DNA of 63,334 bases, counting the filler, from Candidatus Lindowbacteria bacterium RIFCSPLOWO2_12_FULL_62_27 (lineage in GTDB: Bacteria > Lindowbacteria > 2-12-FULL-62-27): NCBI GenBank assembly GCA_001784175.1. It is 4 parts of 4 records of this genome, joined end to end, with 100 filler letters (N's around TTAATTAATTAA, not from the genome) between each part and the next. Parts side by side here need not be neighbours in the genome. Positions count along the whole stretch, not along the records: positions 19,144 to 50,255 come from MFPR01000010.1; 3 more parts are not named here. One strand, given 5' to 3'. Made by a program: the position numbers and the translations under genes. Shown here piece by piece: positions 1 to 63,334 of this stretch (its first letter is position 1; every line of letters starts with the position of its first letter). Below the pieces are notes generated by a model, which ran no database searches, had not been told where the DNA came from, and worked only from the letters and a program-made list of their open reading frames with translations.

Positions 1-461
1 ACCCCCGCGAACGGCGTGGCCGCCTTCGTGTCCCACGTTCCACTTGATATGGAATACGTGAACATGCGGTTCGTCGCATTGTTGATCATGACGTAGAGCG
101 TGTCGCCCGATCCGGTATACACCATCGCGCCGCCCTCGTCGACGGCGTACGGGGTGCTCGCCATCGCCGTCCATGAGTTGCCGCTCATGGAATAGGCGTA
201 GAACCAGGGGCTGGAATTGCCGGCAACCGCATAGATGGTGTCGCCCGATCCCGGATACGCGAGCGATCCGCCGTTGGCCACGGTGACGGGAAGGCCGGCC
301 CGAGTCGTCCACGTATCTGTCGCGGCCCAGGCCGGAGCCGGGAAAGTGAGAACGCAGTAATGCAACAATGCGGCAATACCGGCCAATCGCAACATCCTGT
401 TGCGACCGGGACGGAAACCCCCACCCGAACAAAGATTCAGGATCCTGTTGACCATCGACAT
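1..461 (-). CDS. Secreted kelch-repeat (beta-propeller) protein, 3' truncated by the window edge
   Basis: Manual translation, not in the ORF track: ...MLRLAGIAALLHYCVLTFPAPAWAATDTWTTRAGLP..GGSLAYPGSGDTIYAVAG...SGNSWTAMASTP..GGAMVYTGSGDTLYV...SGTWDTKA. Shows a signal peptide and kelch GG/Y/W spacing. Start is 461 (GGAGG upstream) or 395. Confidence 0.75.
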   Translation of the reverse strand, partial: MSMVNRILNLCSGGGFRPGRNRMLRLAGIAALLHYCVLTFPAPAWAATDTWTTRAGLPVTVANGGSLAYPGSGDTIYAVAGNSSPWFYAYSMSGNSWTAMASTPYAVDEGGAMVYTGSGDTLYVMINNATNRMFTYSISSGTWDTKAATPFAG

Positions 462-517
462 CTTTGAATTCCCTCCACCAACCCTGCCGCCCCCGGGGAC
501 CCTCCCCGCACAGGCCA

Positions 518-621
518 ATTGTCGCCCGCGGCCGGAGAAAATCAATCCAAGAAAAATACGTATTTTCGGAGTTAAACTCGCCTTTTAAGGCGAGTTTGGG
601 GGTCTTCATCGGAATCCATCG
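518..621 (-). promoter_or_regulatory. Duplicated promoter/operator block, copy 1 (upstream of the kelch gene)
   Basis: Minus-strand TTGATT-N16-GACAAT; palindromes AAAATACGTATTTT and AAACTCGCCTT-TT-AAGGCGAGTTT (574-597); similar to 5342-5443. Confidence 0.6.
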
Positions 622-625
622 GTCG

Positions 626-689
626 GCCTCGGTGTCAGGTTGACACATTTACACATTCGTCCCGGATTTGGCCGGTCGAAACAGCGCCG
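626..689 (+). repeat. Single arm of the GGTGTCAGGTTGACACATTTACACATT palindromic element, copy 1
   Basis: Near-identical to 1797-1861; the reverse complement of its first ~34 bp occurs at ~39809-39842. Confidence 0.9.
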
Positions 690-719
690 GCCCCGTCGTC
701 CCGATGCCGACGTTGCCGG
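684..719 (-). repeat. GNVGIGT-coding stub 1 (GNVGIGTTGPA)
   Basis: Identical to 1910-1945; begins ~14 bp after the aspartyl protease stop codon. Confidence 0.85.
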
Positions 720-732
720 ATTTGGATGTCGA

Positions 733-1095
733 CTATACGGCGGGTAGACTGGGGAGTGCAACTAACTTTCGGTTTACAGGATCGACCATCAGCCCGAAAG
801 CTTCCAGGGCATGAGCGCCGAGAAGAACCGGGGAATCCTCGTCACCGAAAACGGCGATGCAGTGCCGATATTCACCGTTAATGTGAATCAGGACGTCGCA
901 ACAATCGCGTTCGATCACCTCGCCCGTCGCAATCTTGAAGGGACGGTGAAATTCCGCTTTGACGCCCTCGGCCTTCAAGAGCGAGGCGGGAATCCAGGAA
1001 TAAAACGCGCCCGTATCCACGAGCGCGTCGAGCCGCCGTTTCTTGGCCGGCGTTTGAGGATTGGCAAACCAGATTTCAGATGTGAATGCTCCCAT
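733..1095 (-). CDS. Clan AA (retropepsin-like) aspartyl protease
   Basis: ALVDTGA catalytic motif and LLGAHALE..GLMVDP C-terminal motif; 120 aa. Confidence 0.85.
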   Translation of the reverse strand: MGAFTSEIWFANPQTPAKKRRLDALVDTGAFYSWIPASLLKAEGVKAEFHRPFKIATGEVIERDCCDVLIHINGEYRHCIAVFGDEDSPVLLGAHALEAFGLMVDPVNRKLVALPSLPAV

Positions 1096-1209
1096 GCCGA
1101 CATTCTATCGAAGGTTGTCTCCTTGGTCAACGGTTGCGCCATGCCCGGTCGGCGGCGGAGTCCCATTTGAAAATGCACGCATCTCAGGATACACTCTGGA
1201 ATATAGATC

Positions 1210-1464
1210 ATGCCTACAGTCTTGTTTGTTCATGGGTGGAGATTTTACTTTTACGCAAATGAGAGAAACGAGCCGATCCATGTCCATTGCCGGAAGGGGG
1301 ACAAAGAGTGCAAATACTGGCTGTTGACGGATGTGTTCGGTATTGCGGAGGCGTATTCGTACAATTTGTCACCGGCCGACAAACGTCAGGTGAGAAAAAT
1401 CATCTTCGCGCATTTTGAATACATTGAAAGCGAATGGAATAATTTTAAAGGAGGCAGGCGATGA
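1210..1464 (+). CDS. DUF4160 family protein (TA pair component)
   Basis: MPTVL..GWRFYFYANE..EPIHVH signature; ATGA overlap with the next gene. Confidence 0.85.
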   Translation: MPTVLFVHGWRFYFYANERNEPIHVHCRKGDKECKYWLLTDVFGIAEAYSYNLSPADKRQVRKIIFAHFEYIESEWNNFKGGRR

Positions 1465-1712
1465 CAAAATACCATGACGTGGAAGCGGTTCGATTCAAAG
1501 GTGACACGATGCTCTTGAGGGTCGACGGCAAAAACTACAAAATAGATTTAAGGAAACATTCCGCGCGTCTGACAGGCGCGGACCCGCGCGTCAAAAAAAA
1601 TTATGCCGTTTCTCCGTCCGGTTATGGCATTCATTGGCCCGACGTTGATGAAGATCTTTCGATCGACGCCTTGATTGGTATAAACCATAAAATCCCTCAA
1701 TCCACTTTCTAA
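1461..1712 (+). CDS. DUF2442 family protein (TA pair component)
   Basis: GYGIHWPDVDEDLSIDAL signature; usual partner of DUF4160. Confidence 0.85.
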   Translation: MTKYHDVEAVRFKGDTMLLRVDGKNYKIDLRKHSARLTGADPRVKKNYAVSPSGYGIHWPDVDEDLSIDALIGINHKIPQSTF

Positions 1713-1724
1713 TTTCCGCCGCGC

Positions 1725-1785
1725 TCCTCCGCGGTGAAATGATCCGCTGACCCGCCGCCGACTTTGGACGCGCCGCCGTTGACCG
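1725..1785 (-). pseudogene. Collapsed remnant of an S74 cassette (VNGGASKVGGGS plus a 3' flank motif)
   Basis: 1752-1785 matches 7426-7459 at 33/34 bp; 1725-1739 is identical to 7027-7041; same order, with the interior missing. Confidence 0.7.
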
Positions 1786-1796
1786 AGGGCCTCGGT

Positions 1797-1861
1797 GGCC
1801 TCGGTGTCAGGTTGACACATTTACACATTCGTCCCGGATTTGGCCGGTCGAAACGGCGCCG
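1797..1861 (+). repeat. Single arm of the GGTGTCAGGTTG palindromic element, copy 2
   Basis: Near-identical to 626-689. Confidence 0.9.
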
Positions 1862-1887
1862 TACATACGGAGGCGCGGTAGACCGTT

Positions 1888-1945
1888 CAACCATTTACAT
1901 CCAACCTCCGCGCCGGCCCCGTCGTCCCGATGCCGACGTTGCCGG
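1888..1945 (-). repeat. GNVGIGT-coding stub 2 (GNVGIGTTGPARRLDVNG*)
   Basis: Minus-strand translation; 1910-1945 is identical to 684-719. Confidence 0.85.
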
Positions 1946-1968
1946 TCGGCCGTAACGACTTGTTATGT
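1944..1968 (-). other. Putative left half of an integron attC site
   Basis: Minus strand ACATAAC-AAGTCGTTACGGCCGACC overlaps the toxin TAA and resembles attC R''/L''; no right half found. Confidence 0.45.
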
Positions 1969-2221
1969 GCGCTTCTTCCAATGTGTAGGGGATCTACTGC
2001 CATGCTGAGTCACAACCTGCGTCGAATGTCGGCCACAGCGGATGCGGCCGGCCGGCCGGGAGTCTTGTCAATCTCGTAGGCATCCAGCCGCCGGTCTATC
2101 TCCGCCTTCTGCTCGTCTGTCATGGGTAACGCGCGCGCTGATCGGCCGCGATGCTGTCCCACAGATCCTCAACGAGATGAACCCGCTCGTCAATCGGAAG
2201 CTCTTTAAGTTTGGAATTCAT
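1963..2221 (-). pseudogene. Decayed addiction module: frameshifted TIGR02574-like antitoxin (2010-2221) and internally deleted ParE/RelE-like toxin (1963-2013)
   Basis: MNSKLKELPIDERVHLVEDLWDSIAADQ, then a +2 shift in a (CG)n run (~2131-2138), then LPMTDEQKAEIDRRLDAY...IRRRL*. Overlapping GTG ORF VTQHGSRSPTHWKKRT*. Promoter TTGCTC-N17-TAGAAT upstream. Confidence 0.75.
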
Positions 2222-2360
2222 GGCGCCACCTCCCACAGATGTGAGCATATTCTATCACGATGGGAGCGGCCGAGCAAGGCGAACCGTTCCTCGTACGTGA
2301 ATAATCGACACATTCGCCTTATATGACGAGTTTTCGGGCCTTCGATTGAATCTTCCGTAT

Positions 2361-2981
2361 CTACGACGCGACCGGCACGCATATCTCCGTCTTCAGATTC
2401 TCGGGCTTCGTGCGTTTCGGATTGTTCAAGTAGATTTCGTAGCCTGGCACGTCCCGAAGTTTGGCGCCGCTTGAAGGCAGCCACTGCGAGAAAATGGCGT
2501 TGTAGGTTTCGCCCAGCTTCTCGTAGGGTCCAGCATGCAGAAAGACGGCGTACTTGCCGCCCGCGATGGCCTGCACGCCGGCGTCGCCTTTGGGCTTGAC
2601 GGCCTTGTGCAGATCAACGCAGGCGTCGTAGCGGAGATTCTCCTCGGGCGTGACGTTCGGGTTGTCGTGCGGGATGCCGATGCATTCGACGCGGCGATTG
2701 AACAGAAACTTCGACCACACCGCCTTCATGAGCGCCTCCCACGCGGCCCCAGCCGCTTTGGAATACTCTCCGGTCTTTCTTACATACAACACCTGTCGTT
2801 CGGGCATGTCTCGAAATTCAGGGTTCATCGGAATGACCTCCTTGAGGATTGCAGCGAGCACCAGCCGCTGCGGCCGCGGCGCGTTCCAGACGGGCGCGCC
2901 GGACATGTTGTTGGCCTCGATGTAAGCCAGCACTCGGTTCAATCGTTCCACATGGTCCTTGACGGTAACTTCCCGCGACAT
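2361..2981 (-). CDS. GyrI-like effector-binding domain protein, apparently an AraC/GyrI regulator lacking its HTH
   Basis: GIPHDNPNVTPEENLRYDAC, GGKYAVFLHAGPYE and YEIYLNNP motifs; AraC-type N-terminal helix ERLNRVLAYIEAN with no HTH following. Confidence 0.8.
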   Translation of the reverse strand: MSREVTVKDHVERLNRVLAYIEANNMSGAPVWNAPRPQRLVLAAILKEVIPMNPEFRDMPERQVLYVRKTGEYSKAAGAAWEALMKAVWSKFLFNRRVECIGIPHDNPNVTPEENLRYDACVDLHKAVKPKGDAGVQAIAGGKYAVFLHAGPYEKLGETYNAIFSQWLPSSGAKLRDVPGYEIYLNNPKRTKPENLKTEICVPVAS

Positions 2982-3117
2982 GCCGAATGTTTATCTCCCT
3001 CCCATCGGCCCCGCTATTCCGATCTTGCTATCTTTTTTACGATCGTGTGGTCTTCCCCGAATTTGCACATGGCGTCGCAATCCCGTCTTGACGCTGTCCA
3101 CCGCGTCCCGTGATTCA

Positions 3118-4431
3118 TCATGCCCGGGGCCGGCCCATGGGCCGGACGATATACGTCGTAATGCCCTCCGCCACTCCCTTCACCTTCAGGCCCTCGCGCC
3201 GCTCGACGCTTGCGGGATCCGGCGGCGGATTCACGCGGCGAAACGACTCCTGCCCGAGCTGGATCGCATCCACGGGGCAGGTCGATTCGAGCCGCTGGGC
3301 CACGTTGACGGCCGAACCGACGCAGGTGAAGTCGCGCCGGGAGGACATGGCCCCGATGTCGCCCTGAATCACGGGGCCGGTGTTGATCCCGATGCGGATG
3401 TGAAACGCATCGGGATCGTTCTCGCGCAAGGCCGTCAACCGCGCCTGCATCCCGCATGCGGCCGCGAAGGCGGCGGTCGCGCCACAATCCTCTTCCCCTT
3501 CGAAAACGGTCATGATCGCGTCCCCGATGAACTTGTCAATCATGCCGCCGTTGCGGGTCACGATCGGCGCCATCTCCTCCAGATACCGGTTGAGCCGCCG
3601 GACGATCTCGGCCGCGGGCGTCGTCTCGGTGAGCGGCGTGAATCCGGCCACGTCCGAGAAGAGGATCGTCATCTCCCGGCTTCGGGCGGCGCCCTCGTCG
3701 CTCCCGGTCGCCCGCCGATGCGCCGCCTCCCAGGCCGACTTCGGGACGTAGTGAAGGAGTTCGCGCTTCGCCCGCATGCCTTCGACGAGACGATTGAAGA
3801 TGGCGGCGAGATCGCCGACCTCGTCCTTTGTTCGAAGTTCGACCCGCACGTCGAGATCGTCGGACTCGAGACGTTTCATGCCGAACGCGAGCGTCGCGAG
3901 CGGCACGGTGATGCCCCGCGCGACGAGAATCGAGAAGAAGACGGCGACCAGAATCGCGACCGCCCCGAGCGTGACCGCGCGGCCGATGAGACTGCGGCGC
4001 GCGGCGTGCAGGCGCGTGGCGTCGAAGGCGACCTCGATCCGGCCGATCTCGCGGGGAGTCTCCCCGGGGGACGAAACCGTGATGGGGCGGACGACGCGGT
4101 GGGCGTCGGGCGGAACGGTCCCCCACTCGCTTCCCAGATCGAGCGTTTGCCCGTCGTCGCCCAGGACCGAAATCGATCGAAGGTCCCCGTACACCCGGCC
4201 GATCTCGCGCAGGACTTCGCGCGTGTTGTCCGGATCGATCACCTCGTTGGCGAGGAGCGTCTCGAGGAGCACGGGAGAGAGCGTGGTCGCGAGCGCCTCC
4301 GCGGATTCCCGGTACCGCGTCTCGATCGCGGCGCGTTCTCTTTGATAGTTCACGAAAAGCGTGAGCGCAGTCCCCTCAAGAATTCCGACCACGAGGATGG
4401 CCGCGATCTTGTGCCAGAGCCTGATTCTCAT
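3118..4431 (-). CDS. Membrane class III adenylate cyclase (2 TM, HAMP, cyclase domain)
   Basis: FSDVAGFT, IDKFIGD, GINTGPVIQGDIG..DFTCVGSAVNVAQRLE; HAMP DEVGDLA..FNRL; start at 4431 overlaps the upstream stop. Confidence 0.9.
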   Translation of the reverse strand: MRIRLWHKIAAILVVGILEGTALTLFVNYQRERAAIETRYRESAEALATTLSPVLLETLLANEVIDPDNTREVLREIGRVYGDLRSISVLGDDGQTLDLGSEWGTVPPDAHRVVRPITVSSPGETPREIGRIEVAFDATRLHAARRSLIGRAVTLGAVAILVAVFFSILVARGITVPLATLAFGMKRLESDDLDVRVELRTKDEVGDLAAIFNRLVEGMRAKRELLHYVPKSAWEAAHRRATGSDEGAARSREMTILFSDVAGFTPLTETTPAAEIVRRLNRYLEEMAPIVTRNGGMIDKFIGDAIMTVFEGEEDCGATAAFAAACGMQARLTALRENDPDAFHIRIGINTGPVIQGDIGAMSSRRDFTCVGSAVNVAQRLESTCPVDAIQLGQESFRRVNPPPDPASVERREGLKVKGVAEGITTYIVRPMGRPRA

Positions 4432-5315
4432 TCCGGAAGCCGCCCGTGTCCCGAGAGCGTGGCCGCGACCCGGCGTACCGTTACGAACTGCGTGTCCGAG
4501 ACCGCGCCGAAAGGATGCGGCGACCCGGTGCGCGCGTCCGGGGCGAGGAGCGCGGCGCGGATGCGCTCCGCGAGGGCGGGATCGCGCGCGAGGAAGGAGC
4601 GGGAGAAGGCGACGCACCAGTTCGGAAGGAGGGGCGTTTCGGCGATGATGCGCACGCGCGCGCGTTCCGCCTCCGGGACGTGGCCGGCATACGCATGCGG
4701 GTAGGTGAACCCGGCGTCGTACCGCCCCTCCTTCAGGTGGATCAGGACGTTGGCGTGCGACCCGACGCCCGTGAATGAGGCGAAGTCATGGAACGGATCG
4801 ATGCCGGCATCGAGGCACATCGCAAGCGGATAGAGGTATCCGGAGGCGGAGTGGAGGTCCACATACGCCACACGCCGCCCGCGAAGGTCCGCAAGCGTTC
4901 GGATATCGGGAGCGGCGGCGACGACGAGACCGCAGTACGACGTCGAATCATCCTGAATCGGCCCCGCGACCGGCTCGACCCCGGCCTCCTGCCGCGCGCG
5001 GACGTAGTCGAAGGGCGCGAGGTCGACGATGTCGTACGCATTCTCGCGCACACGCGCATGGAAAACCTGAGGATCCCCCAGAACCCGGATTCGGACGCGG
5101 ACCCCGATCCGCTCTTCGAGATAGTCGGCCCGCACCGCGAGGCTTCGCGCCATGCCGCGCAGGTCGAGACTGCTCGAGGCCATGACCACCACGGGAGCGG
5201 TTTCGGCGGTGTCGCGCGATGCGCCCCCGGTCGGATTCGGCGCGATCGGGCCGGGCGACGGCCCACAGCCGATGCAGGCGGCGGCGAGGACGCAGAGGAA
5301 GAATGTTTTAGTCAT
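4428..5315 (-). CDS. Phosphate/phosphonate (PhnD-like) substrate-binding lipoprotein
   Basis: Lipoprotein-like signal; IRTLADLRGRRVAYVDLHSASGYLYP; GSHANV. Confidence 0.8.
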   Translation of the reverse strand: MTKTFFLCVLAAACIGCGPSPGPIAPNPTGGASRDTAETAPVVVMASSSLDLRGMARSLAVRADYLEERIGVRVRIRVLGDPQVFHARVRENAYDIVDLAPFDYVRARQEAGVEPVAGPIQDDSTSYCGLVVAAAPDIRTLADLRGRRVAYVDLHSASGYLYPLAMCLDAGIDPFHDFASFTGVGSHANVLIHLKEGRYDAGFTYPHAYAGHVPEAERARVRIIAETPLLPNWCVAFSRSFLARDPALAERIRAALLAPDARTGSPHPFGAVSDTQFVTVRRVAATLSGHGRLPE

Positions 5316-5341
5316 GGCACGTCACCCAACAACACCGGGCG

Positions 5342-5443
5342 ATTGTCCCCCGTGGCCGGCTGAAATCAATCCCGGAAAAAGACGTATTTTCAGAGATAAA
5401 TTCGTCTTACATGGCGAGTTTGGGGCCTTCGCCGGGACTATCG
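5342..5443 (-). promoter_or_regulatory. Duplicated promoter/operator block, copy 2 (between the binding protein and the divergent XRE gene)
   Basis: Similar to 518-621, including TTGATT-N16-GACAAT. Confidence 0.6.
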
Positions 5444-5477
5444 AAACCGTTCGAAAAGAGATAGGGTGGAACCTGCC

Positions 5478-5864
5478 ATGAAAGGCGACGGCGGTTCGGT
5501 TACGGCACGGGAGTTGAAACATCTCGGCGGGCGGCTTCGCGGCCTGCGCAAAGACATGGGCGTGACCCAGGCGGACCTCGCGCGGCGGGCCGGGATCGAT
5601 CCGCGGTACTACTCCCGCATCGAGCGGGGGCAGGTGAACGCGACGTTTCAGACGCTGATGAGGCTCACGCGGACCCTGCGCGTCTGCCCCGGTATTCTAT
5701 TTTTTCCGGCGTCGCGCATGGACGGGTCGATGGCCGCCGCCTGCGCGTGCCTCTCGCAGATGAAATCGGCCGGCCGCCGCCGGCAACTGGATCAAGTCGT
5801 CTCCTTCGCCCGGCATGTCCTGGGCGTGAGGCCCCGATTGAGAGGCGCCCGGCGTATTCCATAA
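5478..5864 (+). CDS. XRE-family HTH transcriptional regulator
   Basis: LRGLRKDMGVTQADLARRAGIDPRYYSRIERG. Confidence 0.85.
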   Translation: MKGDGGSVTARELKHLGGRLRGLRKDMGVTQADLARRAGIDPRYYSRIERGQVNATFQTLMRLTRTLRVCPGILFFPASRMDGSMAAACACLSQMKSAGRRRQLDQVVSFARHVLGVRPRLRGARRIP

Positions 5865-6058
5865 AGAAGCTCGCGGGAGATCTCTTCCATCTCGACCCTG
5901 CGGGTCACGATCGGCTCCATCTCCTCCAGATACTAATCAGTTCATCTTCGCTGCATATTTTTTATTCAACAATTCAACGCCTGGCGCCATGACCCATGAA
6001 GACCTGAATCAAAACTGGACTTTGTATCGAGAGCGTTTTTTAATGGAGGTGGCAAGGC

Positions 6059-6367
6059 ATGCCGAATAAAACGAAGACGGCATCGGGCGGCAAGGAGGGA
6101 GCGTTGTGGGAATTGCAGCGCGTCCTTTCCACGGAATTCAGCAAATATGTTCTGGCTCATCCGGAATTGGATGTACAAATACCGGACGGCGCGCAAATCG
6201 TATTTCATATGGAAGATAATCCGGAATTCAACAGGTGGGCCCGGAAAGTTGCCCATTCACAGATGGCGAAAAATCAGCCCATGATCGTGATAAAAGTAGC
6301 CGGGCTTTCTCCCGTACCTCCCTCGCGGTTGATCAACCCGCAGGTTGACTTAAGTCCCGCGACTTGA
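6059..6367 (+). CDS. DUF5647-like small protein
   Basis: LSTEFSKYVLAHPE...IPDGAQIVF..EDNPEF; GGAGG RBS. Confidence 0.65.
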   Translation: MPNKTKTASGGKEGALWELQRVLSTEFSKYVLAHPELDVQIPDGAQIVFHMEDNPEFNRWARKVAHSQMAKNQPMIVIKVAGLSPVPPSRLINPQVDLSPAT

Positions 6368-6416
6368 AAAATTATCTGTTCATGGGTGGGTCTTGAAGCC
6401 GCTCTTTCCGCGTCGA

Positions 6417-6469
6417 ATTCCCTAGAACATGTTTCTGTTGCGAAACAACTTAACAACTTACGGTCTGGC
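6417..6469 (+). repeat. 53-bp direct repeat, copy 1 (TAGAACATGTTT...AACAACTTAACAACTTACGGTCTGGC)
   Basis: 50/53 identical to 8556-8608. Confidence 0.9.
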
Positions 6470-6478
6470 CCCTGAAGC

Positions 6479-6524
6479 CCAGTTTCCCCCCCGGAGCCGT
6501 GCTCCCGATGCCGACGTTGCCGGC
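6479..6524 (-). repeat. GNVGIGT-coding stub 3 (AGNVGIGSTAPGGKL)
   Basis: Closely matches 7831-7872. Confidence 0.85.
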
Positions 6525-6581
6525 TTTCTTTAGCAGACCCGGAGGGTGGATAAGGAAGACGATCTGGAGCGTTGTTTGGGA

Positions 6582-6683
6582 TTAGTTTTTCGGCGGATCG
6601 GAAAGATACATCACAACGCCGAATAACCCAAATGCGCCGGCGCCAAGATACAGAGCCAACAGAACCACTGATGTCGCATCCAT
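6582..6683 (-). CDS. 33-aa membrane peptide
   Basis: MDATSVVLLALYLGAGAFGLFGVVMYLSDPPKN*, directly after 6686-6940. Confidence 0.45.
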   Translation of the reverse strand: MDATSVVLLALYLGAGAFGLFGVVMYLSDPPKN

Positions 6684-6685
6684 GA

Positions 6686-6940
6686 TTAAACTTTACCCCC
6701 GTTTAATTTCTTTGTCAACCAGACGGCCGCAACCATAAGCGCCAATCCAAGCGCGACACCTGCCAAGTCGAAAGATATTCTGGCTTGGTCCTTTACAAGG
6801 ATTGCATCCGCGACGCCGCCCGTCAGAGCGGCCAGTCCCAAGGTATTGATGTTTTCAATGGTACGCTCCCATTGTCTCGTCGTCAGTCTCATCGCCTCTA
6901 TATATTTCGGCAGGTCGTCGATTTGGCGTGAATCCTCCAA
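6686..6940 (-). CDS. Small hypothetical membrane protein
   Basis: 84 aa with two hydrophobic segments; start uncertain. Confidence 0.55.
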   Translation of the reverse strand: MEDSRQIDDLPKYIEAMRLTTRQWERTIENINTLGLAALTGGVADAILVKDQARISFDLAGVALGLALMVAAVWLTKKLNGGKV

Positions 6941-7055
6941 CGCCGCAGGCCGCCACTCAGTTGCGCCGTGACCTCCGCAAGTTCCGACGAGAGGGGACGT
7001 ATCGATGAATCACTCTTTCCTCTGCGTCCTCCGCGGTGAAAAATGTTTGTCTCGA

Positions 7056-7876
7056 TTATCTCGCGCCTTCTATCGCCCCCACTTTCTTCGTGAGTGCGTC
7101 GATCTGCGCCTGTTGTTCCTGAACCACCGTTTGCAATTTGTCGTTTGCCGCCTTCTGCTCCTTGACGGCGTTCAGCATAGCCCAGATGATGGGATCGTTG
7201 TCGAGCATCAGGTAGCCCTTGTTGCTGGACGAGATCGCGGCGGGAATCGCCTCCTGGACCTCCTGGGCCACAAGGCCGATATGTTCGGCGCGGTCGCGGA
7301 TGCCGGCGCCGTTTTCCTTTTTGTACCGGTATCGCACGGGATTCAGTTTCATGACCGCGTCCGTCCCGGGCGTATAAGCGCCTTCCACGTCCTTGAGCCG
7401 CCCGTCCGAAAACGTCGCCCACGATCCGCCGCCGACCTTGGACGCGCCGCCGTTGACCGTCAAGGTCGTATCCGGCGACACCGTGCCGATTCCGACGTTG
7501 CCGGAAGCCAAGATATTAACGCCATTATTCTCGTTGGGAACACCGGTGCCTGTCCCGACGACTAAGATAAGCCTGGTGTCGTTGAAGCGGATGTCAGCAC
7601 GGTTGGAGGCGGAGCCGAATCCGCCGCCAAAGATGAACCCGGAGTTGCCGTGGGGTTCGTAATCCGGATGTCCCCGCCCGTCCCACCGGTGGCGAAGTCG
7701 GCAGAACCGTTCACTGATAGGAGACTCGCGGGCGAGTCTGTCCCGACTCCGACCTTGCCGCTCTTTAATACAACCAATCGCGTATCTCCCACCGCAAGCG
7801 AATCCGAAACCAGGACACTGCCTACGACATCCAGTTTCCCCCCCGGCGCCGTGGTCCCGATGCCGAAGTTCCCCGA
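7056..7876 (-). pseudogene. Start-less, frameshifted fibre/adhesin C-terminal cassette with a peptidase S74 intramolecular chaperone
   Basis: GNFGIGT, GKVGVGT and GNVGIGT repeats; frameshift near 7652; WATFSDGRLKD, LNPVRYRYK, HIGLVAQEVQ, coiled-coil end; begins just after the DUF5615 stop. Confidence 0.8.
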
Positions 7877-7881
7877 GAGGG

Positions 7882-8217
7882 CTAAGGCCAATCGTCTCCG
7901 GTCTTATACCGGGAGAAATCCGAATCGATAAAAGTTTCCATGAACTTGGGTACGAAAATATCGGCCGTGTCTTGCTGGAGAGCCACGCGCAGAACCTTGA
8001 CGGCCGTGGAAGATGACAATTTCATTAGCCGCACAGAACGCGCAAAGCCGGCGTCTTTGGTGAAGAAAATATCGTAGGCGTGGGCTACTTCCCGATAGAG
8101 CGTCCCGTTTTTTGTGCCCTTTAAACGAAGCCGGTTGATGGATGTTGCCTCGTGTCCCGCCCGACGCAATTCGGGAACGAGAGACTCGGGAAGGTTTTCG
8201 TCGAGAAGAATTTTCAC
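7882..8217 (-). CDS. DUF5615 PIN-like toxin (VapC45-like)
   Basis: MKILLDENLP...AGHE...FTKDAGF. Confidence 0.85.
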   Translation of the reverse strand: MKILLDENLPESLVPELRRAGHEATSINRLRLKGTKNGTLYREVAHAYDIFFTKDAGFARSVRLMKLSSSTAVKVLRVALQQDTADIFVPKFMETFIDSDFSRYKTGDDWP

Positions 8218-8429
8218 ACGGAAGCCAGAGCGCGGGAACCTGCCAGCTCACGCAGAACGCCGCGAATCGACTTTGCGGTCAGGCTCGGATACTCCTTCGT
8301 GATTTTCTCGATTGACATCCCGCAGGCGATCAACTCCAGGAGAAGCGAAATCGAGATGCGCGTGTCCCTGACCCTCGGCTCCCCGCCCAAATGATCCTTG
8401 TCCGACACGATCCATTTGGCTTTTCTCAT
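8214..8429 (-). CDS. DUF433 antitoxin
   Basis: HLGGEPRVRDTRISI...GMSIEKI..EYPSLT. Confidence 0.9.
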   Translation of the reverse strand: MRKAKWIVSDKDHLGGEPRVRDTRISISLLLELIACGMSIEKITKEYPSLTAKSIRGVLRELAGSRALASV

Positions 8430-8555
8430 ATCCCAAGACTACCCCATAGCCTCCCGCCAGTCAAACGACAGCGGCCCGCCACTGAATTCTGAACCGAAAC
8501 CGGAAAGGTTCAATTTTTTTTCAACACATGAAATATCCGGGCTATATGCAATGTT

Positions 8556-8608
8556 ATTCCTTAGAACATGTTTTTGTTGCGGAACAACTTAACAACTTAC
8601 GGTCTGGC
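8556..8608 (+). repeat. 53-bp direct repeat, copy 2
   Basis: See 6417-6469. Confidence 0.9.
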
Positions 8609-8714
8609 GCCGGAAATCCCCGAGGCCGTCCAGCGTTGCCGCTGATCGCTGTTCTTCCAGCTTGCCACGCGGCCAGTGTATTGTCCGATCTGGCTGTTGA
8701 GCGACTCGATGCAG

Positions 8715-8814
8715 NNNNNNNNNNNNNNNNNNNNNNNNNNNNNNNNNNNNNNNNNNNNTTAATTAATTAANNNNNNNNNNNNNNNNNNNNNNNNNNNNNN
8801 NNNNNNNNNNNNNN
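8715..8814. other. Artificial contig linker
   Basis: N run with TTAATTAATTAA (stops in all frames). Confidence 0.97.
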
Positions 8815-9619
8815 TCAGGGCGTCGACGTGTGGCTCAACAATCCCCGCCGGCCCCTCGAGGCCTCCGGAACGAGCGGCATGAAGGCCGCGATCAACATGA
8901 CGATGAACCTGAGCTTCCTCGACGGCTGGTGGGACGAGGCCTACACGCCGGACGCCGGCTGGGCGATCGGCGAGGCGGCCGAAACGGAAGGCGAGGCCGA
9001 ACGGGACAGGATCGAGGCGCAGGCGATTTACAATCTGATCGAACGGGAAATCGCGCCGAAATTTTATGACCGCGACGACATGGGACTGCCCCGCAAATGG
9101 ATCGCCATGATGAAGTCGGCCCTGAAGAAACTCGCGCCCGTGTTCAATACCCACCGCATGGTGGCGGAATACACGGAACGCATGTACCTCCCGGCCCACC
9201 GCGCCGGGGCGCGGCTCTCCGCCAGGGGCGCGGCGCCGGCCAGGTCGCTGGCGGCCTGGCGCGGCCGGATCGCGCGAGACTGGCACGCCGTGCGGATTTG
9301 CGTGGAGGCGATGGGCGCGGACAAGGAGGTCAAGGCCGGCGACCGCGTTCCCGTCTCGGCGCGGGTTCACCTCGGGGATCTGAAGCCATCCGACGTTTCA
9401 GTCGAGCTGTACCACGGAGAACTCGACGGCGCGGCGGGGACCCTGACCGGGGCGGCCGTCGAGATGACCACCGACCACGCGCACGGCCCGGAATTCGTCT
9501 ACCGCGCCGGCATGGTCTGCCCGCGCAGCGGCCAGCACGGCTGGACCGTCCGCGTCCTCCCGCGCCACCCCGATCTCGTCCACCCGCACACCCCGCCCTT
9601 TCTGACCTGGGCCGACTGA
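8815..9619 (+). CDS. glgP: Alpha-glucan phosphorylase, C-terminal part (5' truncated)
   Basis: DVWLNNPRRPLEASGTSGMKAA PLP-lysine motif; LSFLDGWWDE; FNTHRMVAEY. Confidence 0.92.
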
Positions 9620-9635
9620 CCCGGGCCCCTCTTTC

Positions 9636-10283
9636 TCAAGCGCAGTCCGAGTAGGCCGCCTCAAGGTCCAGGACGAACTGGCGGACGTGCTTCTCAAAAA
9701 ACCGCTTGACCGTCTCCCACTTCACGCCCTCGCCGATGTAGACCGGGTCGGGCGAATCTTCGGCCTCGGCAAAAAAAACCAACGCCTTGCCGATGGTCAG
9801 AGTTGAAATCGCCGTTCCGTATCTGGTCGTCAAGGCCGCGGCCGCCTTCTGAAAGGGCATGTCTTGCAGGATGTAATACAGATCCACAAAATCACGCTTG
9901 ACCCCCCTTTGCGTGATGGCGGCGATTTTCATGGAGACGATGTCCAGGGCGCTCGCCACTTTCACACCCTCAAAAGAATCTGTCTCCAGGAAGGGATATG
10001 GATATTGAAACAGAGAAAACTTGGATTCCGGGAAGATGGCGATGAACGTTCTCCTGTCCGCCTGACGAACGTCCGGCGACAGCCCCATGCGCCTGAATTT
10101 GGCCGTGAGGCCGTGTGAGTCGAACGCCTTCGGCGTAAAGAAGTCGAAATCGGTCGATATCCGATGCGACAACCGCAGAGCCAGCCCCGTCCCACCCGCG
10201 AGGACGGCGCCGTAGGAGTTCATCGCCGGGGCGATCTTGCGCAGGAGCGCCCGGGCATCCTTAGTCAAACAGCGGGCATTCAA
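9636..10283 (-). CDS. AbiEii/AbiGii-like nucleotidyltransferase
   Basis: LAGGTGLAL..SHRISTDFDFF; MKIAAITQRG.KRDFVDLY; probable TTG start. Confidence 0.85.
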   Translation of the reverse strand: MNARCLTKDARALLRKIAPAMNSYGAVLAGGTGLALRLSHRISTDFDFFTPKAFDSHGLTAKFRRMGLSPDVRQADRRTFIAIFPESKFSLFQYPYPFLETDSFEGVKVASALDIVSMKIAAITQRGVKRDFVDLYYILQDMPFQKAAAALTTRYGTAISTLTIGKALVFFAEAEDSPDPVYIGEGVKWETVKRFFEKHVRQFVLDLEAAYSDCA

Positions 10284-10647
10284 ACCAACGCCTCCAGAAA
10301 TTTCTTGACACCTCCGATATTTGCCTGCTGGTTTCGTTGACTTCTTGAATGACACGGGTCGGATAAACCATCTGGAGCCACTGAACGTCGGTCAGTCTTC
10401 CAATATCCAGGATGCGCGCGATGACGTATTTTTTGTGCCGCCTTAGATCAATGTTGTCCAAAGACGTATCCCAAAACAGCCGACGGAGTTGGCCCGGCAC
10501 GGTTTTGACGGCGCGCAGCCGGCGGATTTTCTCCGACACGCCCGGATCGTCCGCGCGTCCCAGATAACGATGCCGCACCCGCCCGCCCTCGCGGTCGACC
10601 CGGTACGCGTATGCCCGCCGGCCCACCTTGCGAATGAGTATGCTCAT
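10261..10647 (-). CDS. DUF6922-like partner of AbiEii
   Basis: LFWDTSLDNIDLRRHKKYVIARILDIG...NFW. Confidence 0.7.
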   Translation of the reverse strand: MSILIRKVGRRAYAYRVDREGGRVRHRYLGRADDPGVSEKIRRLRAVKTVPGQLRRLFWDTSLDNIDLRRHKKYVIARILDIGRLTDVQWLQMVYPTRVIQEVNETSRQISEVSRNFWRRWFECPLFD

Positions 10648-10696
10648 CTGGGGGTATTATACACTACAATGTTGTGTAAATCAACGCCGCCGCCTG

Positions 10697-11185
10697 CTAC
10701 TTTTTCAGGCCCCGGCCGAGAACGTCCTGGAGGAACTCGAGGAGGTCCGCCGACGTCACGATCCCGATGAGACGCGAGGTTTCGGGATCCACGATCGGAA
10801 CGCTGTTGAACCGTTTGGCGCGCAACAGGCCCGCGCATTCGCGGATGCCGCTGTCCGGCGGAAGGGTGAAAACCTCCTTCGTCATGAAGGACTGCACCCG
10901 CAGGTTCGCGGTCTGCCGGTCCCGGGCCGTCTCGATCTTGGAGCCCACAAACGCGCTGATCACCCGCTGAAGATCCCCCTTCGCCACCATCCCCACCAGC
11001 CGGTCGGGACCACCGGGCCGCTTCTCGGTCACCGGCAAATGGTGGAACCCGCGCCGCTCCATGATCCGCATCGCCTCTCCGGCGGTTGTCCCCGGCGTGA
11101 TCGTCACCGGATCGGGCGTCATGATCCGATGGAGGGAATAATTCGAATACTTCTTCCTGTCCGGTTCCACGGCGCCACGGTACAT
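10697..11185 (-). CDS. CBS-domain pair protein (AcuB-like)
   Basis: IMTPDPVTI, HHLPV, LVGMV, FMTKEVFT, LIGIVT; start uncertain. Confidence 0.85.
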   Translation of the reverse strand: MYRGAVEPDRKKYSNYSLHRIMTPDPVTITPGTTAGEAMRIMERRGFHHLPVTEKRPGGPDRLVGMVAKGDLQRVISAFVGSKIETARDRQTANLRVQSFMTKEVFTLPPDSGIRECAGLLRAKRFNSVPIVDPETSRLIGIVTSADLLEFLQDVLGRGLKK

Positions 11186-11247
11186 GCCTTCGCAGAAAAA
11201 AACACGGCCTCCGCTTGACAAAGGCCGCCCCGTAAGTTTTATATGTC

Positions 11248-11277
11248 AAACTTAACTTGGCTAGTACAAGTTAGTTT
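11248..11277. promoter_or_regulatory. Inverted-repeat operator upstream of the porin gene
   Basis: AAACTTAACTTG-N7-CAAGTTAGTTT; TTGACA at 11215-11220. Confidence 0.5.
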
Positions 11278-11307
11278 ATCTTACAACGTAAAGAGGGAGG
11301 TATTGAA

Positions 11308-12594
11308 ATGAAGTACGCAGCATCTAATTTTTGGCGGGCCGGGGCGGTCCTCCTGCTCCTCGGCGGGGTGGCCGGCGCGGTCCGGGCGGCGGGCACGGAC
11401 GAGCTCGAGCGGCGAATCGACGTGCTGAGCCGCGAGATCGAGGAGCTCAAGACGATGGGACGCGGCGCGAGCGGGACCGAGTACGGCGCTGTTCAGAAAA
11501 CCCGCGTGGGGGGATACATGGAACTCCACTACCTCTCCACGCAAAAGGGCGACGGGGAGAATTTCGATTTTCACCGCTACGTCCTCTACGTGGGACACCG
11601 GTTCAGCGACTGGATCCAGTTTCATTCGGAATTGGAGTTCGAGCACGGGTTCATCAACGACCGGCAGGGCGAGTTCGAGCTCGAACAGGCCTATATCGAC
11701 TTCAAGCCGAAGGAGGACTTCGGGATCCGCGCCGGGGTGATCGTCGCGCCGATGGGCGTCATCAACCAGTTCCACGAGCCGCCCACGTTTCACGGCGTGG
11801 AGCGGCCGGACGTAGACAACAAGATCATTCCGTCGACGTGGTTTGCGGCGGGCGCCGGCGTCTACGGGAGCCTCACGCCGAATCTCAAGTATCAGATCTA
11901 CGGCATCAACGCCCTCCAGTTCGTCAGCGGCGGCCGGGACGGCACCAAGGCCACCGGGCTGGGCGCGCAACTCGGCACCGACGGCATCCGCAACCTCCGG
12001 CAGAAGCAATTCGGCGGCGAGCAAAACGGGGATGTGCTCGACATCGGCATCGCCGCGCGGCTTGACTACGCCGTCGAACGCTATCCGCTGAATCTCGGCT
12101 TCTCTTATTATGGAGGCGCGGCCGACGACAAAGTCCTGGACACCGCCGGCAATCCTGAACTCACCGGCTTGGTCTTCGACGCGCGCTACAGGCAGGACCG
12201 GCTGGATTTCGCCGGCGAGTGGGCGCAATTCGATGTCGACGACGCCGACAAACTCAAGTCGGCCTACGGCGCCGACCAGGCCGCCCGGCTCGAGGGATGG
12301 TACGCCCAGGGCGCCTACTGGCTCCTGCAGCCGGGCGATCGAAACGGCCTTCTGGCCGACGCGGGACTGGCCGGGTTTGTCCGATACGAAAAGTTCGACA
12401 CCGCCAAGAAAATGCCGGCGAATGCGACGGACCGCGCGCAGAACAACCGCGACCGCACGCAGTGGGTGTACGGCATCACCTTCAAGCCGGTGGCCAATCT
12501 CGCGGTCAAACTCGACTACACGAGCTTCAACGACGCCGACGGGACAACCTTCGACAGCGACAAACTCAACGCCGGCATCGGCTGGCAGTTCTGA
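11308..12594 (+). CDS. Outer-membrane porin (OprO/P-like)
   Basis: Signal peptide, short coiled coil, DFHRYVLYVGHRFSD..SELEFEH, HEPPTF.GVERP, C-terminal F. Confidence 0.75.
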   Translation: MKYAASNFWRAGAVLLLLGGVAGAVRAAGTDELERRIDVLSREIEELKTMGRGASGTEYGAVQKTRVGGYMELHYLSTQKGDGENFDFHRYVLYVGHRFSDWIQFHSELEFEHGFINDRQGEFELEQAYIDFKPKEDFGIRAGVIVAPMGVINQFHEPPTFHGVERPDVDNKIIPSTWFAAGAGVYGSLTPNLKYQIYGINALQFVSGGRDGTKATGLGAQLGTDGIRNLRQKQFGGEQNGDVLDIGIAARLDYAVERYPLNLGFSYYGGAADDKVLDTAGNPELTGLVFDARYRQDRLDFAGEWAQFDVDDADKLKSAYGADQAARLEGWYAQGAYWLLQPGDRNGLLADAGLAGFVRYEKFDTAKKMPANATDRAQNNRDRTQWVYGITFKPVANLAVKLDYTSFNDADGTTFDSDKLNAGIGWQF

Positions 12595-12642
12595 TCGTTT
12601 CGCGCTTGTTGCCCCAATGCGGGGCAGAGTTGACAATCAGGG

Positions 12643-12720
12643 GGGAAGGGGTCAAGCATGAAGTTATTGAAGTTATTATCCATCCATAACTTCAAAAACT
12701 TAATGCCTGACCCCCGTTTC
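12643..12720 (+). mobile_element. Palindromic MITE/REP-like element (GGGGTC...GACCCC), copy 1
   Basis: GGGGTCAAGCAT...TGAAGTTAT-N9-ATAACTTCA...ATGCCTGACCCC; near-identical to 13218-13299. Confidence 0.75.
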
Positions 12721-13076
12721 CGATAAACTTTCGCCCCCGGATCCTTTTTGGACCGGATGTCGTGCGATCCGTGGCAGTCGGAGCACCGCGCCGCCTCCGT
12801 GTCGCCGCGCTCCCATGCTTTTCCGTGGATGCTCGCCGCATAGACGTCCTGCACGTCCGAATGGCACGCGGAACAGTCGACGGCCGGGGGAAGGCCGGGC
12901 GATGAGGCGTTTGCCTCGCCCGAATGGCAGTCGGCGCAGTCGAGGGAGGCGTGAACACTCGGTTTCAGAAGGTCGAGGACGCCCTCCCGATTTTGGTCCG
13001 CCCAGTCTGCCGCGGCCGCCGATGTCATCAGCCCCCAAACGCCGGCGACAAGAGCGATTCCGATTCGATCCTTAAT
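12721..13076 (-). pseudogene. 5' fragment of a secreted multiheme cytochrome c
   Basis: Signal peptide, then CADCH, CSACH and CSDCH; cut off at the repeat; starts with ATT. Confidence 0.75.
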
Positions 13077-13077
13077 C

Positions 13078-13217
13078 TTATAACTCTGCGCCGCCTTTGT
13101 GGCATTCATGGCAGTTGGTCTCCTTCCACATGTCCCCCACATCTCCGGGATGGTCATACTCCTCGGCCGACGTGTACCGCTGGGCGAGCGTGCCTTTTTG
13201 GTCGACCAGCTTCGTCA
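13078..13217 (-). pseudogene. 3' fragment of an ImcH-like cytochrome paralog
   Basis: AQRYTSAEEYDHPGDVGDMWKETNCHECHKGGAEL*, nearly identical in protein to the end of 16187-17728. Confidence 0.85.
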
Positions 13218-13299
13218 GGGAAGGGGTCTAGCATGAAGTTATTGAAGTTATTATCCATCCATAACTTCAAAAAACTTATCTATGCCTGACCCCCGTTTC
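13218..13299 (+). mobile_element. Palindromic MITE/REP-like element, copy 2
   Basis: Direct repeat of 12643-12720. Confidence 0.75.
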
Positions 13300-13354
13300 G
13301 AGGAGAACGATTCTGACAAGCATGGAGATCACCCGCCTCCAAGCATCCCTGTAT

Positions 13355-13385
13355 AAAATGGGGGCCGCGCGGGCGGCCCCCTCAT
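13355..13385 (-). terminator. Probable intrinsic terminator
   Basis: GGGGGCCGC/GCGGCCCCC stem followed by a T run on the minus strand. Confidence 0.55.
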
Positions 13386-13500
13386 TCCTCTTTCCGGCCT
13401 CTGAATCGGCTCTCGGACCTTACCGGCAAAGGGGGTTCAGCGAGATCGACGGGCCGTGATCGTGGAATTCCATATAAGAAACCGAATTCAAACGTTTCCG

Positions 13501-14604
13501 TCACTCGAATCGCGCGCGCCTCGCCTCCTTTGACAGGCGCCCGGTTGCCGGCATCAATCGGTAGAGCGCCGTCCGGCGCTTGCCAGCGTCCACGACCGCA
13601 ACCACCACCCGCCCGGCGACCAGTGCCATCGCGGGGATGGATCCCTCCACCGTCGGCGTGCCGCCGATGACTTTCAATATCTCTTGACCGCCCTCCCGGG
13701 CCGCCGCCAGAACGGCAATCCGGCTTCGGTGTTCGCCGGCTTTGAAAAACCCGCCGCCCTCCAGGTCGGGGTCGTTCACGGCGATCACGATCTCGTCGCC
13801 TTTCATTCCGTCCACGTCCGTTACCAGCGGCGGCACGCGCCAGCTCCCGGTAGCCTTGGCAACGCCTTCCGGAAGATCCAGCGGGGGCCGGCCCACGGCC
13901 AGATCAAGACGGAACGCCGGCTGCATCTTCGACCAGAGGACAACCGCCTCGTCGGACTCGATTCGAACCAGCTCCTCATCCTCGACTTCGCCGAGGCGCG
14001 CAAACTCGAAGAGGCCCGTGCCGTCCGGCAGCGCCAGTTTGCCGATGGATCGCGGAAGCGCGCCCGGCACGCCCATCTCGACCACCACGGGCCGCGGGCC
14101 ATCGCCGGCCGCTTTTTGCGAAAACAGCACCGGACCGTCCCGCCGGTAGAACCGGCCCGCCGTCTGACTCTCCATGCGGGTCTTGCCCTTCACCGAGACA
14201 TAAAATGTCGACTGGACCCGCCCGTCGGGATGGACGGACGAAACGAAGAAACGGACCGCGTCTTTCGCGCCCAACCGTTCCTTGTCCGGCGCCTCGATAA
14301 AACCGCCCGACACCGCCCGTCCGGCCGGCATGACCACGTCGATCGTCTTCCAAATCCGCCGGCTTGGCTGCAGAAGAAAAACGGATTTGCCGGCCACCGC
14401 CAGACACAGAGGCTTGCGGTCCGGGCCGGCCACATCAAACGCGACCACTTCGGCCTCGATCGGCGCCTGCCACGGTTCCAATATATACGGCGCCGCTTCG
14501 TCGAGATCGGCCCCGGCCCGCGCGGGCGCGAGGGGCAGGACGGCGCCGAACGCGAGTATGAGGGCGGCTGTGATGAGACTCCGTGCGCTCATGACGATTG
14601 GCAT
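13501..14604 (-). CDS. Secreted hypothetical protein (FG-GAP/VCBS-like motif)
   Basis: Signal peptide; PPLVTDVDG..GDEIVI. Confidence 0.6.
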   Translation of the reverse strand: MPIVMSARSLITAALILAFGAVLPLAPARAGADLDEAAPYILEPWQAPIEAEVVAFDVAGPDRKPLCLAVAGKSVFLLQPSRRIWKTIDVVMPAGRAVSGGFIEAPDKERLGAKDAVRFFVSSVHPDGRVQSTFYVSVKGKTRMESQTAGRFYRRDGPVLFSQKAAGDGPRPVVVEMGVPGALPRSIGKLALPDGTGLFEFARLGEVEDEELVRIESDEAVVLWSKMQPAFRLDLAVGRPPLDLPEGVAKATGSWRVPPLVTDVDGMKGDEIVIAVNDPDLEGGGFFKAGEHRSRIAVLAAAREGGQEILKVIGGTPTVEGSIPAMALVAGRVVVAVVDAGKRRTALYRLMPATGRLSKEARRARFE

Positions 14605-14628
14605 CCTCTCTTCATTCGTAAACGGCGC

Positions 14629-14657
14629 CCCCCGCTCTCCTCCATGGAGAGCGGGGG
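14629..14657 (-). terminator. Hairpin after the CxxCH porin gene
   Basis: CCCCCGCTCTCC-N5-GGAGAGCGGGGG, a 12-bp stem. Confidence 0.5.
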
Positions 14658-14696
14658 ACAGGGAGTATAAATTGAGACGCTCAAATCATCAAATGC

Positions 14697-15950
14697 TCAC
14701 CACAGGTACTGCAGTTCCACCACGGTGGCGTTCTGGTCCACCACCGTCGACGACGTCTGGTCCCTCTTGCCGGTCCACTCGATGACCACATGGCCGTACT
14801 CGAACGGCTCGATCTGAAGTCCCGCGACGTTCTGCCGGACGATGTCCGACGCCCGGTTGTCCTTGTTGTAGTCGATGAACTCGTGCCGAACGTACGCGGA
14901 CAACGGCCAGGACATCTTGGCGTACTTCTCAAGATCGTAGGCCTCAATCTGCCCATAATACAACTTGAGCTTGGGTTTCGTGCCGCCGTCCAAAAACCGC
15001 CGTTCGCCCCAGGCCCAAAATCCTGTCAGCTTGTAGTTGTCCAGGATGTAGTTGCCCATCACGGCGTGCCGCTTGAACTTGCTTGGAACCGCCCCCGCGG
15101 TGCCCGCCCATGAAGGCTTGGACACATTCCCGTCGTAGAAGTAGTACCCGACCATCGAACCGTTGTCGTCGTAGGTGTAATCGGCGGTGGCGTACCAGTC
15201 CCGATGGTTGTCCGTGTCGGTCGAGTTAAACACGCTGGCCTTGCCTTTGCCGCCGTTGACCAGCCCCGCGGCGAAAAAGACGTCGTCATGCTTGCGGGAA
15301 TATTCGATGCCGTAGTCCCGGCTGAAAAAGGCGTAACCGGCCTGGCGGTTGGCCGTGGCCGTGTCCTCGGTTGTGAGGACCAGCGGTCGCGCGTAACTCA
15401 GGCGGGAGCCGCCGCCGAACCGGTGGATCAGCGACGGCATGATCTGCCCGACCCGGACCGAATTGTACTGCGGCCCGTCGGAGGACGTCCACTGGAGAAA
15501 GCCCTCGGCCAGTTTCGTCCGACCGCCGTCGTCGCTTTCCGGCTGCGTATTGGTCGCAGGCTTGCCTGCGTTCTCATGCAGGTAGATTTCCGTGAAATAC
15601 GAGAATTGCTCCGTCAGCGCGCCGCCGGTGTAGATGGCGAAGGCGTGATGCTCGAAGGTAGACCGTGGATCGCTTGTCTCAGAGTACTTGACACGGAATT
15701 TCGTGCTGAAACTCAAATGCTCATTCACGTTCGGCCCGGCCTTCTCCTGCTCATACCGGTGGCCTCGCCGCAGGAATTCCTGACCGTCCTTGTTCAAATC
15801 CCACTGCCCCCGGTGACACGCGCTGCAGGACACGCTGTACTTGCGCCCCCACGCCGCAATCGCGTCCGCCGGCTGGGCTTGAGCCAGGATAAACCCCACG
15901 AGAAGCGTCAGGCTTAAGACGCCGTAGAAAAATTTTGACTTCATCTTCAA
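14697..15950 (-). CDS. Outer-membrane beta-barrel with an N-terminal CxxCH (ExtI-like porin)
   Basis: Signal peptide; AWGRKYSVSCSACH; amphipathic strands; C-terminal W. Confidence 0.7.
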   Translation of the reverse strand: MKMKSKFFYGVLSLTLLVGFILAQAQPADAIAAWGRKYSVSCSACHRGQWDLNKDGQEFLRRGHRYEQEKAGPNVNEHLSFSTKFRVKYSETSDPRSTFEHHAFAIYTGGALTEQFSYFTEIYLHENAGKPATNTQPESDDGGRTKLAEGFLQWTSSDGPQYNSVRVGQIMPSLIHRFGGGSRLSYARPLVLTTEDTATANRQAGYAFFSRDYGIEYSRKHDDVFFAAGLVNGGKGKASVFNSTDTDNHRDWYATADYTYDDNGSMVGYYFYDGNVSKPSWAGTAGAVPSKFKRHAVMGNYILDNYKLTGFWAWGERRFLDGGTKPKLKLYYGQIEAYDLEKYAKMSWPLSAYVRHEFIDYNKDNRASDIVRQNVAGLQIEPFEYGHVVIEWTGKRDQTSSTVVDQNATVVELQYLW

Positions 15951-16186
15951 AACCCCCTTTGCTGTTGAGTTCGTAGTTCACTTCGTAGTTCAACCGTTTG
16001 TAAAACGGATTAGATCATATATGCAAATGACATTCCAGAGAGAATTACTGGTAGAAAAACTGGTTAACCGATTGTAAATACTAGTGTAGTTAAGATGCCC
16101 GATTAAGGCCGGTTTCGGTCTGTTTTGTAGCCGATACTTACATTTGTCGTATATCATTACAGCAACAGGACACTGGCGGGCGCTTG

Positions 16187-17728
16187 TCAATACAGTTCCG
16201 CGCCGCCTTTGTGGCATTCATGACAGTTGGTTTCCTTCCACATGTCCCCGACATCGCCCGGGTGGTCGTACTCATCTGCCGAGGTGTAGCGCTGTGCAAC
16301 GGCAACGCCGCCTTCGCCGACGAGTTTCAGAAACGAGTGGCAGGTGTTGCAGTCCCGCGTCATTTTCTTTCCGTGGTTGCCGGTGGATACAAGATCATCG
16401 TTGTGGCAGCGGAAACATCCCGGGGAATTCAGGTGGCCGATATGGTCCGGATACGATTTCCAGGACGCGCGCATTTCCGGGAACTGGCTCTTCTTGTACA
16501 ACTCCTGCACGGCCAGGATGGCGGCCGTGACCCGTTTCGGATCGCCCCTGGCCAGGTCCGGATACGACTCGGCATAGAAATCGCGCAGGTGGGCCGCGAT
16601 GCCTGACATCGCCTGCGGCGCGGCCGCATACTCCCGATCCAGCGACTTCACCGCCTCGCGCTTGATGTAGGGCAGGCCGCGGTCGAGGGCGCCGGCTTCG
16701 AGCGCGTCGTTCACGGCGGCTTGCGGCGAGGCGAACTTGTGCGCCGGCCGGTTGTGGCAGTCCATGCAGTCCATGCGGCGAACGCGCGCGAGGGCGAGGT
16801 CGGAGTCGGACGGCGGCGCGGAGGCGGACCGAAATTCCTTGACCTCGCCCGTGACCCGGTCCGTCGACCGCACCCAGACGATCTCCTCCCGGGACTCGTC
16901 CTTCGGAATGTACTCGATCAGATGATTGATGTTCATGTGAAGGTGGATGCCGGTCTGGCTCTTGCCGACAATGCCGCCGCCGACGTTGACGATCACGCGG
17001 GTCGGCGCCGGCGTATTTTTCTCGTCGGATTTGAAATGCGGGTAGGTCCGCTCCTTGGGCGAGTAGAACTGCTGGGGCCAGTGGCACTGCTCGCAGGTTT
17101 CCTGCGCGGGCCGGAGGTTCTTGATGGGCGTCGGGATGGGTCTGGGATATTTGCCCATGAGCACGGCGTAGACCTGGTAGGACCCGGAAATTTTGGATTT
17201 GGCGAACCATCCGGCGCCCGATCCGATGTGGCAGGAAGCGCATTTGACGCGCGCGTGCGCCGAAGTCTGATAGACGGTGAATTCCGGCTTCATGACCTGA
17301 TGACAGACTTCCCCGCAGAAGGAAACCGACTCGGTGTAGTGATAGGTGTGGTAGAGGCCGGCGCTGGACAGCACCAGAAAAATGACGATGCCGGCCAGAA
17401 AGGCCATCGTGGTGTTGCGGTGGACGGGATTGGAGAAATCGATGCGGAGCGACTTGAGAACGGTCGCGTCAGGATTTCGGAGGATCTGCCGCCGCGTCCA
17501 CCATGCCCCGGCCGGAATCAGGATGACGCCGAAGACGAGGACGGGAGGCAGGATCATCCACATGATCATCCCGAAATAGGGGGAATCGATCTTCAGGGCA
17601 TGGTCGGTCACCCAGAGAACCGCCTCCACGAGGAGAACCAGAAAGACGATCAGAATCCCCGCCATCGTGATGGGATTGTAGAAATATTCCGAGTACTTGT
17701 GGCCGGCCGCCGGCTGCTCCCCGCTCAT
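16187..17728 (-). CDS. NapC/NirT-family 7-heme inner-membrane cytochrome (ImcH-like)
   Basis: Three TM segments; CGEVCH, CASCH, CEQCH, CMDCH, CFRCH, CNTCH, CHECH; ATGA overlap with the NrfD-family gene. Confidence 0.85.
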   Translation of the reverse strand: MSGEQPAAGHKYSEYFYNPITMAGILIVFLVLLVEAVLWVTDHALKIDSPYFGMIMWMILPPVLVFGVILIPAGAWWTRRQILRNPDATVLKSLRIDFSNPVHRNTTMAFLAGIVIFLVLSSAGLYHTYHYTESVSFCGEVCHQVMKPEFTVYQTSAHARVKCASCHIGSGAGWFAKSKISGSYQVYAVLMGKYPRPIPTPIKNLRPAQETCEQCHWPQQFYSPKERTYPHFKSDEKNTPAPTRVIVNVGGGIVGKSQTGIHLHMNINHLIEYIPKDESREEIVWVRSTDRVTGEVKEFRSASAPPSDSDLALARVRRMDCMDCHNRPAHKFASPQAAVNDALEAGALDRGLPYIKREAVKSLDREYAAAPQAMSGIAAHLRDFYAESYPDLARGDPKRVTAAILAVQELYKKSQFPEMRASWKSYPDHIGHLNSPGCFRCHNDDLVSTGNHGKKMTRDCNTCHSFLKLVGEGGVAVAQRYTSADEYDHPGDVGDMWKETNCHECHKGGAELY

Positions 17729-18948
17729 AACCCCGCCTCCCCGCTGTCTGGTCCCTCCTTCTGCCATGGCGGGAACAGTTTGACAAGAACCGCGAGAATC
17801 ACAAACGGAAGCACCATGATGATCGCGGCGCTCAAGAGTCCCTCGCGGCCGGCGATGCCCAGTTTGTAGGTGGTCAGTCCCCGGAAACTTTTCGAGACGA
17901 ACTGGCCGCCGATCACGACGTTCCACCGCATCGCAAGCACCCCCAGCAAAATCAGGAGGCTGCTGATGGCATAGACCGCCTTTCTCACCCGCTCGTGCAC
18001 GCGGGCGATCCGGGCGAATCCCAAAAGCAGCATGGGCACGATCGATCCCAGAAAAACCTGCACGACGAGCATGCTGAGATACAGCATGCCTTCTAGCATC
18101 ACCACCGTGATGTCGTAGTGCTCCTCGGCCTCGTAGGATTTCTGGATCATCTCAAGCGCTTCGAGGCTGAAGGAGACGACGAGGGCGACGAGGAGGTACC
18201 GGGCGATGGTGTCGACGCAGTCCATCCGTTTTCCCACGACCTGCTCGCCGCGCAGCCAGCATGAGAACATGTAGATCACCATGACGGCGGCGATGCCGGA
18301 CACCATCGCTGAAAAAAGAAAGATGATCGGCATGAGCGCGGTCGACCACCAGGGGATGGCCTTGATGGAGCCGAAGATGAACCCGACGTATCCGTGCAGG
18401 AGGACGGCCGACGGGATGCCGACGACGGTGATGGCGCGGCCGATTTTGTCGTCGAGTTCGAGGGCCCGGGGCGAGAGGTTGTCGACACCGAGCGTCAGGA
18501 TTTTGTAAAACCAGCGAAGCGGCGCGGGTTTGGTTTTCGACAGGGTCACGATGTCCTTGCGATAGTCAAACCAAAGTTCCAGCAAAAGGACGATGGTGAG
18601 ATACCAGAGATAGACGAACCCGAACATGGCCATGGCCGAGGTGGGATTCGGCGTGACCAGGATTTCGTAGGCCCGTTCCGGCCGGCCCAGGTGCGCGTTG
18701 AGCGGCATGGGCGCGACGAGCAGAAACGCCAGCGAGGTCAGGAGCGACAGCCGGTAGGCGGGCGCCATCGCCCGCACGTTGAAGACGCGCACGAGGGACG
18801 CCAGAATGAACGCGCCGGCCACGAGGCCCGTGATGTACGGATAGAGGACGATCAGGACGCTCCACTGAAGCTCCACTTCGTTCGGATAAATAAACCCGGA
18901 CACCCGCTCGAGCGCCTCGTAGAATTCCTCGATCAGATGCGGATCCAT
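17725..18948 (-). CDS. NrfD/PsrC-family membrane quinol-oxidase subunit
   Basis: WSVLIVLYPYITGLVAGAF, HLGRPER, SAMAMFG, RWNVVIGGQ. Confidence 0.88.
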   Translation of the reverse strand: MDPHLIEEFYEALERVSGFIYPNEVELQWSVLIVLYPYITGLVAGAFILASLVRVFNVRAMAPAYRLSLLTSLAFLLVAPMPLNAHLGRPERAYEILVTPNPTSAMAMFGFVYLWYLTIVLLLELWFDYRKDIVTLSKTKPAPLRWFYKILTLGVDNLSPRALELDDKIGRAITVVGIPSAVLLHGYVGFIFGSIKAIPWWSTALMPIIFLFSAMVSGIAAVMVIYMFSCWLRGEQVVGKRMDCVDTIARYLLVALVVSFSLEALEMIQKSYEAEEHYDITVVMLEGMLYLSMLVVQVFLGSIVPMLLLGFARIARVHERVRKAVYAISSLLILLGVLAMRWNVVIGGQFVSKSFRGLTTYKLGIAGREGLLSAAIIMVLPFVILAVLVKLFPPWQKEGPDSGEAGL

Positions 18949-18949
18949 T

Positions 18950-19043
18950 TCATCTCACCTCCTTGTCCAGACCCTTGTAGACCAGTTTGGGCTGGGTGCC
19001 CAGATGAGGTTTCAGGACGTTGACGCGGTTTTCCTGCGAGAAT
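18950..19043 (-). CDS. C-terminus of an NrfC/PsrB-like 4Fe-4S subunit (5' truncated)
   Basis: VNVLKPHLGTQPKLVYKGL, directly upstream of the NrfD-family gene. Confidence 0.65.
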
Positions 19044-19143
19044 NNNNNNNNNNNNNNNNNNNNNNNNNNNNNNNNNNNNNNNNNNNNTTAATTAATTAAN
19101 NNNNNNNNNNNNNNNNNNNNNNNNNNNNNNNNNNNNNNNNNNN
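19044..19143. other. Artificial contig linker
   Basis: N run with TTAATTAATTAA. Confidence 0.97.
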
Positions 19144-19145
19144 AC

Positions 19146-22100
19146 GGCACGTCGCCGTTGACGGTGTCGACGTCGGACTCGATCGCGCCGGTGGTGTCGG
19201 ATTCGGATCAGAACCTGAACGGGGATGCGGTGGAGACGGTGACGGTGACGATCACGAACGGCGTGACGGGGGAGACGGAGGTGCTGACGCTGACGGAGAC
19301 TGGAAAAAATACGGGCGTGTTCGACATTGCGGGACTGACGCTGTCGATTCTGCCGGGCGATTCGACGAGCGTCAGCGGCAAGCTGTACGTGAAGCCGGGC
19401 GACACGGTGACGGCGAAATACACGGATCCGACGGACGGGAGGGATTCATTCACGACGCCGTCGATCAGCGTCGTGCCGGATACATCCAACAGCTACGGCA
19501 CGTCGCCGTTGACGGTGTCGACGTCGGATTCGATTGCGCCGGTGGTGTCGGACTCGGATCAGAACCTGAACGGCGCCGCGGTGGAGACGATCACAGTCAC
19601 GATCACCAACGGCGTGACGGGCGAGACGGAGACGCTGACGCTGACGGAGACGGGGAAGAACACGGGCGTGTTCGACATTGTAGGGCTCACGCTGTCGATT
19701 CTGCCAGGCGATTCGACGAGTGTCAGCGGCAAGCTGTACGTGAAGCCGGGGGACACGGTGACCGCAAAATATACGGACCCGACGGACGGGAGGGACTCGT
19801 TCACGACGCCGTCGATCGGCATCGTGTCGGACACATCCAACAGCTACGGCACGTCGCCGTTGACGGTGTCGACGTCGGACTCGATCGCGCCAGTGGTGTC
19901 GGATTCGGATCAGAACCTGAACGGGGATGCGGTGGAAACGATCACGATCACGATCACCAACGGCGTGACGGGGGAGACGGAAGTGCTGACGCTGACGGAG
20001 ACTGGAAAAAACACGGGCATCTTCGACATCGGGGGACTGACGCTGTCGATCCTGCCGGGCGATTCGACGAGCGTCAGCGGCAAGCTGTACGTGAAGCCGG
20101 GCGACACGGTGACGGCGAAATATACGGACCCGACGGACGGGAGGGACTCGTTCACGACGCCGTCGATTGGCGTCGTGCCGGACACGGCCAACTCGTCGAG
20201 TACGGCGTCCTCGCCGGTCAACACGGGCGATTCGGTGTACGTGACGGTGACGGACAGCGACCAGAACCTGGACGGNNNNNNNNNNNNAGCGACCAGAACC
20301 TGGACGGGAGCGCGGTGGAGACGGTGACAGTGACGGTGACGAACTGGACGACGGGGGAGACGGAGGTCGTGACGCTGACGGAGACGGGCAAGAACACGGG
20401 AATCTTCGGCCTGGCGGGACTTCCGACGAGCACGAACGCGTCCGATTCCACGGGCAACACAGGGAAGCTGTATGTGCGGTCCGCGGACACGTTCAGCGCG
20501 AAGTATGTCGATCCGACGGACGCGAGGGACTCCGCCACGACCTCGACGGGGCAATTCCAGTTGACATCGACCGTATCTTCCGGCGTATTCCCAACTGTTC
20601 TCAAGATCGGGGACTCTGTTGCGCCGGCCATCACGGACACGGACCAGAACCTGAACGGCACGGTGACCGAGACGGTGACGGTCACGATCACGAATCAGAC
20701 GACGGGCGAGACGGAGACGCTGACGCTGACGGAGATCGGAACGAACGGCAGTATCTTCGATATCGCGGGCCTTCTGACGAGCGTGACCTCCGCCGATTCC
20801 ACAAACAATTCCGGGAAGCTGTACGTTCGGTCGGGGGATACGCTGACGATCAAATACACGGACCCGACGGACGGTACGGACAGCGTGACGTCGGGGACTA
20901 TCACGATGATTCCGGACACGGCGACGAGTTACGGCACGTCGCCGTTGACGGTGTCGACGTCGGACTCGATCGCGCCGGTGGTGTCGGACTCGGATCAGAA
21001 TTTGAACGGCGACGCGGTGGAGACGGTGACGGTGACGATCACGAACTGGATGACGGGCGAGACGGAGATTCTGACGCTGACGGAGACGGGGAAGAATACG
21101 GGGGTATTTGACATCGGAGGACTGACGCTGTCGATCCTGCCGGGCGATTCGACAACCGGAAGCGGGAGGATGTACGTGAAGCCGGGCGACACGGTGACGG
21201 CGAAATACACGGACCCGACGGACGGGAGGGACTCGTTCACGACGCCGTCGATCAGCGTCGTGCCGGACACGGCGAAGTCCGCGATATCGGCGACCTCGTC
21301 CCCCGCCATTGGCGATTCGGTCTACGTGATGGTGACGGACAGCGATCAGAACCTGAATGGTGCCGCGACGGAAACGATCACCGCGACGGTGACCAACTGG
21401 ACGACGGGGGAGACGGAGGTCGTGACGCTGACGGAGACGGGCAAGAACACGGGAATCTTCGGCCTGGCGGGACTTGTGACAAGCACGAGCGCGTCCGATT
21501 CCACAAGCAGCACGGGAAAGCTGTACGTGCGGTCCGCGGACACGTTCAGCGCGAAATACATCGACCCGACGGACGCGAAAGACTCCGCCACGACTTCGAC
21601 GGGGCAGTTCCAGCCGTCGCCGACGGCGTCGTCGGGGATATTCCCGACGGTGCTGATTCTTGGCGATTCGGTGTCGGCGACGATCACGGACACGGACCAG
21701 AACCTGAACGGCACGGTGACCGAGACGGTGACGGTGACGATCACGAACCAGACGACGGGCGAGACGGAGACGCTGACGCTGACGGAGATCGGAACGAACG
21801 GTAGCCTCTTTGACATCGCGGGCCTTGCGACGAGCGTGAATCCCGCCGATTCCACGAACAATTCCGGAAAACTGTACGTTCGCGCGGCGGACACGCTGAC
21901 GATCAAATACATCGACCCGACGGACGGCACGGATAGCGTGACGTCCGGGACGATCACGATGATCCCGGACACGACGACGAGTTACGGCACGTCGCCGGTG
22001 TCTGTGTCGACGGCGGACTCGATTGCGCCGATCGTGTCGGACTCGGATCAGAACCTGAACGGGGACGCTGTGGAGACGATCACGGTGACGATCACGAACG

Positions 22101-25100
22101 GCGTGACGGGGGAGACGGAGGTGCTGACGCTGACGGAGACTGGAAAAAATACGGGCGTGTTCGACATTGCGGGCCTGACGCTGTCGATTCTATCGGGCGA
22201 TTCGACGAGCGTCAGCGGCAAGCTGTACGTGAAGCCGGGTGACACGGTGACCGCAAAATATACGGATCCGACGGACGGGCGGGACTCGTTCACGACGCCG
22301 TCGATCGGGATCGTGCCGGACACTTCGAAGTCCTCGATCTCGGCGACCCCGTTGCCCGCAATCGGCGATTCGGTCTACGTGACGGTGGCGGACAGCGATC
22401 AGAACCTGAATGGCGGCGCGACGGAAACAATCACCGTGACTGTAACCAACTGGACGACGGCCGAGACGGAGGTCGTGACGCTGACGGAGACGGGGAAAAA
22501 CACGGGAATATTCGGACAGGCAGGCCTTCCGACCAGCGCGAACGCATCCGATTCCACGAGCGGCACGGGCAGGTTGTACGCCCGCGCGGCGGACACGTTC
22601 AGTGCGAAATACATCGATCCGACGGACGCCAAAGACTTCGCCACGACCTCGACGGGACAGTTTCAACCGACATCGTCGATATCTTCCGGTGTGTTCTCGA
22701 CGACCTTGATTGCGGGGGAAACGCTTGCGCCGGTGATCACGGACACGGACCAGAACCTGAATGCGACAGTCATCGAAACGGTAAGCGTCATTGTGACAAA
22801 TATCCGCACGGGCGAAACGGAGACGCTGGTATTGACGGAGACGTCAAACAACAGCGGCGTGTTCGACTTGGCGGGGTTGAACACAAGCTCGAAGGCGTCA
22901 GATTCAATATCCTCAACGAACAGGTTGTACGTAAGACCCGGGGACACGCTGACGGCAAAATATACGGACCCGACGGATGGGACAGACAGCGTGACGTCTC
23001 CGGTCATCACGACGATACCGGATACGACAACGAGTTCCGGCACGTCGCCGGTGCGGGTAGCGACCTCGGAGTCCATCTCGATAACAGTGACGGACAGCGA
23101 TCAAAACCGGGATGCGGATGCGGTCGAGACAATTGCGGTGATCGTGACGAATCAGACCACGGGCGAGACGGAAATCCTGATTTTGACGGAGACGGGCAAA
23201 AACACCGGCATCTTCGACATCGCAAGCCTGACGTTGAGCTTGAATGCGTCGGATTCGGGATCGCCCTCGGGCAAATTGTACGTGAAGCCGGGCGATACCG
23301 TGACGGCGAAGTACACAGACCCGAGAGATCCGAAAGACAGTTTCACCACCGCCGCCATCAGCGTGGCGCCGCCGCCGACCTCTGTCGCTTCGGATACCAC
23401 GGTCACAGTCCTTCCGTCCGCCGCGGTCACCGCATCTGATTCGATCGCCCCGATGATCTCCGACCCCGACCAGAACCTCAACGGCGATGTGGTTGAAACC
23501 ATCGCGGTCGTCATCACCAATAGTCTGACGGGCGAGACGGAAATCCTGATTTTGACGGAGACGGGTAAAAACACAGGTATCTTCGATATCGCGGGCCTGC
23601 CGCTTTCGACCCTTGCGTCGGACTCCGGCACCGGATCCGGCAAACTCTACATCAAATCCGGCGACACGGTGACGGTCAAATACACGGATCCGAACGATCC
23701 CTCCGACTCGTTCACTTCGGCCGCGATCACGATCAACGCCGACACTTCAACCTCATCGCTGACGACGGTCACCTCCATCGCCGCGGGCGATTCTCTGACC
23801 GCGACCGTCTCGGACAGCGACCAGAATATGAACGGAAACGCGATCGAGACGGTGACGGTCACGATCACCAACCAGACCACGGGCGAGACGGAAACGCTGA
23901 CGCTCACCGAGACGGCGGAGAACGCCGGCATTTTCGGCATCGCCGGACTGCCGACCACGTCGAACGCAACCGCGGCCGCAAGCGGATCGGGGACCCTGTA
24001 CGTCCGCGCGCTCGACACGCTGACCGTCAAATACGTAGACCCGACAGACTCGACGGACAGCCGGACGTCCGGAGCAATCGCCGTGACCGGCGAAACACTC
24101 ACCGCCTTTCTGGACACGATTCAGCAGATCCGGATCAGCGTCTATCGTGGCGGGCCCGATTCGAACGTCTTCGTCTTCCGTCCGACCGGGCGTGGCGGCG
24201 AAGGATTGCCCGGCTTGGACGGCCACCGCATGACGGTATCGATCGCGGACAGCACGGGCGGCCGCGGCGCCTTTGTCTCGTCCACAGCGAAATTCACCCT
24301 GGATTCCGCGTACCTGCCCTACACGGCCGTCGAAAACAATCTGCTTTTCCTGCGCGTGACGCTCTTTGGCGAGACCTACTATCCCATCGTTGAAATTTCG
24401 GCCGGATCCACATCGCCGCCCATGTACGTCGTCGGGCGCCGCCATCCAACGCACTCGGAAGGCATTCTCAAGATTCCGGCGGGATATTTCGACAGCGACG
24501 GATATCGGATCATCATCGAAGATTACGACGATTTCAGCGTGGAGACGGCCTCCCTGAAGCCCAATGTGCTGACCGCCAATTCCAACATGTCGCGGTATCC
24601 GGCGGCGAGTGTCCTGCCGGTGAGTATCCGGCCGGAACAGCAGATCTACATCTACGAAACGAAGACCGGCCGGAAAATCCACTCGCTCGGCATCACCGTC
24701 GAAGTTTCGATCACGTATCCCGACGAGGACGACGACGGCATCATCGACGGCACCCCCATCGACGAGTCCACGCTCGAGATGTACTTCCTCGATGAGTCGA
24801 CATCCGAGTGGGTCCACGTCTCGAACGTCACCCGGGACAAGGCGCGCAATTGGGTCACAACGCGCGTCAACCATTTCACGGTCTTCACCCTGATCGGTCT
24901 TGCCGCCTCGACCGACGCCTCGCAGATCCGAGTCTATCCGAATCCGTTCCGTCCCAACGACGGCGATCCGGACAACGGCGGCGAGTATATCGCCGGCAAT
25001 TTGAACACCGGCGTGATCATGGACAACGTCCCGGCGGGTTCGAAAGTCGAGATTTTCACCATGCTCGGAGAGCTCGTGTCCCGCGCGACCGCCGGCAATT

Positions 25101-25225
25101 CGGGCATCTATCAGTGGGACGTCCGCAACGACAAGAATCAGAGCGTGGTGTCCGGAGTCTACATCGTCGTCGTCACGGCGCCGAACGGATCGAAGCTTGT
25201 GGACAAGCTCGTGATCATCCGATGA
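19146..25225 (+). CDS. Large repeat surface protein with a T9SS/FlgD-like C-terminal domain (5' truncated; gap at 20276-20287)
   Basis: About 14 units of ~117 aa (DSDQNLNG..ET.T.TLTETGKNTG.F...KYTDPTD); C-terminus VYPNPF...WDVRND...SGVYIVVV...KLVIIR. Confidence 0.85.
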
Positions 25226-27102
25226 GTCGGCGGATGGCATTCCATCTCAGGCGGATGGCGCGCGCGTGCGCCCTGGGTCTATCCCTGCTGGTTCCGGCGG
25301 CGGCCTTCGCGGGAACGGGCGACGGCGGCACAAGCGCCGCCGTGTTCCTGCGTCTCGCCAATGGCGGCGCGGCCGCGGCCCTGGGCGAGGCCTATGTTGC
25401 CCGAAGCGGCGTCATCGAGGCCTTGCATTACAATCCCGGCGGCCTCACGCGCATTGGCAAGGCGCAGATTCAGATGCAGCATAACGATTATCTGCTCGAC
25501 ATGAAATCCGACTACGCCGCCGGCGCGTTTTCCGCCGGACGTTGGACGCTCGGATCGTCCCTGCTGATCCTCGATCAGGGCACCTTCACCCGCCGCACGA
25601 TCTCCAACCCCGCCGGCACGGGCCGGTTCAGCGCGGGCGCCCAGATGTTGTCTTTCGCGGTCTCGCGTCAATTCGGCGAACGAGTGTCCGTGGGCGGCGC
25701 AGGCCGGGTCTTCCGGGAGAAACTGGACAATATCAGCCGAACCGGCGAGTCATTCGATCTGGGCGTGCATACGATCGCGATAGAAGATTTGCTCGAGTTT
25801 GGCGCCGCCATCCGCAATATGGGACCGGCGGTCAAGTTCGACCGGGACGAGGAGAATCTGCCGCTGGATATCTCGCTGGGCCTTCATGTGCCGCGCCTGT
25901 TTGTCCGCGGCCTCAAGGTCTCCACATCGCTGTCGTTTGTGCGCCGGCAGGAACCCGAGTTTGGCGCGGGCATCGAATATGGAGTAATGAATATGGCATT
26001 CCTTCGTTTCGGATACAATTCTCGAAACGATCTCGGGTCCGGATTGACGGCCGGCCTGGGGTTCCATGTCGGCGGATTTCAACTCGACTATGCCTACGTG
26101 CCGTTCAATGATGCGGGAAACAGCCACCGCCTTTCGATGACTCTTGCATTCGGCCGTCCGCCCCGTTTCGAGCCGCAAGAGCCGCAAGCCCACGACAGAA
26201 ATGTTCATTCTGCGCCGCGTCTTTCAAACGATCTGGCGCCGACGGAACCCGCGAGCGTCACTCATTCGCGCGATGTCCCACCCCCCGCGCCCCCTCGCGC
26301 CGACCGGGATGCGTCCGTTCCGCGGAAAGTCTCCGGGCTGCCGTCCGGTCCGGACAAAGCCAAAGAATACGCGGACATGGCCCGCCGATTTCTGAGGCAG
26401 GGAAATTATGCGCAGGCGAATTTTTATGCCGGCGCGGCCGAAAAGATGGGTTATCCGGACGCCGGGATCATTCTCGGGCAAATCGATGCCGCCGCCAAAG
26501 ACGAAATCCATCGGCACGAGAATGCGGCAAAGGCAAAGGAGTATGCCGACATGGCCCGCAGATTTCTGGAACAGGGAAACATGATCCAGGCGAAATTCTA
26601 CGCCACCGAGTCCCAGCGATTCGGCAATCCCGATGCGGGAAATCTTCTGTCGCAGATATCCGCCGCGGAAGCAGAACAGGAAACATCAAGAAAAGCGGAA
26701 CAATCCCGGCGTCTGGCCGCCGCGGTCGCACCCTCGTTCCGGCGGCCGGACGACGTGCAGTTCATGAGGGATCTCTCGAAGGCGTGGGAAGCCCTGGCCT
26801 TGAAAAAAGTGGCCGCCGCCAGAGACTTCGCCGCCAAGGCCGCTGCCGTCACATATGACGACGCCGAAAAACTCCTGATCGAGATCGACCGCGCCGAAAA
26901 ACCGGAAACGCAGGATCATCCCGGGATTCCCATTGACGCCATGCTGTACCTGTCCAGCGCGTGGGATCTTTTGTCGAACGGAAACGCCCCGCTCGCCGAA
27001 TTGTTCGCGAGCAAGGCGCTGGCCCGCGGCGCGGACGGTGCGATCCCCATCATCCGCCGCGTCTATCGCATTCAGTCGGAATCTTCAGCCGCCGCGCGAT
27101 AA
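25222..27102 (+). CDS. PorV/PorQ-family beta-barrel with a C-terminal helical-repeat extension
   Basis: AAVFLRL..GGAAAALGEAY...HYNPGGL; LDYAYVPF.DAGNSHRLSM; duplicated AKEYADMARRFL; ATGA overlap with the upstream gene. Confidence 0.8.
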   Translation: MSRRMAFHLRRMARACALGLSLLVPAAAFAGTGDGGTSAAVFLRLANGGAAAALGEAYVARSGVIEALHYNPGGLTRIGKAQIQMQHNDYLLDMKSDYAAGAFSAGRWTLGSSLLILDQGTFTRRTISNPAGTGRFSAGAQMLSFAVSRQFGERVSVGGAGRVFREKLDNISRTGESFDLGVHTIAIEDLLEFGAAIRNMGPAVKFDRDEENLPLDISLGLHVPRLFVRGLKVSTSLSFVRRQEPEFGAGIEYGVMNMAFLRFGYNSRNDLGSGLTAGLGFHVGGFQLDYAYVPFNDAGNSHRLSMTLAFGRPPRFEPQEPQAHDRNVHSAPRLSNDLAPTEPASVTHSRDVPPPAPPRADRDASVPRKVSGLPSGPDKAKEYADMARRFLRQGNYAQANFYAGAAEKMGYPDAGIILGQIDAAAKDEIHRHENAAKAKEYADMARRFLEQGNMIQAKFYATESQRFGNPDAGNLLSQISAAEAEQETSRKAEQSRRLAAAVAPSFRRPDDVQFMRDLSKAWEALALKKVAAARDFAAKAAAVTYDDAEKLLIEIDRAEKPETQDHPGIPIDAMLYLSSAWDLLSNGNAPLAELFASKALARGADGAIPIIRRVYRIQSESSAAAR

Positions 27103-27194
27103 ACCCGGACGGCCCATGGCGTCGGTTGCCGGGCGCGGCCCGGCAGGAGCGCAGGCCGGCCAGATCGCCCGAGGAAACCTCTGCACTCCGCATC

Positions 27195-27920
27195 TTACTT
27201 CGCCTTGCCGCCCTTCACAAACCCGTACTCGACCAGTTTCGTCGCGCCGTCCTTGACCAGTCCCACCTCCGGCGCATACAGCTTGATGCTGTGTTCCCCC
27301 GGCTCAAGCGGCGTTGTCTCGTCCACCTTCAGGCAACCCTCGAAGGTCCCCGCCGGTGTCTTGAGCGTCTCGTTCACGCTGATGATTTCCGCCCGGTCCA
27401 TGGCCGCGTCCGGCGCGATTTCCTGATAATGCTTGAATCCCACGCCCGGTTTGGCCGGCATGATGAGACCGTATCGCGCGCCCTCCGACCCATGCAACCA
27501 TGCGCCTTCGTGACCCGTAACTTTGCCGCCTTTATACATGTCCACCTCTTCTCCAAAGTAATAGATGTCATTCGTCTTGCGATCCACCGCAAAGAAATTT
27601 CTGGACACTTCCACCAGCCGGTCTTTCTTCCACTCCCGTTCCTCGACGATCCGGGTTTCGATGCCGCCGATCTTCCGGGTCTCGTTCAACACCGTGATCT
27701 CGACGCCCTCGGTCTTGCTTTTCAAGAGGAGCCGATAGCCCGGCTCCAGAATCCAGTAGCGGTTCCGGCCGGTCGTCACAAAATCACGGTCCGCGACCGC
27801 AAACGAATCCAGCCAAGCGCTCTCCGCGCCGCCCTCCTCTTTATCATCCCCGGCGAGACCTTCGAATGCCCCCATCGCGATGAACATGCACAGAACAAAA
27901 ACTGTGATCAGATGCTTCAT
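27195..27920 (-). CDS. Secreted hypothetical protein
   Basis: Signal peptide MKHLITVF...; YYFGEEVD and TPAGTFEGCLKV motifs. Confidence 0.7.
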   Translation of the reverse strand: MKHLITVFVLCMFIAMGAFEGLAGDDKEEGGAESAWLDSFAVADRDFVTTGRNRYWILEPGYRLLLKSKTEGVEITVLNETRKIGGIETRIVEEREWKKDRLVEVSRNFFAVDRKTNDIYYFGEEVDMYKGGKVTGHEGAWLHGSEGARYGLIMPAKPGVGFKHYQEIAPDAAMDRAEIISVNETLKTPAGTFEGCLKVDETTPLEPGEHSIKLYAPEVGLVKDGATKLVEYGFVKGGKAK

Positions 27921-28073
27921 GAACGTCTTCACGCTCCTTGCGTGGATTTTTTTTCCTCCATATTCACACGGTAGCATACGAAACATGACGGTAAAATGAC
28001 GGTTCAGCTTTGATCCGGTCATGCCGTATGATTGTCTTAGGCAGGATCGGATTCTGAAGTGAAGGGAGGCGTC

Positions 28074-28535
28074 GTGAAGAAGGCCGCGGTGCGGATGCGT
28101 CTTGTGATCGCCTTTGCCGTTCTTCTCGGCGGAGCGCTTGGCATCGGAGGGTACACGTTCATCTACGCCAAGGGGTATTCGTATCTGACCGACGACCCGG
28201 CGGCCTGCGCGAACTGCCACATCATGCAGGACCAGTATGGCGGCTGGATCAAATCCAGCCACCGCGCGGTTGCTGCTTGCAACGATTGTCACACGCCTCG
28301 GCCGCTTGTCCGCAAGTATGCCGTGAAGACTTCGAACGGATTCTGGCATTCGTTCGCGTTCACCACGGGGCAATTTCACGAACCGGTTCGAATCAAGGAG
28401 CGAAATCGCCGGGTGCTCGAGGAATCATGCCGCCGCTGCCACGCCGATATCGTGACCGCGCTCGAAGGGCCACACCGGGCGACGGAAACCGTGCTGTGCG
28501 TCAAATGCCATGCGGCGGTCGGCCACGAAACATGA
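28074..28535 (+). CDS. nrfH: Cytochrome c nitrite reductase small subunit
   Basis: TM anchor, YLTDDPAACANCHIM, four CxxCH motifs. Confidence 0.9.
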   Translation: MKKAAVRMRLVIAFAVLLGGALGIGGYTFIYAKGYSYLTDDPAACANCHIMQDQYGGWIKSSHRAVAACNDCHTPRPLVRKYAVKTSNGFWHSFAFTTGQFHEPVRIKERNRRVLEESCRRCHADIVTALEGPHRATETVLCVKCHAAVGHET

Positions 28536-28559
28536 TCGCCATGATACAAGGAGGGCGCT

Positions 28560-29945
28560 GTGGAAAATTCTGATCCGAATTCGACACGGCCGGGTCGAGG
28601 CCGCCCGGTCCGGTTCTGGGTGATGACCGTTGCCGTCTCCGCAGGCTTGGCGGCCGCGCTCACGGCGTTTCTGGTGAATATCTTCGAGCGCAAACAGGAG
28701 GCGAAAAATCCGTTTTACCGTGTGGTCGAATTGACGGACGAGACCGTCGATCCTGAAATCTGGGGAAAAAATTTCCCGATGCAATACGACGGCTACAAGA
28801 AAACCGTCGACATGGTCCGGACGCGATTCGGCGGAAGCGAGGCGATGCCCCGCACGCCCCGCCAGGTCGATCCGCGGTCGGTGGTGGCGCAATCGAAGCT
28901 GGAGGAAGATCCGAGACTGAAAAGAATGTGGGCCGGGTACGCGTTCTCCGTGGATTTCCGCGAGGAGCGCGGCCACGCCTACATGCTTCTTGACCAGATA
29001 TTCACCGAACGCCAGAAAGTCAAACAACCCGGCACGTGCCTGCATTGCCACGCCTCCATGTACGTGCCCTATAAAAAGGCCGGGGCCGGCGACCTCATCA
29101 AGGGATTCGAAAAGGTGAACCAGATGCCGTACAGCGACGCCAAGGAACTGGCGGTCCACCCGGTCGCCTGCATCGACTGCCACGATCCCAAAACGATGCA
29201 GCTTCGAGTGACGCGTCCGGGATTCATCGAGGGCATTCGCGCCTTCAAGGTTTCGCAGGGAATCGAGGATTACGACGTGAACACGATGGCCACCCGGCAG
29301 GAAATGCGCACCTTCGTCTGCGGCCAGTGCCATGTCGAATACTACTTCAAAGGCCCCGAGAAACGTCTGGTCTATCCGTGGTCCAAGGGTCTCAAGGTCG
29401 ACGACATCATGGCGTACTACGACGAGATCGAATTCAAGGATTGGATGCACAAGGAGAGCGGCGCCAGGACGCTCAAAGCCCAGCATCCGGAGTTCGAGAT
29501 GTGGAACCAGGGCATTCATGCGCGGTCGGGCGTCGCCTGCGCCGATTGTCACATGCCTTACAAGCGCGAAGGCGCCATGAAAATCAGCGACCATCACGTC
29601 CGCAGCCCGCTCCTCAACATCAACCGGGCCTGCCAGACCTGCCACAAATGGCCTGAGGAAGAACTGAAAGGCCGGGTCGAGCAGATTCAGGAGCGCACGT
29701 TTCGCCTCCGCAACCTCGCCATGGACGCGCTGATGAATTTGATCGACGACATCAAACGCGACTCGGAGGCCGGCAAACCCCCCGCGTCGCTGGCGGCGGC
29801 CCGCGACTATCAGCGCAAGGCCCAGTTCTATCTCGATTTCGTCGAAGCCGAAAATTCAACGGGATTTCACGCGCCGCAGGAGTCCGCTCGGATTCTGGGC
29901 GAGTCGATCAACTACTCGAGGCTGGGGCAAACCGCATTGCGCTGA
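28560..29945 (+). CDS. nrfA: Ammonia-forming cytochrome c nitrite reductase, CxxCH heme-1 variant
   Basis: WAGYAFSVD..EERGH, five CxxCH, CGQCHVEYYF, LKAQHPEFE, ENSTGFHAP. Confidence 0.9.
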   Translation: MENSDPNSTRPGRGRPVRFWVMTVAVSAGLAAALTAFLVNIFERKQEAKNPFYRVVELTDETVDPEIWGKNFPMQYDGYKKTVDMVRTRFGGSEAMPRTPRQVDPRSVVAQSKLEEDPRLKRMWAGYAFSVDFREERGHAYMLLDQIFTERQKVKQPGTCLHCHASMYVPYKKAGAGDLIKGFEKVNQMPYSDAKELAVHPVACIDCHDPKTMQLRVTRPGFIEGIRAFKVSQGIEDYDVNTMATRQEMRTFVCGQCHVEYYFKGPEKRLVYPWSKGLKVDDIMAYYDEIEFKDWMHKESGARTLKAQHPEFEMWNQGIHARSGVACADCHMPYKREGAMKISDHHVRSPLLNINRACQTCHKWPEEELKGRVEQIQERTFRLRNLAMDALMNLIDDIKRDSEAGKPPASLAAARDYQRKAQFYLDFVEAENSTGFHAPQESARILGESINYSRLGQTALR

Positions 29946-30024
29946 CTGGACGCGAGGCATCTTCTCAAGTAACGTGAGGGACCGATCGAAGGAGAAGCGA
30001 AAACATTCAGCGGGAGGAAAACGG

Positions 30025-30501
30025 ATGAAAATTGGATTTTGCATTCTGATGGGCGTCCTGGTGCTGGCTGCGGCGGCGCTTGTGAATCCGCCGCAGGCCT
30101 TGGCGGACGACGATGACGGGCCCGGAAGTCCGCAGATGGAGCGGATGAAATGTTCGATGGGCGGCATGGGATCCGCGGAGGCCGACGACGACGACGATGA
30201 CAACGGAACGGAACGCCGAAAGGGATGGAAGCGCGGCGGCTGGGGCGGGCGCTGTGACTGGAAAGACCGGGACTGCGGATACGGCCAACATCGCCGGTGC
30301 CCGGTTCCGTTTCTGTGCATTCTGTTCACCGTTCTGGCGATCATTCACGTTCTTTTGGCCATCGAAGTCTTCAAGGACGTGCGTGCGTCCGAGCCGAAAA
30401 TGAGCGGCCTCTGGGTGGCCGTGGTCCTGCTGGGCGGTCTGCCCGCCACCGTGGCCTACGCGCTGTTCCGTCTGGTGCAGATCAAATCGGCCGGGAAATA
30501 A
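30025..30501 (+). CDS. Hypothetical membrane protein
   Basis: Signal peptide, acidic tract, two C-terminal TM segments. Confidence 0.6.
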   Translation: MKIGFCILMGVLVLAAAALVNPPQALADDDDGPGSPQMERMKCSMGGMGSAEADDDDDDNGTERRKGWKRGGWGGRCDWKDRDCGYGQHRRCPVPFLCILFTVLAIIHVLLAIEVFKDVRASEPKMSGLWVAVVLLGGLPATVAYALFRLVQIKSAGK

Positions 30502-30502
30502 T

Positions 30503-31540
30503 TCAGTAGGCCGTGGTCCGGTATACCGGCTGAAACAATTCTGTTTTCTTCGCGCAGTAGCGTGAGAGAACACAGCCGGCGCAATCGGGCGTTTCCATTT
30601 CGGGGCACCATTTGCGGCCCGAGAAAAACAGCCAGTCGATCTCCGGCGTGCCGACGCCGGCTTCGGCTTTGATCCTCTCGACGCCTTCATACACCGCGCG
30701 CCGAACCGACCTCTCCTCCTCGGCGGACGCAAATTCCCGCCGGACCAGTTTCTCCCGCAGGTCCGCCGAATCGACCCGGACGACGCCGGTGCGCAGGGAG
30801 AGGCGCATCACATGGTAATCGACGATCGGCGGAATGTCCTCCTTCGGCAAAAAGCGCTCCGGGCGGTTCTGGAGGATCATGATGAGCATGTTGATTTTTT
30901 TCCGCATGGGATCCCCCCCATACCCTCGGATCGTCGCCAGCGCGTCCGAGAGATACCTGGCGGGTGATGGTTCGGCCTTCGCGCGCCGAACCATCCCGGC
31001 CGGCGCCGTTCCCAGGCGTTCCATGTCTTCGCCGTAACCGTTCAGAAGCGCGAGATGCGCCTGCATGTCTGGCAGAGGGCATCCGCCCGCGTCGCACCGC
31101 CACATCGCATCGAGCTGCCCGGCCGTCACGTTTTTCTGGAAGGAGGGGGAGAAGAACTCGGGCGACTCCGCGAGCATTCTCATTCCCATGCGCCAGATGT
31201 AATCGGACCCCTTGAAGGCCTTCCCGCCGACCGCCGCCCACATGGGCCTGAGGTATCGATGTTCAGCGTCGAACCAGAACCCGAACTGATGTTTGCTCAT
31301 GGCGAAGAAGAAATCGACCGCCAGAGGATGCTCCACGGGCGGGAACAAGGCGTTCTTGTCGTCCGAAGCGAACGGGAAGGGCGAAAAATCCGCGTGGTCC
31401 TTGAAAAAGGCTGCGATCCGGCGGACCTGTGATTCGTCCACCGAGATCGCGGGCGTGGCGGTGCGCTCGTCGGTCGAATTCATTTGCGTTCTTGTAACAG
31501 CATTGCTGTTTTCCCGCAATCCGCGTATGATGTCCGGCAT
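30503..31540 (-). CDS. Queuosine-salvage/HhH-GPD-like protein with a C-terminal Fe-S motif
   Basis: FGFW, KKINML, PIVDYHVMRLSLRTG, EEERSVR, EIDWLFF; C-x7-C-x2-C-x5-C; start uncertain. Confidence 0.55.
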   Translation of the reverse strand: MPDIIRGLRENSNAVTRTQMNSTDERTATPAISVDESQVRRIAAFFKDHADFSPFPFASDDKNALFPPVEHPLAVDFFFAMSKHQFGFWFDAEHRYLRPMWAAVGGKAFKGSDYIWRMGMRMLAESPEFFSPSFQKNVTAGQLDAMWRCDAGGCPLPDMQAHLALLNGYGEDMERLGTAPAGMVRRAKAEPSPARYLSDALATIRGYGGDPMRKKINMLIMILQNRPERFLPKEDIPPIVDYHVMRLSLRTGVVRVDSADLREKLVRREFASAEEERSVRRAVYEGVERIKAEAGVGTPEIDWLFFSGRKWCPEMETPDCAGCVLSRYCAKKTELFQPVYRTTAY

Positions 31541-31552
31541 TTGGAGTTCGCG

Positions 31553-32188
31553 ATGGAATGGATCTTGAAATTAAAATTCTATCTGTTCACGCCGGAAGGC
31601 CTTCAGCAGATGATCCTCGCGTGGGGCTATCTCGTGCTGATCGGGATCGTCTTTGCGGAAACGGGCCTGCTGGTGGGTTTTTTCCTGCCGGGGGATTCCC
31701 TGCTGTTTGTGTCCGGGTTTCTTGCGGGCCTCGGCCATCTGAACCTTCTGTGGCTGAACGTCACGCTGAGCCTGGCCGCCATCGTGGGCGACACGGTGGG
31801 GTACTGGATCGGCGCACGCGCGGGCGTTGCGATCTACGGGCGGGAGGACACGCGGTTTTTCAAGAAGAGGCACCTCCTGCGCACGAAGGAATTCTACGAG
31901 CGGCACGGAGGCAAGACGATCGTCCTTGCGCGATTCGTGCCGATCGTCCGGACGTTCGCGCCGGTGGTGGCGGGCGTGGCGCAGATGAAGTATCGGCGGT
32001 TTCTTTCCTTCAACATTTTCGGCGGGATCGGCTGGGTGCTGGTGATGACCTCGCTGGGTTACCATCTCGGCAGCATTCCGTGGGTCCAGAGGAATCTGGA
32101 GAAGGCCGTGCTCATGGTCATCGTTCTCAGCGTTCTGCCGATCGTGATCGAATACTGGAAATCGCGCCGCCGGCCCGCCGGCCCCTGA
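31553..32188 (+). CDS. dedA: DedA family membrane protein
   Basis: FAETGLLVGFFLPGDSLL; ARFVPIVRTFAP. Confidence 0.92.
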   Translation: MEWILKLKFYLFTPEGLQQMILAWGYLVLIGIVFAETGLLVGFFLPGDSLLFVSGFLAGLGHLNLLWLNVTLSLAAIVGDTVGYWIGARAGVAIYGREDTRFFKKRHLLRTKEFYERHGGKTIVLARFVPIVRTFAPVVAGVAQMKYRRFLSFNIFGGIGWVLVMTSLGYHLGSIPWVQRNLEKAVLMVIVLSVLPIVIEYWKSRRRPAGP

Positions 32189-32189
32189 T

Positions 32190-32876
32190 GTGAACGCCGA
32201 TCCCCTTCGGAAAAAATACGCGCGGATCGCGGGCTGGTATGATCTCCTGGATTTCCCGTGGGAAATGCTGCGATACCGGAAAGTCCGGCCGGAGGTCTGG
32301 CGGCGTACGTCCGGCGCACGATTGATTCTGGATGCGGGCGCCGGGACGGGCCGGAACATTCCATATTATCCTCCCTCGGCGCACGTGACCGGGGTGGATC
32401 TTTCGGAAGCGATGCTGGTCCGCGCGCGGCGCCGCGCCGCCACGTCTTCGGCCGTGCGGCTCTCCTGCGGAACCGTCTTGGCGCTTCCGTTCAAATCGCG
32501 GACCTTCGACGCGGTGGTGTCGACGTTTTTGTTCTGCGTTCTCCCTGACGATCTTCAGCCGCCGGCCTTGAAGGAACTGTCGCGGGTTCTGAAACCGGGC
32601 GGCCGCGCCATTCTGCTCGAATATCAGTACTCGCGCCATCCGTGGCGCCGCGCGGTGATGAAGGCCATGTCGCCGTGGGTGGCGTGGGCCTACGGCGCGC
32701 GTTTTGATCGCCGGACCCCCGAGCATCTTGCGTCGGGCGGCTGGCGAATCCTGGAGGACCGGTTCGTGTCGGGCGACACGGTGAAAGTGATCGTCGCGGA
32801 ACCGGGGCCACTTGGAGATGGACGCAGAATTCAACCGGGTGTATCATCCGGGATCGAGCATGAGGGAGGAAGGTGA
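32190..32876 (+). CDS. Class I SAM-dependent methyltransferase
   Basis: ILDAGAGTG, GVDLSEAML, RVLKPGG. Confidence 0.88.
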   Translation: MNADPLRKKYARIAGWYDLLDFPWEMLRYRKVRPEVWRRTSGARLILDAGAGTGRNIPYYPPSAHVTGVDLSEAMLVRARRRAATSSAVRLSCGTVLALPFKSRTFDAVVSTFLFCVLPDDLQPPALKELSRVLKPGGRAILLEYQYSRHPWRRAVMKAMSPWVAWAYGARFDRRTPEHLASGGWRILEDRFVSGDTVKVIVAEPGPLGDGRRIQPGVSSGIEHEGGR

Positions 32877-33495
32877 TCGGCGCGTGGTGAGGGCCCGGCA
32901 TTTGTTTCAACTGAACCTCGACCTGGGCGGCCGGCCGTGTCTGGTGGTCGGCGGCGACGGCGAGGCGCTGGAAAAGACGGAGCGGCTGATCGAATGCGAA
33001 GCCGACGTGACGCTGGTAAGCCCGATAGTTCTTCCGCGGCTGGAGGAACTGGCGCGCGCCGGGAGACTCCGCTGGGAGGCCCGGCGGTATCGGCCGGGGG
33101 ACGAGGCCGGCCGGTATTTTGTGCTCAACTGCGTCAAGACGGACCCGGCGCTGTCGGCGGAACTGTTTCAGCGCTGTTCCGCCGCCGGCATTCTGATTTC
33201 ATCCTACGACCAGCCGGAGGCCAGTTTGGCGACGATGGCCGCGCTGGTCCGCGCGGGATCGATGCGCCTGGCGATTTCGAGCGACGGAGAAAGCCCGGCG
33301 GTCGCGCGGAAACTGCGGATCGAGCTGGAGAAACTGCTGGACGACCGCTTCGCGCGCTTTGTCGAATGGGTCGCGGCCTACCGCAAGAAAATGACGGACG
33401 AGGGCGTTCCGCCGGAGGAGCGCAAGCGAAGGCTGCGGGACTTGATGGCCGGCTTCGAAATTTCCGGCACGATCAAATATCCGGAGTCGTTCTAG
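32812..33495 (+). CDS. Precorrin-2 dehydrogenase/ferrochelatase (SirC/CysG N-terminal type)
   Basis: CLVVGGDGEALEK; LAISSDGESPAVARKLR; start uncertain. Confidence 0.85.
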   Translation: MEMDAEFNRVYHPGSSMREEGDRRVVRARHLFQLNLDLGGRPCLVVGGDGEALEKTERLIECEADVTLVSPIVLPRLEELARAGRLRWEARRYRPGDEAGRYFVLNCVKTDPALSAELFQRCSAAGILISSYDQPEASLATMAALVRAGSMRLAISSDGESPAVARKLRIELEKLLDDRFARFVEWVAAYRKKMTDEGVPPEERKRRLRDLMAGFEISGTIKYPESF

Positions 33496-34097
33496 TACTC
33501 AATCCCCTTCTGCGCGATGATGCCCTCGAGTTTGTAGGGGTGCTTGATCTCCTTCATTTCAGTCACGAGGTTGGCGAGTTCCACGATTTCCGGTTTGGCG
33601 TTGCGGCCGGTGAGGACGATGTGCACCTTGGGCGGCCGCTGTTTCAAGAAGTCGACGACCGACGCCAGCGGCAGGAACCCATAGTCGATCACGTAATTGA
33701 TTTCGTCCCAGATGACGGTCCGGTAGCGGCCGGACGACACGCATTCCTTGCATTTTTCCCACGTTTCAAGGGTCGTCCGGACATCGAGGTCCCGGTTGTT
33801 GGTGTTCCAGGTGAACCCGGCGCCCATGGTGAAAAAATCGAGTCCCTCGATTTTTTCGGCGATGATCCGCTCTCCATATTTAAAGTCCTTCGGGCTTTTC
33901 ATGAACTGTACCACGGCCGCCTTCCATCCGTGGGCGACCGTGCGAAAGGCCATGAGGACCGCAGCCGAGGTTTTGCCTTTGCCGTCGCCGGTAAAGACCA
34001 TGACCAGCGACTTGTCCTTTTTCTTCGCGCTGATCTTCATCTTCCGCCGGATCGTCTCCCTTGTCTGATCGTCCTGCTCTTTCGTCCGCATGACCAC
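33492..34097 (-). CDS. cobO: Cob(I)yrinic acid a,c-diamide adenosyltransferase
   Basis: TGDGKGKTSAA, VQFMK, GAGFTW, DEINY, LTGRNA, KHPY..GI.AQKGIEY. Confidence 0.93.
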   Translation of the reverse strand: MVMRTKEQDDQTRETIRRKMKISAKKKDKSLVMVFTGDGKGKTSAAVLMAFRTVAHGWKAAVVQFMKSPKDFKYGERIIAEKIEGLDFFTMGAGFTWNTNNRDLDVRTTLETWEKCKECVSSGRYRTVIWDEINYVIDYGFLPLASVVDFLKQRPPKVHIVLTGRNAKPEIVELANLVTEMKEIKHPYKLEGIIAQKGIEY

Positions 34098-34172
34098 ACC
34101 CTACCAGCAAGCCGCCCCGCAGGGAAGATTGAAAATTGACTCCCGCCGGGGCGGTCGGTACAATGGGTAAAC

Positions 34173-35654
34173 ATGAACCTGTATCTGCGGGACCGGCTGG
34201 AAGGCTGGTTGGGGCGGCCGACCCGCGCGGCTGGATTTTCCATTTCTGACGAGCGCGCGGTCGGCGTGATGGTGCGGCGGCCGGCGGGCGGCAAACTGGT
34301 TGCGCACATGCTGGAGCGTCCGGAGGAGCACCGGGGCTGGGCGGCGGTGATGGAGCCGGTGCGATTTTTCGCGCGCCGGACGGTGATCCCGAAGGAATTC
34401 TCCGGCCGGGAATCGGAGTATGTCCGGTACAATTATCCCGATCTGATCCCTCTGCAGGAAGCGCATTCGATCCTGTTGCGCTTTGAGCGTGCGGGCGATT
34501 CCGGCGAGACCCTCCTGCACGGCATTCGCGAAAACCGTCTTGAGGAGTTCCTGGCCGATCGCCGGAGAGACAGCCGGATGCCGCGGCTCACCGGCGTGGT
34601 TCCGCCGGCGTCCGCGTTTGCCGCCGCGATCCGGGCCGCGCGGCCCAGCCTTTCGGGAAAACTCATCGCCGTCCTGGTGGGTGGCCGGACCACGCGGTAC
34701 TTGGGCCTGAAGGACGGCCGCGTGGTCAGCGTGTTCGACGATGTGCACCGGCCGGACTTGAGGAATGCGCATCTGAAATTCAAAAAGACAATCCAGCGTG
34801 TGATGTGGTACATGGAGAGCGAGGGTCTCGGAGGTCTGCCGGACCGCCTGCTGGTCATGGGCGACCCCACCGTCCGGTCCTGGCTGGAGGATGTTTCAAA
34901 ACAATTCGAAGGCGTACGGATGGAATACGCGGACCTTCCGGCGGAGCTGGGCCTGAGGTTGCCGTCGGGCATTGCGCCCGAACCGGCGATTCTCGCGCTG
35001 GGCGCGGCGATCTGCTCGATGGACGACGCCAAATCCGAACTGAATTTCATCGGCGTTCCGAAGGCCGTTGCGGCCCGAAGGTTCGACGCGTACGACCTTG
35101 TGATCTACGGGTCGGTCGCGGCGATGCTGGCGCTTTCCTTCGTGACGCTCAACGCCGTCACCGCCACGCGGGTCCGCGCGCTCAAAGAGGAGCTTCAGGC
35201 GAACACGCGGCGCATCCAGTCTCTGCGGGAAGAGGTCGACGCCAAACGAGGGCTGGCGCCGGTGTCGGAGAAACTGGTGTCCTACAGCGAACGGCGGTTT
35301 TCCAACACGGACCTGGCCGGCCGGCAGGTGATGGACGCGTTGCCGGATTTTCTGACGGTGATTGCGGAATCGGTCCCGGACGGCGTCCGGCTGGACAGGG
35401 TGGGCAGCGGCGCCGCCGAGCCGGGGGAGGAACCCAACCGGTCGTACCGCAGCATCCTGCCGAAATCCGCGGGTCTTGATCAGGTGGCGCTGATCGGCGA
35501 GACGCGGTTCCCTGAAAAGGCAATGCGCTGGGTGGAGATTCTGTCGCGCCGGCTGGGCCAGCCGGTGACGATGGAAGAGATGAAATCGGACGGCGCCGCC
35601 GGATACCGCTTCCGGATCGTGGTCGGATCGAAGGGGGAGGCGCGCCGTGCGTAA
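34173..35654 (+). CDS. PilM/PilN (GspL)-like fused assembly protein
   Basis: Cytoplasmic domain ending ALGAA..ELNF, one TM segment, coiled coil, ESVPDGVRLD. Confidence 0.55.
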   Translation: MNLYLRDRLEGWLGRPTRAAGFSISDERAVGVMVRRPAGGKLVAHMLERPEEHRGWAAVMEPVRFFARRTVIPKEFSGRESEYVRYNYPDLIPLQEAHSILLRFERAGDSGETLLHGIRENRLEEFLADRRRDSRMPRLTGVVPPASAFAAAIRAARPSLSGKLIAVLVGGRTTRYLGLKDGRVVSVFDDVHRPDLRNAHLKFKKTIQRVMWYMESEGLGGLPDRLLVMGDPTVRSWLEDVSKQFEGVRMEYADLPAELGLRLPSGIAPEPAILALGAAICSMDDAKSELNFIGVPKAVAARRFDAYDLVIYGSVAAMLALSFVTLNAVTATRVRALKEELQANTRRIQSLREEVDAKRGLAPVSEKLVSYSERRFSNTDLAGRQVMDALPDFLTVIAESVPDGVRLDRVGSGAAEPGEEPNRSYRSILPKSAGLDQVALIGETRFPEKAMRWVEILSRRLGQPVTMEEMKSDGAAGYRFRIVVGSKGEARRA

Positions 35655-36141
35655 AGTGGCGAATGTGTGCGTGCCTATCGTGCTGTTGACCGTTATTCTG
35701 GGCGCGATCTATTTCCGGCACTGGGTCCAGACGGCGCGGGACATCGTGCGGATTCAGGAGACGCAGGAGACGGACCTGACGCTTCTGGAGCGCGCCAAGG
35801 AGCGGCTCCAGGACCTCTCGACGCTGCAGATCGCGCTTCGCGTCAAGCTCTTCGGGCCGGCCGCGGCCGATGACGCGGCGCGGTCGCCGGAACCTCCCGC
35901 GCTCTCGCCCCGGGCGCTGCCGGCGGCGGTGGTGAGCGCGCTGGACCGGCATTCGGTGCGTCTGGTGTTTTACCGGCAGTCGGGCCGGCAGGCGCAGGTT
36001 CAGTTTGAGGGAGCGTTTGACGGTGTCATCAAATTTCTGGCCGCGACGAGCGCCGACATGCCCCGGGCCGAGGGATTTCTGATGGAGCGCGGCGAAAAAA
36101 ATACGGTGAAACTGACGCTGTCGTTTCCGGTGGCGGCCTGA
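35647..36141 (+). CDS. PilO/GspM-like protein
   Basis: N-terminal TM, coiled coil, FEGAFDGVIKFL; operon position. Confidence 0.45.
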   Translation: MRKVANVCVPIVLLTVILGAIYFRHWVQTARDIVRIQETQETDLTLLERAKERLQDLSTLQIALRVKLFGPAAADDAARSPEPPALSPRALPAAVVSALDRHSVRLVFYRQSGRQAQVQFEGAFDGVIKFLAATSADMPRAEGFLMERGEKNTVKLTLSFPVAA

Positions 36142-36413
36142 TGAAGAAACTCGCCGCCCTGATTCTGTTGCTCGTGTCCATCGGCTGGGCGGCCTACGTG
36201 TTCGGCTTTTCGAGGACCGCCGACGCCCGTATCGAGCCTGAGGTGCTTTACCGTCCCGACCGGCAGCTTCCGGAATTTGTCCGGCACCTGGACACGCTCC
36301 AGACTCGCATGCAGCAGCAAATGGAACTTCTGGAACACGCCGAAAAAATGCGTCAGGACCCGTCTTCCGCAGGTTTCCCCGCCAAGCCGCTCCGCGATCC
36401 ATTTTCGTCCTGA
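36141..36413 (+). CDS. PilP-like small protein
   Basis: N-terminal hydrophobic segment; ends LRDPF. Confidence 0.4.
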   Translation: MKKLAALILLLVSIGWAAYVFGFSRTADARIEPEVLYRPDRQLPEFVRHLDTLQTRMQQQMELLEHAEKMRQDPSSAGFPAKPLRDPFSS

Positions 36414-36458
36414 TTCCGGGCCGGCGTCGGAGACGCGGGCGCAGCCCGCAGTTCATAC

Positions 36459-37055
36459 ATGCCTCGAAAAATTGCCTGCGCATCGTTATCAGGACATTGC
36501 TCCCGAATGTACCGCCGCCTCCGCGAGAAAGGTTGGGACATCATCGTCTATTTCAGCGGCCACGGCCTCACCGACCCCGAGGATAAATCGAATTACCTTC
36601 TGCCCGTCGACGCCAACCCCGACAACGTCTCCGCCACCGCCTACCGCCTCGACGCCCTCTACCGCAACCTCCGCCGGCTCACCGACGGCAAAATCACCGT
36701 TATCCTCGAGGCCTGTTTCAGCGGCCGGACGCCGAAAGGCCAGATCGGCGGCAAGACCAGCGGCGTTGTCATCGTCGAGCCCGGCAAAAACGCGCCGCCC
36801 GGCATCGACATCCTCGCCGCCGCGCACTCCGACCAGGTCGCCAACTGGTACGAGGAACAGCAGCACGGGCTGTTCACGTATTACCTGATGCGCGCCCTCC
36901 GGGGCGACGCCGACGCCAACGGCGACGGCAAGGTCGTGGGCGCGGAACTGCAAGACTACGTCACGCGCGAGGTCTCGCGCCTGTCCGACCGCGTGGGCGT
37001 GGCGTATCAGGAGCCGGAGATTATGGTCGCGCCGGATTGGGTGTGGACGGAGTGA
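36459..37055 (+). pseudogene. Caspase-like (peptidase C14) domain, probably 5' truncated
   Basis: VYFSGHG, YLLPVD, ILEACFSG, HGLFTYYL; the N-terminal caspase strand is not recognisable. Confidence 0.65.
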
Positions 37056-37131
37056 AAAGTAAAGCTACGGGAAAAGCACGCCAAGGCCCCATTCCGTCCC
37101 CGACGAATGAAATACCGAATTCCGCCCGGCG

Positions 37132-37159
37132 GACTGGGAAGTCGCGCGTCTTCCCAGTC
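37132..37159. terminator. Hairpin between convergent genes
   Basis: GACTGGGAAG-N8-CTTCCCAGTC. Confidence 0.45.
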
Positions 37160-37223
37160 TTCCTGGTAGATTTCCTAGGATATGAACCTGCCGGACCTGA
37201 TAAAATGGAATTGAAATGAGCGG

Positions 37224-37628
37224 TCAGATTCGCGTGAATACCATCTTTTTCCTTCGGGCGTCGAAGAAAATGTTGAAGCGATCGAAAAAATCTGCCCGGC
37301 CGAGCAAAAACGGCGCGTCGTCACGTTCGGCGAAGAAGCATCGGACGGTCACGCCGGAGGACTTGCCGATTCGTAATTCCAGGGGAGCCAATTTCCCGGC
37401 AATGCGCCCGCCTTCGATACCGGTCACCGTCAGCGAAGTGAATTCCTCCAAATCCAATCCGGCAAATTTACCGATTCTTTGCGGTACCATGGTAAATTCA
37501 GCGCCGCTGTCCAGGATAAACTTGAACGTTCTGCGGTATTGGCCGCCCGTCAGGACGACGGACACAACAGGTCTGTATACCGTTCCGAATTTTGTTCGAA
37601 ATCGGGTAAGCGGGAATTCAATAGACAC
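37224..37628 (-). CDS. Retropepsin-like aspartyl protease
   Basis: YRPVV, FILDSGAEFT, PFLLGRADFFDRF; GTG start overlapping the upstream gene. Confidence 0.85.
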   Translation of the reverse strand: MSIEFPLTRFRTKFGTVYRPVVSVVLTGGQYRRTFKFILDSGAEFTMVPQRIGKFAGLDLEEFTSLTVTGIEGGRIAGKLAPLELRIGKSSGVTVRCFFAERDDAPFLLGRADFFDRFNIFFDARRKKMVFTRI

Positions 37629-37812
37629 AGATAACGTCCGGCCGGGACACGTGCATGATCTCAATGTCCTCGCCGGTGAGCTTCAATCGGGCGAGTTTTC
37701 GTTCAAGCGCACCGTAAGTTCTGCCCGATGCCAGAACCCTTTGGCCCTTCATCGCGACAAATTTTCCACCGTACCGCTCCTGAAATTTCAACGAAATCGT
37801 CAGGCGTTTCAT
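37618..37812 (-). CDS. DUF5678-like small protein
   Basis: ERYGGKFVAM.GQRVLASG; commonly paired with aspartyl proteases. Confidence 0.75.
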   Translation of the reverse strand: MKRLTISLKFQERYGGKFVAMKGQRVLASGRTYGALERKLARLKLTGEDIEIMHVSRPDVICVY

Positions 37813-37883
37813 AGATGAAGTATATCCAGCGATCGACCATCCGTCAATCGATGGTCCGATTTGGTGCCAGGTTGCCTCTTTTA

Positions 37884-39794
37884 GTGCGCCAAGAAAGTTC
37901 ATCGGCGCTTGTGATAGATAAACACCCGCATAGAGCTTAGCCAGCAATGCGGAACCGAGTCTTGCGCGGCGTCGGGTAACCGACGGCGTGAAGCGTAGAC
38001 AGGGAGGGCGCAGGCCGTAACGCAAGTGAATGGATTGAGCCTCGAAAAGTCAACCCTTCCCGAAAGGGAAGCAGTCGTGGAAGCCGAGTCGCTTATTTGC
38101 GCCGAAGGCAATATGAGACGACCGAAACAACTGCAAGGTCGCGTAGTTCCACCGGGGTCGAAGACAACGGCATGCGTGCCAGTGAGAGCCGATGGGAACT
38201 TGGGAGATCCCGTCCGGTCCAGAAAGAGGTAGACGAGTCCGAGGGCAAACCGGAGGGCGAGTCGAAGCCGGAAGGGAAGTCGGATCGTCCCATAGTACCG
38301 CTGAAGGGAAGTAACGCTCCCGGAGGGAAAGGGACGACAAACCAACGCGTGTATGAGGGAACCATGGGAAACCCACAGAGGTTGCCAACCATGTCACCGA
38401 AACTGGTACGCATAGCGGAGAAGGCGAAACGGGAACCGAACACGGTATTTACATCCCTGGCCCATCTGATGGACACGGAACACCTGATGGAAGCATGGGT
38501 GAGAATCCGTAAAGATGGGGCAACAGGAGTTGACGGGATGACGGCCGGAGTCTACGGGGAGAAACTGGAAGAAAATCTCCAAGCCCTGCATGAGCGCCTG
38601 AGGAAAGGATCGTACCGCGCGCCGCTGGTCCGCCGCGCCAAGATTCCGAAGGAAGATGGAAGTTTTCGGGAACTTGGGATACCTACGCTGGAGGACAAGA
38701 TTGTGCAGAAGGCGGTCGCTATGATTCTGGAAGCCATTTACGAGAAGGATTTCAGGGAGTGTTCGTATGGTTTCCGTCCGGGTCATTCGGCGCACGAGGC
38801 ATTGGAGGTTCTCCGGAAAGCGATTTTGTTCGGGAAAGTGAACTGGGTACTGGATGCGGACATCAGCCGGTTTTTCGATGAGATGGATCATCGAAAGCTG
38901 ATGGAAATCGTCCGGCGTCGGGTCAATGATGGGCGAATTGTGCGGCTCATCGGCAAATGGCTCAAGGCTGTAGTGATGACCGAAGCGGGGATACAACCCC
39001 GCGAGCGGGGGACTCCGCAGGGTGGTGTGATCAGCCCGATACTGGCCAACATTTTCCTGCATCATGTTCTGGATGAATGGATGGAGGACGTTGTCTACGG
39101 TCGAATGTCCGGCGAGTGCCGATACATCCGATACGCGGATGATTTTCTCATCCTATTTCAGAAAGAAGCTGATGCAAGGAGGGTGCTGGCGGTGTTGCCC
39201 AAGCGACTTGGGAAATTCGGGTTGCGATTAAACGAAGGGAAGACAAAGCTCATCCGGTTTGGGCGATTTGCTAAGGAGAAAGAGTCTCGACAGAATCGAA
39301 AGCCGGAAACATTTGACTTCCTCGGATTCACTCACTACTGCGGAATGTCGGGTCATGGAAAGTTTCAGGTCATGCGTCAGACGCAACGAAAGCGATTCCA
39401 GAAAGCCGTCACGCGAGTTGTGGAATGGGTTAAATCAAACCGGTATCTGCCCCGGAAAGAACAGCATCGCCATCTCTGTAGGGTTCTGCGTGGACACTAT
39501 CAGTACTACGGTGTCACGGGAAACCTGCGGAGAATTAAGGGGTTCTTTTACAGGGTGACACGGGCGTGGTGTCAGTGGCTGAGGCGAAGAAGCCAACGCC
39601 ACACGCTTTCGTGGGAACGCTTCACGGAATACCTGAAACGATATCCATTACCGATCCCCTGCCTTCCCAAATCCTACGTTCATGCCGTCGCCAATCCATG
39701 AGTTGGGTTGAAGAGCCTCGTGCGGGAAACCTGCATGCGGGGTTCTGTGAGGGGCCGGCGGGGTCTTTAAAGTGCCCCGCCCGGTCTACTCGAC
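37884..39794 (+). mobile_element. Complete group II intron (probably bacterial class E-like, no endonuclease domain)
   Basis: 5' GTGCG at 37884; domain V GAGCCTCGTGCGGGAAACCTGCATGCGGGGTTC (~39713-39745); domain VI ending CTACTCGAC at 39794; RT ORF inside. Confidence 0.9.
38391..39701 (+). CDS. ltrA: Group II intron reverse transcriptase/maturase
   Basis: FTSLAH, GVDG, LGIPTLEDKIVQ, SYGFRPG, GTPQGGVISPILAN, RYADDF, FDFLGFTH, GHYQYYG; no HNH; start could be 38364. Confidence 0.95.
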   Translation: MSPKLVRIAEKAKREPNTVFTSLAHLMDTEHLMEAWVRIRKDGATGVDGMTAGVYGEKLEENLQALHERLRKGSYRAPLVRRAKIPKEDGSFRELGIPTLEDKIVQKAVAMILEAIYEKDFRECSYGFRPGHSAHEALEVLRKAILFGKVNWVLDADISRFFDEMDHRKLMEIVRRRVNDGRIVRLIGKWLKAVVMTEAGIQPRERGTPQGGVISPILANIFLHHVLDEWMEDVVYGRMSGECRYIRYADDFLILFQKEADARRVLAVLPKRLGKFGLRLNEGKTKLIRFGRFAKEKESRQNRKPETFDFLGFTHYCGMSGHGKFQVMRQTQRKRFQKAVTRVVEWVKSNRYLPRKEQHRHLCRVLRGHYQYYGVTGNLRRIKGFFYRVTRAWCQWLRRRSQRHTLSWERFTEYLKRYPLPIPCLPKSYVHAVANP

Positions 39795-39842
39795 TACAAA
39801 TACTGAATCGGGACAAATGTGTAAATGTGTCAACCTGACACC
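39795..39842 (-). repeat. Right part of the palindromic element split by the intron (left part at 37863-37883)
   Basis: Reverse complement reads GGTGTCAGGTTGACACATTTACACATTTGTCCCG; the left flank reads GGTGCCAGGTTGCCTCTTTTA. Confidence 0.85.
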
Positions 39843-39927
39843 ATGACCCATGACCCACCATGACCAAGCCGAAGACGGGGCGGGAGAAAACCGCCATGAC
39901 ACAGGTCTGGCTGACGGCGTCCGCATA

Positions 39928-40000
39928 GCGGAAGCAGGGGTCCAGTCGCCGTATCCGAGCGGGGGACAGCCTCTGGATTCCCGCTTTCGCGGGAATGACG
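39928..40000. repeat. CGTC-type REP doublet (one copy degenerate)
   Basis: GCGGAAGCAGGGGTCCAG...CTGGATTCCCGCTTTCGCGGGAATGACG. Confidence 0.7.
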
Positions 40001-40062
40001 AGCGGGACAAGTCAACCATTATCTGCTCCCCTTAGCATTGTGGAATTATTGAGTCAGGCATT

Positions 40063-40146
40063 TCTAATGGGAGCCCCCTCACCCCAACCCTCTCCCCCTT
40101 CGGGGGAGAGGGAGAGGGTGGGCGGGTTGAATGGGCTCTCATTAGA
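40063..40146. repeat. REP-like hairpin (CCCTCACCCCAACCCTCTCCC...GGGAGAGGG) inside a longer inverted repeat
   Basis: Outer arms TCTAATGGGAGCCC / GGGCTCTCATTAGA. Confidence 0.7.
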
Positions 40147-40314
40147 CATCCCGCTATCAATAACCCGCATATCCTGCGCTCCGCCGGAGGCGGGAGAGGG
40201 GGATTCCATTTTTTTTGCGCATTTTTCACATATTTGCGTGTAGAAAATCCGCCCCTGTGCCGATAGGTAGGGATACGGGTGTGAGCACCGACACGAAAGG
40301 GGCTCTCGAGAGAA

Positions 40315-42465
40315 ATGTGGACTTATTATACGGCCGTGGTGCTGGTGGGGATCGGTTTTTTGACCATTGGACTTTTGTGGACCCTGGCGGCGCTGGGGGC
40401 GGGTCTTGGGTTGTTTTTCGGATATCGAAATCGTGACGCCGTAATTGCCAAACTCCGGCAGTCGCCGGAGGACATCGGAAAATTTCTCAGACAGACATTC
40501 CGGCGCGCTCCCGCAGCGCGCGCGCGGACCGTCGAGCAGGCGGACCGGCGGTGGCTGTTTCCGGAAACGCGGATGCAGGACATCCGCAAGGAGGGCTTTG
40601 AGGCGCTGAGCGAAAGTTTTCTGCTGCTCAAGCGCCTTGCGCCGTACCATTCCGCCGCGCTGTTCGAATACGACACCGACACGCGGCTGGCCTATCCCCG
40701 CATCTATAGCACGTCGTCGGACACGTTCCGCCGGGACGCGCTCGTGTCGGTGAGCGACGGCGTGGTCGGATACTGCCTGTCGTCCGGCAAGACCGTACAC
40801 TACGCGGACTTCAAGGGCGACGCGCGCCTTCTCGGGTACTACACCGGCTCGGAGGAAATCCGGTCGGTGCTCGTGGTCCCGCTGGACCGCGCGCAGCGGC
40901 GGCTGGGCGCGCTGGCGCTCGACGCGAAATCTCCGGACGCGTTCGCGGCCCGGATGGAGGAAATCACGCATCTGGCCAACGTCCTCGCGGAACTTCTGGT
41001 CCGCGTTCAGCGCGAGGAGACGCTGCTCATGCGCCTGGAGGAGGACCGGACGCTGAAGGCGATGACCGAGCGGATGGCGAAGGCAGGGGTGTCGATCGAA
41101 GACGTGGCCGACAGTCTCTGCAAACTGGCGAAGGAGGTCTTCCCGGCCGACCGCGTGACGTTTGTGGTCTTCGACGATCCCGCGTCGACGCCGCTGGGAA
41201 GCGTCGCGGCCGCCGGTGGTTCCGTTACGGATTCGTCGATCGTTCGGTTTCGCAGCCTCAAGATGCTGGACCGGTACGTGGAGCTGGTGAGCCGGACGCA
41301 GAAGGCGATCCGCCTGGACGACCTCTGGGAGAACGGGCTCATGTCCCTGGCGACCGGCCAGACCGGCCTGACGACGCGGTCGATTTTGGCCGCGCCGTTT
41401 GTGTTTGAGTCGCACGTCGTGGGCGTCGTGCTGGTGGAGGCGGACCGCCGCCGGGCCTTCACGACCTTTCACGAAACCGCGATCGGAGAACTCGTGCAGC
41501 ACGCCGCGACGGCCGTCGCGCGGGCCATCGAGTATGGGCGGATGGAAAAAACCTGCGCGATCGCCGATGTCGTCCCGGCGGCGGCGGACTGCATCTTCAG
41601 CGAGCCGACCCTCGCGCCCGTGCTCGATCTTCTGAAAAGCCGGTTCGGCGTGGCCGGCAAGGTATACGAAGTGGTCGCCGCCAAGACGGGCGAAGTGCGT
41701 CTGAGGCCGTGGGAGGACCCCGAGTCCGAGCCGGTCGACACGTCGCTCTTCCAGAAAAACGCGATCGAGACCCGGTCCGCGCTCCTGCGCACGGACGGCA
41801 AAGTCTCGCCGGCGAAGGAAGCGTCCGGAGAGATTCCGGCCGGCAGCGACCTGGTGTTTCCGCTGAGCGCGGGCCAGAATGCCCAGTGGCCGCTCGGTCT
41901 TTTGTGCGTGTCGGTGAAATCGCCGCTGCGCCCGGAGAGCGTCCTGATTCTGGACCGGATCCGGTCGCTGATCCAGATCCGGCTGGTCCTGGAACGGCGA
42001 GAACGGCAGTTCGGTTTTCTGAAAGTGCGCGACCCGCTGACCGGCGTCTATCACACGGCGTCCTTCGAGAAAAAACTGGAGGATCGAATCCGCCGGGCCA
42101 AACCGACGGGGGAGCGGTTTCATTTCCTTCTCGTGCAACCCGGCCGGATGCCGGCCGTCAAGCGGACGCACGGATTTGCGGAATTCGCGCGCCGGTACGC
42201 GTCGCTCTGTTCCGAGATCGAGCGACTGTGCGGCCCGCACGCGACCGTGGGCCGGGTGGGCCCGGACCATGTCGGCGTGATCTGGGAGGAAGGCGCGGAG
42301 GCGCTTCGCCCGGTGCGCCAGCAGATCGAGAAGCTGTCCGAACCGCTGGGGTTCGAGGTGCAGACTGGCGTGTCGGAGTTTCCGTCGGCGGACGGCGTGT
42401 GGGCGCTGATCGAAACGGCAGCGCAGGCGTCGCTGCCCGCCCCCGCTGAGGCCTCGACCGCCTGA
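40315..42465 (+). CDS. Membrane multi-GAF protein with a degenerate GGDEF-like domain
   Basis: N-terminal TM; GAF motifs (RSVLVVPL, SILAAPF); RDPLTGVY...GRVGPDHV in place of GGDEF. Confidence 0.7.
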   Translation: MWTYYTAVVLVGIGFLTIGLLWTLAALGAGLGLFFGYRNRDAVIAKLRQSPEDIGKFLRQTFRRAPAARARTVEQADRRWLFPETRMQDIRKEGFEALSESFLLLKRLAPYHSAALFEYDTDTRLAYPRIYSTSSDTFRRDALVSVSDGVVGYCLSSGKTVHYADFKGDARLLGYYTGSEEIRSVLVVPLDRAQRRLGALALDAKSPDAFAARMEEITHLANVLAELLVRVQREETLLMRLEEDRTLKAMTERMAKAGVSIEDVADSLCKLAKEVFPADRVTFVVFDDPASTPLGSVAAAGGSVTDSSIVRFRSLKMLDRYVELVSRTQKAIRLDDLWENGLMSLATGQTGLTTRSILAAPFVFESHVVGVVLVEADRRRAFTTFHETAIGELVQHAATAVARAIEYGRMEKTCAIADVVPAAADCIFSEPTLAPVLDLLKSRFGVAGKVYEVVAAKTGEVRLRPWEDPESEPVDTSLFQKNAIETRSALLRTDGKVSPAKEASGEIPAGSDLVFPLSAGQNAQWPLGLLCVSVKSPLRPESVLILDRIRSLIQIRLVLERRERQFGFLKVRDPLTGVYHTASFEKKLEDRIRRAKPTGERFHFLLVQPGRMPAVKRTHGFAEFARRYASLCSEIERLCGPHATVGRVGPDHVGVIWEEGAEALRPVRQQIEKLSEPLGFEVQTGVSEFPSADGVWALIETAAQASLPAPAEASTA

Positions 42466-42517
42466 CGGGGCGGCCGGACGGTTGAATCCCGCACGGGGAT
42501 TTGGGATCATCCAACGT

Positions 42518-43231
42518 ATGAATCAGTCCCGATGCCTCCGAATGGCGCCGACCTGTCTTGCGATCCTGTGCATCGCGTGGGCCGCAAGTCCAGCGGCCGC
42601 GCAGTCGATCGAGAACCTGGTGCTTTCGAGGATGGGCGTGTCCGAGATTCTGCGGTATCTCGATGCGTCCGATCACAACAAGGGTCTGTCCGAGGAACAG
42701 GTTGCGGCCAAGTACATCATCGGGGAAATCCGGCCGGACGTGCCGATTCCGGCCCGCGTGTATCTCGAATGGAAGGCGCTGCCGCCGTCCGAGCAGCGAC
42801 AGCTCAAGGTCATCTGGTTCCGCGAGCATTACCGTCAGATCGACGTTGAGGATGTGAACAAGTACGTCAACGTCGATTACCTGAAGGCCCGCGCGAAGGA
42901 CGAATTCCGCGACAATCCCCTGGAGCGCGCGCCGAAAGAGGCGAAGGCGGAGAAAAAGCCGGAACCGAAACCGTCCAAAGTGAAGAAAAAACTGAAAGCC
43001 TCCCGGACGTGGACCGCCGTCACCGACACGGCGCTGGCGGATTTGAAACGGAGAATCCTCGCCAAGAAGAAAGCCGAGACGGGCGCCGTTGCCGCCCAGA
43101 AGCCGAAACCGGCCGTCGCCAAACCCGCGCGGATCGCCAAATCCGACACGGCCGCGCCGTCGGCGAAGTCCGAGTCTCCCCTGAAAAGCATCCAGTGGTA
43201 CGGCGTTCCGACGAAGATGAAAAATGAATAG
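42518..43231 (+). CDS. Secreted hypothetical protein
   Basis: Signal peptide; Lys/Pro-rich tail. Confidence 0.6.
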   Translation: MNQSRCLRMAPTCLAILCIAWAASPAAAQSIENLVLSRMGVSEILRYLDASDHNKGLSEEQVAAKYIIGEIRPDVPIPARVYLEWKALPPSEQRQLKVIWFREHYRQIDVEDVNKYVNVDYLKARAKDEFRDNPLERAPKEAKAEKKPEPKPSKVKKKLKASRTWTAVTDTALADLKRRILAKKKAETGAVAAQKPKPAVAKPARIAKSDTAAPSAKSESPLKSIQWYGVPTKMKNE

Positions 43232-44390
43232 GGGTATTCTGTCCCTCGGCGTTTTATTGTTGGGCTTTTCCTCCGCGGGCGCGCAGGTGACGGAGGTCGA
43301 TCCTGATCCCAAGGGCGTCGCGTCGGGCGTGTCCGGGCAGGTGTGGGTGCTTGAGCCGGAGGCGTCATCGCCGAAAGCGCTGGCCGATTCGGATCCCGTG
43401 TTTGAAGGCAGCCGGATCACGTCGGGCGAGGGCGCCTTTGTCGAAATTGATCTGATCGACGGCAGCGAACTCAAGATCGACGAGATGACGCAGGTGGACC
43501 TGTCGAACGTGGACGCGCAGCCCGAGTCGCTGGAGCGGATGGTGGACCTCTCGATGCTGTACGGGACGCTGCGCGTCTCGGTCCAGAACGGATTTTCCGA
43601 CCGGAGCGTTTTCAAGGTCGTGACGCCCGTGTCGGTGGCCGGCGTGCGCGGCACCGATTTTGCGGTCGAATACGAATCAGAGGACGAATCGCAGGTGGAC
43701 GTATTCGACGGCGAAGTCGTGGTCGGGCAGGAAGGCGCCAAGGAGACAGTCGAATCGGGCGAGTCGTCCCGCGTGGGCCGCGGCAAGGGCATCACCAAGG
43801 AGCGCCTGAAGGAGGACCGGCACGAGCGCTGGGAGCATTTCAAGGAGTCGATGCACGATCACCGGCAGGAGCGCGCCGAATCGGTCCTGCGTGAAAAGAT
43901 CGAGCGGGTCCGTGCGGAGAACCCCAACGATCCGCGCTTGGCCGGGCTCGAAAACGCATTGCAAAACGTGTCGAAAGACCGGACCGAGGCCCGGTCAAAG
44001 CTCGAGGCGCGCCGTGAAAAAATGAAAGACCGGCGGGAGGAGCGGCGCGGGCGGATGCGCGAGTTCGCGCAGAAACACGGCCGCGAGCGATTCGAGGAGG
44101 CGCGCAAGTTCCGCGGCGGCGCCATGACGCCGGAGGAGCGAAAGGCCGCGCAGGAAAAAATGGGCGAACGCCGCCGGCAGGCGCGGGAGAAGGCGGTGGA
44201 ACAGCATCAGAAGCGCCGGGAGAAAATCAAGGACCGGCGTGAGGAAAAGAAGGATCAGAAACAGGAGGGGCTGAAAGACCGCCGCGAGAATCGCCAGGAC
44301 CAGATGAAAGACCGCCGCGATCAGCGCCGCGACAAGATGCAGGACAAGCGCGAGCAGAGGAAAGACACCCGCCAAAAGCACCGGCGTTAA
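43224..44390 (+). CDS. FecR-domain protein with a charged coiled-coil tail
   Basis: FKVVTPVSVAGVRGTDFAV...VDVFDGEV. Confidence 0.8.
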   Translation: MNRGILSLGVLLLGFSSAGAQVTEVDPDPKGVASGVSGQVWVLEPEASSPKALADSDPVFEGSRITSGEGAFVEIDLIDGSELKIDEMTQVDLSNVDAQPESLERMVDLSMLYGTLRVSVQNGFSDRSVFKVVTPVSVAGVRGTDFAVEYESEDESQVDVFDGEVVVGQEGAKETVESGESSRVGRGKGITKERLKEDRHERWEHFKESMHDHRQERAESVLREKIERVRAENPNDPRLAGLENALQNVSKDRTEARSKLEARREKMKDRREERRGRMREFAQKHGRERFEEARKFRGGAMTPEERKAAQEKMGERRRQAREKAVEQHQKRREKIKDRREEKKDQKQEGLKDRRENRQDQMKDRRDQRRDKMQDKREQRKDTRQKHRR

Positions 44391-46105
44391 GAGGGTTTCG
44401 TCTCCACCACGTACTTCTCCATAAACAGCGCGTCGAGCTGGCTCTGCAGAAACGCGTCGACGCAGTCTTCCGCCGAGCAGACGATGGGTTCCTCGTGCAT
44501 GTTGTAGCTGGTGTTGATGAGGATGTTCAGGCGCGAGAGCCTTTCGTATTCGACCAGCATGCGGTGCATTTCGGGCTGTGGGTGTTTGCGGATGATTTGT
44601 GGGCGCGCGGTGTTGTCGACGTGAACGATGGCCGGCGCTTCCTTGCGGCATCGCTCGTTGGCGTAGAGCGTGGTCGTCATGAACTCGAGCGGGTAAAGGC
44701 ATTTTTCGTAATCGACGAAATAGTCCTTTAATTTTTCCTCCAGCAAAATCGGCGCGAACGGCATGAACTCGCTTCGATTGAGGCGTTTGTTCAGCCAGTC
44801 GTTCACCGTGGGGTCGGTCGCCTGGTAGAGGATGGACCGGTGGCAGAGCGCGCGCGGGCCGTACTCCATGGGGCCGCGACACCATGCGACGCATTTGCCC
44901 GCCGCCAGCATCCGGGCCGCCTCCAACTCCGGCGCGTCGACGACGCGGTACGAGAGGGCGTGTCGTTCCAATGCGGCTTGGATGGACGATTCTGTCATGC
45001 CCGGCCCGAAATAGACGTGGTCGAGCCGCCGCGGTCTGGACGTTTCCGGTTCGGCCCTCGCGTGGACGTGGAGGGCGCTGCCGGCCGCAAGTCCTCCGTC
45101 GCCCATGTGCGGATGAATGAACATCTCGTCGACCTGCGGGATTTTTGCGATTTCCTGATTAAGCCGGACATTGGCGAAGACGCCGCCGGCGAGGCAGATT
45201 TTCGCGCGGCCGATCCCCAGTTTCGCGTAGGCGTCCTTCACGAAATCGCAGACGGTCTCCTCGAGACTTTTCTGAACGCCGGCCGAAACGTCCTCGCGGG
45301 ACAGGCCCTTGAGTTTTTCAGTGAGAAACGCGATCTGTGGTTCGCGGTAACGCCCGTAATTGTGAAACCGGAACCGGCCCGGCTCGTAGCGGATCTGCGA
45401 CCGGAAGAAGTCAATGGTCCTGTTCGGATCGCCGCGCGCCGCCAGCCCGGTGACCTTGCCCTCGCGCCCCGGTTTAAATCCGAGAATTTTGTTGATGTAC
45501 GAATAATAGAGTCCCGGCGAGTGGTAGAAGGGCACGCGGTTGACCGGCCGCATCCGCGCGCCCTCGCAGAGCGCGACGCGGGAGCAGAGGCCGTCGCCCG
45601 AGGCGTCGACCGTCAGCGCGATCGCGCGGTCCCAGCCGCTCGTGTAGTACGCGGACGCGAGATGCCCGATGTGGTGGTCGACGACCTTGATCGGCGCGTT
45701 CACGCCAAGTTCGGCGAGGCGCCGGCGCGTCTGAAACATCCGCGGCAGAAGAAACATCGACACGTGCGCGGCCAGCACCAGCCGGATCCCGAGGTCCGTC
45801 CCGAAAAACCAGCGGTCGAGCCGCGTCGACTGTAGAATGGACAGGACCGTTTCGTAAAAGCCAGGATGCGGTTCCCAGTCCCACACGTATTCGGGAATGT
45901 GGATGTAGCTCGCCAGCGCGACGAGATCGACCTCGTGCGGCTTGAGGCCCGACGTCTGAAACGCCTCCCGGATCGACTCGGCCGGGAAACACGTCGCCAG
46001 TTTCCGCCGGTTGTACCGCTCCTCGTTCGAGGCCGCGACGATCTCGCCGTCGACGACCAGCGCCGCCCCGCTGTCATGTTCCGCGCTCACGCCGAGGACT
46101 TTCAT
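44387..46105 (-). CDS. Carbamoyltransferase (NodU/CmcH family)
   Basis: HDSGAAL, HHIGH.ASAY, EGKVTGLAARG, EYGPRAL.HRSIL, FMPFAP, HVDNTAR, NTSYNMHEEP. Confidence 0.92.
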   Translation of the reverse strand: MKVLGVSAEHDSGAALVVDGEIVAASNEERYNRRKLATCFPAESIREAFQTSGLKPHEVDLVALASYIHIPEYVWDWEPHPGFYETVLSILQSTRLDRWFFGTDLGIRLVLAAHVSMFLLPRMFQTRRRLAELGVNAPIKVVDHHIGHLASAYYTSGWDRAIALTVDASGDGLCSRVALCEGARMRPVNRVPFYHSPGLYYSYINKILGFKPGREGKVTGLAARGDPNRTIDFFRSQIRYEPGRFRFHNYGRYREPQIAFLTEKLKGLSREDVSAGVQKSLEETVCDFVKDAYAKLGIGRAKICLAGGVFANVRLNQEIAKIPQVDEMFIHPHMGDGGLAAGSALHVHARAEPETSRPRRLDHVYFGPGMTESSIQAALERHALSYRVVDAPELEAARMLAAGKCVAWCRGPMEYGPRALCHRSILYQATDPTVNDWLNKRLNRSEFMPFAPILLEEKLKDYFVDYEKCLYPLEFMTTTLYANERCRKEAPAIVHVDNTARPQIIRKHPQPEMHRMLVEYERLSRLNILINTSYNMHEEPIVCSAEDCVDAFLQSQLDALFMEKYVVETKPS

Positions 46106-47700
46106 CGGACGTCGTACACCTCGATCCGGCCCATCCCCTTGCGTTTGAGTTCCACCCGCCAATTGCCGCTGCGCATGAAGTAACCCCAATCCAGGAAAAG
46201 GCCTGTCGATGGGTAGACCCGTCCCTCAAACACCTGATCCGGCCGATGCGATTCCATCAGCTTTCGAACGGACGCGTACGGATAGGAGTAGGTGGCCTGG
46301 TATCGGTCGATGACCCAAAGGCCGGGCGCGACCGCCGGCGCGGTGTCGCCTGACGGCACAAGTTCCGCTCTGTTTTTTCCAAGGTAATACCGCACCGCCA
46401 TCGGGTTGGTCGCGTAGACGGTCGCGGAGGCCTCCTGGCCCGCCAGCCATCGGCCGGCGGCCGGCCAGGCCGAGGACACACGGGTTTCCTGCCACGCGCT
46501 GAATGCGCCGAGGGCGACGAGCGCCGAAATCAAGCCGGCCACGGATTTTCTAGCCCAGTCAGGCACGATCATCGAATTAAACCAAGCGGCATATTCCATC
46601 CATCCGAAAGCCGAAACGATAGCAAAAAACGGAATGCTTGTCATGACCGCCCTCGGCCCGTCCCCCCGCGTCACGAGACTGAATCCCATGAGCGGCACCC
46701 ACGCTAAAAGGCATACCAGCCGCCGGACCGGACAGCGCGTCCGGACCGTGGCCCAGAGGCCCAAGGCCATCCCGCCGGCCCACCAGAGCCAGTCGAGATA
46801 AATGTAGGATTGAAACATGCCGGCGTGCAGCCGGAACATCGCCCCCACCGGATTTTCGCCCGCCGGCACGTCCAGGAACAGCCGGGTCCAAAACCCCTGA
46901 AAATAGGTTTGGATCCCCTCCGGCAGGTCGCCTCCTCTCCATATATATATACGGTAGGGCAACTCGATGAGGGCGAGCGGGACGATCATCCCGGCGACGA
47001 GGATCGCCGCCCGCGGCAGGCTCCGGCGGCAGGACACGAAATCCCAGAGAAACACGAGCGGCAGGATCAGGACGCACCTGTAATTGACCCCGATCGCCAC
47101 GCCGTACGCAAGGCCAACGCCGAACAGCAGCGCGCCGGACAGCGCCGTGGCGCCGATGGGGGCGTCCCGCCGGAACCGGAGGGCCAGCGCGGCGTGGAGG
47201 AGGACGGCGGCGGTCATGAAAAAAATCGCGTCGGCCTCCGCAAGCTGCGACCGGCTGTACATCACGTGCGCGCGGGAGATGGCGCAAAGCAGCGCTGCGA
47301 GGATGGCCGTGCCGGCGGAGAAATATCGCGCGGTCCACAGCCCGACGATCGCGATCGTCAGCGTGCCCGTCACGGCCGCCCAGAGCGCCCCCGACCATTC
47401 ATCGCGCAGGCCGGTGACGATTGAGAAGGCGGCCATGAAAAATCCATGGAGATGTTTGGGCGTGAATCCCGGCGGCAGGCCGTCCATCTCGCGGATGAGA
47501 AACCCGGAATTCAGCCGCCCGTCGCGCCAGGCGTCGAGGATCGCGCCGCGTTTTTCGAAGACGTCGGTCCAGAATCTGACTTCCAGCATGTAATGCGGCT
47601 CGTCGTAGTGGCAGAATCCGTGGCCGGAGAGGTTCCAGGTGCGAAGGAAAAGTCCGAGACAGCAGGCCGCTAAAACGCCGGCGATGAGTTTTGGGCGCAG
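46102..47700 (-). CDS. ArnT/PMT-like (GT-C) membrane glycosyltransferase, start non-canonical or lost
   Basis: LFLRTWNL...HYDEPHY, multiple TM segments, HVMYSR..LAE; the reading frame extends 37 codons upstream of the first ATG (47589). Confidence 0.7.
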   Translation of the reverse strand: MRPKLIAGVLAACCLGLFLRTWNLSGHGFCHYDEPHYMLEVRFWTDVFEKRGAILDAWRDGRLNSGFLIREMDGLPPGFTPKHLHGFFMAAFSIVTGLRDEWSGALWAAVTGTLTIAIVGLWTARYFSAGTAILAALLCAISRAHVMYSRSQLAEADAIFFMTAAVLLHAALALRFRRDAPIGATALSGALLFGVGLAYGVAIGVNYRCVLILPLVFLWDFVSCRRSLPRAAILVAGMIVPLALIELPYRIYIWRGGDLPEGIQTYFQGFWTRLFLDVPAGENPVGAMFRLHAGMFQSYIYLDWLWWAGGMALGLWATVRTRCPVRRLVCLLAWVPLMGFSLVTRGDGPRAVMTSIPFFAIVSAFGWMEYAAWFNSMIVPDWARKSVAGLISALVALGAFSAWQETRVSSAWPAAGRWLAGQEASATVYATNPMAVRYYLGKNRAELVPSGDTAPAVAPGLWVIDRYQATYSYPYASVRKLMESHRPDQVFEGRVYPSTGLFLDWGYFMRSGNWRVELKRKGMGRIEVYDVR

Positions 47701-47703
47701 ATG

Positions 47704-49188
47704 TTAGACGATTCGAAAATAATCGACCAGCGTGCAGCGGCGCTCGCGCGTGAAGGTCGCGGCGGTCGTGAATCCCTCTCCGGTCCAGCCGGCGATCGAG
47801 AGCGTCGTGTATCCTTCGCCGCCGAACCCCAGTCCGGCGAGCGAGGGGCCGTTCTTGACGAAGATGTTGGCGTTGGAGGCGCGGGCCATGTCGGACAGCC
47901 GCGCGATGTTGGTCGAGTGCATCGTAAAGGTGTGGCGGAACCGGTGTTCGGCCAGAATGGCCCATTCCTTGGCCTGGTCGTAATCCTTGCAGCGCACGAT
48001 CGGCGTGATGGGCATGAGCTGTTCGGCCATGACGAGGGGATGATCCCAGTCGACTTCCAGAAACGCGTGCGTGATGCCGGCCGGCGCCCGGATGCCGGCC
48101 TGGGCCAGAATCTTGACCGCGTCCTTGGCGATGAGTTCCTTGTTCACCCGGGGATGCCGTTCGCCCGAGCCGGAATCCTCCACGATGATGAGCTTGGTGA
48201 GCCGTTCGGCGTCCCGGCCCTTGATCTCGACCGATCCGTTTTTTCCCATCTCGGCCTTGAAGTCGTCGCAGATGGACGCGACGCAGAATATTTCTTTTTC
48301 CCCCGTGCAGAGCGCGCAGTTGTCGAACTGCGCGCCGAACACCGTATCCTTGGCGGCCTTGGGCAGCACGCACGTTTCGTCGACGACCACGGGCGGATTG
48401 CCGGGCCCGGCCGCGAATACCTTCTTGCCGGACGACATCGCGACCCGGACGATCTCGCGCCCGCCGGTGACCAGCGTCGCGTCGACGCCGGGATGGTTCA
48501 TGAGTTTCGTCCCGCTCTCCTGACTCGGGTTGCCGATCGCGCAGACGAGATGTTTCGGCCCCCCGGCCGACTCGATCGCGAGTTGAAGAATCCGCGCCGC
48601 TTCGCAGGACACCTCTTTCGCGTTCGGATGCGGATTGATGATGACGGCGTTGCCGGCCGACACCATTCCGATCGAGTTGTTGACCACGGTCGACGGCGGG
48701 TTGGTGGTCGGCGTGATGGACACCATGACGCCGTAGGGCGCTTTTTCGACAAGGGTCAGCCCGTGGTCGCCGGTGAATGTGACGGGATGGATGATCTCGG
48801 GTCCGGGCGTCTTGCGCGCGGCGAGTTCCACTTTCTGCATCTTGTCCGGCATTTTCCCGAATTTGGTTTCGCTGACGGCCAGTTCCCCGAGGCGCCGCGC
48901 GTTTTCAAGAGCGGCGGCGCGCATGGCCGCGACGATTTCGAATCTCTTTTCCAGCCCCAGCGCCATGAGTTCCCGCTGCGCCTGCCGGGCGGCTTTGGCC
49001 GCCGCGTCGGGATCGTCGAACGTCGAATCCCCGCCGACGGCCTTGCGGGGCCGAAAGTCCATGCTGGGCGAGGTTGCGCGGCCGGGCGCGGAGGAAAAGA
49101 TCTTGCCTCCCGTGCCGACCGTGTAGCGCTGGCGCACCTTCTCCATCACTTTACCGACCACCTGATGAATTTCCTGCTCGGATGCCAT
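47704..49188 (-). CDS. BMC-associated CoA-acylating aldehyde dehydrogenase (EutE/PduP-like)
   Basis: PTTNP, TGG, AGPGNPPVVVDET, catalytic LCTGEK, EQLMP, VKNGPSLAGLGFGGEG; N-terminal amphipathic helix. Confidence 0.9.
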   Translation of the reverse strand: MASEQEIHQVVGKVMEKVRQRYTVGTGGKIFSSAPGRATSPSMDFRPRKAVGGDSTFDDPDAAAKAARQAQRELMALGLEKRFEIVAAMRAAALENARRLGELAVSETKFGKMPDKMQKVELAARKTPGPEIIHPVTFTGDHGLTLVEKAPYGVMVSITPTTNPPSTVVNNSIGMVSAGNAVIINPHPNAKEVSCEAARILQLAIESAGGPKHLVCAIGNPSQESGTKLMNHPGVDATLVTGGREIVRVAMSSGKKVFAAGPGNPPVVVDETCVLPKAAKDTVFGAQFDNCALCTGEKEIFCVASICDDFKAEMGKNGSVEIKGRDAERLTKLIIVEDSGSGERHPRVNKELIAKDAVKILAQAGIRAPAGITHAFLEVDWDHPLVMAEQLMPITPIVRCKDYDQAKEWAILAEHRFRHTFTMHSTNIARLSDMARASNANIFVKNGPSLAGLGFGGEGYTTLSIAGWTGEGFTTAATFTRERRCTLVDYFRIV

Positions 49189-49247
49189 GCGGTCCTCCTA
49201 CCCAGACCCCCTCTGCCCGCCTGAAACTACTTCTGAGTAGGCCTTGT

Positions 49248-49538
49248 TCAGCCGCCTTCGGTGGTGTGGATCGGGAAGATCGGGTCGAGATCGCCGTGCG
49301 GTCTCGGAATCACGTGAGCCGACACCAGCTCGCCCACCCGCTCCGCCGCCGCCGCGCCCGCATCCACGGCCGCCTTACAGGCCGCCACGTCTCCGCGAAC
49401 AAGGGTCGTCACCAGCCCGGATCCGATTTTTTCATACGCGACCAGTTTCACCTTCGCCGCCTTCACCATCGCGTCAGAGGCCTCGATCAACGCCACCAGC
49501 CCCCGCGTCTCAATCATGCCCAACGCTTCCATGCTCAT
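49248..49538 (-). CDS. BMC-H hexameric shell protein (EutM/PduA-like)
   Basis: [24 protein letters not shown]...[14 protein letters not shown]...HVIPRPH. Confidence 0.95.
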
Positions 49539-49759
49539 CTGCCGCTGTACCTCCCCCTTTAGGGTTGAATGTAATCGCTCGAAGACTGGCTATCATACGC
49601 TCGAAAAGAGTGTCAAGGCAATCATGTGCGCATCTCGGGAAAGCGCAGGCACATCGCGGTCTGGAATCGCGGGTGCCCTGTTCGCTTTCGCGGTCATTTC
49701 TCGTTTACTCAAATAGAAAGACACAAAAGCAGATGCGGGTTCTCAAGGAGGCGGGGCAA

Positions 49760-49954
49760 ATGAAAAAAGAAGATCATTACGATCTGCTTCCACACTTTCT
49801 AGCATGGATAATCACAACGGCGATCAACGTTGTCGCGGCCATCATGGGTTGGTTGATTGCCGCTTCGATTTTAGCGCATTGGTACATGTTTCTATTTGTG
49901 GTCATCTTTATTTTCACGTGTGTCAAATGCGCCCTCAAAAACGCAAGGCAATGA
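49760..49954 (+). CDS. Small 2-TM hypothetical protein
   Basis: AAGGAGG RBS; hydrophobic 64 aa. Confidence 0.5.
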   Translation: MKKEDHYDLLPHFLAWIITTAINVVAAIMGWLIAASILAHWYMFLFVVIFIFTCVKCALKNARQ

Positions 49955-50064
49955 ACAGGACGAGCAACGTGATTTTTGCGGCCGGCATGTTCGGTTTTTC
50001 GCTTCCCGTTCGTTTTCCTTAATAAGAAGGGCAACAGAGCCCAAAACGAAAGGGAGGCGGCAAC

Positions 50065-50255
50065 ATGCAGTTTTTCAAACCCAAAAATCAGACGGCGATC
50101 GGGATCGATCTTGGCACATCACGGTCCGGAATTGCGGCGGCGACGGTGGACAAGGAAAAGGGGCTGGACGTTCAAGCGCTTGCCGTCGGCGAGGGCAGTT
50201 CAGGCGGGGAGTCGTATCGGATCCCTTCCGTCGTCGTGTGCAGTAAAACCACGGG
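50065..50255 (+). CDS. Hsp70/actin-like ATPase N-terminus (3' truncated)
   Basis: AIGIDLGTSRS...IPSVV. Confidence 0.65.
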
Positions 50256-50355
50256 NNNNNNNNNNNNNNNNNNNNNNNNNNNNNNNNNNNNNNNNNNNNT
50301 TAATTAATTAANNNNNNNNNNNNNNNNNNNNNNNNNNNNNNNNNNNNNNNNNNNN
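50256..50355. other. Artificial contig linker
   Basis: N run with TTAATTAATTAA. Confidence 0.97.
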
Positions 50356-50357
50356 GT

Positions 50358-53300
50358 GCGAATAACAACATGGTCGTGAGCAACACCATCAATTCGAATA
50401 CGACCGACGGCATCCGTCTGTATTCAAGTTCGAACAACACGGTGACGAGAAACACCGCCAATTCGAATTCGACCAAAGGCATCCTGCTGTCTTCGAGTTC
50501 GAACGACAACTTGGTGAGCAACAACACGGCCAGTTCGAATTCGTACTACGGCATCTATCTGGGTGCGAGTTCGAACAACACGGTGGTTCAAAATGACGTG
50601 AGGAACAATACGGAGTACCAAGTTTACATCGACGGCACATCCTCCTCCGACACAGTGCAGAAGAACAACATCGTACCGTCGGGGACGAATCCCGACAGCG
50701 GCGTGTACAACGCCTCGACCAGCATATTCATCCTCACCCGCAACTGGTGGAACTCGACCGACACGGGGCGGATCAAGAAGATGATCTTTCAGGAGTCGAA
50801 CGGCAATTCAGTCATCTGGCAGCCGTTCCGGCTGGGGCAGGTCGACACCGCCGCCGGCGCCGACACGACCGCGCCGAAATCGCCGGACACGGTCGCGGTG
50901 GTGGGCGCGCCGTCGGACACGTCGATCATCGTCGAGTGGGCCGCGGTGACGGCGAACGAGGAGACGGCGGCGGGCGGCGTGGGGCTGTCGGGGTACCGGG
51001 TGTACCGTAGCGGCGTCAAGGACACGTCGTCGTGGGTGAAGGCGGCGCAGGTCGGGTCGGGTGTGACGCGGTGGGAGGACACGGAGGTGATCCTCGGCTC
51101 TCCATATTATTATAGGGTCACTGCGTTCGACACCGCAACGCCCTTTGAGAACGAATCGTTCTTCTCGGACTCCCAGCCCTTCGATTCCGCGCAGGCGCAA
51201 TCCCAGGTGAACTGGTACGTGAACGATGGTTCGACGACGGGAGACAGTTTCACGTCGGCGGTCGGCGCCGACACGAACACCGGCAAGGTTGGATCGCCGC
51301 TGCGGACGATTACGAAGGCGTTGCTTTTGGCGACGGTAGGGGACACCATCTATGTCGACGCCGGCCTCTACGCCGAGACGGTGGTTATCAAGACCGACTC
51401 GATCACGCTCGTCGGCAAGGACTCCAACGCGACGGTGGTCGACCCGCCGGGGTCGAGCGCGACGGCGGGGCTGTATGGGATTTACGCCGACACGCAGACG
51501 GGGCTTCTGATAAAAAACCTCGGCGTGACAGGGGCGTACGACGGCATCCATCTTGAGAACGTGGACAGCTCGACGATCAGCGGGGACAGCGTCAGTTCAT
51601 GCGGATACTTCGGGATGTATCTGCTCAACGGATCGGACAGCAACAAGATCACGGGCAATCAGATCGCGTCCAACGCGCAGACCGGTATCCGGTTGTATTA
51701 TTTCTCGAACGGCAACACGCTGAGCAACAACGTCGCGACGTCGAACGGCAACCACGGCATCGATCTGTACTGGAGTGCGAGCAACAACACGCTGAGCAAC
51801 AACACGTCGAATTCAAACAGCAATGACGGGATCAATGTGGACACGGCGTCGAACAACACACTGAGCGGGAATACCTGCAATTCAAACACGCTGAACGGGA
51901 TCAAGGTCCATGCGGGGTCGAACAACAACACGTTGACGAGCAACACGGCCAGTTCGAATGTAGACGGCGTCTATCTGAATGCGAGTTCGAACAACACGTT
52001 GACGAGCAACACGGCCAGTTCGAATACGGGCAACGGTATCCGTCTGGCCGCGAGTTCGAACAACAACACGTTGACGAGCAACACGGCCAGTTCGAATGTA
52101 GACGGCATCTATCTGGATGCGAGTTCGAACAACACGTTGACGGGCAACACGGCCAGTTCGAATTCGAGCCTCGGCATCTATCTGTATTTGAGTTCAAACA
52201 ACACGATGATAAGGAACACAGCCGGTTCGAATGCGAACTACGGCATCCGTCTGTATGGCAGTTCGAACATCACAGTCCTACAGAACGATGCCAGGAACAA
52301 TACCAAATATCAGGTCTATATCGAAGCGGCTTCCTCTTCCGACACTGTCCAGAAGAACAACATCGCAACGTCGGGGACGAATCCAGATAGCGGAGTCTAC
52401 AACGCCTCAACTGCCGCAGCCAACAAATTCACCTTCACCCGCAACTGGTGGAACTCGACCGACACGGGGCGGATCAAGCAGCTGATTTATCAGGCGTCGA
52501 ACGGCGATTCCGTGATCTGGCAGCCGTTCCGGCTGGCGCAGGTCGACACCGCCGCCGGCGCCGACACGACCGCGCCGAAAGCGCCGGACACGGTGGCCGT
52601 GATCGGCGCGCCGTCGGACACGTCGATCATCGTCGAGTGGGCGGCGGTGAGCGCGCTGGAGGAAGTGAACGGCGGCGCGGTGGGGCTGTCGGGGTATCGG
52701 GTGTACCGCAGCGCCGTGAAGGACACGTCGTCGTGGGTGAAAGTCGCGCAGACGGGGTCTGGCGTGACGCGGTGGCAGGACACGGATGTCGTCATGGGCA
52801 CCCGATACTACTACCGCGTGACGGCCTTCGACACGGCGGCGTTCGAGAACGAGTCGTTCTTTTCGGACAGCCAGCCGTCGGATTCGGCGGTGTTCACGAC
52901 AACGGTGAACTGGTACGTGAACGACGGGTCGACGGCGGGGGACTCTTTCACGTACGCGGGCGGATCGGACACGGCGGACGGCAAGGGGACGCCCGGGGCG
53001 CCGTTTGGGACGATTGCGAAGGCGATTGAATTTGCGACCGCCGGGGACACGATTTTTGTCGATGCCGGCGCATACGCCGAAACGGTGGTGATCGGCGCGG
53101 ATTCGATCAGTCTGATCGGCAAGGATTCCAACGCGACGGTGATTGATCCGCCGGGTGCGGCGGCGACGGCGGGGCTGTACGGCATCTTCGCGGCGAACCG
53201 GAACAATCTGGCGGTCCGGAATCTGGGGGTAACGGGCGCGTACTACGGGATCTATTTTGTGAACGTCGATCGGTCGGCGATCAGCGGCGACAGCGTGAGT

Positions 53301-56300
53301 TCGAACGGATATCTGGGCGTCTATTTGTCGGGCGGGTCGGACACGAACACGTTGACGAACAACATGATGATGTGGACCTCGACGGAGGACGGGATATGGC
53401 TGAGTTCGAGCAGCTACAACACGCTGACGGGGAACGTATCGAGCAACAACGCGTCGGAGGGGATCTATATTCTCACGAGTTCGAACAACACGCTGACGAG
53501 CAACACGTTCAACTCGAACTCCTACGGGATATGGTTTGCGACGTCGGCGAACAACAACACGCTGACGGACAACCGGGTGAATTCGAACGCGAACAGCGGG
53601 ATAACCTTTGACGACGCCTGTTCGGGCAACGTGATCCGCGCCTGCCAGATCCGGTCGAACACGGTGAGCGGCGTGTCTTCCATCAACAATTCAGATTCGA
53701 ACCGGATCGAGCAGAACGACATATCGGGAAGCGACACGGGTGTCCGGCTGACGGGAACGACGGCGGGGAACGTGATCACGAAGAACAACATCACGGGCAA
53801 CGCGGTCAACCATTTCTGGAACGGCGCGGGCACGTCCCAGACGCTGACGCGGAACTGGTGGGGCACGACGGACGAGGTCGTGATTTCGGCGAAAATCAGC
53901 GACGCGGCCAACACGTTCCGCCCGTACCGGCTCGCGTCGGTGGACACGGCGTCGGGCGCCGACACGACGGCGCCGGCGTTACCGACGGGCATGACGCTGG
54001 ACACGAGCGCGGCGGGGCAGATCACGCTGACGTGGACGATCCCGACGATCAACGAGGAGACCAACGGCGGCGCGGTGGGGTTTGCCGGACTCAACATCTA
54101 CCGGCTGGTCAATCTGGCCGACACGACGAACTGGGCGAACTCGGTCAATCTCATCAAGCAGACTGCGTCAACCGACACGACTTGGACCGACACGACGGTC
54201 ACGGCGGGGAACGCGTACTATTACCGGCTCACGTCAAAAGACACGGCGGCGTTCGCCAACGAGTCGTTCTTCATGGACACGCGCGCGACCAAGCCCGCGT
54301 ACGGCGGGCCGGTGTGGTACGTGAACGACACGGTCACGACGGGCGACTCGTTCACGTATCAGGTGGGCGGCGACGGGGGCAATGGGGACGCGGCGTCGCC
54401 GTTTGCGACCATCACGAAGGCGCTGGCGAAGGCGAAGGCCGGGGACACGGTCTATATCGACGCGGGGACGTATACGGAGACGGTGGTGATCGACACGGAC
54501 AACATCTCGCTGATCGGCAAGGATTCCAACGCGACGGTGATCGATCCGCCGGGGGCGAATGCGACAGCCGGTCTCTACGGCATCTACGCTGACACGCAGA
54601 CAGGTCTCACGATCAAGAACCTCGGTGTGACGGGGGCGTATGACGGGATAAAATGGGACAACGTCGACCAATCGACGATCAGCGGCGACAGTGCAGGCGT
54701 CTGCGGAGACAAAGGCATTTATCTTCTGAACGGCTCCGACACTAACACGGTGAGCAACAACACATCCAATTCAAATACGCAGGCCGGCATCTATCTGGAT
54801 GCGAGTTCGAACAACAACACGGTGAGCAACAACACGGCCAATTCGAATTCGAATGGCGGCATCACTCTGGTTTCGAGTTCGAACAACACGGTCAGCAATA
54901 ACACTGCCAGTTCGAACGACCCTGGCATCTATCTCTATTCGAGTTCGAATAACAACACGGTGAGCAACAACACGGCCAATTCGAATACGAACTTCGGCAT
55001 CTATCTGAATTTGAGTTCGAACAATAACCGGGTGAGCAACAACACGACCAGTTCGAATACGGCCTATGGCATCTATCTGGCTTCGAGTTCGAACAACACG
55101 GTGAGCAACAACATGGCCAATTCGAATACGGGGGCCGGCGTTTGGATTTTAGATTCAGATACAAACACCGTCGTCCAAAACGACGTCAAGTCCAACGACA
55201 CGGGCGTGTGGATCGCCGGATCATCCACGGCCAATGTCATTCTGAAAAACAACATTACCGGCAACAACGTCAATAACATCCGAAACTCCGGCGGGCTTTT
55301 GCAGACCATAACCCGCAACTGGTGGGGCACGACGGACGAGGTGGCGATCACCGCGAAGGTTTCGGACACGGCGGACAATTACCGCCCCTACCGCTTCGCC
55401 ATCGTCGACACCGCCGCGGGTGCCGACACGACCGCGCCGGACAAGCCGCTGAACGTGACGCTGGACACCTCCGTCGCGGGCCAGATCACACTGACGTGGA
55501 CGATTCCGAGTTTGAACGAGGAGACGAACGGCGGAGCGGTGGGGTACAGCGGGGCGAAAATCTACCGGACCACGACAGGGGATACGACGAATTGGGCGAA
55601 TACGGCGAATCTGGTGAGAAGTACAAGCTCGACTGAGACGACGTGGACGGACACCACGGCGTCCAACGGCGGGACGTACTATTACAGGCTGTCGTCGATT
55701 GACGGCGCGGCGTTTGTGAACCAGTCGGCGCTGACCGACACGAAATCCGGCTCGTGGAAATCGTCCGCGACCGTGCGGCTCTACGAGGACGCCGGGTTTG
55801 TGGACGAGGTGGACACGCTTCTCGTGCGGGACGCGGCGTACATCGAGGTGCGGGACAGCGACGAGAACAAGAGCGCGGGCGCGGTCGATACGGTGAGCGT
55901 CACGGTCTTCGTCGGCAACGGCGCCGCCGAGGGGCCGTCGGGCGCGGGACTGGTGCTGGACACGGAAACGGTTATGTTGAACGAATCGACGGGCAACTCG
56001 TCGATTTTCCGGAGCGCTGCCGTCATCCTGACCGACACGCTTGTGCCGGTCGTCGGCGACGGCCTCGTAAGCTGGGGCCGGGGCGACACTCTCCATATCA
56101 AATATACGGATGCCGACGATGCCTCCGACCTCGCCAGCGATACGGCGCTTGCGTTGGAGATTGGGACCGTATCGCGCGCCATTCTTTACGAGGACGCCGG
56201 CTACACCGACGAAGTCGATACGTTTCTAACGCGCGACGTGATGTACGTCTCCGTCCATGACACGGACGAAAACAGGAACCCGCAGGTGAAGGACACCGTG

Positions 56301-59300
56301 CAGGTGACCGTCTACGTCGGAAACGCCGCGGACGGTCTTGTGCTGGACACCGAAACGCTCGTGCTGACCGAAAGCGCCGAAACGACGGGCATATTCCAGC
56401 GCGGACCCTTCGCCTTGGCGGACACGGAAGCCCCGGCCGCTCAGAACGGGCGCCTCACGTGGGGCCGGGACGACACGATGCAGGCCGTCTACACGGATGT
56501 GACCGGCGCCGCCGAGAGTTCCTACGACACGGCGCTGGCGATCGAGATCAAGGCGAACAGCATCGTCAAGTTTTACGAAGACGCCGCCTTTACGGACGAG
56601 GTCGACACCTTCCTTCCGAGGAACGACGTGGTCTACATCGAAGTGTTGGACACGGACATGAACGTCGACCCGCAGACGGCGGAGAATTTCACAGTATCGG
56701 TCATTGTCCACAACGACACGGACGGAACAACCGTCGGCGGCACGGAACTGATCACGGTGACGGAGGTGGGCGTGGCGAGCGGCAGATTCCGGAGCGGCGC
56801 CGTGCCGATTGTGGATACAGCGACGCCGGCCGGCAGCAACGGCGTTTTGGAAGTCGGCTTGAATGACACCATAAACGTGGAATATGCCAGCGACGACAAC
56901 GATCCGGGGGATGTGAGCAACGACACCGCGTTGATCGTGGACGCCCCGACCGCCGCCGTTCTGGCTTTTTATCAGGCCGCGTTTTCCGCCGTTACGGACA
57001 CGTACCGCGTGCGGCTGGACGCGGTATTGATCCAAGTGACCGATGCCGACGAGAATCGCAATCCGCAGGTGAAAGATACGGTATTCGTGACGGTCTACGT
57101 GGGGAACGTCGGCACGGGTTCTCCCAGTCAGGTGTTGGACCGGCAGGACACGTGGGTGCTGACGGAGACGGGCGAGACGACGGGCATTTTCCAGGGCGCG
57201 GGACTTGGCGTTTTCGACACGGTTGCCGGCACCCTCAATGATGGCCGGTTGCAGGGCGGCTTGGACGACACCCTGCACGTGACCTACACGGACGCGAACG
57301 ACGCGCCGGACGCGTGGAGCGACACGGCGCTCCTGGTGGACGCGCCGACGGCGGCGACCATCGCCTTTTATGATTCAACCGGATTTGTCGTGCAGACCGA
57401 CACCTATCAGGCGGACGGGGATGTCGCGTTTGTCCTGGTGATCGACACGGACGAAAACCAGAATCCGAATCTGGCCGACACGATCGTGGTTGAGCTGACC
57501 GTCTGGAACGCGAACGGCACAGGCGGCGGATACGTGGATACGCTGTATGTGACCTTGACGGAACGCGGTCCCCGCACAGGATATTTCCGGAGCGACACCG
57601 TGGCCACGACGCGCACGGATTCGGACCTGTCGGACACGTATCTTCTGACCGGCGTGGGCGACACGATCCAAGCGCTTTACGTCGACGAGAATTCCGCGTC
57701 CGATCGTGTCGTCGACACGGCGCTGGTGGTGGATGTCCTGTCGGCGAGTCTTACCCGGATTTTCGAGGACGCCGCCTTTACGGACGAAATCGACACGGCG
57801 ATGAGCCGGGATGTTCTCTACATTCAGGTCATCGACACCGACGAGAATCGAAATCCGCAATCCAAAGATTCGGTCACGGTGACCGTGTATGTCGGTGACG
57901 ACGCCGCGGGACTCGTCATCGACACCGAGTCCCTGACGCTGAACGAAACAACAGATACCTCCGGCGTTTTCCAGAGCGCCGCCATCAACACCGTCGACAC
58001 CGACGCCGTGGCGCTGGCCAACAACGGGCGGCTGGGTGTGGGGCGGTCGGACACGGTGCACGTGGCGTACAGCGACGGGAATTCCACGGATGCGACGTGG
58101 GACACCGTCCTGATCCTCGGCCCCCAGGTGACGTTGACGGCGCCGGCGAACGCCGCGGAGACGACCGCGGCGGCGATCCGGTTCGAGTGGTCCGGGACGA
58201 ACGTCGACACCTACACGTGGCAGATGGCGCGATCGGCGGCGTTTTCGACGATTGTCGACAGCGCGGTCGATACGACCGTCACGTCGATGATCCGGGTGAT
58301 CACGGCGGGTCAGGACACGTTTTTCTGGCGCGTGATCGGTCGAAACGCGACCGGCAGTACGGACACGTCGGCCGCGCGCGGGTTTTTGCTGGACACGTCC
58401 GCGCCGCAGGTGGCTTTGGCGCAGCCCGCGGATGGACACGAGACGACGAACACGGCGGTGATCGTATCGTGGACGACGCCGGCGGACAGCACGGGGATCG
58501 ACAGCTTCGTGGTGGAGGCGTCGACGACGGCGGGGTTTTCCGCGGTCGTGTTCGTGGATACGACAGATAGGACGAATACGACAGATACGATCACTGGCTT
58601 GTACAACGACACCTATTACTGGCGCGTGCGCGCGATCGACGATCTGGGGAATGTCGGGCCGAACTCGGCCGTGCGCGGCTTTGTCGTGGACACGGCAGCC
58701 GGTCAGGTGGCGTTGTCGAGTCCGGCGGACGGCGCGCAGACGGTGAACGCGTCGGTGGCGCTGGCGTGGGTGGCGCCGTCGGACAGCGTGGGGATTGACT
58801 CGTATGTGGTGGAGGTATCGAAAACCTCGGGGTTTGCGGCGACGGTGGTGGTCGACACGGTGGATGGCGCGGTAACAACCGATACCCCGAGCGGTCTGTA
58901 CAACGACACGTATTTCTGGCGGGTGCGCGCGGTCGACGATCTGGGGAATGTGGGCGCGAACTCGACGGCGCGCGGGTTCCTGCTGGACACGGGCGGCCCG
59001 GCGCAGGTGACGGCGTCGAGCCCGGCGGACGGGGCGCAGCAAAACAGCGCGGTGACGGTGATCTGGAATGCGGTGACGGGGGATTCAAGCGGGATCGACA
59101 GTTACGTGGTCGAGGTTTCAAAGAGTTCAGGATTCACGTCGACGATCTCGGCCGACACAGTGGACGGCGCGGTGACGTCGCAACTCCTGAGCGGGTTGTA
59201 CAACGACACATACTACTGGCGGGTACGCGCGATCGACGGCGCCGGAAACACGGGCACGAACTCTGCGGTGCGCGGATTCNNNNNNNNNNNNNNGACACGG

Positions 59301-62300
59301 GCGTTCCCGGCCAGGTGACGGCGTCGACTCCGGCGGACGGGGCGCAGCAAAACAGCGCGGTGACGGTGATCTGGAACGCGGTGACAGGGGATTCAAGCGG
59401 GGTCGACAGTTATGTGGTTGAGGTGTCGAAGAGTTCAGGATTCACGACGACGACCTCGGCGGACACGGTCGACGGTGCGGTGACGTCGCAACTCTTGAGC
59501 GGATTGTACAACGACACATACTTCTGGCGCGTGCGCGCGATCGACGGCGCCGGAAACACGGGCACGAACTCGGCGGTGCGCGGATTCCTGCTGGACACGG
59601 GCGTCCCGGCGCAGGTGACGGCGTCGACTCCGGCGGACGGCAATCAAACAAATTCGAGTGTGACGGTGATCTGGAGCGCGGTGACGGGGGACTCGAGCGG
59701 GATCGACAGTTACGTGGTTGAGGTGTCAAAGAGTTCGGGATTCACATCCACGATCTCGGCGGACACGGTAGACGGGGCGGTGACGTCACAACTCTTGAGC
59801 GGGTTGTACAACGACACATACTTCTGGCGCGTGCGTGCGATCGACGGCGCCGGAAACACGGGGACGAACTCGGCGGCGCGCGGGTTCCTGCTGGACACGA
59901 GCGCTCCGGCGCAGTGGACGTCGTTGAGTCCGGCAGACGGGGCGCAGCAAAACAGCGCGGTGACGGTGATCTGGAATGCGGTGACGGGCGATTCGAGCGG
60001 GATCGATTCATACGTGGTGGAGGTATCAAAGAGTTCGGGGTTCACGTCGACGATCTCGGCGGACACGGTAGACGGCGCGGTGACGTCGCAGCTCTTGAGC
60101 GGGCTCTATAACGACACCTACTACTGGCGCGTTCGCGCGATTGACGCGGCCGGGAACACGGGCACGAACTCGTCGGTGCGCGGATTCCTGCTGGACACAG
60201 GCATTCCGGCGCAGGTGACGGCGTCGAGCCCGGCGGACGGGGCGCAGCAGAGCAGCGCGGTGACGGTGATCTGGAGCGCGGTGACGGGGGATTCGAGCGG
60301 GATCGACAGTTACGTGGTGGAGGTGTCAAAGAGTTCGGGGTTCACGTCGACGATCTCGGCGGACACGGTGGACGGCGCGGTGACGTCACAATTATTGAGC
60401 GGATTGTACAACGACACATACTTCTGGCGCGTCCGTGCGATCGACGGCGCGGGAAACACGGGCACGAACTCGGCGGTCCGCGGATTCTTGCTGGACACGA
60501 GCGTTCCGTCGCAGGTAACGGCGTCGAGTCCGGCGGACGGCAATCAGACAAATTCGAGCGTGACGGTGATCTGGAGCGCGGTGACGGGGGATTCGAGCGG
60601 GATCGACAGTTACGTGGTTGAGGTCTCGAGGAGTTCCGGATTCGCGTCAACGATCTCGGCCGATACGGCGGACGGCACGGTGACGTCACAACTCTTGAGC
60701 GGGTTGTACAACGACACATACTTCTGGCGCGTTCGTGCGATCGACGCGGCGGGGAACGCGGGCGCGAACTCGGCGGTGCGCGGGTTCCTGTTAGACACGA
60801 GCGTCCCGGCGCAGGTAACGGCGTCGAGTCCGGCGGACGGCACGGCGAAAAACAGCGCGGTGACGGTGATCTGGAGCGCAGTGACGGCAGACTCGAGCGG
60901 GGTCGACAGTTACGTGGTGGAGGTGTCGAAAAGTTCAGGATTCTCGTCGACGATCTCGGCCGACACGGTGGACGGCGCGGTCACGTCACAACTACTGAGC
61001 GGCCTCTATAACGACACCTACTACTGGCGCGTTCGTGCGATCGACGGCGCCGGAAACACGGGGACGAACTCGGCGGTGCGCGGCTTCCTGCTGGACACAG
61101 GCGTCCCGGCGCAGGTGACGGCGTCGAGTCCAGCGGACGGCGCGCAGCAAAACAGCGCGGTGACGGTGATCTGGAGCGCTGTGACGGGGGATTCGAGCGG
61201 GATCGACAGTTACGTGGTTGAGGTGTCAAAGAGTTCAGGATTCACATCGACGATCTCCGCGGACACGGTCGACGGCGCGGTGACGTCGCAACTCCTCAGC
61301 GGACTCTATAACGACACATACTACTGGCGCGTTCGTGCGATCGACGGCGCGGGCAACACGGGGACGAACTCCGCGGTGCGCGGCTTTTTGTTCGACACAT
61401 CCGTGGGTCAGGTGACGGCGTCGAGTCCTGCGGACGGGGCGCAACAAAACAGCGCGGTGACGGTGATCTGGAACGCGGCGGCGGGGGATTCAAGCGGGAT
61501 CGACAGTTACGTGGTTGAGGTGTCAAAGAGTTCAGCGTTCACGAGCACGATCTCCGCGGACACGGTGGACGGCGCGGTGACGTCGCAATTATTGAGCGGA
61601 CTCTATAACGACACGTACTTCTGGCGCGTGCGCGCGATCGACGCGGCAGGGAACGCGGGCACGAACTCGGCGGTACGCGGGTTCCTGCTGGACACGAGTG
61701 TCCCGGCGCAGGTGACGGCGTCGACTCCGGCGGATGGCGCGCAGAAAAACAGCGCGGTGACGGTGATCTGGAGCGCGGTGACGGGGGATTCGAGCGGGAT
61801 TGACAGTTACGTGGTCGAGGTGTCAAAGACTTCGGGATTCACGTCGACGATCTCGGCGGACACGGTGGACGGTGCGGTGACGTCGCAGCTCTTGAGCGGG
61901 ATCTATAGCGACACATACTTCTGGCGCGTGCGGGCGATCGACGGCGCGGGAAACACAGGGACGAACTCGGCGGCGCGCGGGTTCCTCCTGGACACGGGCG
62001 TCCCGGCGCAGGTGACGGCGACGAGTCCGGCGGACGGCGCGCAGCAAAACAGCGCGGTGACAGTGATCTGGAGCGCGGTGACGGGGGATTCGAGCGGGAT
62101 CGACAGTTACGTCGTTGAGGTGTCAAAGACTTCGGGATTCACGTCGACGATCTCGGCGGACACCGTGGACGGCGCGGTGACGTCGCAACTCTTGAACGGG
62201 TTATACAACGACACATACTTCTGGCGCATTCGCGCGATCGACGGCGCCGGAAACACGGGGACGAACTCGACAGCGCGCGGATTCCTGCTGGACACGAGCG

Positions 62301-63334
62301 TCCCGGCGCAGGTGACGGCGTCGAGTCCGGCGGACGGGTCGCAGAAGAACAGCGCGGTGACGGTGATCTGGAGCGCGGTGACGGGAGACTCGAGCGGGAT
62401 CGACAGTTATGTGGTTGAGGTATCGAAGAGTTCGGGATTCACCTCGACGATCTCGGCCGACACGGTGGACGGTACGGTGACGTCGCAGCTCTTGAGCGGG
62501 TTGTACAACGACACATACTACTGGCGGGTACGCGCGATCGACGGCGCCGGAAACACGGGCACGAACTCTGCGGTGCGCGGATTCCTGCTGGACACGGGCG
62601 TCCCGGCGCAGGTGACGGCGTCGACTCCGGCGGACGGCAATCAAACAAATTCGAGTGTGACGGTGATCTGGAGCGCGGTGACGGGGGACTCGAGCGGGAT
62701 CGACAGTTACGTGGTGGAGGTCTCGAAGAGTTCGGGATTCACGTCGACGATCTCGGCTGACACGGTGGACGGTGCGGTGACGTCGCAGCTCCTCAGCGGT
62801 CTATACAACGACACCTACTTCTGGCGTGTCCGGGCGATCGACGGCGCCGGAAACGCGGGCACGAACTCTGCGGTGCGCGGATTCCTGCTGGACACGAGCG
62901 TCCCGGCACAGGTGACGGCATCCGGCCCGGCGGACGGCAATCAAACAAATTCGAGTGTGACGGTGATCTGGAGCGCGGTAACGGGGGATTCGAGCGGGAT
63001 CGACAGTTACGTGATGGAGGTCTCGAAGAGTTCGGGATTCACGTCGACGATCTCGGCCGATACGGTGGACGGCGCGGTGACGTCGCAATTATTGAGCGGG
63101 TTGTACAACGACACCTACTTCTGGCGCGTGCGTGCGATCGACGGCGCCGGAAACACGGGCACGAACTCGGCGGTGCGCGGATTCCTGCTGGACACGGGCG
63201 TCCCCGCGCAGGTGACGTCGTCGACTCCGGCGGACGGCGCGCAGAAGAACGGCGCGGTGACGGTGATCTGGAGCGCGGTGACGGGAGACTCGAGCGGGAT
63301 CGACAGTTATGTGGTTGAGGTCTCGAAGAGTTCG
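50358..63334 (+). CDS. Giant surface protein (>4300 aa, both ends truncated; gap at 59280-59293) with NosD/PbH1 beta-helices, FN3-like and Ig-like repeats
   Basis: GIYL..SSNNT..NN repeats; YYYRVTA FN3 motifs; D.DEN.NP repeats; YFWRVRAID repeats continuing to the window end. Confidence 0.88.
58388..63334 (+). repeat. Coding tandem repeat with a ~300-bp (100-aa) unit, at least 16 units
   Basis: The CTGGACACG anchor recurs at ~59591, 59891, 60191, 60491, 60791, 61091, 61391, 61688, 61988, 62288, 62588, 62888 and 63188. Confidence 0.95.

Follow-up and report, generated by a model that had tools for sequence, protein, structure and literature searches.

Putatively orphaned 3' parts of S74-type surface-fibre genes at a conserved coding motif in Candidatus Lindowbacteria

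Four minus-strand segments on a contig of the uncultured groundwater bacterium Candidatus Lindowbacteria bacterium RIFCSPLOWO2_12_FULL_62_27 are best explained as orphaned 3' parts of S74-type surface-fibre genes ('tail fiber domain-containing proteins'). We put the probability that the array represents relics of serial C-terminal displacement in an island rich in toxin-antitoxin (TA) genes at roughly 0.5. Judged from sequence comparison, the coding motif at which the segments begin marks a genuine breakpoint and is probably a joint for short-homology recombination, because its codons are frozen, fibre genes show mosaic blocks, genome G002 contains a matching junction and orphans, and such stubs are absent from ~150 motif-bearing ORFs of other taxa. 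The window, i.e. the whole stretch of DNA that was analysed (63,334 nt, filler included), holds at positions 1-8714 one complete metagenome contig (MFPR01000007.1), followed by an N linker and another contig. This contig is best explained as an accessory contig of small size that is rich in TA genes and has been heavily rearranged, and the array as a relic and no working switch.

Fibre pieces and neighbouring genes on the contig

The motif 20-mer was found six times on the contig with up to three mismatches (Table 1). The expected number was 0.01, and none of 100 shuffles reached six copies. All six lie on the minus strand. Four open 5'-truncated fibre pieces behind unrelated genes, as a sequence-only reading of this DNA had described; the distance to the preceding gene, given there as ~5-60 bp, measured 8-66 nt. 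Fibre-like sequence possibly begins up to ~15-20 nt 5' of the motif, not precisely at it. The claim that no piece has its own start codon needs correcting: stub 2 lies inside a 38-aa ORF (1887-2003) that has an ATG, and the long copy has an in-frame TTG ahead of it, at 7891. An invertible shufflon of the Rci or Gin/Cin/Min type was rejected, given that all six motifs are on one strand and the contig has no recombinase ORF.

Table 1 Features on the contig (positions 1-8714 of the window)
Feature	Position	Strand	Remarks
Motif 20-mer	698-717	-	exact; stub 1
Motif 20-mer	1924-1943	-	exact; stub 2
Motif 20-mer	6502-6521	-	1 mismatch; stub 3
Motif 20-mer	7483-7502	-	2 mismatches; long copy
Motif 20-mer	7740-7759	-	3 mismatches; long copy
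Motif 20-mer	7854-7873	-	2 mismatches; long copy
Stub 1	684-719	-	36-nt fibre remnant, opens with exact 20-mer
Stub 2	1888-1945	-	exact 20-mer plus 36 nt
Collapsed fibre-unit end	1712-1785	-	S74 N-terminal piece 1749-1785, then first 15 nt of post-fibre element
Stub 3	6479-6524	-	46-nt remnant, 91% identical to long-copy start 7831-7873
Long copy	7056-7876	-	5'-truncated, frameshifted fibre C-terminus with three motifs
Peptidase_S74 domain	~7236-7409	-	profile match within long copy
Post-fibre element	7019-7041	-	also after S74 stops in G002:C104 and G002:C206
Retropepsin-like aspartyl protease candidate	733-1095	-	below Pfam cut-off, 20.7 vs 28.2 bits
DUF4160 + DUF2442 pair (TA-like)	1210-1712	+	Pfam match
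Unstab_antitox antitoxin gene	2010-2248	-	split into two frames
GyrI-like gene	2361-2981	-	between stubs 2 and 3; also matches Cass2
HAMP-cyclase	3118-4404	-	between stubs 2 and 3
Phosphonate-type binding protein	4428-5315	-	between stubs 2 and 3
XRE regulator	5466-5864	+	between stubs 2 and 3
DUF5647 gene	6059-6367	+	Pfam match
Two small membrane-type ORFs (33 aa, 84 aa)	6582-6940	-	between long copy and stub 3
DUF5615 (PIN-like) + DUF433 pair	7882-8429	-	directly upstream of long copy
Repeat D3, copy A	625-689		after stub 1; 98% identical to 1797-1861
Repeat D3, copy B	1797-1861		98% identical to 625-689
Repeat D4, copy 1	6417-6476		92% to 8556-8615; abuts 3' break of stub 3
Repeat D4, copy 2, with 36-aa transposase-like piece	8556-8714	-	cut by contig end

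The long copy begins 8 nt past the DUF5615 gene (7882-8217). It had been taken for a near-complete fibre C-terminus with an S74 chaperone. The Peptidase_S74 domain (PF13884) was indeed matched in ORF 7056-7511 (residues 35-92, E 1.3e-12, 48.3 bits, cut-off 22), but the reading frame changes near 7645-7655, so that the copy is itself broken. Of 3189 candidates that were scored, 1199 proved to be relatives at E<=0.001, and PF13884 was present in 120 of 120 relatives among the matches listed. As to membership of the S74 fibre family, the chaperone domain is present and an intact full-length gene with an N-terminal part is absent.

The stubs follow their upstream genes at larger distances, stub 1 lying 15 nt past the stop of ORF 733-1095, stub 2 66 nt past the antitoxin stop and stub 3 60 nt past the 33-aa ORF (6582-6683). 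The first 36 nt of stub 2 are identical to stub 1, and the two have repeat D3 in common (98%) although each follows a different gene; stub 3 and the long copy, 91% identical, follow two other genes. The proposed collapsed copy was confirmed by the exact motif, by an S74 piece with 95% identity to 7423-7459 and by the start of the post-fibre element. All four fibre copies are defective, owing to frameshift, collapse or reduction to stubs of 36-46 nt. As previously noted, neither a full-length fibre gene nor, in the ORF reading, a recombinase was found on the 8.7-kb contig (8714 nt). An operating tip-swap and cargo-capture system, the central proposal of the sequence-only reading, was not borne out, with all four copies defective and no expression gene or recombinase on the contig.

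The TA and small cargo genes reported between the pieces were recovered (DUF4160/DUF2442, DUF5615/DUF433, split Unstab_antitox, GyrI-like and DUF5647). A supposed 'ParE remnant' had no Pfam support, and the aspartyl protease gave a match that stayed below the cut-off. The two small membrane-type ORFs had no family match. The cyclase/binding-protein pair is 88% identical to G003:C141, where it stands in another context, and a 46-nt cyclase fragment lies at 5888-5933. The 36-aa piece at the contig end bears a weak, tentative likeness to the C-terminus of an IS256-family transposase (E 0.7). A small palindromic core of D3 recurs at a few sites in G002 and G003. The link between cargo and fibre pieces is one of co-location only.

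The motif in related genomes

Codons were counted in 47 motif repeats in fibre ORFs of three related genomes (G001-G003). The frozen synonymous sites that had been proposed as a check were found in this lineage (GGC 41/47, AAC 32/35, GTC 41/45, GGC 37/47, ATC 40/41, GGG 27/43), whereas nearby, equally conserved residues vary in codon (Pro CCG 28/45; Leu TTG 15, CTG 14, CTC 8; Val GTG 20, GTC 12, GTT 8). Other synonymous versions of the motif were just as common in viral contigs. The freeze therefore looks like lineage-wise concerted evolution, and the motif is not a universal site. Of the suggested crossover site, the breakpoint in relatives was retained and the dedicated DNA site was not. Two intact tandem fibre genes on G003:C48 (1073 and 1397 aa) have near-identical blocks in common, and all five internal ends of these similarity blocks that were read fall at motifs.

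The related genomes comprised four fragmented metagenome bins, two of which contained stubs. Window positions 699-1143 matched G002:C206:868-1313 with 94% identity, and the match stopped inside the motif; the candidate protease ORF shares this 94% DNA identity through to the motif. Past the common protease/motif junction, G002:C206 continues with an open, intact C-terminus of 401 codons and the window with stub-2 sequence. The 401-codon orphan sits behind a complete C-terminus plus protease gene, and the DUF4160/DUF2442 pair is missing from this homologous unit. Other G002 orphans open at the motif behind a MazEF pair (C23:2087) and behind an 86-aa ORF (C104:1509), which itself follows an S74 end plus post-fibre element. 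A link between contigs C244 and C206 of this genome is a guess on our part.

Four pieces in the window and three in G002 begin at the motif or within ~20 nt before it. Among independent 5' ends, six of seven lie within ~20 nt before a motif, for which a rough binomial estimate gave ~1e-6 (median motif spacing 93 codons, ~280 nt); the exception, G002:C23:76, is found 30 nt past the beginning of a motif. In 158 motif ORFs, locus-edge ORFs excluded, a first motif no more than 30 codons from a stop was confined to the window (4), G002 (2 places) and L070, the last being a genuine N-terminus. No motif-start stubs were detected among ~150 motif-bearing ORFs from other taxa, and none of five more distant protease loci had a motif near the protease gene, which gives no support to a general link of protease and motif. 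The six junctions each have a different upstream gene and no flank in common. Co-oriented stubs right behind unrelated genes, another feature to be checked, occur in a second genome as well. As far as testable, we saw none of the outcomes named beforehand as contrary, namely randomly placed or oriented stubs, freely varying synonymous positions, relatives devoid of breakpoints at the motif, or misassembly.

Origin of the array

The 'C-terminal displacement' model of Rhs, CdiA and MafB loci holds that an old tip is displaced by a new one. For the fibre genes, module exchange at the motif by short-homology recombination appears to be the best explanation, based on the frozen codons and mosaic boundaries. 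The 18-20 nt encoding GNVGIG(T) stay identical across nearly all fibre repeats of the lineage and the surrounding DNA drifts; no other stretch has the length and identity needed for a crossover, so that fibre modules would be exchanged there. A circle excised between two motifs may undergo Campbell-type insertion into a resident gene at the motif. The incoming piece would comprise the motif, a new C-terminus and the downstream gene(s), and its insertion would double the motif, leaving the former 3' end further downstream, after the passenger gene that came in. Decay of the displaced parts is visible in the sequence: stubs 1 and 3 were cut back by deletion, stub 2 collapsed and 7056-7876 acquired a frameshift. 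TA and other small genes would be passengers of the island. We infer the displacement from a resident gene, since the contig carries no full-length fibre gene. Against this explanation, homologous exchange alone does not account for the origin of each junction, given their different upstream genes and lack of a common flank. An identical tract of 18-20 nt is short for RecA-type recombination, and at 36-46 nt the stubs cannot serve as donors.

It is unlikely that the array belongs to a working variation system, in which silent, co-oriented, promoterless C-termini would move or be copied into an expressed fibre gene at the motif, together with neighbouring genes. The frozen joint, the mosaic paralogues, the co-orientation of the orphans and the intact orphan in G002:C206 fit such a system, but all four window copies are defective, two of them too short to donate, and no expression locus is visible on the four orphan-bearing contigs.

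We consider it somewhat less likely still that the frozen 18-20-mer acts as a genuine signal for recombination in a capture system of a new kind, free of attC. Motif-tip-gene circles, excised between two motifs, would then re-insert at any other motif, and the fibre gene would serve as tip switch and as landing pad for TA and small genes; a host or phage annealing/recombinase enzyme may help in trans. Equally doubtful is plain decay, by which the pieces would be independent deletion remnants of fibre pseudogenes, their shared 5' boundary reflecting chance or an unknown motif-preserving constraint. The contig is full of remnants, among them the split antitoxin, the cyclase fragment and the D4 pieces, and the stubs have ragged 3' ends; however, the clustering of 5' ends despite the wide motif spacing and the mosaic switch points on both sides of the motif speak against it.

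A slightly lower probability is assigned to site-specific integration, in which small mobile islands would use the motif as attachment site, bring a replacement 3' end and leave the old 3' fragment starting at the core. This pattern is known for elements that have inserted into icd of E. coli. The sharp 5' and ragged 3' boundaries and the TA-rich cargo agree with this scenario, as do two G002 orphans just upstream of tRNA genes, one of them beside IS21 genes, and the tyrosine recombinases in genomes of the phylum, which reach 158.6 bits against the integron-integrase model. Nevertheless, no integrase was seen on the four orphan-bearing contigs within the parts read (the 8.7- and 3.4-kb contigs in full, the opening 7 kb of a 27-kb contig and the opening 5 kb of a 10.9-kb contig), the units measure merely ~1.3 kb, the frozen tract has no dyad symmetry by reading of the 20-mer, and other lineages use different synonymous versions of the motif.

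Improbable, too, is an integron-like array without integrase, with the small genes as cassettes bounded by D4 and a repeat at 5959-5994 and the fibre pieces as bystanders. The cargo types resemble integron cassettes, including the Cass2 match of the GyrI-like gene, and the 5959-5994 repeat recurs (97%) between TA genes in G003:C106, 1.5 kb from the C-terminal remnant of an integron-type integrase. But the folds of six candidate regions as ssDNA did not surpass those of shuffled sequences (z -0.99 to +0.32), the cargo genes of the contig lie on both strands, the G003 cassettes are on the wrong side of the integrase remnant, and TIGR02249 matches in G001-G003 are partial, the best single stretch (158.6 bits) falling below the 265-bit cut-off.

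Chimeric joins in short-read graphs tangled at the repeated motif are very improbable. In their favour, depth in motif bins is high (1720-7033 vs ~6 elsewhere), Logan unitigs break within the motifs of stubs 1 and 2, and G002 contigs begin or end at motifs. But a shared-k-mer chimera cannot make a cargo/motif junction, junction 1 recurs in an independent assembly, and several runs contain sequence that bridges junctions 3 and 4 with 0 differences. Logan contigs without errors in X5 span stub 3 (6443-7808) and the DUF5615/fibre junction (7796-8611), and X3 and X4 have the same arrangement in shorter Logan pieces.

Parallels in other systems

Orphan C-terminal modules are described for Rhs, CdiA and MafB loci (PMC3150448). 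Like those modules, the pieces on our contig are promoterless, 5'-truncated and co-oriented, start at a conserved coding motif and have a small gene beside each. In contrast to the toxin tips and cognate immunity genes of those loci, the C-terminus here is a fibre tip with S74 chaperone, and the neighbours are TA pairs, DUF5615/DUF433, a protease-like gene and small membrane ORFs. Moreover, such arrays have a full-length parent gene upstream in the same orientation, whereas this contig has none, and the conserved piece kept is merely ~20-40 nt long.

Adhesin gp38 of T-even phages is described as having crossovers within glycine-rich motifs (PMC3157838, citing Tetart 1998). There as here, short conserved glycine-rich coding motifs part variable fibre or adhesin segments, with crossover in the absence of extended homology. 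As described there, gp38 is a phage gene exchanged between phages, without orphan arrays or passenger genes, whereas the present genes are chromosomal, belong to an uncultured bacterium and contain dozens of repeats. In the PeSL cassettes of T4-type phages, recombination between short conserved sequences shuffles modules and can release mini-circles (PMC2839356). The likeness consists in short conserved sequences flanking small non-essential genes; PeSLs are intergenic promoter-terminator units, whereas the repeat here is coding sequence in a structural gene.

The pilE/pilS minicassettes of Neisseria and vlsE of Borrelia undergo gene conversion from silent cassettes, which are 5'-truncated copies with short conserved DNA between variable blocks. 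The fibre pieces share this layout, but most are degraded, have unrelated genes between them and no known expression site. Integron arrays likewise contain runs of small, often TA-type genes parted by short repeats, with a recombinase able to act in trans, whereas on this contig the six candidate regions showed no attC-like fold, orientation is mixed and an integrase is absent.

Uncultured bacteria of soil and groundwater, and their viruses, very commonly carry S74 fibre genes such as these, and the motif recurs in ~1000 contigs per metagenome run. If a 20-nt coding tract is kept identical for module exchange, this would explain the diversification of these giant adhesin-like proteins, offer a simple marker of module borders and show that the 'orphan C-terminus' principle of toxin systems applies to surface fibres as well. 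Such motifs also call for caution, as they cause breaks and tangles in assemblies of short reads.

Motif-led fibre pieces on the contig

The feature occupies one complete contig (1-8714), and the DNA past 8714 is not contiguous with it. The window joins lie at 8715-8814, 19044-19143, 20276-20287, 50256-50355 and 59280-59293, with non-contiguous pieces on either side; three consist of paired 44-N blocks around a 12-letter piece, read at 8759-8770 as a linker with stops in all frames, and two are short N runs. The 20-nt motif encoding GNVGIG(T) was present in six copies with at most three mismatches, where 0.01 would be expected, and every copy lies on the minus strand. Four of these copies lead fibre-like pieces immediately downstream of unrelated genes, which bears out the sequence-only reading in this observation.

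Fibre-like pieces that begin at the motif
Piece	Position	Strand	Setting
Stub 1	684-719	minus	15 nt past protease-like ORF
Stub 2	1888-1945	minus	within 38-aa ORF, 66 nt past split antitoxin
Stub 3	6479-6524	minus	60 nt past 33-aa ORF
Long copy	7056-7876	minus	8 nt past DUF5615; Peptidase_S74

The long copy, previously taken for a near-complete fibre C-terminus, is broken: its reading frame switches near 7650, which makes it a pseudogene. The collapsed version noted earlier is real, since it retains the motif with ~36 nt after it, 37 nt from the N-terminal part of S74 (95% identity to the long copy) and the initial 15 nt of the post-fibre element. A proposed ParE remnant was not confirmed in a domain search. 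Further debris comprises the repeats D3 (625-689 and 1797-1861), located after stubs 1 and 2, and D4, with one copy after stub 3 (6417-6476) and the other at the contig end (8556-8615), as well as an antitoxin gene in two parts and a 46-nt remnant at 5888-5933 with 87% identity to an internal stretch of a cyclase gene (3541-3586). The transposase-like piece at the contig end had no Pfam match and nothing similar in the three related genomes G001-G003; its single weak IS256 match (E 0.7) is doubtful.

Of 3189 candidates scored, 1199 are related to the S74 piece at E≤0.001. They are annotated as tail fiber domain-containing proteins and affiliate with Lindowbacteria, Terriglobia, Elusimicrobiota and others.

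Breakpoints and codon usage at the motif in related genomes

The comparison set consisted of three genomes of the phylum (G001, G002 and G003), used in place of the source genome. Positions 699-1143 of the window align with G002:C206:868-1313 at 94% identity, and the alignment stops inside the motif. The G002 contig itself begins exactly at a motif within a fibre C-terminus, followed by the protease gene, the motif, an open C-terminus of 401 codons with six motif units and S74, and the post-fibre element. After the shared junction of protease and motif, the window carries sequence of the stub 2 type instead. Two further orphans, i.e. fibre ends truncated at the motif, were detected in G002. 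The one on C23 is a two-unit fragment that starts from the motif after a MazEF pair; a tRNA-Lys gene (L223 2441-2514) lies 150 nt beyond its end. On C104, an S74 end is followed by the post-fibre element, an 86-aa ORF, a 37-nt spacer and a two-unit fragment starting from the motif, with a tRNA fragment (L231 ~1240-1280) and adjoining IS21 genes downstream. Both orphans thus stop just upstream of tRNA genes, which places fibre/TA (toxin-antitoxin) islands against the 5' side of tRNA loci.

Six of seven independent 5' ends were found at the motif, while the 3' ends of orphans are ragged. The exception, a fragment at G002:C23:76, has its 5' end 30 nt after the motif start, the same break point as in stub 3. 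As intact copies themselves differ in their upstream DNA, "at the motif" here means within ~20 nt before it. With a median motif spacing of 93 codons, a rough binomial estimate for such clustering of 5' ends is ~1e-6. A survey covered 158 motif-bearing stop-to-stop ORFs away from locus edges, taken from loci of viruses, genomes and Lindowbacteria. The first motif lies no more than 30 codons from a stop in three sources only: the window (four places), G002 (two places, listed repeatedly through overlapping loci) and locus L070, where the near-stop motif is a genuine N-terminus.

Intact genes are present in G003:C48 as a tandem pair encoding 1073 and 1397 aa (L222 2489-5710 and 6176-10369). Both have a hydrophobic N-terminus, read as a putative signal peptide, and end in S74 after many GNVGIGT units. 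Their N-termini are identical to each other, as are their C-termini, and the middle is a mosaic in which near-identical blocks alternate with unrelated stretches; each of the five block boundaries examined inside the genes coincides with a motif. A gene for a four-helix bundle of the 23S rRNA intervening-sequence type lies near each of the two fibre genes.

Codon usage was tallied for 47 motif copies in the fibre ORFs of G001-G003.

Codons of the motif and of flanking conserved residues in fibre ORFs of G001-G003
Residue	Codons
Motif Gly 1	GGC 41/47
Motif Asn	AAC 32/35
Motif Val	GTC 41/45
Motif Gly 2	GGC 37/47
Motif Ile	ATC 40/41
Motif Gly 3	GGG 27/43
Motif Thr	ACG 29/42
Flanking Pro (+9)	CCG 28/45
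Flanking Leu (+13)	TTG 15, CTG 14, CTC 8
Flanking Val (+15)	GTG 20, GTC 12, GTT 8
Flanking Gly (+17)	GGC 16, GGA 11

The motif codons are close to fixed, whereas the codons of conserved residues a few positions away vary freely. The frozen synonymous sites proposed as the mark of a DNA site are therefore present in this lineage, but they are not universal: in 94 motif copies at protein-selected loci in other phyla, codons track usage and GC content. The exact 20-mer matches at least 120 viral contigs, as do its AT-rich and GGC synonymous versions (at least 120 each), and the GTG version matches 89. A universal DNA site is thus ruled out. A striking example of DNA-level conservation restricted to the motif is L055, an IMG/VR contig of 7022 nt with one ORF of more than 2340 codons, 45-47% GC and 20 motif copies. 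It keeps a GC-rich 18-mer exactly in 18 of the 20 copies despite AT-rich flanks, indicating that the freeze is more than mere codon bias. We read it as probable concerted evolution limited to the motif, as would be expected if crossovers or conversion recurred at a joint.

The motif as a putative recombination joint

At the level of the sequences compared, the motif is shown to be a breakpoint on both sides, identical as DNA, and the point where orphans start. From this we infer that it acts as a recombination joint. Fibre modules would be swapped there through short-homology recombination. A circle made of motif, C-terminus and neighbouring gene could then insert in Campbell fashion, which would double the motif and move the old 3' part downstream. 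The resulting order of fibre end, post-fibre element, passenger gene and next motif matches the window and G002.

Six different genes abut motifs, with nothing in common between their flanks. Their variety may have arisen by turnover of passengers inside the units, and one hint in this direction is the DUF4160/DUF2442 pair, an insertion relative to G002. It is also possible that a site-specific enzyme was involved; no recombinase was found in the parts read of the orphan-bearing contigs of the window and G002. The earlier proposal of a system for swapping fibre tips and capturing cargo stands in so far as the motif is a likely recombination joint from which orphans begin. The array in the window is read as a relic, and the evidence does not amount to a dedicated capture system.

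Orphan C-terminal arrays are known for Rhs and CdiA (PMC3150448), crossovers within glycine-rich motifs for the phage adhesin gp38 (PMC3157838) and mini-circles for the PeSL cassettes of T4-type phages (PMC2839356). In its working, the system in the window is most similar to these three cases. It is not a member of the toxin systems, since the contig carries neither a toxin/immunity pair nor a parent gene, and it belongs neither to the integrons nor to the shufflons. The literature searched contained no publication on the motif, either as peptide or as DNA.

The cargo is similar to integron cassettes, which favours an integron-like cassette array as a rival reading. In G003:C106, an integron-type integrase survives as a C-terminal remnant (158.6 bits, under the 265-bit cut-off) beside TA genes, and a 36-nt window repeat (5959-5994) has a 97% copy at this locus, between TA-type genes and 1.5 kb from the remnant (L252 495-525 and 2051-2359). 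However, the cassettes there are on the wrong side relative to that remnant, cargo orientation in the array is mixed, and attC-like folds of the candidate sites in D3, D4, the 5959-5994 repeat and the stubs were no better than those of shuffled sequences. Relatives of the protease were located in seven metagenome loci, including the window's own contig; among the five examined (L244 was left out), none had the motif anywhere in the locus, so the protease has no general association with fibres.

An assembly artefact at the junctions of cargo and motif is unlikely: Logan unitigs end ~25 nt inside the motif at stubs 1 and 2, and motif bins have depths of 1720-7033 compared to ~6 elsewhere, but one Logan contig (6443-7808, run X5) spans stub 3 with both junctions and another (7796-8611, runs X3, X4 and X5) the junction of DUF5615 and fibre, each with 0 differences, and the protease junction was found again in the independent assembly of G002. 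The contig is present in seven public runs from four studies, and Logan contigs of four runs were compared with it. Each run contains about 1000 contigs that match both stubs; the motif is therefore common to very many organisms in the samples. Logan "joints" between motif copies (e.g. 720 to 1913) were unusable, as their sides of 21-29 letters are common to many organisms. At 6298-6429, covering the end of the DUF5647 gene and D4, the Logan contigs of all four runs contain a second haplotype, which differs by 13 substitutions and a single 1-nt deletion and is either a strain variant or a paralogous copy.

Dispersed elements

The 23-nt post-fibre element follows fibre stops at three loci (window 7019-7041, G002:C104:1921-1943 and G002:C206:2470-2492). 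In another setting, G001:C209:11702-11798, it forms an inverted pair. The element could be a terminator or mark the border of a small hairpin element. The ~30-nt core of D4 (L238 ~4135-4165) has copies of 93-97% identity at several sites of G001, G002 and G003; in G001:C209 it comes after a second gene of the protease-like type, in an island rich in TA genes. D4 could represent either the end of an insertion sequence or a repeat dispersed between genes. The only Rfam match, to the Pseudomonas sRNA P4 at 1816-1920 (plus strand), scored 30.8 bits against a gathering score of 37, and with an alignment confined to a few GC stems it is probably due to chance. A 93-nt repeat (81% identity) at 509-601 and 5333-5425 lies upstream of a secreted-protein gene in each case and probably represents a shared promoter or leader region. 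In G003:C121, the same element and an XRE gene are located upstream of a gene for a 2682-aa beta-helix protein.

Follow-up and report, generated by a model that had tools for sequence, protein, structure and literature searches.

A group II intron without an endonuclease domain in a REP doublet of Candidatus Lindowbacteria, with an EBS1 that does not match its 5′ exon

The window analysed here is a 63,334-nt stretch of DNA from Candidatus Lindowbacteria bacterium RIFCSPLOWO2_12_FULL_62_27, made of parts of several records joined end to end. It carries a complete group II intron (Table 1) that lies between two divergent genes, one at 37224-37664 (minus strand) and the other at 40315-42465 (plus strand), and that is delimited by Rfam matches, by empty sites and by comparison with a second copy at locus L001. 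RF02005 (group-II-D1D4-6) matches positions 37918-38167 with 132.8 bits and is covered over its full 225-position model, and RF00029 (D5/D6) matches domains V and VI with 47.1 bits. The intron begins with GTGCG at 37884, which fits the GUGYG rule, and ends with CTACTCGAC at 39794, whose terminal AC fits the 3′ AY. The RF00029 alignment places the bulged A of domain VI (branch A) at 39788, and shows a 5-nt D5 loop, GAAAC, in place of the GNRA tetraloop. Two sites free of the intron, L023 and L016, run uninterrupted across the junction and support these boundaries. The protein encoded in domain IV gave a Pfam match to RVT_1 alone (E 7.5e-42) and scored 376.7 bits against TIGR04416, above the cut-off of 300; no endonuclease (D/En) domain was found in its 445 aa, nor any HNH match in Pfam. 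Comparison with the L001 copy gave a dN/dS of 0.11, which indicates that the reverse transcriptase/maturase is under purifying selection. The intron is a complete, self-splicing mobile element and apparently still active.

Table 1. Positions of the intron, its parts and the REP copies in the window
Feature	Position	Strand	Evidence
Solo REP copy, subtype a (core 631-651)	625-689	+	motif match
Solo REP copy, subtype a (core 1803-1823)	1797-1861	+	motif match
Left REP copy, subtype b (last 21 nt of 5′ exon)	37863-37883	+	motif shared with L001
Group II intron, 1911 nt	37884-39794	+	RF02005, RF00029, identity to L001, empty sites
EBS2, GTCAACC	38049-38055	+	pairing with −14 to −8; variable internal loop 3′ of GAGCCTCG
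EBS1 slot, TATTTGC (hairpin 38083-38109)	38094-38100	+	homology with 5/5 relatives
Intron-encoded reverse transcriptase/maturase, 445 aa, YADD present	38364-39701	+	RVT_1, TIGR04416
Domains V and VI	39711-39794	+	RF00029 alignment
Doublet spacer, 27 nt (start of 3′ exon)	39795-39821	+	sequence
Right REP copy, subtype a (opposite in orientation to the left one)	39822-39842	−	exact consensus match

The initial annotation labelled the intron class E-like. The missing endonuclease domain and the 5-nt D5 loop, a hallmark of IIE/IIF introns (Nagy 2013, PMC3753933), are compatible with that label; both are features of the IIE/IIF lineage as a whole, and the intron is described here as of the RF02005 type with IIE/IIF-like features. 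Which ORF class RF02005 models is left unstated in the papers that cite it. An identity as class C (IIC) was rejected, because EBS2 is present, D1 is full-size and RF02005 is the best Rfam family over the full model. The one hint at a class, and an indirect one, is 46% identity to a single-copy intron of a Sinorhizobium meliloti plasmid, found also in disrupted form on a GR4 plasmid; this relative could be S.me.I4, which PMC5894124 names as a class E intron.

With the intron excised, a left arm of 21 nt is followed by a spacer of 27 nt and then by an inverted right arm, also of 21 nt; the left arm matches the reverse complement of the right arm at 17 of 21 positions. The 69-bp imperfect palindrome that had been proposed for this junction is borne out by the arms, and the intron boundaries by the empty sites. 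Folded as DNA, the joined 69 nt reach −9.7 kcal/mol (z = −2.3; 15 of 500 shuffles were equally good), so that the palindrome is real but modest. The right arm had also been noted to recur on another contig, and exact 34-nt recurrences are indeed present, one at 631-664 and one at 1803-1836 (3 matches, where 100 shuffles led to an expectation of 0), within positions 1-8714, which come from a separate record.

The arms belong to a family with the 21-nt consensus GGTGTCAGGTTGACACATTTA, which holds a small hairpin, GTGTCA-GGT-TGACAC (6-bp stem, 3-nt loop). Its subtype b is marked by the 3′ flank YRCAAATAC. The left copy in the window differs from the consensus at 4 positions. The window contains 4 copies; the assembly as a whole has at least 7, and a related groundwater genome, G001, has 5. 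These counts (5-7 per genome sample) come from incomplete assemblies. Two inverted doublets are present, one over a 27-nt spacer in the window and one over a 186-nt spacer at L001. Five singlets are of subtype a or of another type, and 2 copies of subtype b stand without a partner nearby. Elsewhere in the same assembly, two inverted copies (L018:9761-9781 on the plus strand and L023:714-734 on the minus strand, contiguous on one record) bracket a single ORF of 330 aa, at an end-to-end distance of 1058 bp. This ORF matches PF01797 with 32.6 bits (cut-off 23) and has visible HFH and Y motifs, as in Y1 HUH transposases; the model of REP-associated tyrosine transposases, NF047646, compared with the N-terminal 231 aa only, gave E 4e-21 and 75.4 bits, below the cut-off of 80. 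Since inverted copies bracketing a RAYT gene are the defining arrangement of REPs, the 21-nt motif is, by its sequence context, the REP of a REP/RAYT system.

In G001, each of 10 Y1_Tnp matches was at most 37% identical to the REP-flanked RAYT, giving no orthologue among them, and the full motif stood beside none of the 8 Y1_Tnp loci compared, where one 15-nt partial match was seen. Among the 60 genomes searched, the motif occurred in G001 itself and, with 2 mismatches, once in one other; viral contigs gave 0 motif matches and 0 IEP relatives. The family, described at first as a multi-copy hairpin family, is dispersed as proposed, and RAYT-linked, but low-copy (at least 7 seen in this assembly and 5 in G001). 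Integron attC sites have the consensus cores RYYYAAC ... GTTRRRY. The cores of the palindrome, GTTGACA...TGTCAAC, follow each other in reverse order and deviate from RRRY, and the solo copies lack a long hairpin, so that an attC was rejected. A MITE with terminal inverted repeats would be flanked by a target-site duplication, but the outer edges of the arms carry no direct repeat, either in the window or at L001.

In G001 we found a second intron (L001:3524-5430), 94% identical to that of the window. Genes shared by the two genomes are about 64-82% identical. The second intron occupies the same position of the same REP motif, as seen from the junction sequences and from a BLAST match that covers window positions 37864-39813 only; it also has an inverted partner. 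The two loci are not orthologous: the stretch of G001 syntenic with the window locus (C143) has no intron. The flanks from −21 to +19 match at 29 of 40 positions, in contrast to the 94% inside the intron. Within the phylum, represented by 3 genomes, the intron occurs besides only in G001. Our interpretation is site-specific homing into a REP/REPIN family of low copy number. The idea of homing into a repeated hairpin family is supported and strengthened by this second copy and by the link of the motif to a RAYT gene. The two occupied sites known are both of subtype b, among four such sites (the empty ones being L023 and L016), whereas none of the eight other family members is occupied. Against the homing reading stand this small number of occupied sites and the contigs of 4/4 runs, none of which skipped 37884-39794, although contigs cannot show absence of an intron-less allele. 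In three of the runs a second intron variant was present, with indels located exactly in the EBS1 loop.

We analysed the pairing of the intron with its exons. The EBS1 suggested in the initial annotation, TGAGAG (38183-38188), lies in another hairpin (38166-38191) that is conserved among relatives and was discarded; the homologous slot is that given in Table 1. The counterpart of this slot is base-paired with the exon at −7 to −1 in 5/5 relatives, a count that leaves out the plasmid introns L061, with only a 4-bp, 1-nt-shifted EBS1 match, and L062, whose 5′ splice site and EBS1 hairpin are unplaced. At the window and L001 sites, however, the 5-7 nt that end the 5′ exon are not complemented by EBS1: in the window, TCTTTTA at −7 to −1 (37877-37883) forms 3/7 pairs, and 4/7 form in L001, with duplex energies of +2.4 and +0.5 kcal/mol, respectively, as compared with −2.3 to −10.9 kcal/mol in the 5 relatives. 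Another EBS1 candidate, TGAATG (38027-38032, with CATTTA), was rejected, as the stretch is conserved in L007 without an exon match there; about one such 6-mer is expected by chance.

EBS2, on the other hand, pairs well. With GGTTGAC at −14 to −8 it forms 7/7 pairs in L001, as it does in 10 of 11 family sites; 6/7 form in the window, where IBS2 is GGTTGCC (37870-37876); the duplex energies are −11.5 (L001) and −6.8 (window) kcal/mol. By eye, a complement of the 5′ exon lies in the same loop as EBS2 in L002, L003, L004 and L007. The EBS1 slot in turn complements +2 to +8 of the 3′ exon, with 6-7 of 7 pairs in 4/4 subtype-b sites (ACAAATA at 39796-39802, within the window spacer) and in 0/7 other family sites, which reach at most 4 pairs, wobbles included; in L001 this duplex has −8.2 kcal/mol.

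In IIE/IIF self-splicing, EBS1-IBS1 was reported to be crucial and EBS2-IBS2 dispensable (Nagy 2013, PMC3753933), and with the EBS1 mismatch seen here both splicing and homing should be poor. Our best guess is that the mismatch reflects near-cognate homing among REP variants. The reading that we consider likely is that an endonuclease-less intron retrohomed into one arm of a REPIN-like doublet. As 8 of the 12 family members have no inverted partner within 200 nt, the target would be the 21-nt REP followed by the subtype-b flank YRCAAATAC, and not the palindrome as such. The intron lineage uses this exact position at two unrelated loci in two genomes, and its EBS2 pairs with the loop and 3′ stem of the REP hairpin. 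Insertion would then be guided by EBS2, by protein contacts with the conserved positions −20 to −15 and +1 to +12, and by a partial EBS1 pairing (4/7); because that pairing is only partial, the occupied sites would be near-cognate. The ideal site is predicted to be a REP variant ending in GCAAATA, n=3 of a series C-A(n)-T(4-n)-A at −6 to −1, whose n=0, 1 and 2 versions occur in family members. The member L017, with GCAATTA at −7 to −1, makes 6/7 EBS1 pairs in the canonical register and is the best canonical match for EBS1 and EBS2 together, yet it is empty. A search for the predicted cognate (GGTTGAC closely followed by GCAAATA) gave 0 matches in the window and loci beyond the known subtype-b REPs, and 3 in G001, namely one known REP and two non-REP matches, about the number expected by chance. 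By analogy with RmInt1/RmInt2, this endonuclease-less intron probably exploits the single-stranded DNA of replication forks. An EBS1 that mismatches its 5′ exon in an element under purifying selection makes a testable case, either of relaxed, EBS2-driven homing or of a less conventional mode.

One such mode would be that EBS2 alone holds the 5′ exon, while the EBS1 loop is re-purposed to pair with the 3′ exon (+1/+2 to +8), the target strand being exposed in single-stranded DNA, beside the REP hairpin or in the REPIN loop, and the intron entering just upstream of the 'IBS1'. If true, this would explain why only REPs with the CAAATAC flank are occupied. It is favoured by the confinement of the 3′ exon complement to subtype-b sites and by the stability of the L001 duplex, and also by the second variant, which, as reconstructed from difference tables, still complements AAATAC at +4 to +9. 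Moreover, each of the occupied sites is followed by an inverted partner, after 27 or 186 nt, whereas the empty subtype-b sites have none that near. The evidence from the second variant, however, covers the intron and not its exons, and the REP region is made of related CAAAT/ATTTG units, so that complementarity to one of them is less surprising than in random sequence; a rough estimate for chance is 0.01-0.05. The numbers are very small, and the difference in occupancy, 2/4 against 0/8, is not significant (hand-estimated Fisher p about 0.09). In each of the five relatives that share this D1 architecture the slot pairs in the canonical way, and a helix 3′ of the cleavage site conflicts with the active-site geometry known in general for group II introns. 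To our knowledge, EBS1 pairing with the 3′ exon has not been described for any group II intron, and we consider it unlikely here.

The EBS1 mismatch would require no explanation at all if the intron had entered once, and if the tyrosine transposase, or a horizontal transfer, had then carried off the whole REPIN together with the intron, the flanks being cargo. The similarity of the two loci does stop at the outer edges of the REP arms, and a RAYT gene, a cargo of about 1 kb, can evidently sit between the same REPs. However, flanks that moved along with the intron are hard to reconcile with their 29/40 identity against 94% for the intron, and the interiors of the doublets differ in spacer length and are unrelated past +19. 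There is no target duplication at the arm ends, and transposition at the DNA level would not impose the selection on the reverse transcriptase that the dN/dS indicates; this transfer is therefore improbable. Still more doubtful, and in our view very unlikely, is a regulatory role of the motif, be it as a promoter with a TTGACA −35 element or as an operator built on the dyad TGTCA-GGT-TGACA. Both elements are in the motif and the intron lies between divergent genes, but the copies vary in where they lie and how they point with respect to genes, inverted copies bracket the RAYT gene, and inspection by eye shows no −10-like hexamer at a distance of 16-18 nt, either in subtype a or in the majority of the subtype-b copies. 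The promoter reading was rejected on these grounds, and the 69-bp palindrome is better annotated as a REPIN than as a terminator or regulatory dyad.

Retrohoming into one arm of the doublet, the reading we prefer, would make the intron a selfish element nested in another, a retroelement of an uncultured groundwater lineage for which the REPs of a REP/RAYT system serve as landing pad. The empty alleles and the second, independent insertion make the notion of a neutral landing pad concrete for an endonuclease-less IIE/IIF-type intron. Intron homing into repeats is known behaviour, and the odd feature here is the EBS1 mismatch. RmInt2 homes into both terminal inverted repeats of ISRm17 in Sinorhizobium meliloti (PMC4615759; PMC5894124) and tolerates only 4 paired EBS2 residues at its target (PMC4615759). 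Like the window intron, it is endonuclease-less and targets the short inverted-repeat end of a mobile element, with sites in both orientations. However, its host is an insertion sequence rather than a REP/REPIN of a RAYT, the pairing is relaxed in EBS2 rather than in EBS1, and RmInt2 belongs to class D rather than to the RF02005 type; here, in addition, only one arm subtype is occupied.

In Pseudomonas putida KT2440, group II intron copies were counted in REPs in 2/9 cases (Tobes and Pareja 2006, PMC1525189). This is likewise a group II intron inside repetitive extragenic palindromes, but given as a bare count, in contrast to the defined position, EBS2 pairing, empty sites and RAYT found here. 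Class C introns are reported to insert after terminator hairpins or into attC (PMC1702495). The window intron resembles them in that it is inserted 5 nt 3′ of the stem-loop GTGTCA-GGT-TGACAC, with a single-stranded target being likely; it differs in its clear EBS2, full-size D1 and RF02005 match, and in that the hairpin is base-paired by the intron rather than recognised by shape. Described REPIN/RAYT systems comprise tens to hundreds of copies with a GTAG or CGTC tag (Bertels and Rainey 2011, PMC3116915, PMC3337134). The REPs analysed here, in contrast, number 5-7 copies and have a GGTG 5′ end, and one of the REPINs carries a 1.9-kb retroelement.

The assignment of 37884-39794 as a group II intron was borne out by two Rfam models: RF02005 (domain I) matched 37918-38167 at 132.8 bits (gathering score 49), and RF00029 (domains V and VI) matched 39711-39794 at 47.1 bits; the 5′ start and the bulged A agree with this. 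The intron-encoded reverse transcriptase/maturase (IEP) scored 376.7 bits with NCBIfam TIGR04416 (cut-off 300), and RVT_1 (E 7.5e-42) was its sole Pfam match; an endonuclease domain is absent. In the RF00029 alignment, domain V has the 5-nt loop GAAAC. Nagy et al. (2013, PMC3753933) describe a loop of 5 nt as peculiar to the IIE and IIF lineages; the window intron is compatible with class E as well as class F. The surrounding genes diverge (retropepsin-like, 37224-37664, minus strand; GAF-GGDEF, 40315-42465, plus strand), and no gene is disrupted.

Positions of the intron, its insertion site, copies of the 21-nt motif and tandem arrays. EBS, exon-binding site; L001, groundwater MAG contig with a 94%-identical intron; G001, the genome of that MAG, and C22, one of its contigs; L016-L019 and L023, contig stretches with motif copies.
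Feature	Position	Strand	Remarks
Intron 5′ end	37884	+	GTGCG
Intron 3′ end	39794	+	...CTACTCGAC
Domain VI bulged A	39788	+	seven nt before intron end
IEP ORF in domain IV	ATG 38364, stop 39699-39701	+	in frame, 445 aa, YADD present
EBS1 slot, window	38094-38100	+	TATTTGC, by homology
EBS2, window	38049-38055	+	GTCAACC, variable internal loop after GAGCCNCG
Left arm	37863-37883	+	GGTGCCAGGTTGCCTCTTTTA, directly 5′ of intron
Spacer	27 nt, intron 3′ end to right arm	+	downstream exon
Right arm	39822-39842	-	reverse complement of GGTGTCAGGTTGACACATTTA
Motif subtype a	631, 1803, 39842 (reverse), L018, L019		continues CACATTYGTCCCGGATT
Motif subtype b	window and L001 intron sites, L023, L016		continues YRCAAATRC
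Neither subtype	L017, L001 partner copy, partial copy on G001:C22		
Tandem array	39843-39866		ATGACCC
Tandem array	L018:9700-9760		GGTCAGG
Tandem arrays	L001:5455-5520, 5568-5612		GGAACTGA and CAACTT
Tandem array	L016 1395-1465	-	AAATCCT/AAATCCC

As the initial annotation had it, removal of the intron rebuilds a 69-bp imperfect palindrome; its arms are identical at 17 of 21 positions, and the joined 69 nt fold at -9.7 kcal/mol with a DNA folding script (z = -2.3; 15 of 500 shuffles were as stable). The right-arm sequence does recur elsewhere: 34 nt are identical at 631-664 and 1803-1836 (expected matches, 0), window 1-8714 being a separate contig of the same assembly from the intron contig (window 20288-50255).

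We scanned metagenome contigs for the 21-nt motif with three degenerate positions. Six stretches were returned, four of them from the window's own assembly, either beyond the window or duplicating it; L020 repeats the window's intron locus from a different assembly record. L018 and L023 are neighbouring pieces of one contig, on which forward and reverse motif copies, 1058 bp end to end, flank a single 330-aa ORF. Its N-terminal 231 aa matched PF01797 (Y1_Tnp) at 32.6 bits (cut-off 23) and NF047646, ‘REP-associated tyrosine transposase’, at E 4e-21 and 75.4 bits (cut-off 80, these 231 aa queried); HFH and tyrosine motifs were found in the ORF. REP/RAYT systems are defined by a tyrosine transposase gene (RAYT) between inverted REPs. 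The motif core is a small hairpin, GTGTCA-GGT-TGACAC, in all copies folded. Because of the RAYT ORF between inverted copies and the hairpin core, the earlier label ‘REP/MITE-like’ is correct and the palindrome of 69 bp amounts to a REPIN-like doublet, REPIN being the term for an inverted REP pair separated by a short spacer (Bertels and Rainey, PMC3116915, PMC3337134). The family is small: the window has four copies, and the assembly seven or more; in G001 (2.9 Mb, incomplete) the 13-nt core is exact in five copies. Subtypes were assigned by the sequence directly 3′ of the 21 nt.

Searching genome contigs with the IEP recovered L001, whose IEP is 96% identical to that of the window. The BLAST match between the two is confined to 37864-39813, that is, the intron and about 20 nt on each side (94%). 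The L001 intron lies in the same motif, its 5′ exon ending in AGTGCCAGGTTGACACATTTA and its 3′ exon starting with CGCAAATACCGA, with an inverted copy 186 nt downstream (L001:5617-5637). Genes common to the two genomes are 64-82% identical, and G001 contig C143, syntenic with the window intron region, is without the intron, the sole G001 copy being on contig C77. From -21 to +19, counted from the intron junction, 29 of 40 positions agree, compared with 94% within the intron, and past +19 the two doublets have unrelated interiors. Comparison of the IEP genes gave 50 synonymous and 20 non-synonymous changes (dN/dS 0.11); the reverse transcriptase has therefore been under selection since the copies separated. 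Taken as sequence comparisons, the shared-gene identity, the intronless C143, the diverged flanks and the dN/dS indicate that the two insertions were independent. The suggestion that the intron homes into a hairpin family thus stands in that L001 uses the same REP position, but such a family offers few copies. Insertion of homologues into unrelated targets, raised earlier as a sign of chance, was seen for relatives with 40-50% IEP identity (L002-L007), as expected because their exon-binding sites differ, and not for the close homologue. Two subtype-b sites are intron-free with the junction uninterrupted: L016, from G001, and L023, the REP next to the start of the RAYT gene. The occupied allele was found without differences in contigs from several runs, and among the contigs of all four runs examined, none bypassed the intron.

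Domain I was compared by alignment between the window intron, the L001 intron and five relatives of RF02005 type. All five relatives have, in the hairpin before GAAGGC, a 7-nt slot complementary to exon positions -7 to -1, with six or seven pairs each (-2.3 to -10.9 kcal/mol); for this reason the slot is assigned as EBS1. The EBS1 proposed initially, TGAGAG (38183-38188), falls in a separate, later hairpin and was replaced by the homologous slot. The partner of EBS2 is GGTTGAC at -14 to -8, which corresponds to the REP hairpin's loop plus 3′ stem; all seven pairs form in L001 and at 10 of 11 family sites, and six of seven in the window. The surprise of target pairing is the misfit of EBS1 to its 5′ exon: four of seven pairs (+0.5 kcal/mol) in L001 and three of seven (+2.4 kcal/mol) in the window. 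Against +2 to +8 of the 3′ exon, EBS1 makes 7/7 pairs in L001 (-8.2 kcal/mol) and 6/7 in the window, L023 and L016. A second intron variant coexists in sequencing runs X3, X4 and X6, with 32 differences and 5 gaps over 280 nt (37895-38174); its indels fall precisely within the loop of EBS1 (38093 and 38099).

Positions -6 to -1 form a series C-A(n)-T(4-n)-A, with CTTTTA in the window and L016, CATTTA as consensus and CAATTA in L017; the next in this series, (G)CAAATA, is perfectly complementary to the EBS1 slot. Since, in addition, L017 gives six of seven EBS1 pairs in the canonical register, the lineage is probably tuned to such a REP variant, which was not found. In these two genomes the intron would have entered the available variants as near-cognate sites, with a strong EBS2 helix anchoring it and, we propose, the protein contacting conserved positions from -20 to -15 and from +1 to +12; the complementarity at +2 to +8 would reflect a REP flank made of the same CAAAT/ATTTG units. 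For RmInt2, relaxed pairing is described as compatible with efficient homing into the inverted repeats of another mobile element (PMC4615759).

We prefer this near-cognate reading as the conservative one. Four points count against it. Occupancy tracks the CAAATAC flank (two of four subtype-b sites compared with none of eight others); the EBS1-loop variant, as reconstructed, still complements AAATAC at +4 to +9; in IIE and IIF self-splicing EBS1 pairing with its exon partner, IBS1, is reported to be crucial and EBS2-IBS2 dispensable (PMC3753933); and L017, the best canonical site, is empty. For these reasons a non-canonical arrangement in which EBS1 binds the 3′ flank is retained, but as unlikely. 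It is also improbable that the whole REPIN moved together with the intron as one unit, as the flanks are far more diverged than the intron.

A group II intron in such a repeat is an already known sort of case. RmInt2 sits in the inverted repeats of ISRm17 (PMC4615759, PMC5894124), as the window intron does in a REP arm; in P. putida, two of nine intron copies are likewise reported in REPs (PMC1525189), and the insertion of IIC introns after hairpins (PMC1702495) is a further parallel. Particular here are the tie of the host repeat to a RAYT gene and an EBS1 that does not match its own 5′ exon.

Other repeats lie nearby. A 7-bp hairpin, GACCATC ... GATGGTC (37834-37855), lies beyond the REP, some 28 nt 5′ of where the intron is inserted, and several REP copies are directly adjoined by short tandem arrays with units of 6-8 nt. 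A second, unrelated REP-like hairpin, CTGGATTCCCGCTTTCGCGGGAATGACG, occupies 39966-40035 (core 39973-40002); its summed contig depth is 18,000-51,000 in four runs, and in G001 it occurs in no fewer than 45 near-exact copies, frequently arranged as inverted pairs some 45 nt apart. The empty REP site in L016 has a copy next to it. On the first contig, four small genes lie between or beside the two solo REPs: 733-1095 (-), 1210-1464 (+), 1461-1712 (+) and 2361-2981 (-). They comprise another retropepsin-like gene, weakly paralogous to that at 37224-37664, a DUF4160/DUF2442 pair and a GyrI-like/Cass2 gene, types often carried by cassette-like accessory regions. A 43-nt direct repeat ending in CCCGATGCCGACGTTGCC has five copies there (675-717, 1901-1943, 6479-6521, 7460-7502, 7831-7873), two of them just 3′ of the solo REPs. 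Downstream of the related intron on L005, a Deltaproteobacteria MAG contig, is a pyrrolysine insertion sequence of the mtbB type (RF02509, L005:4159-4258, 90.6 bits).
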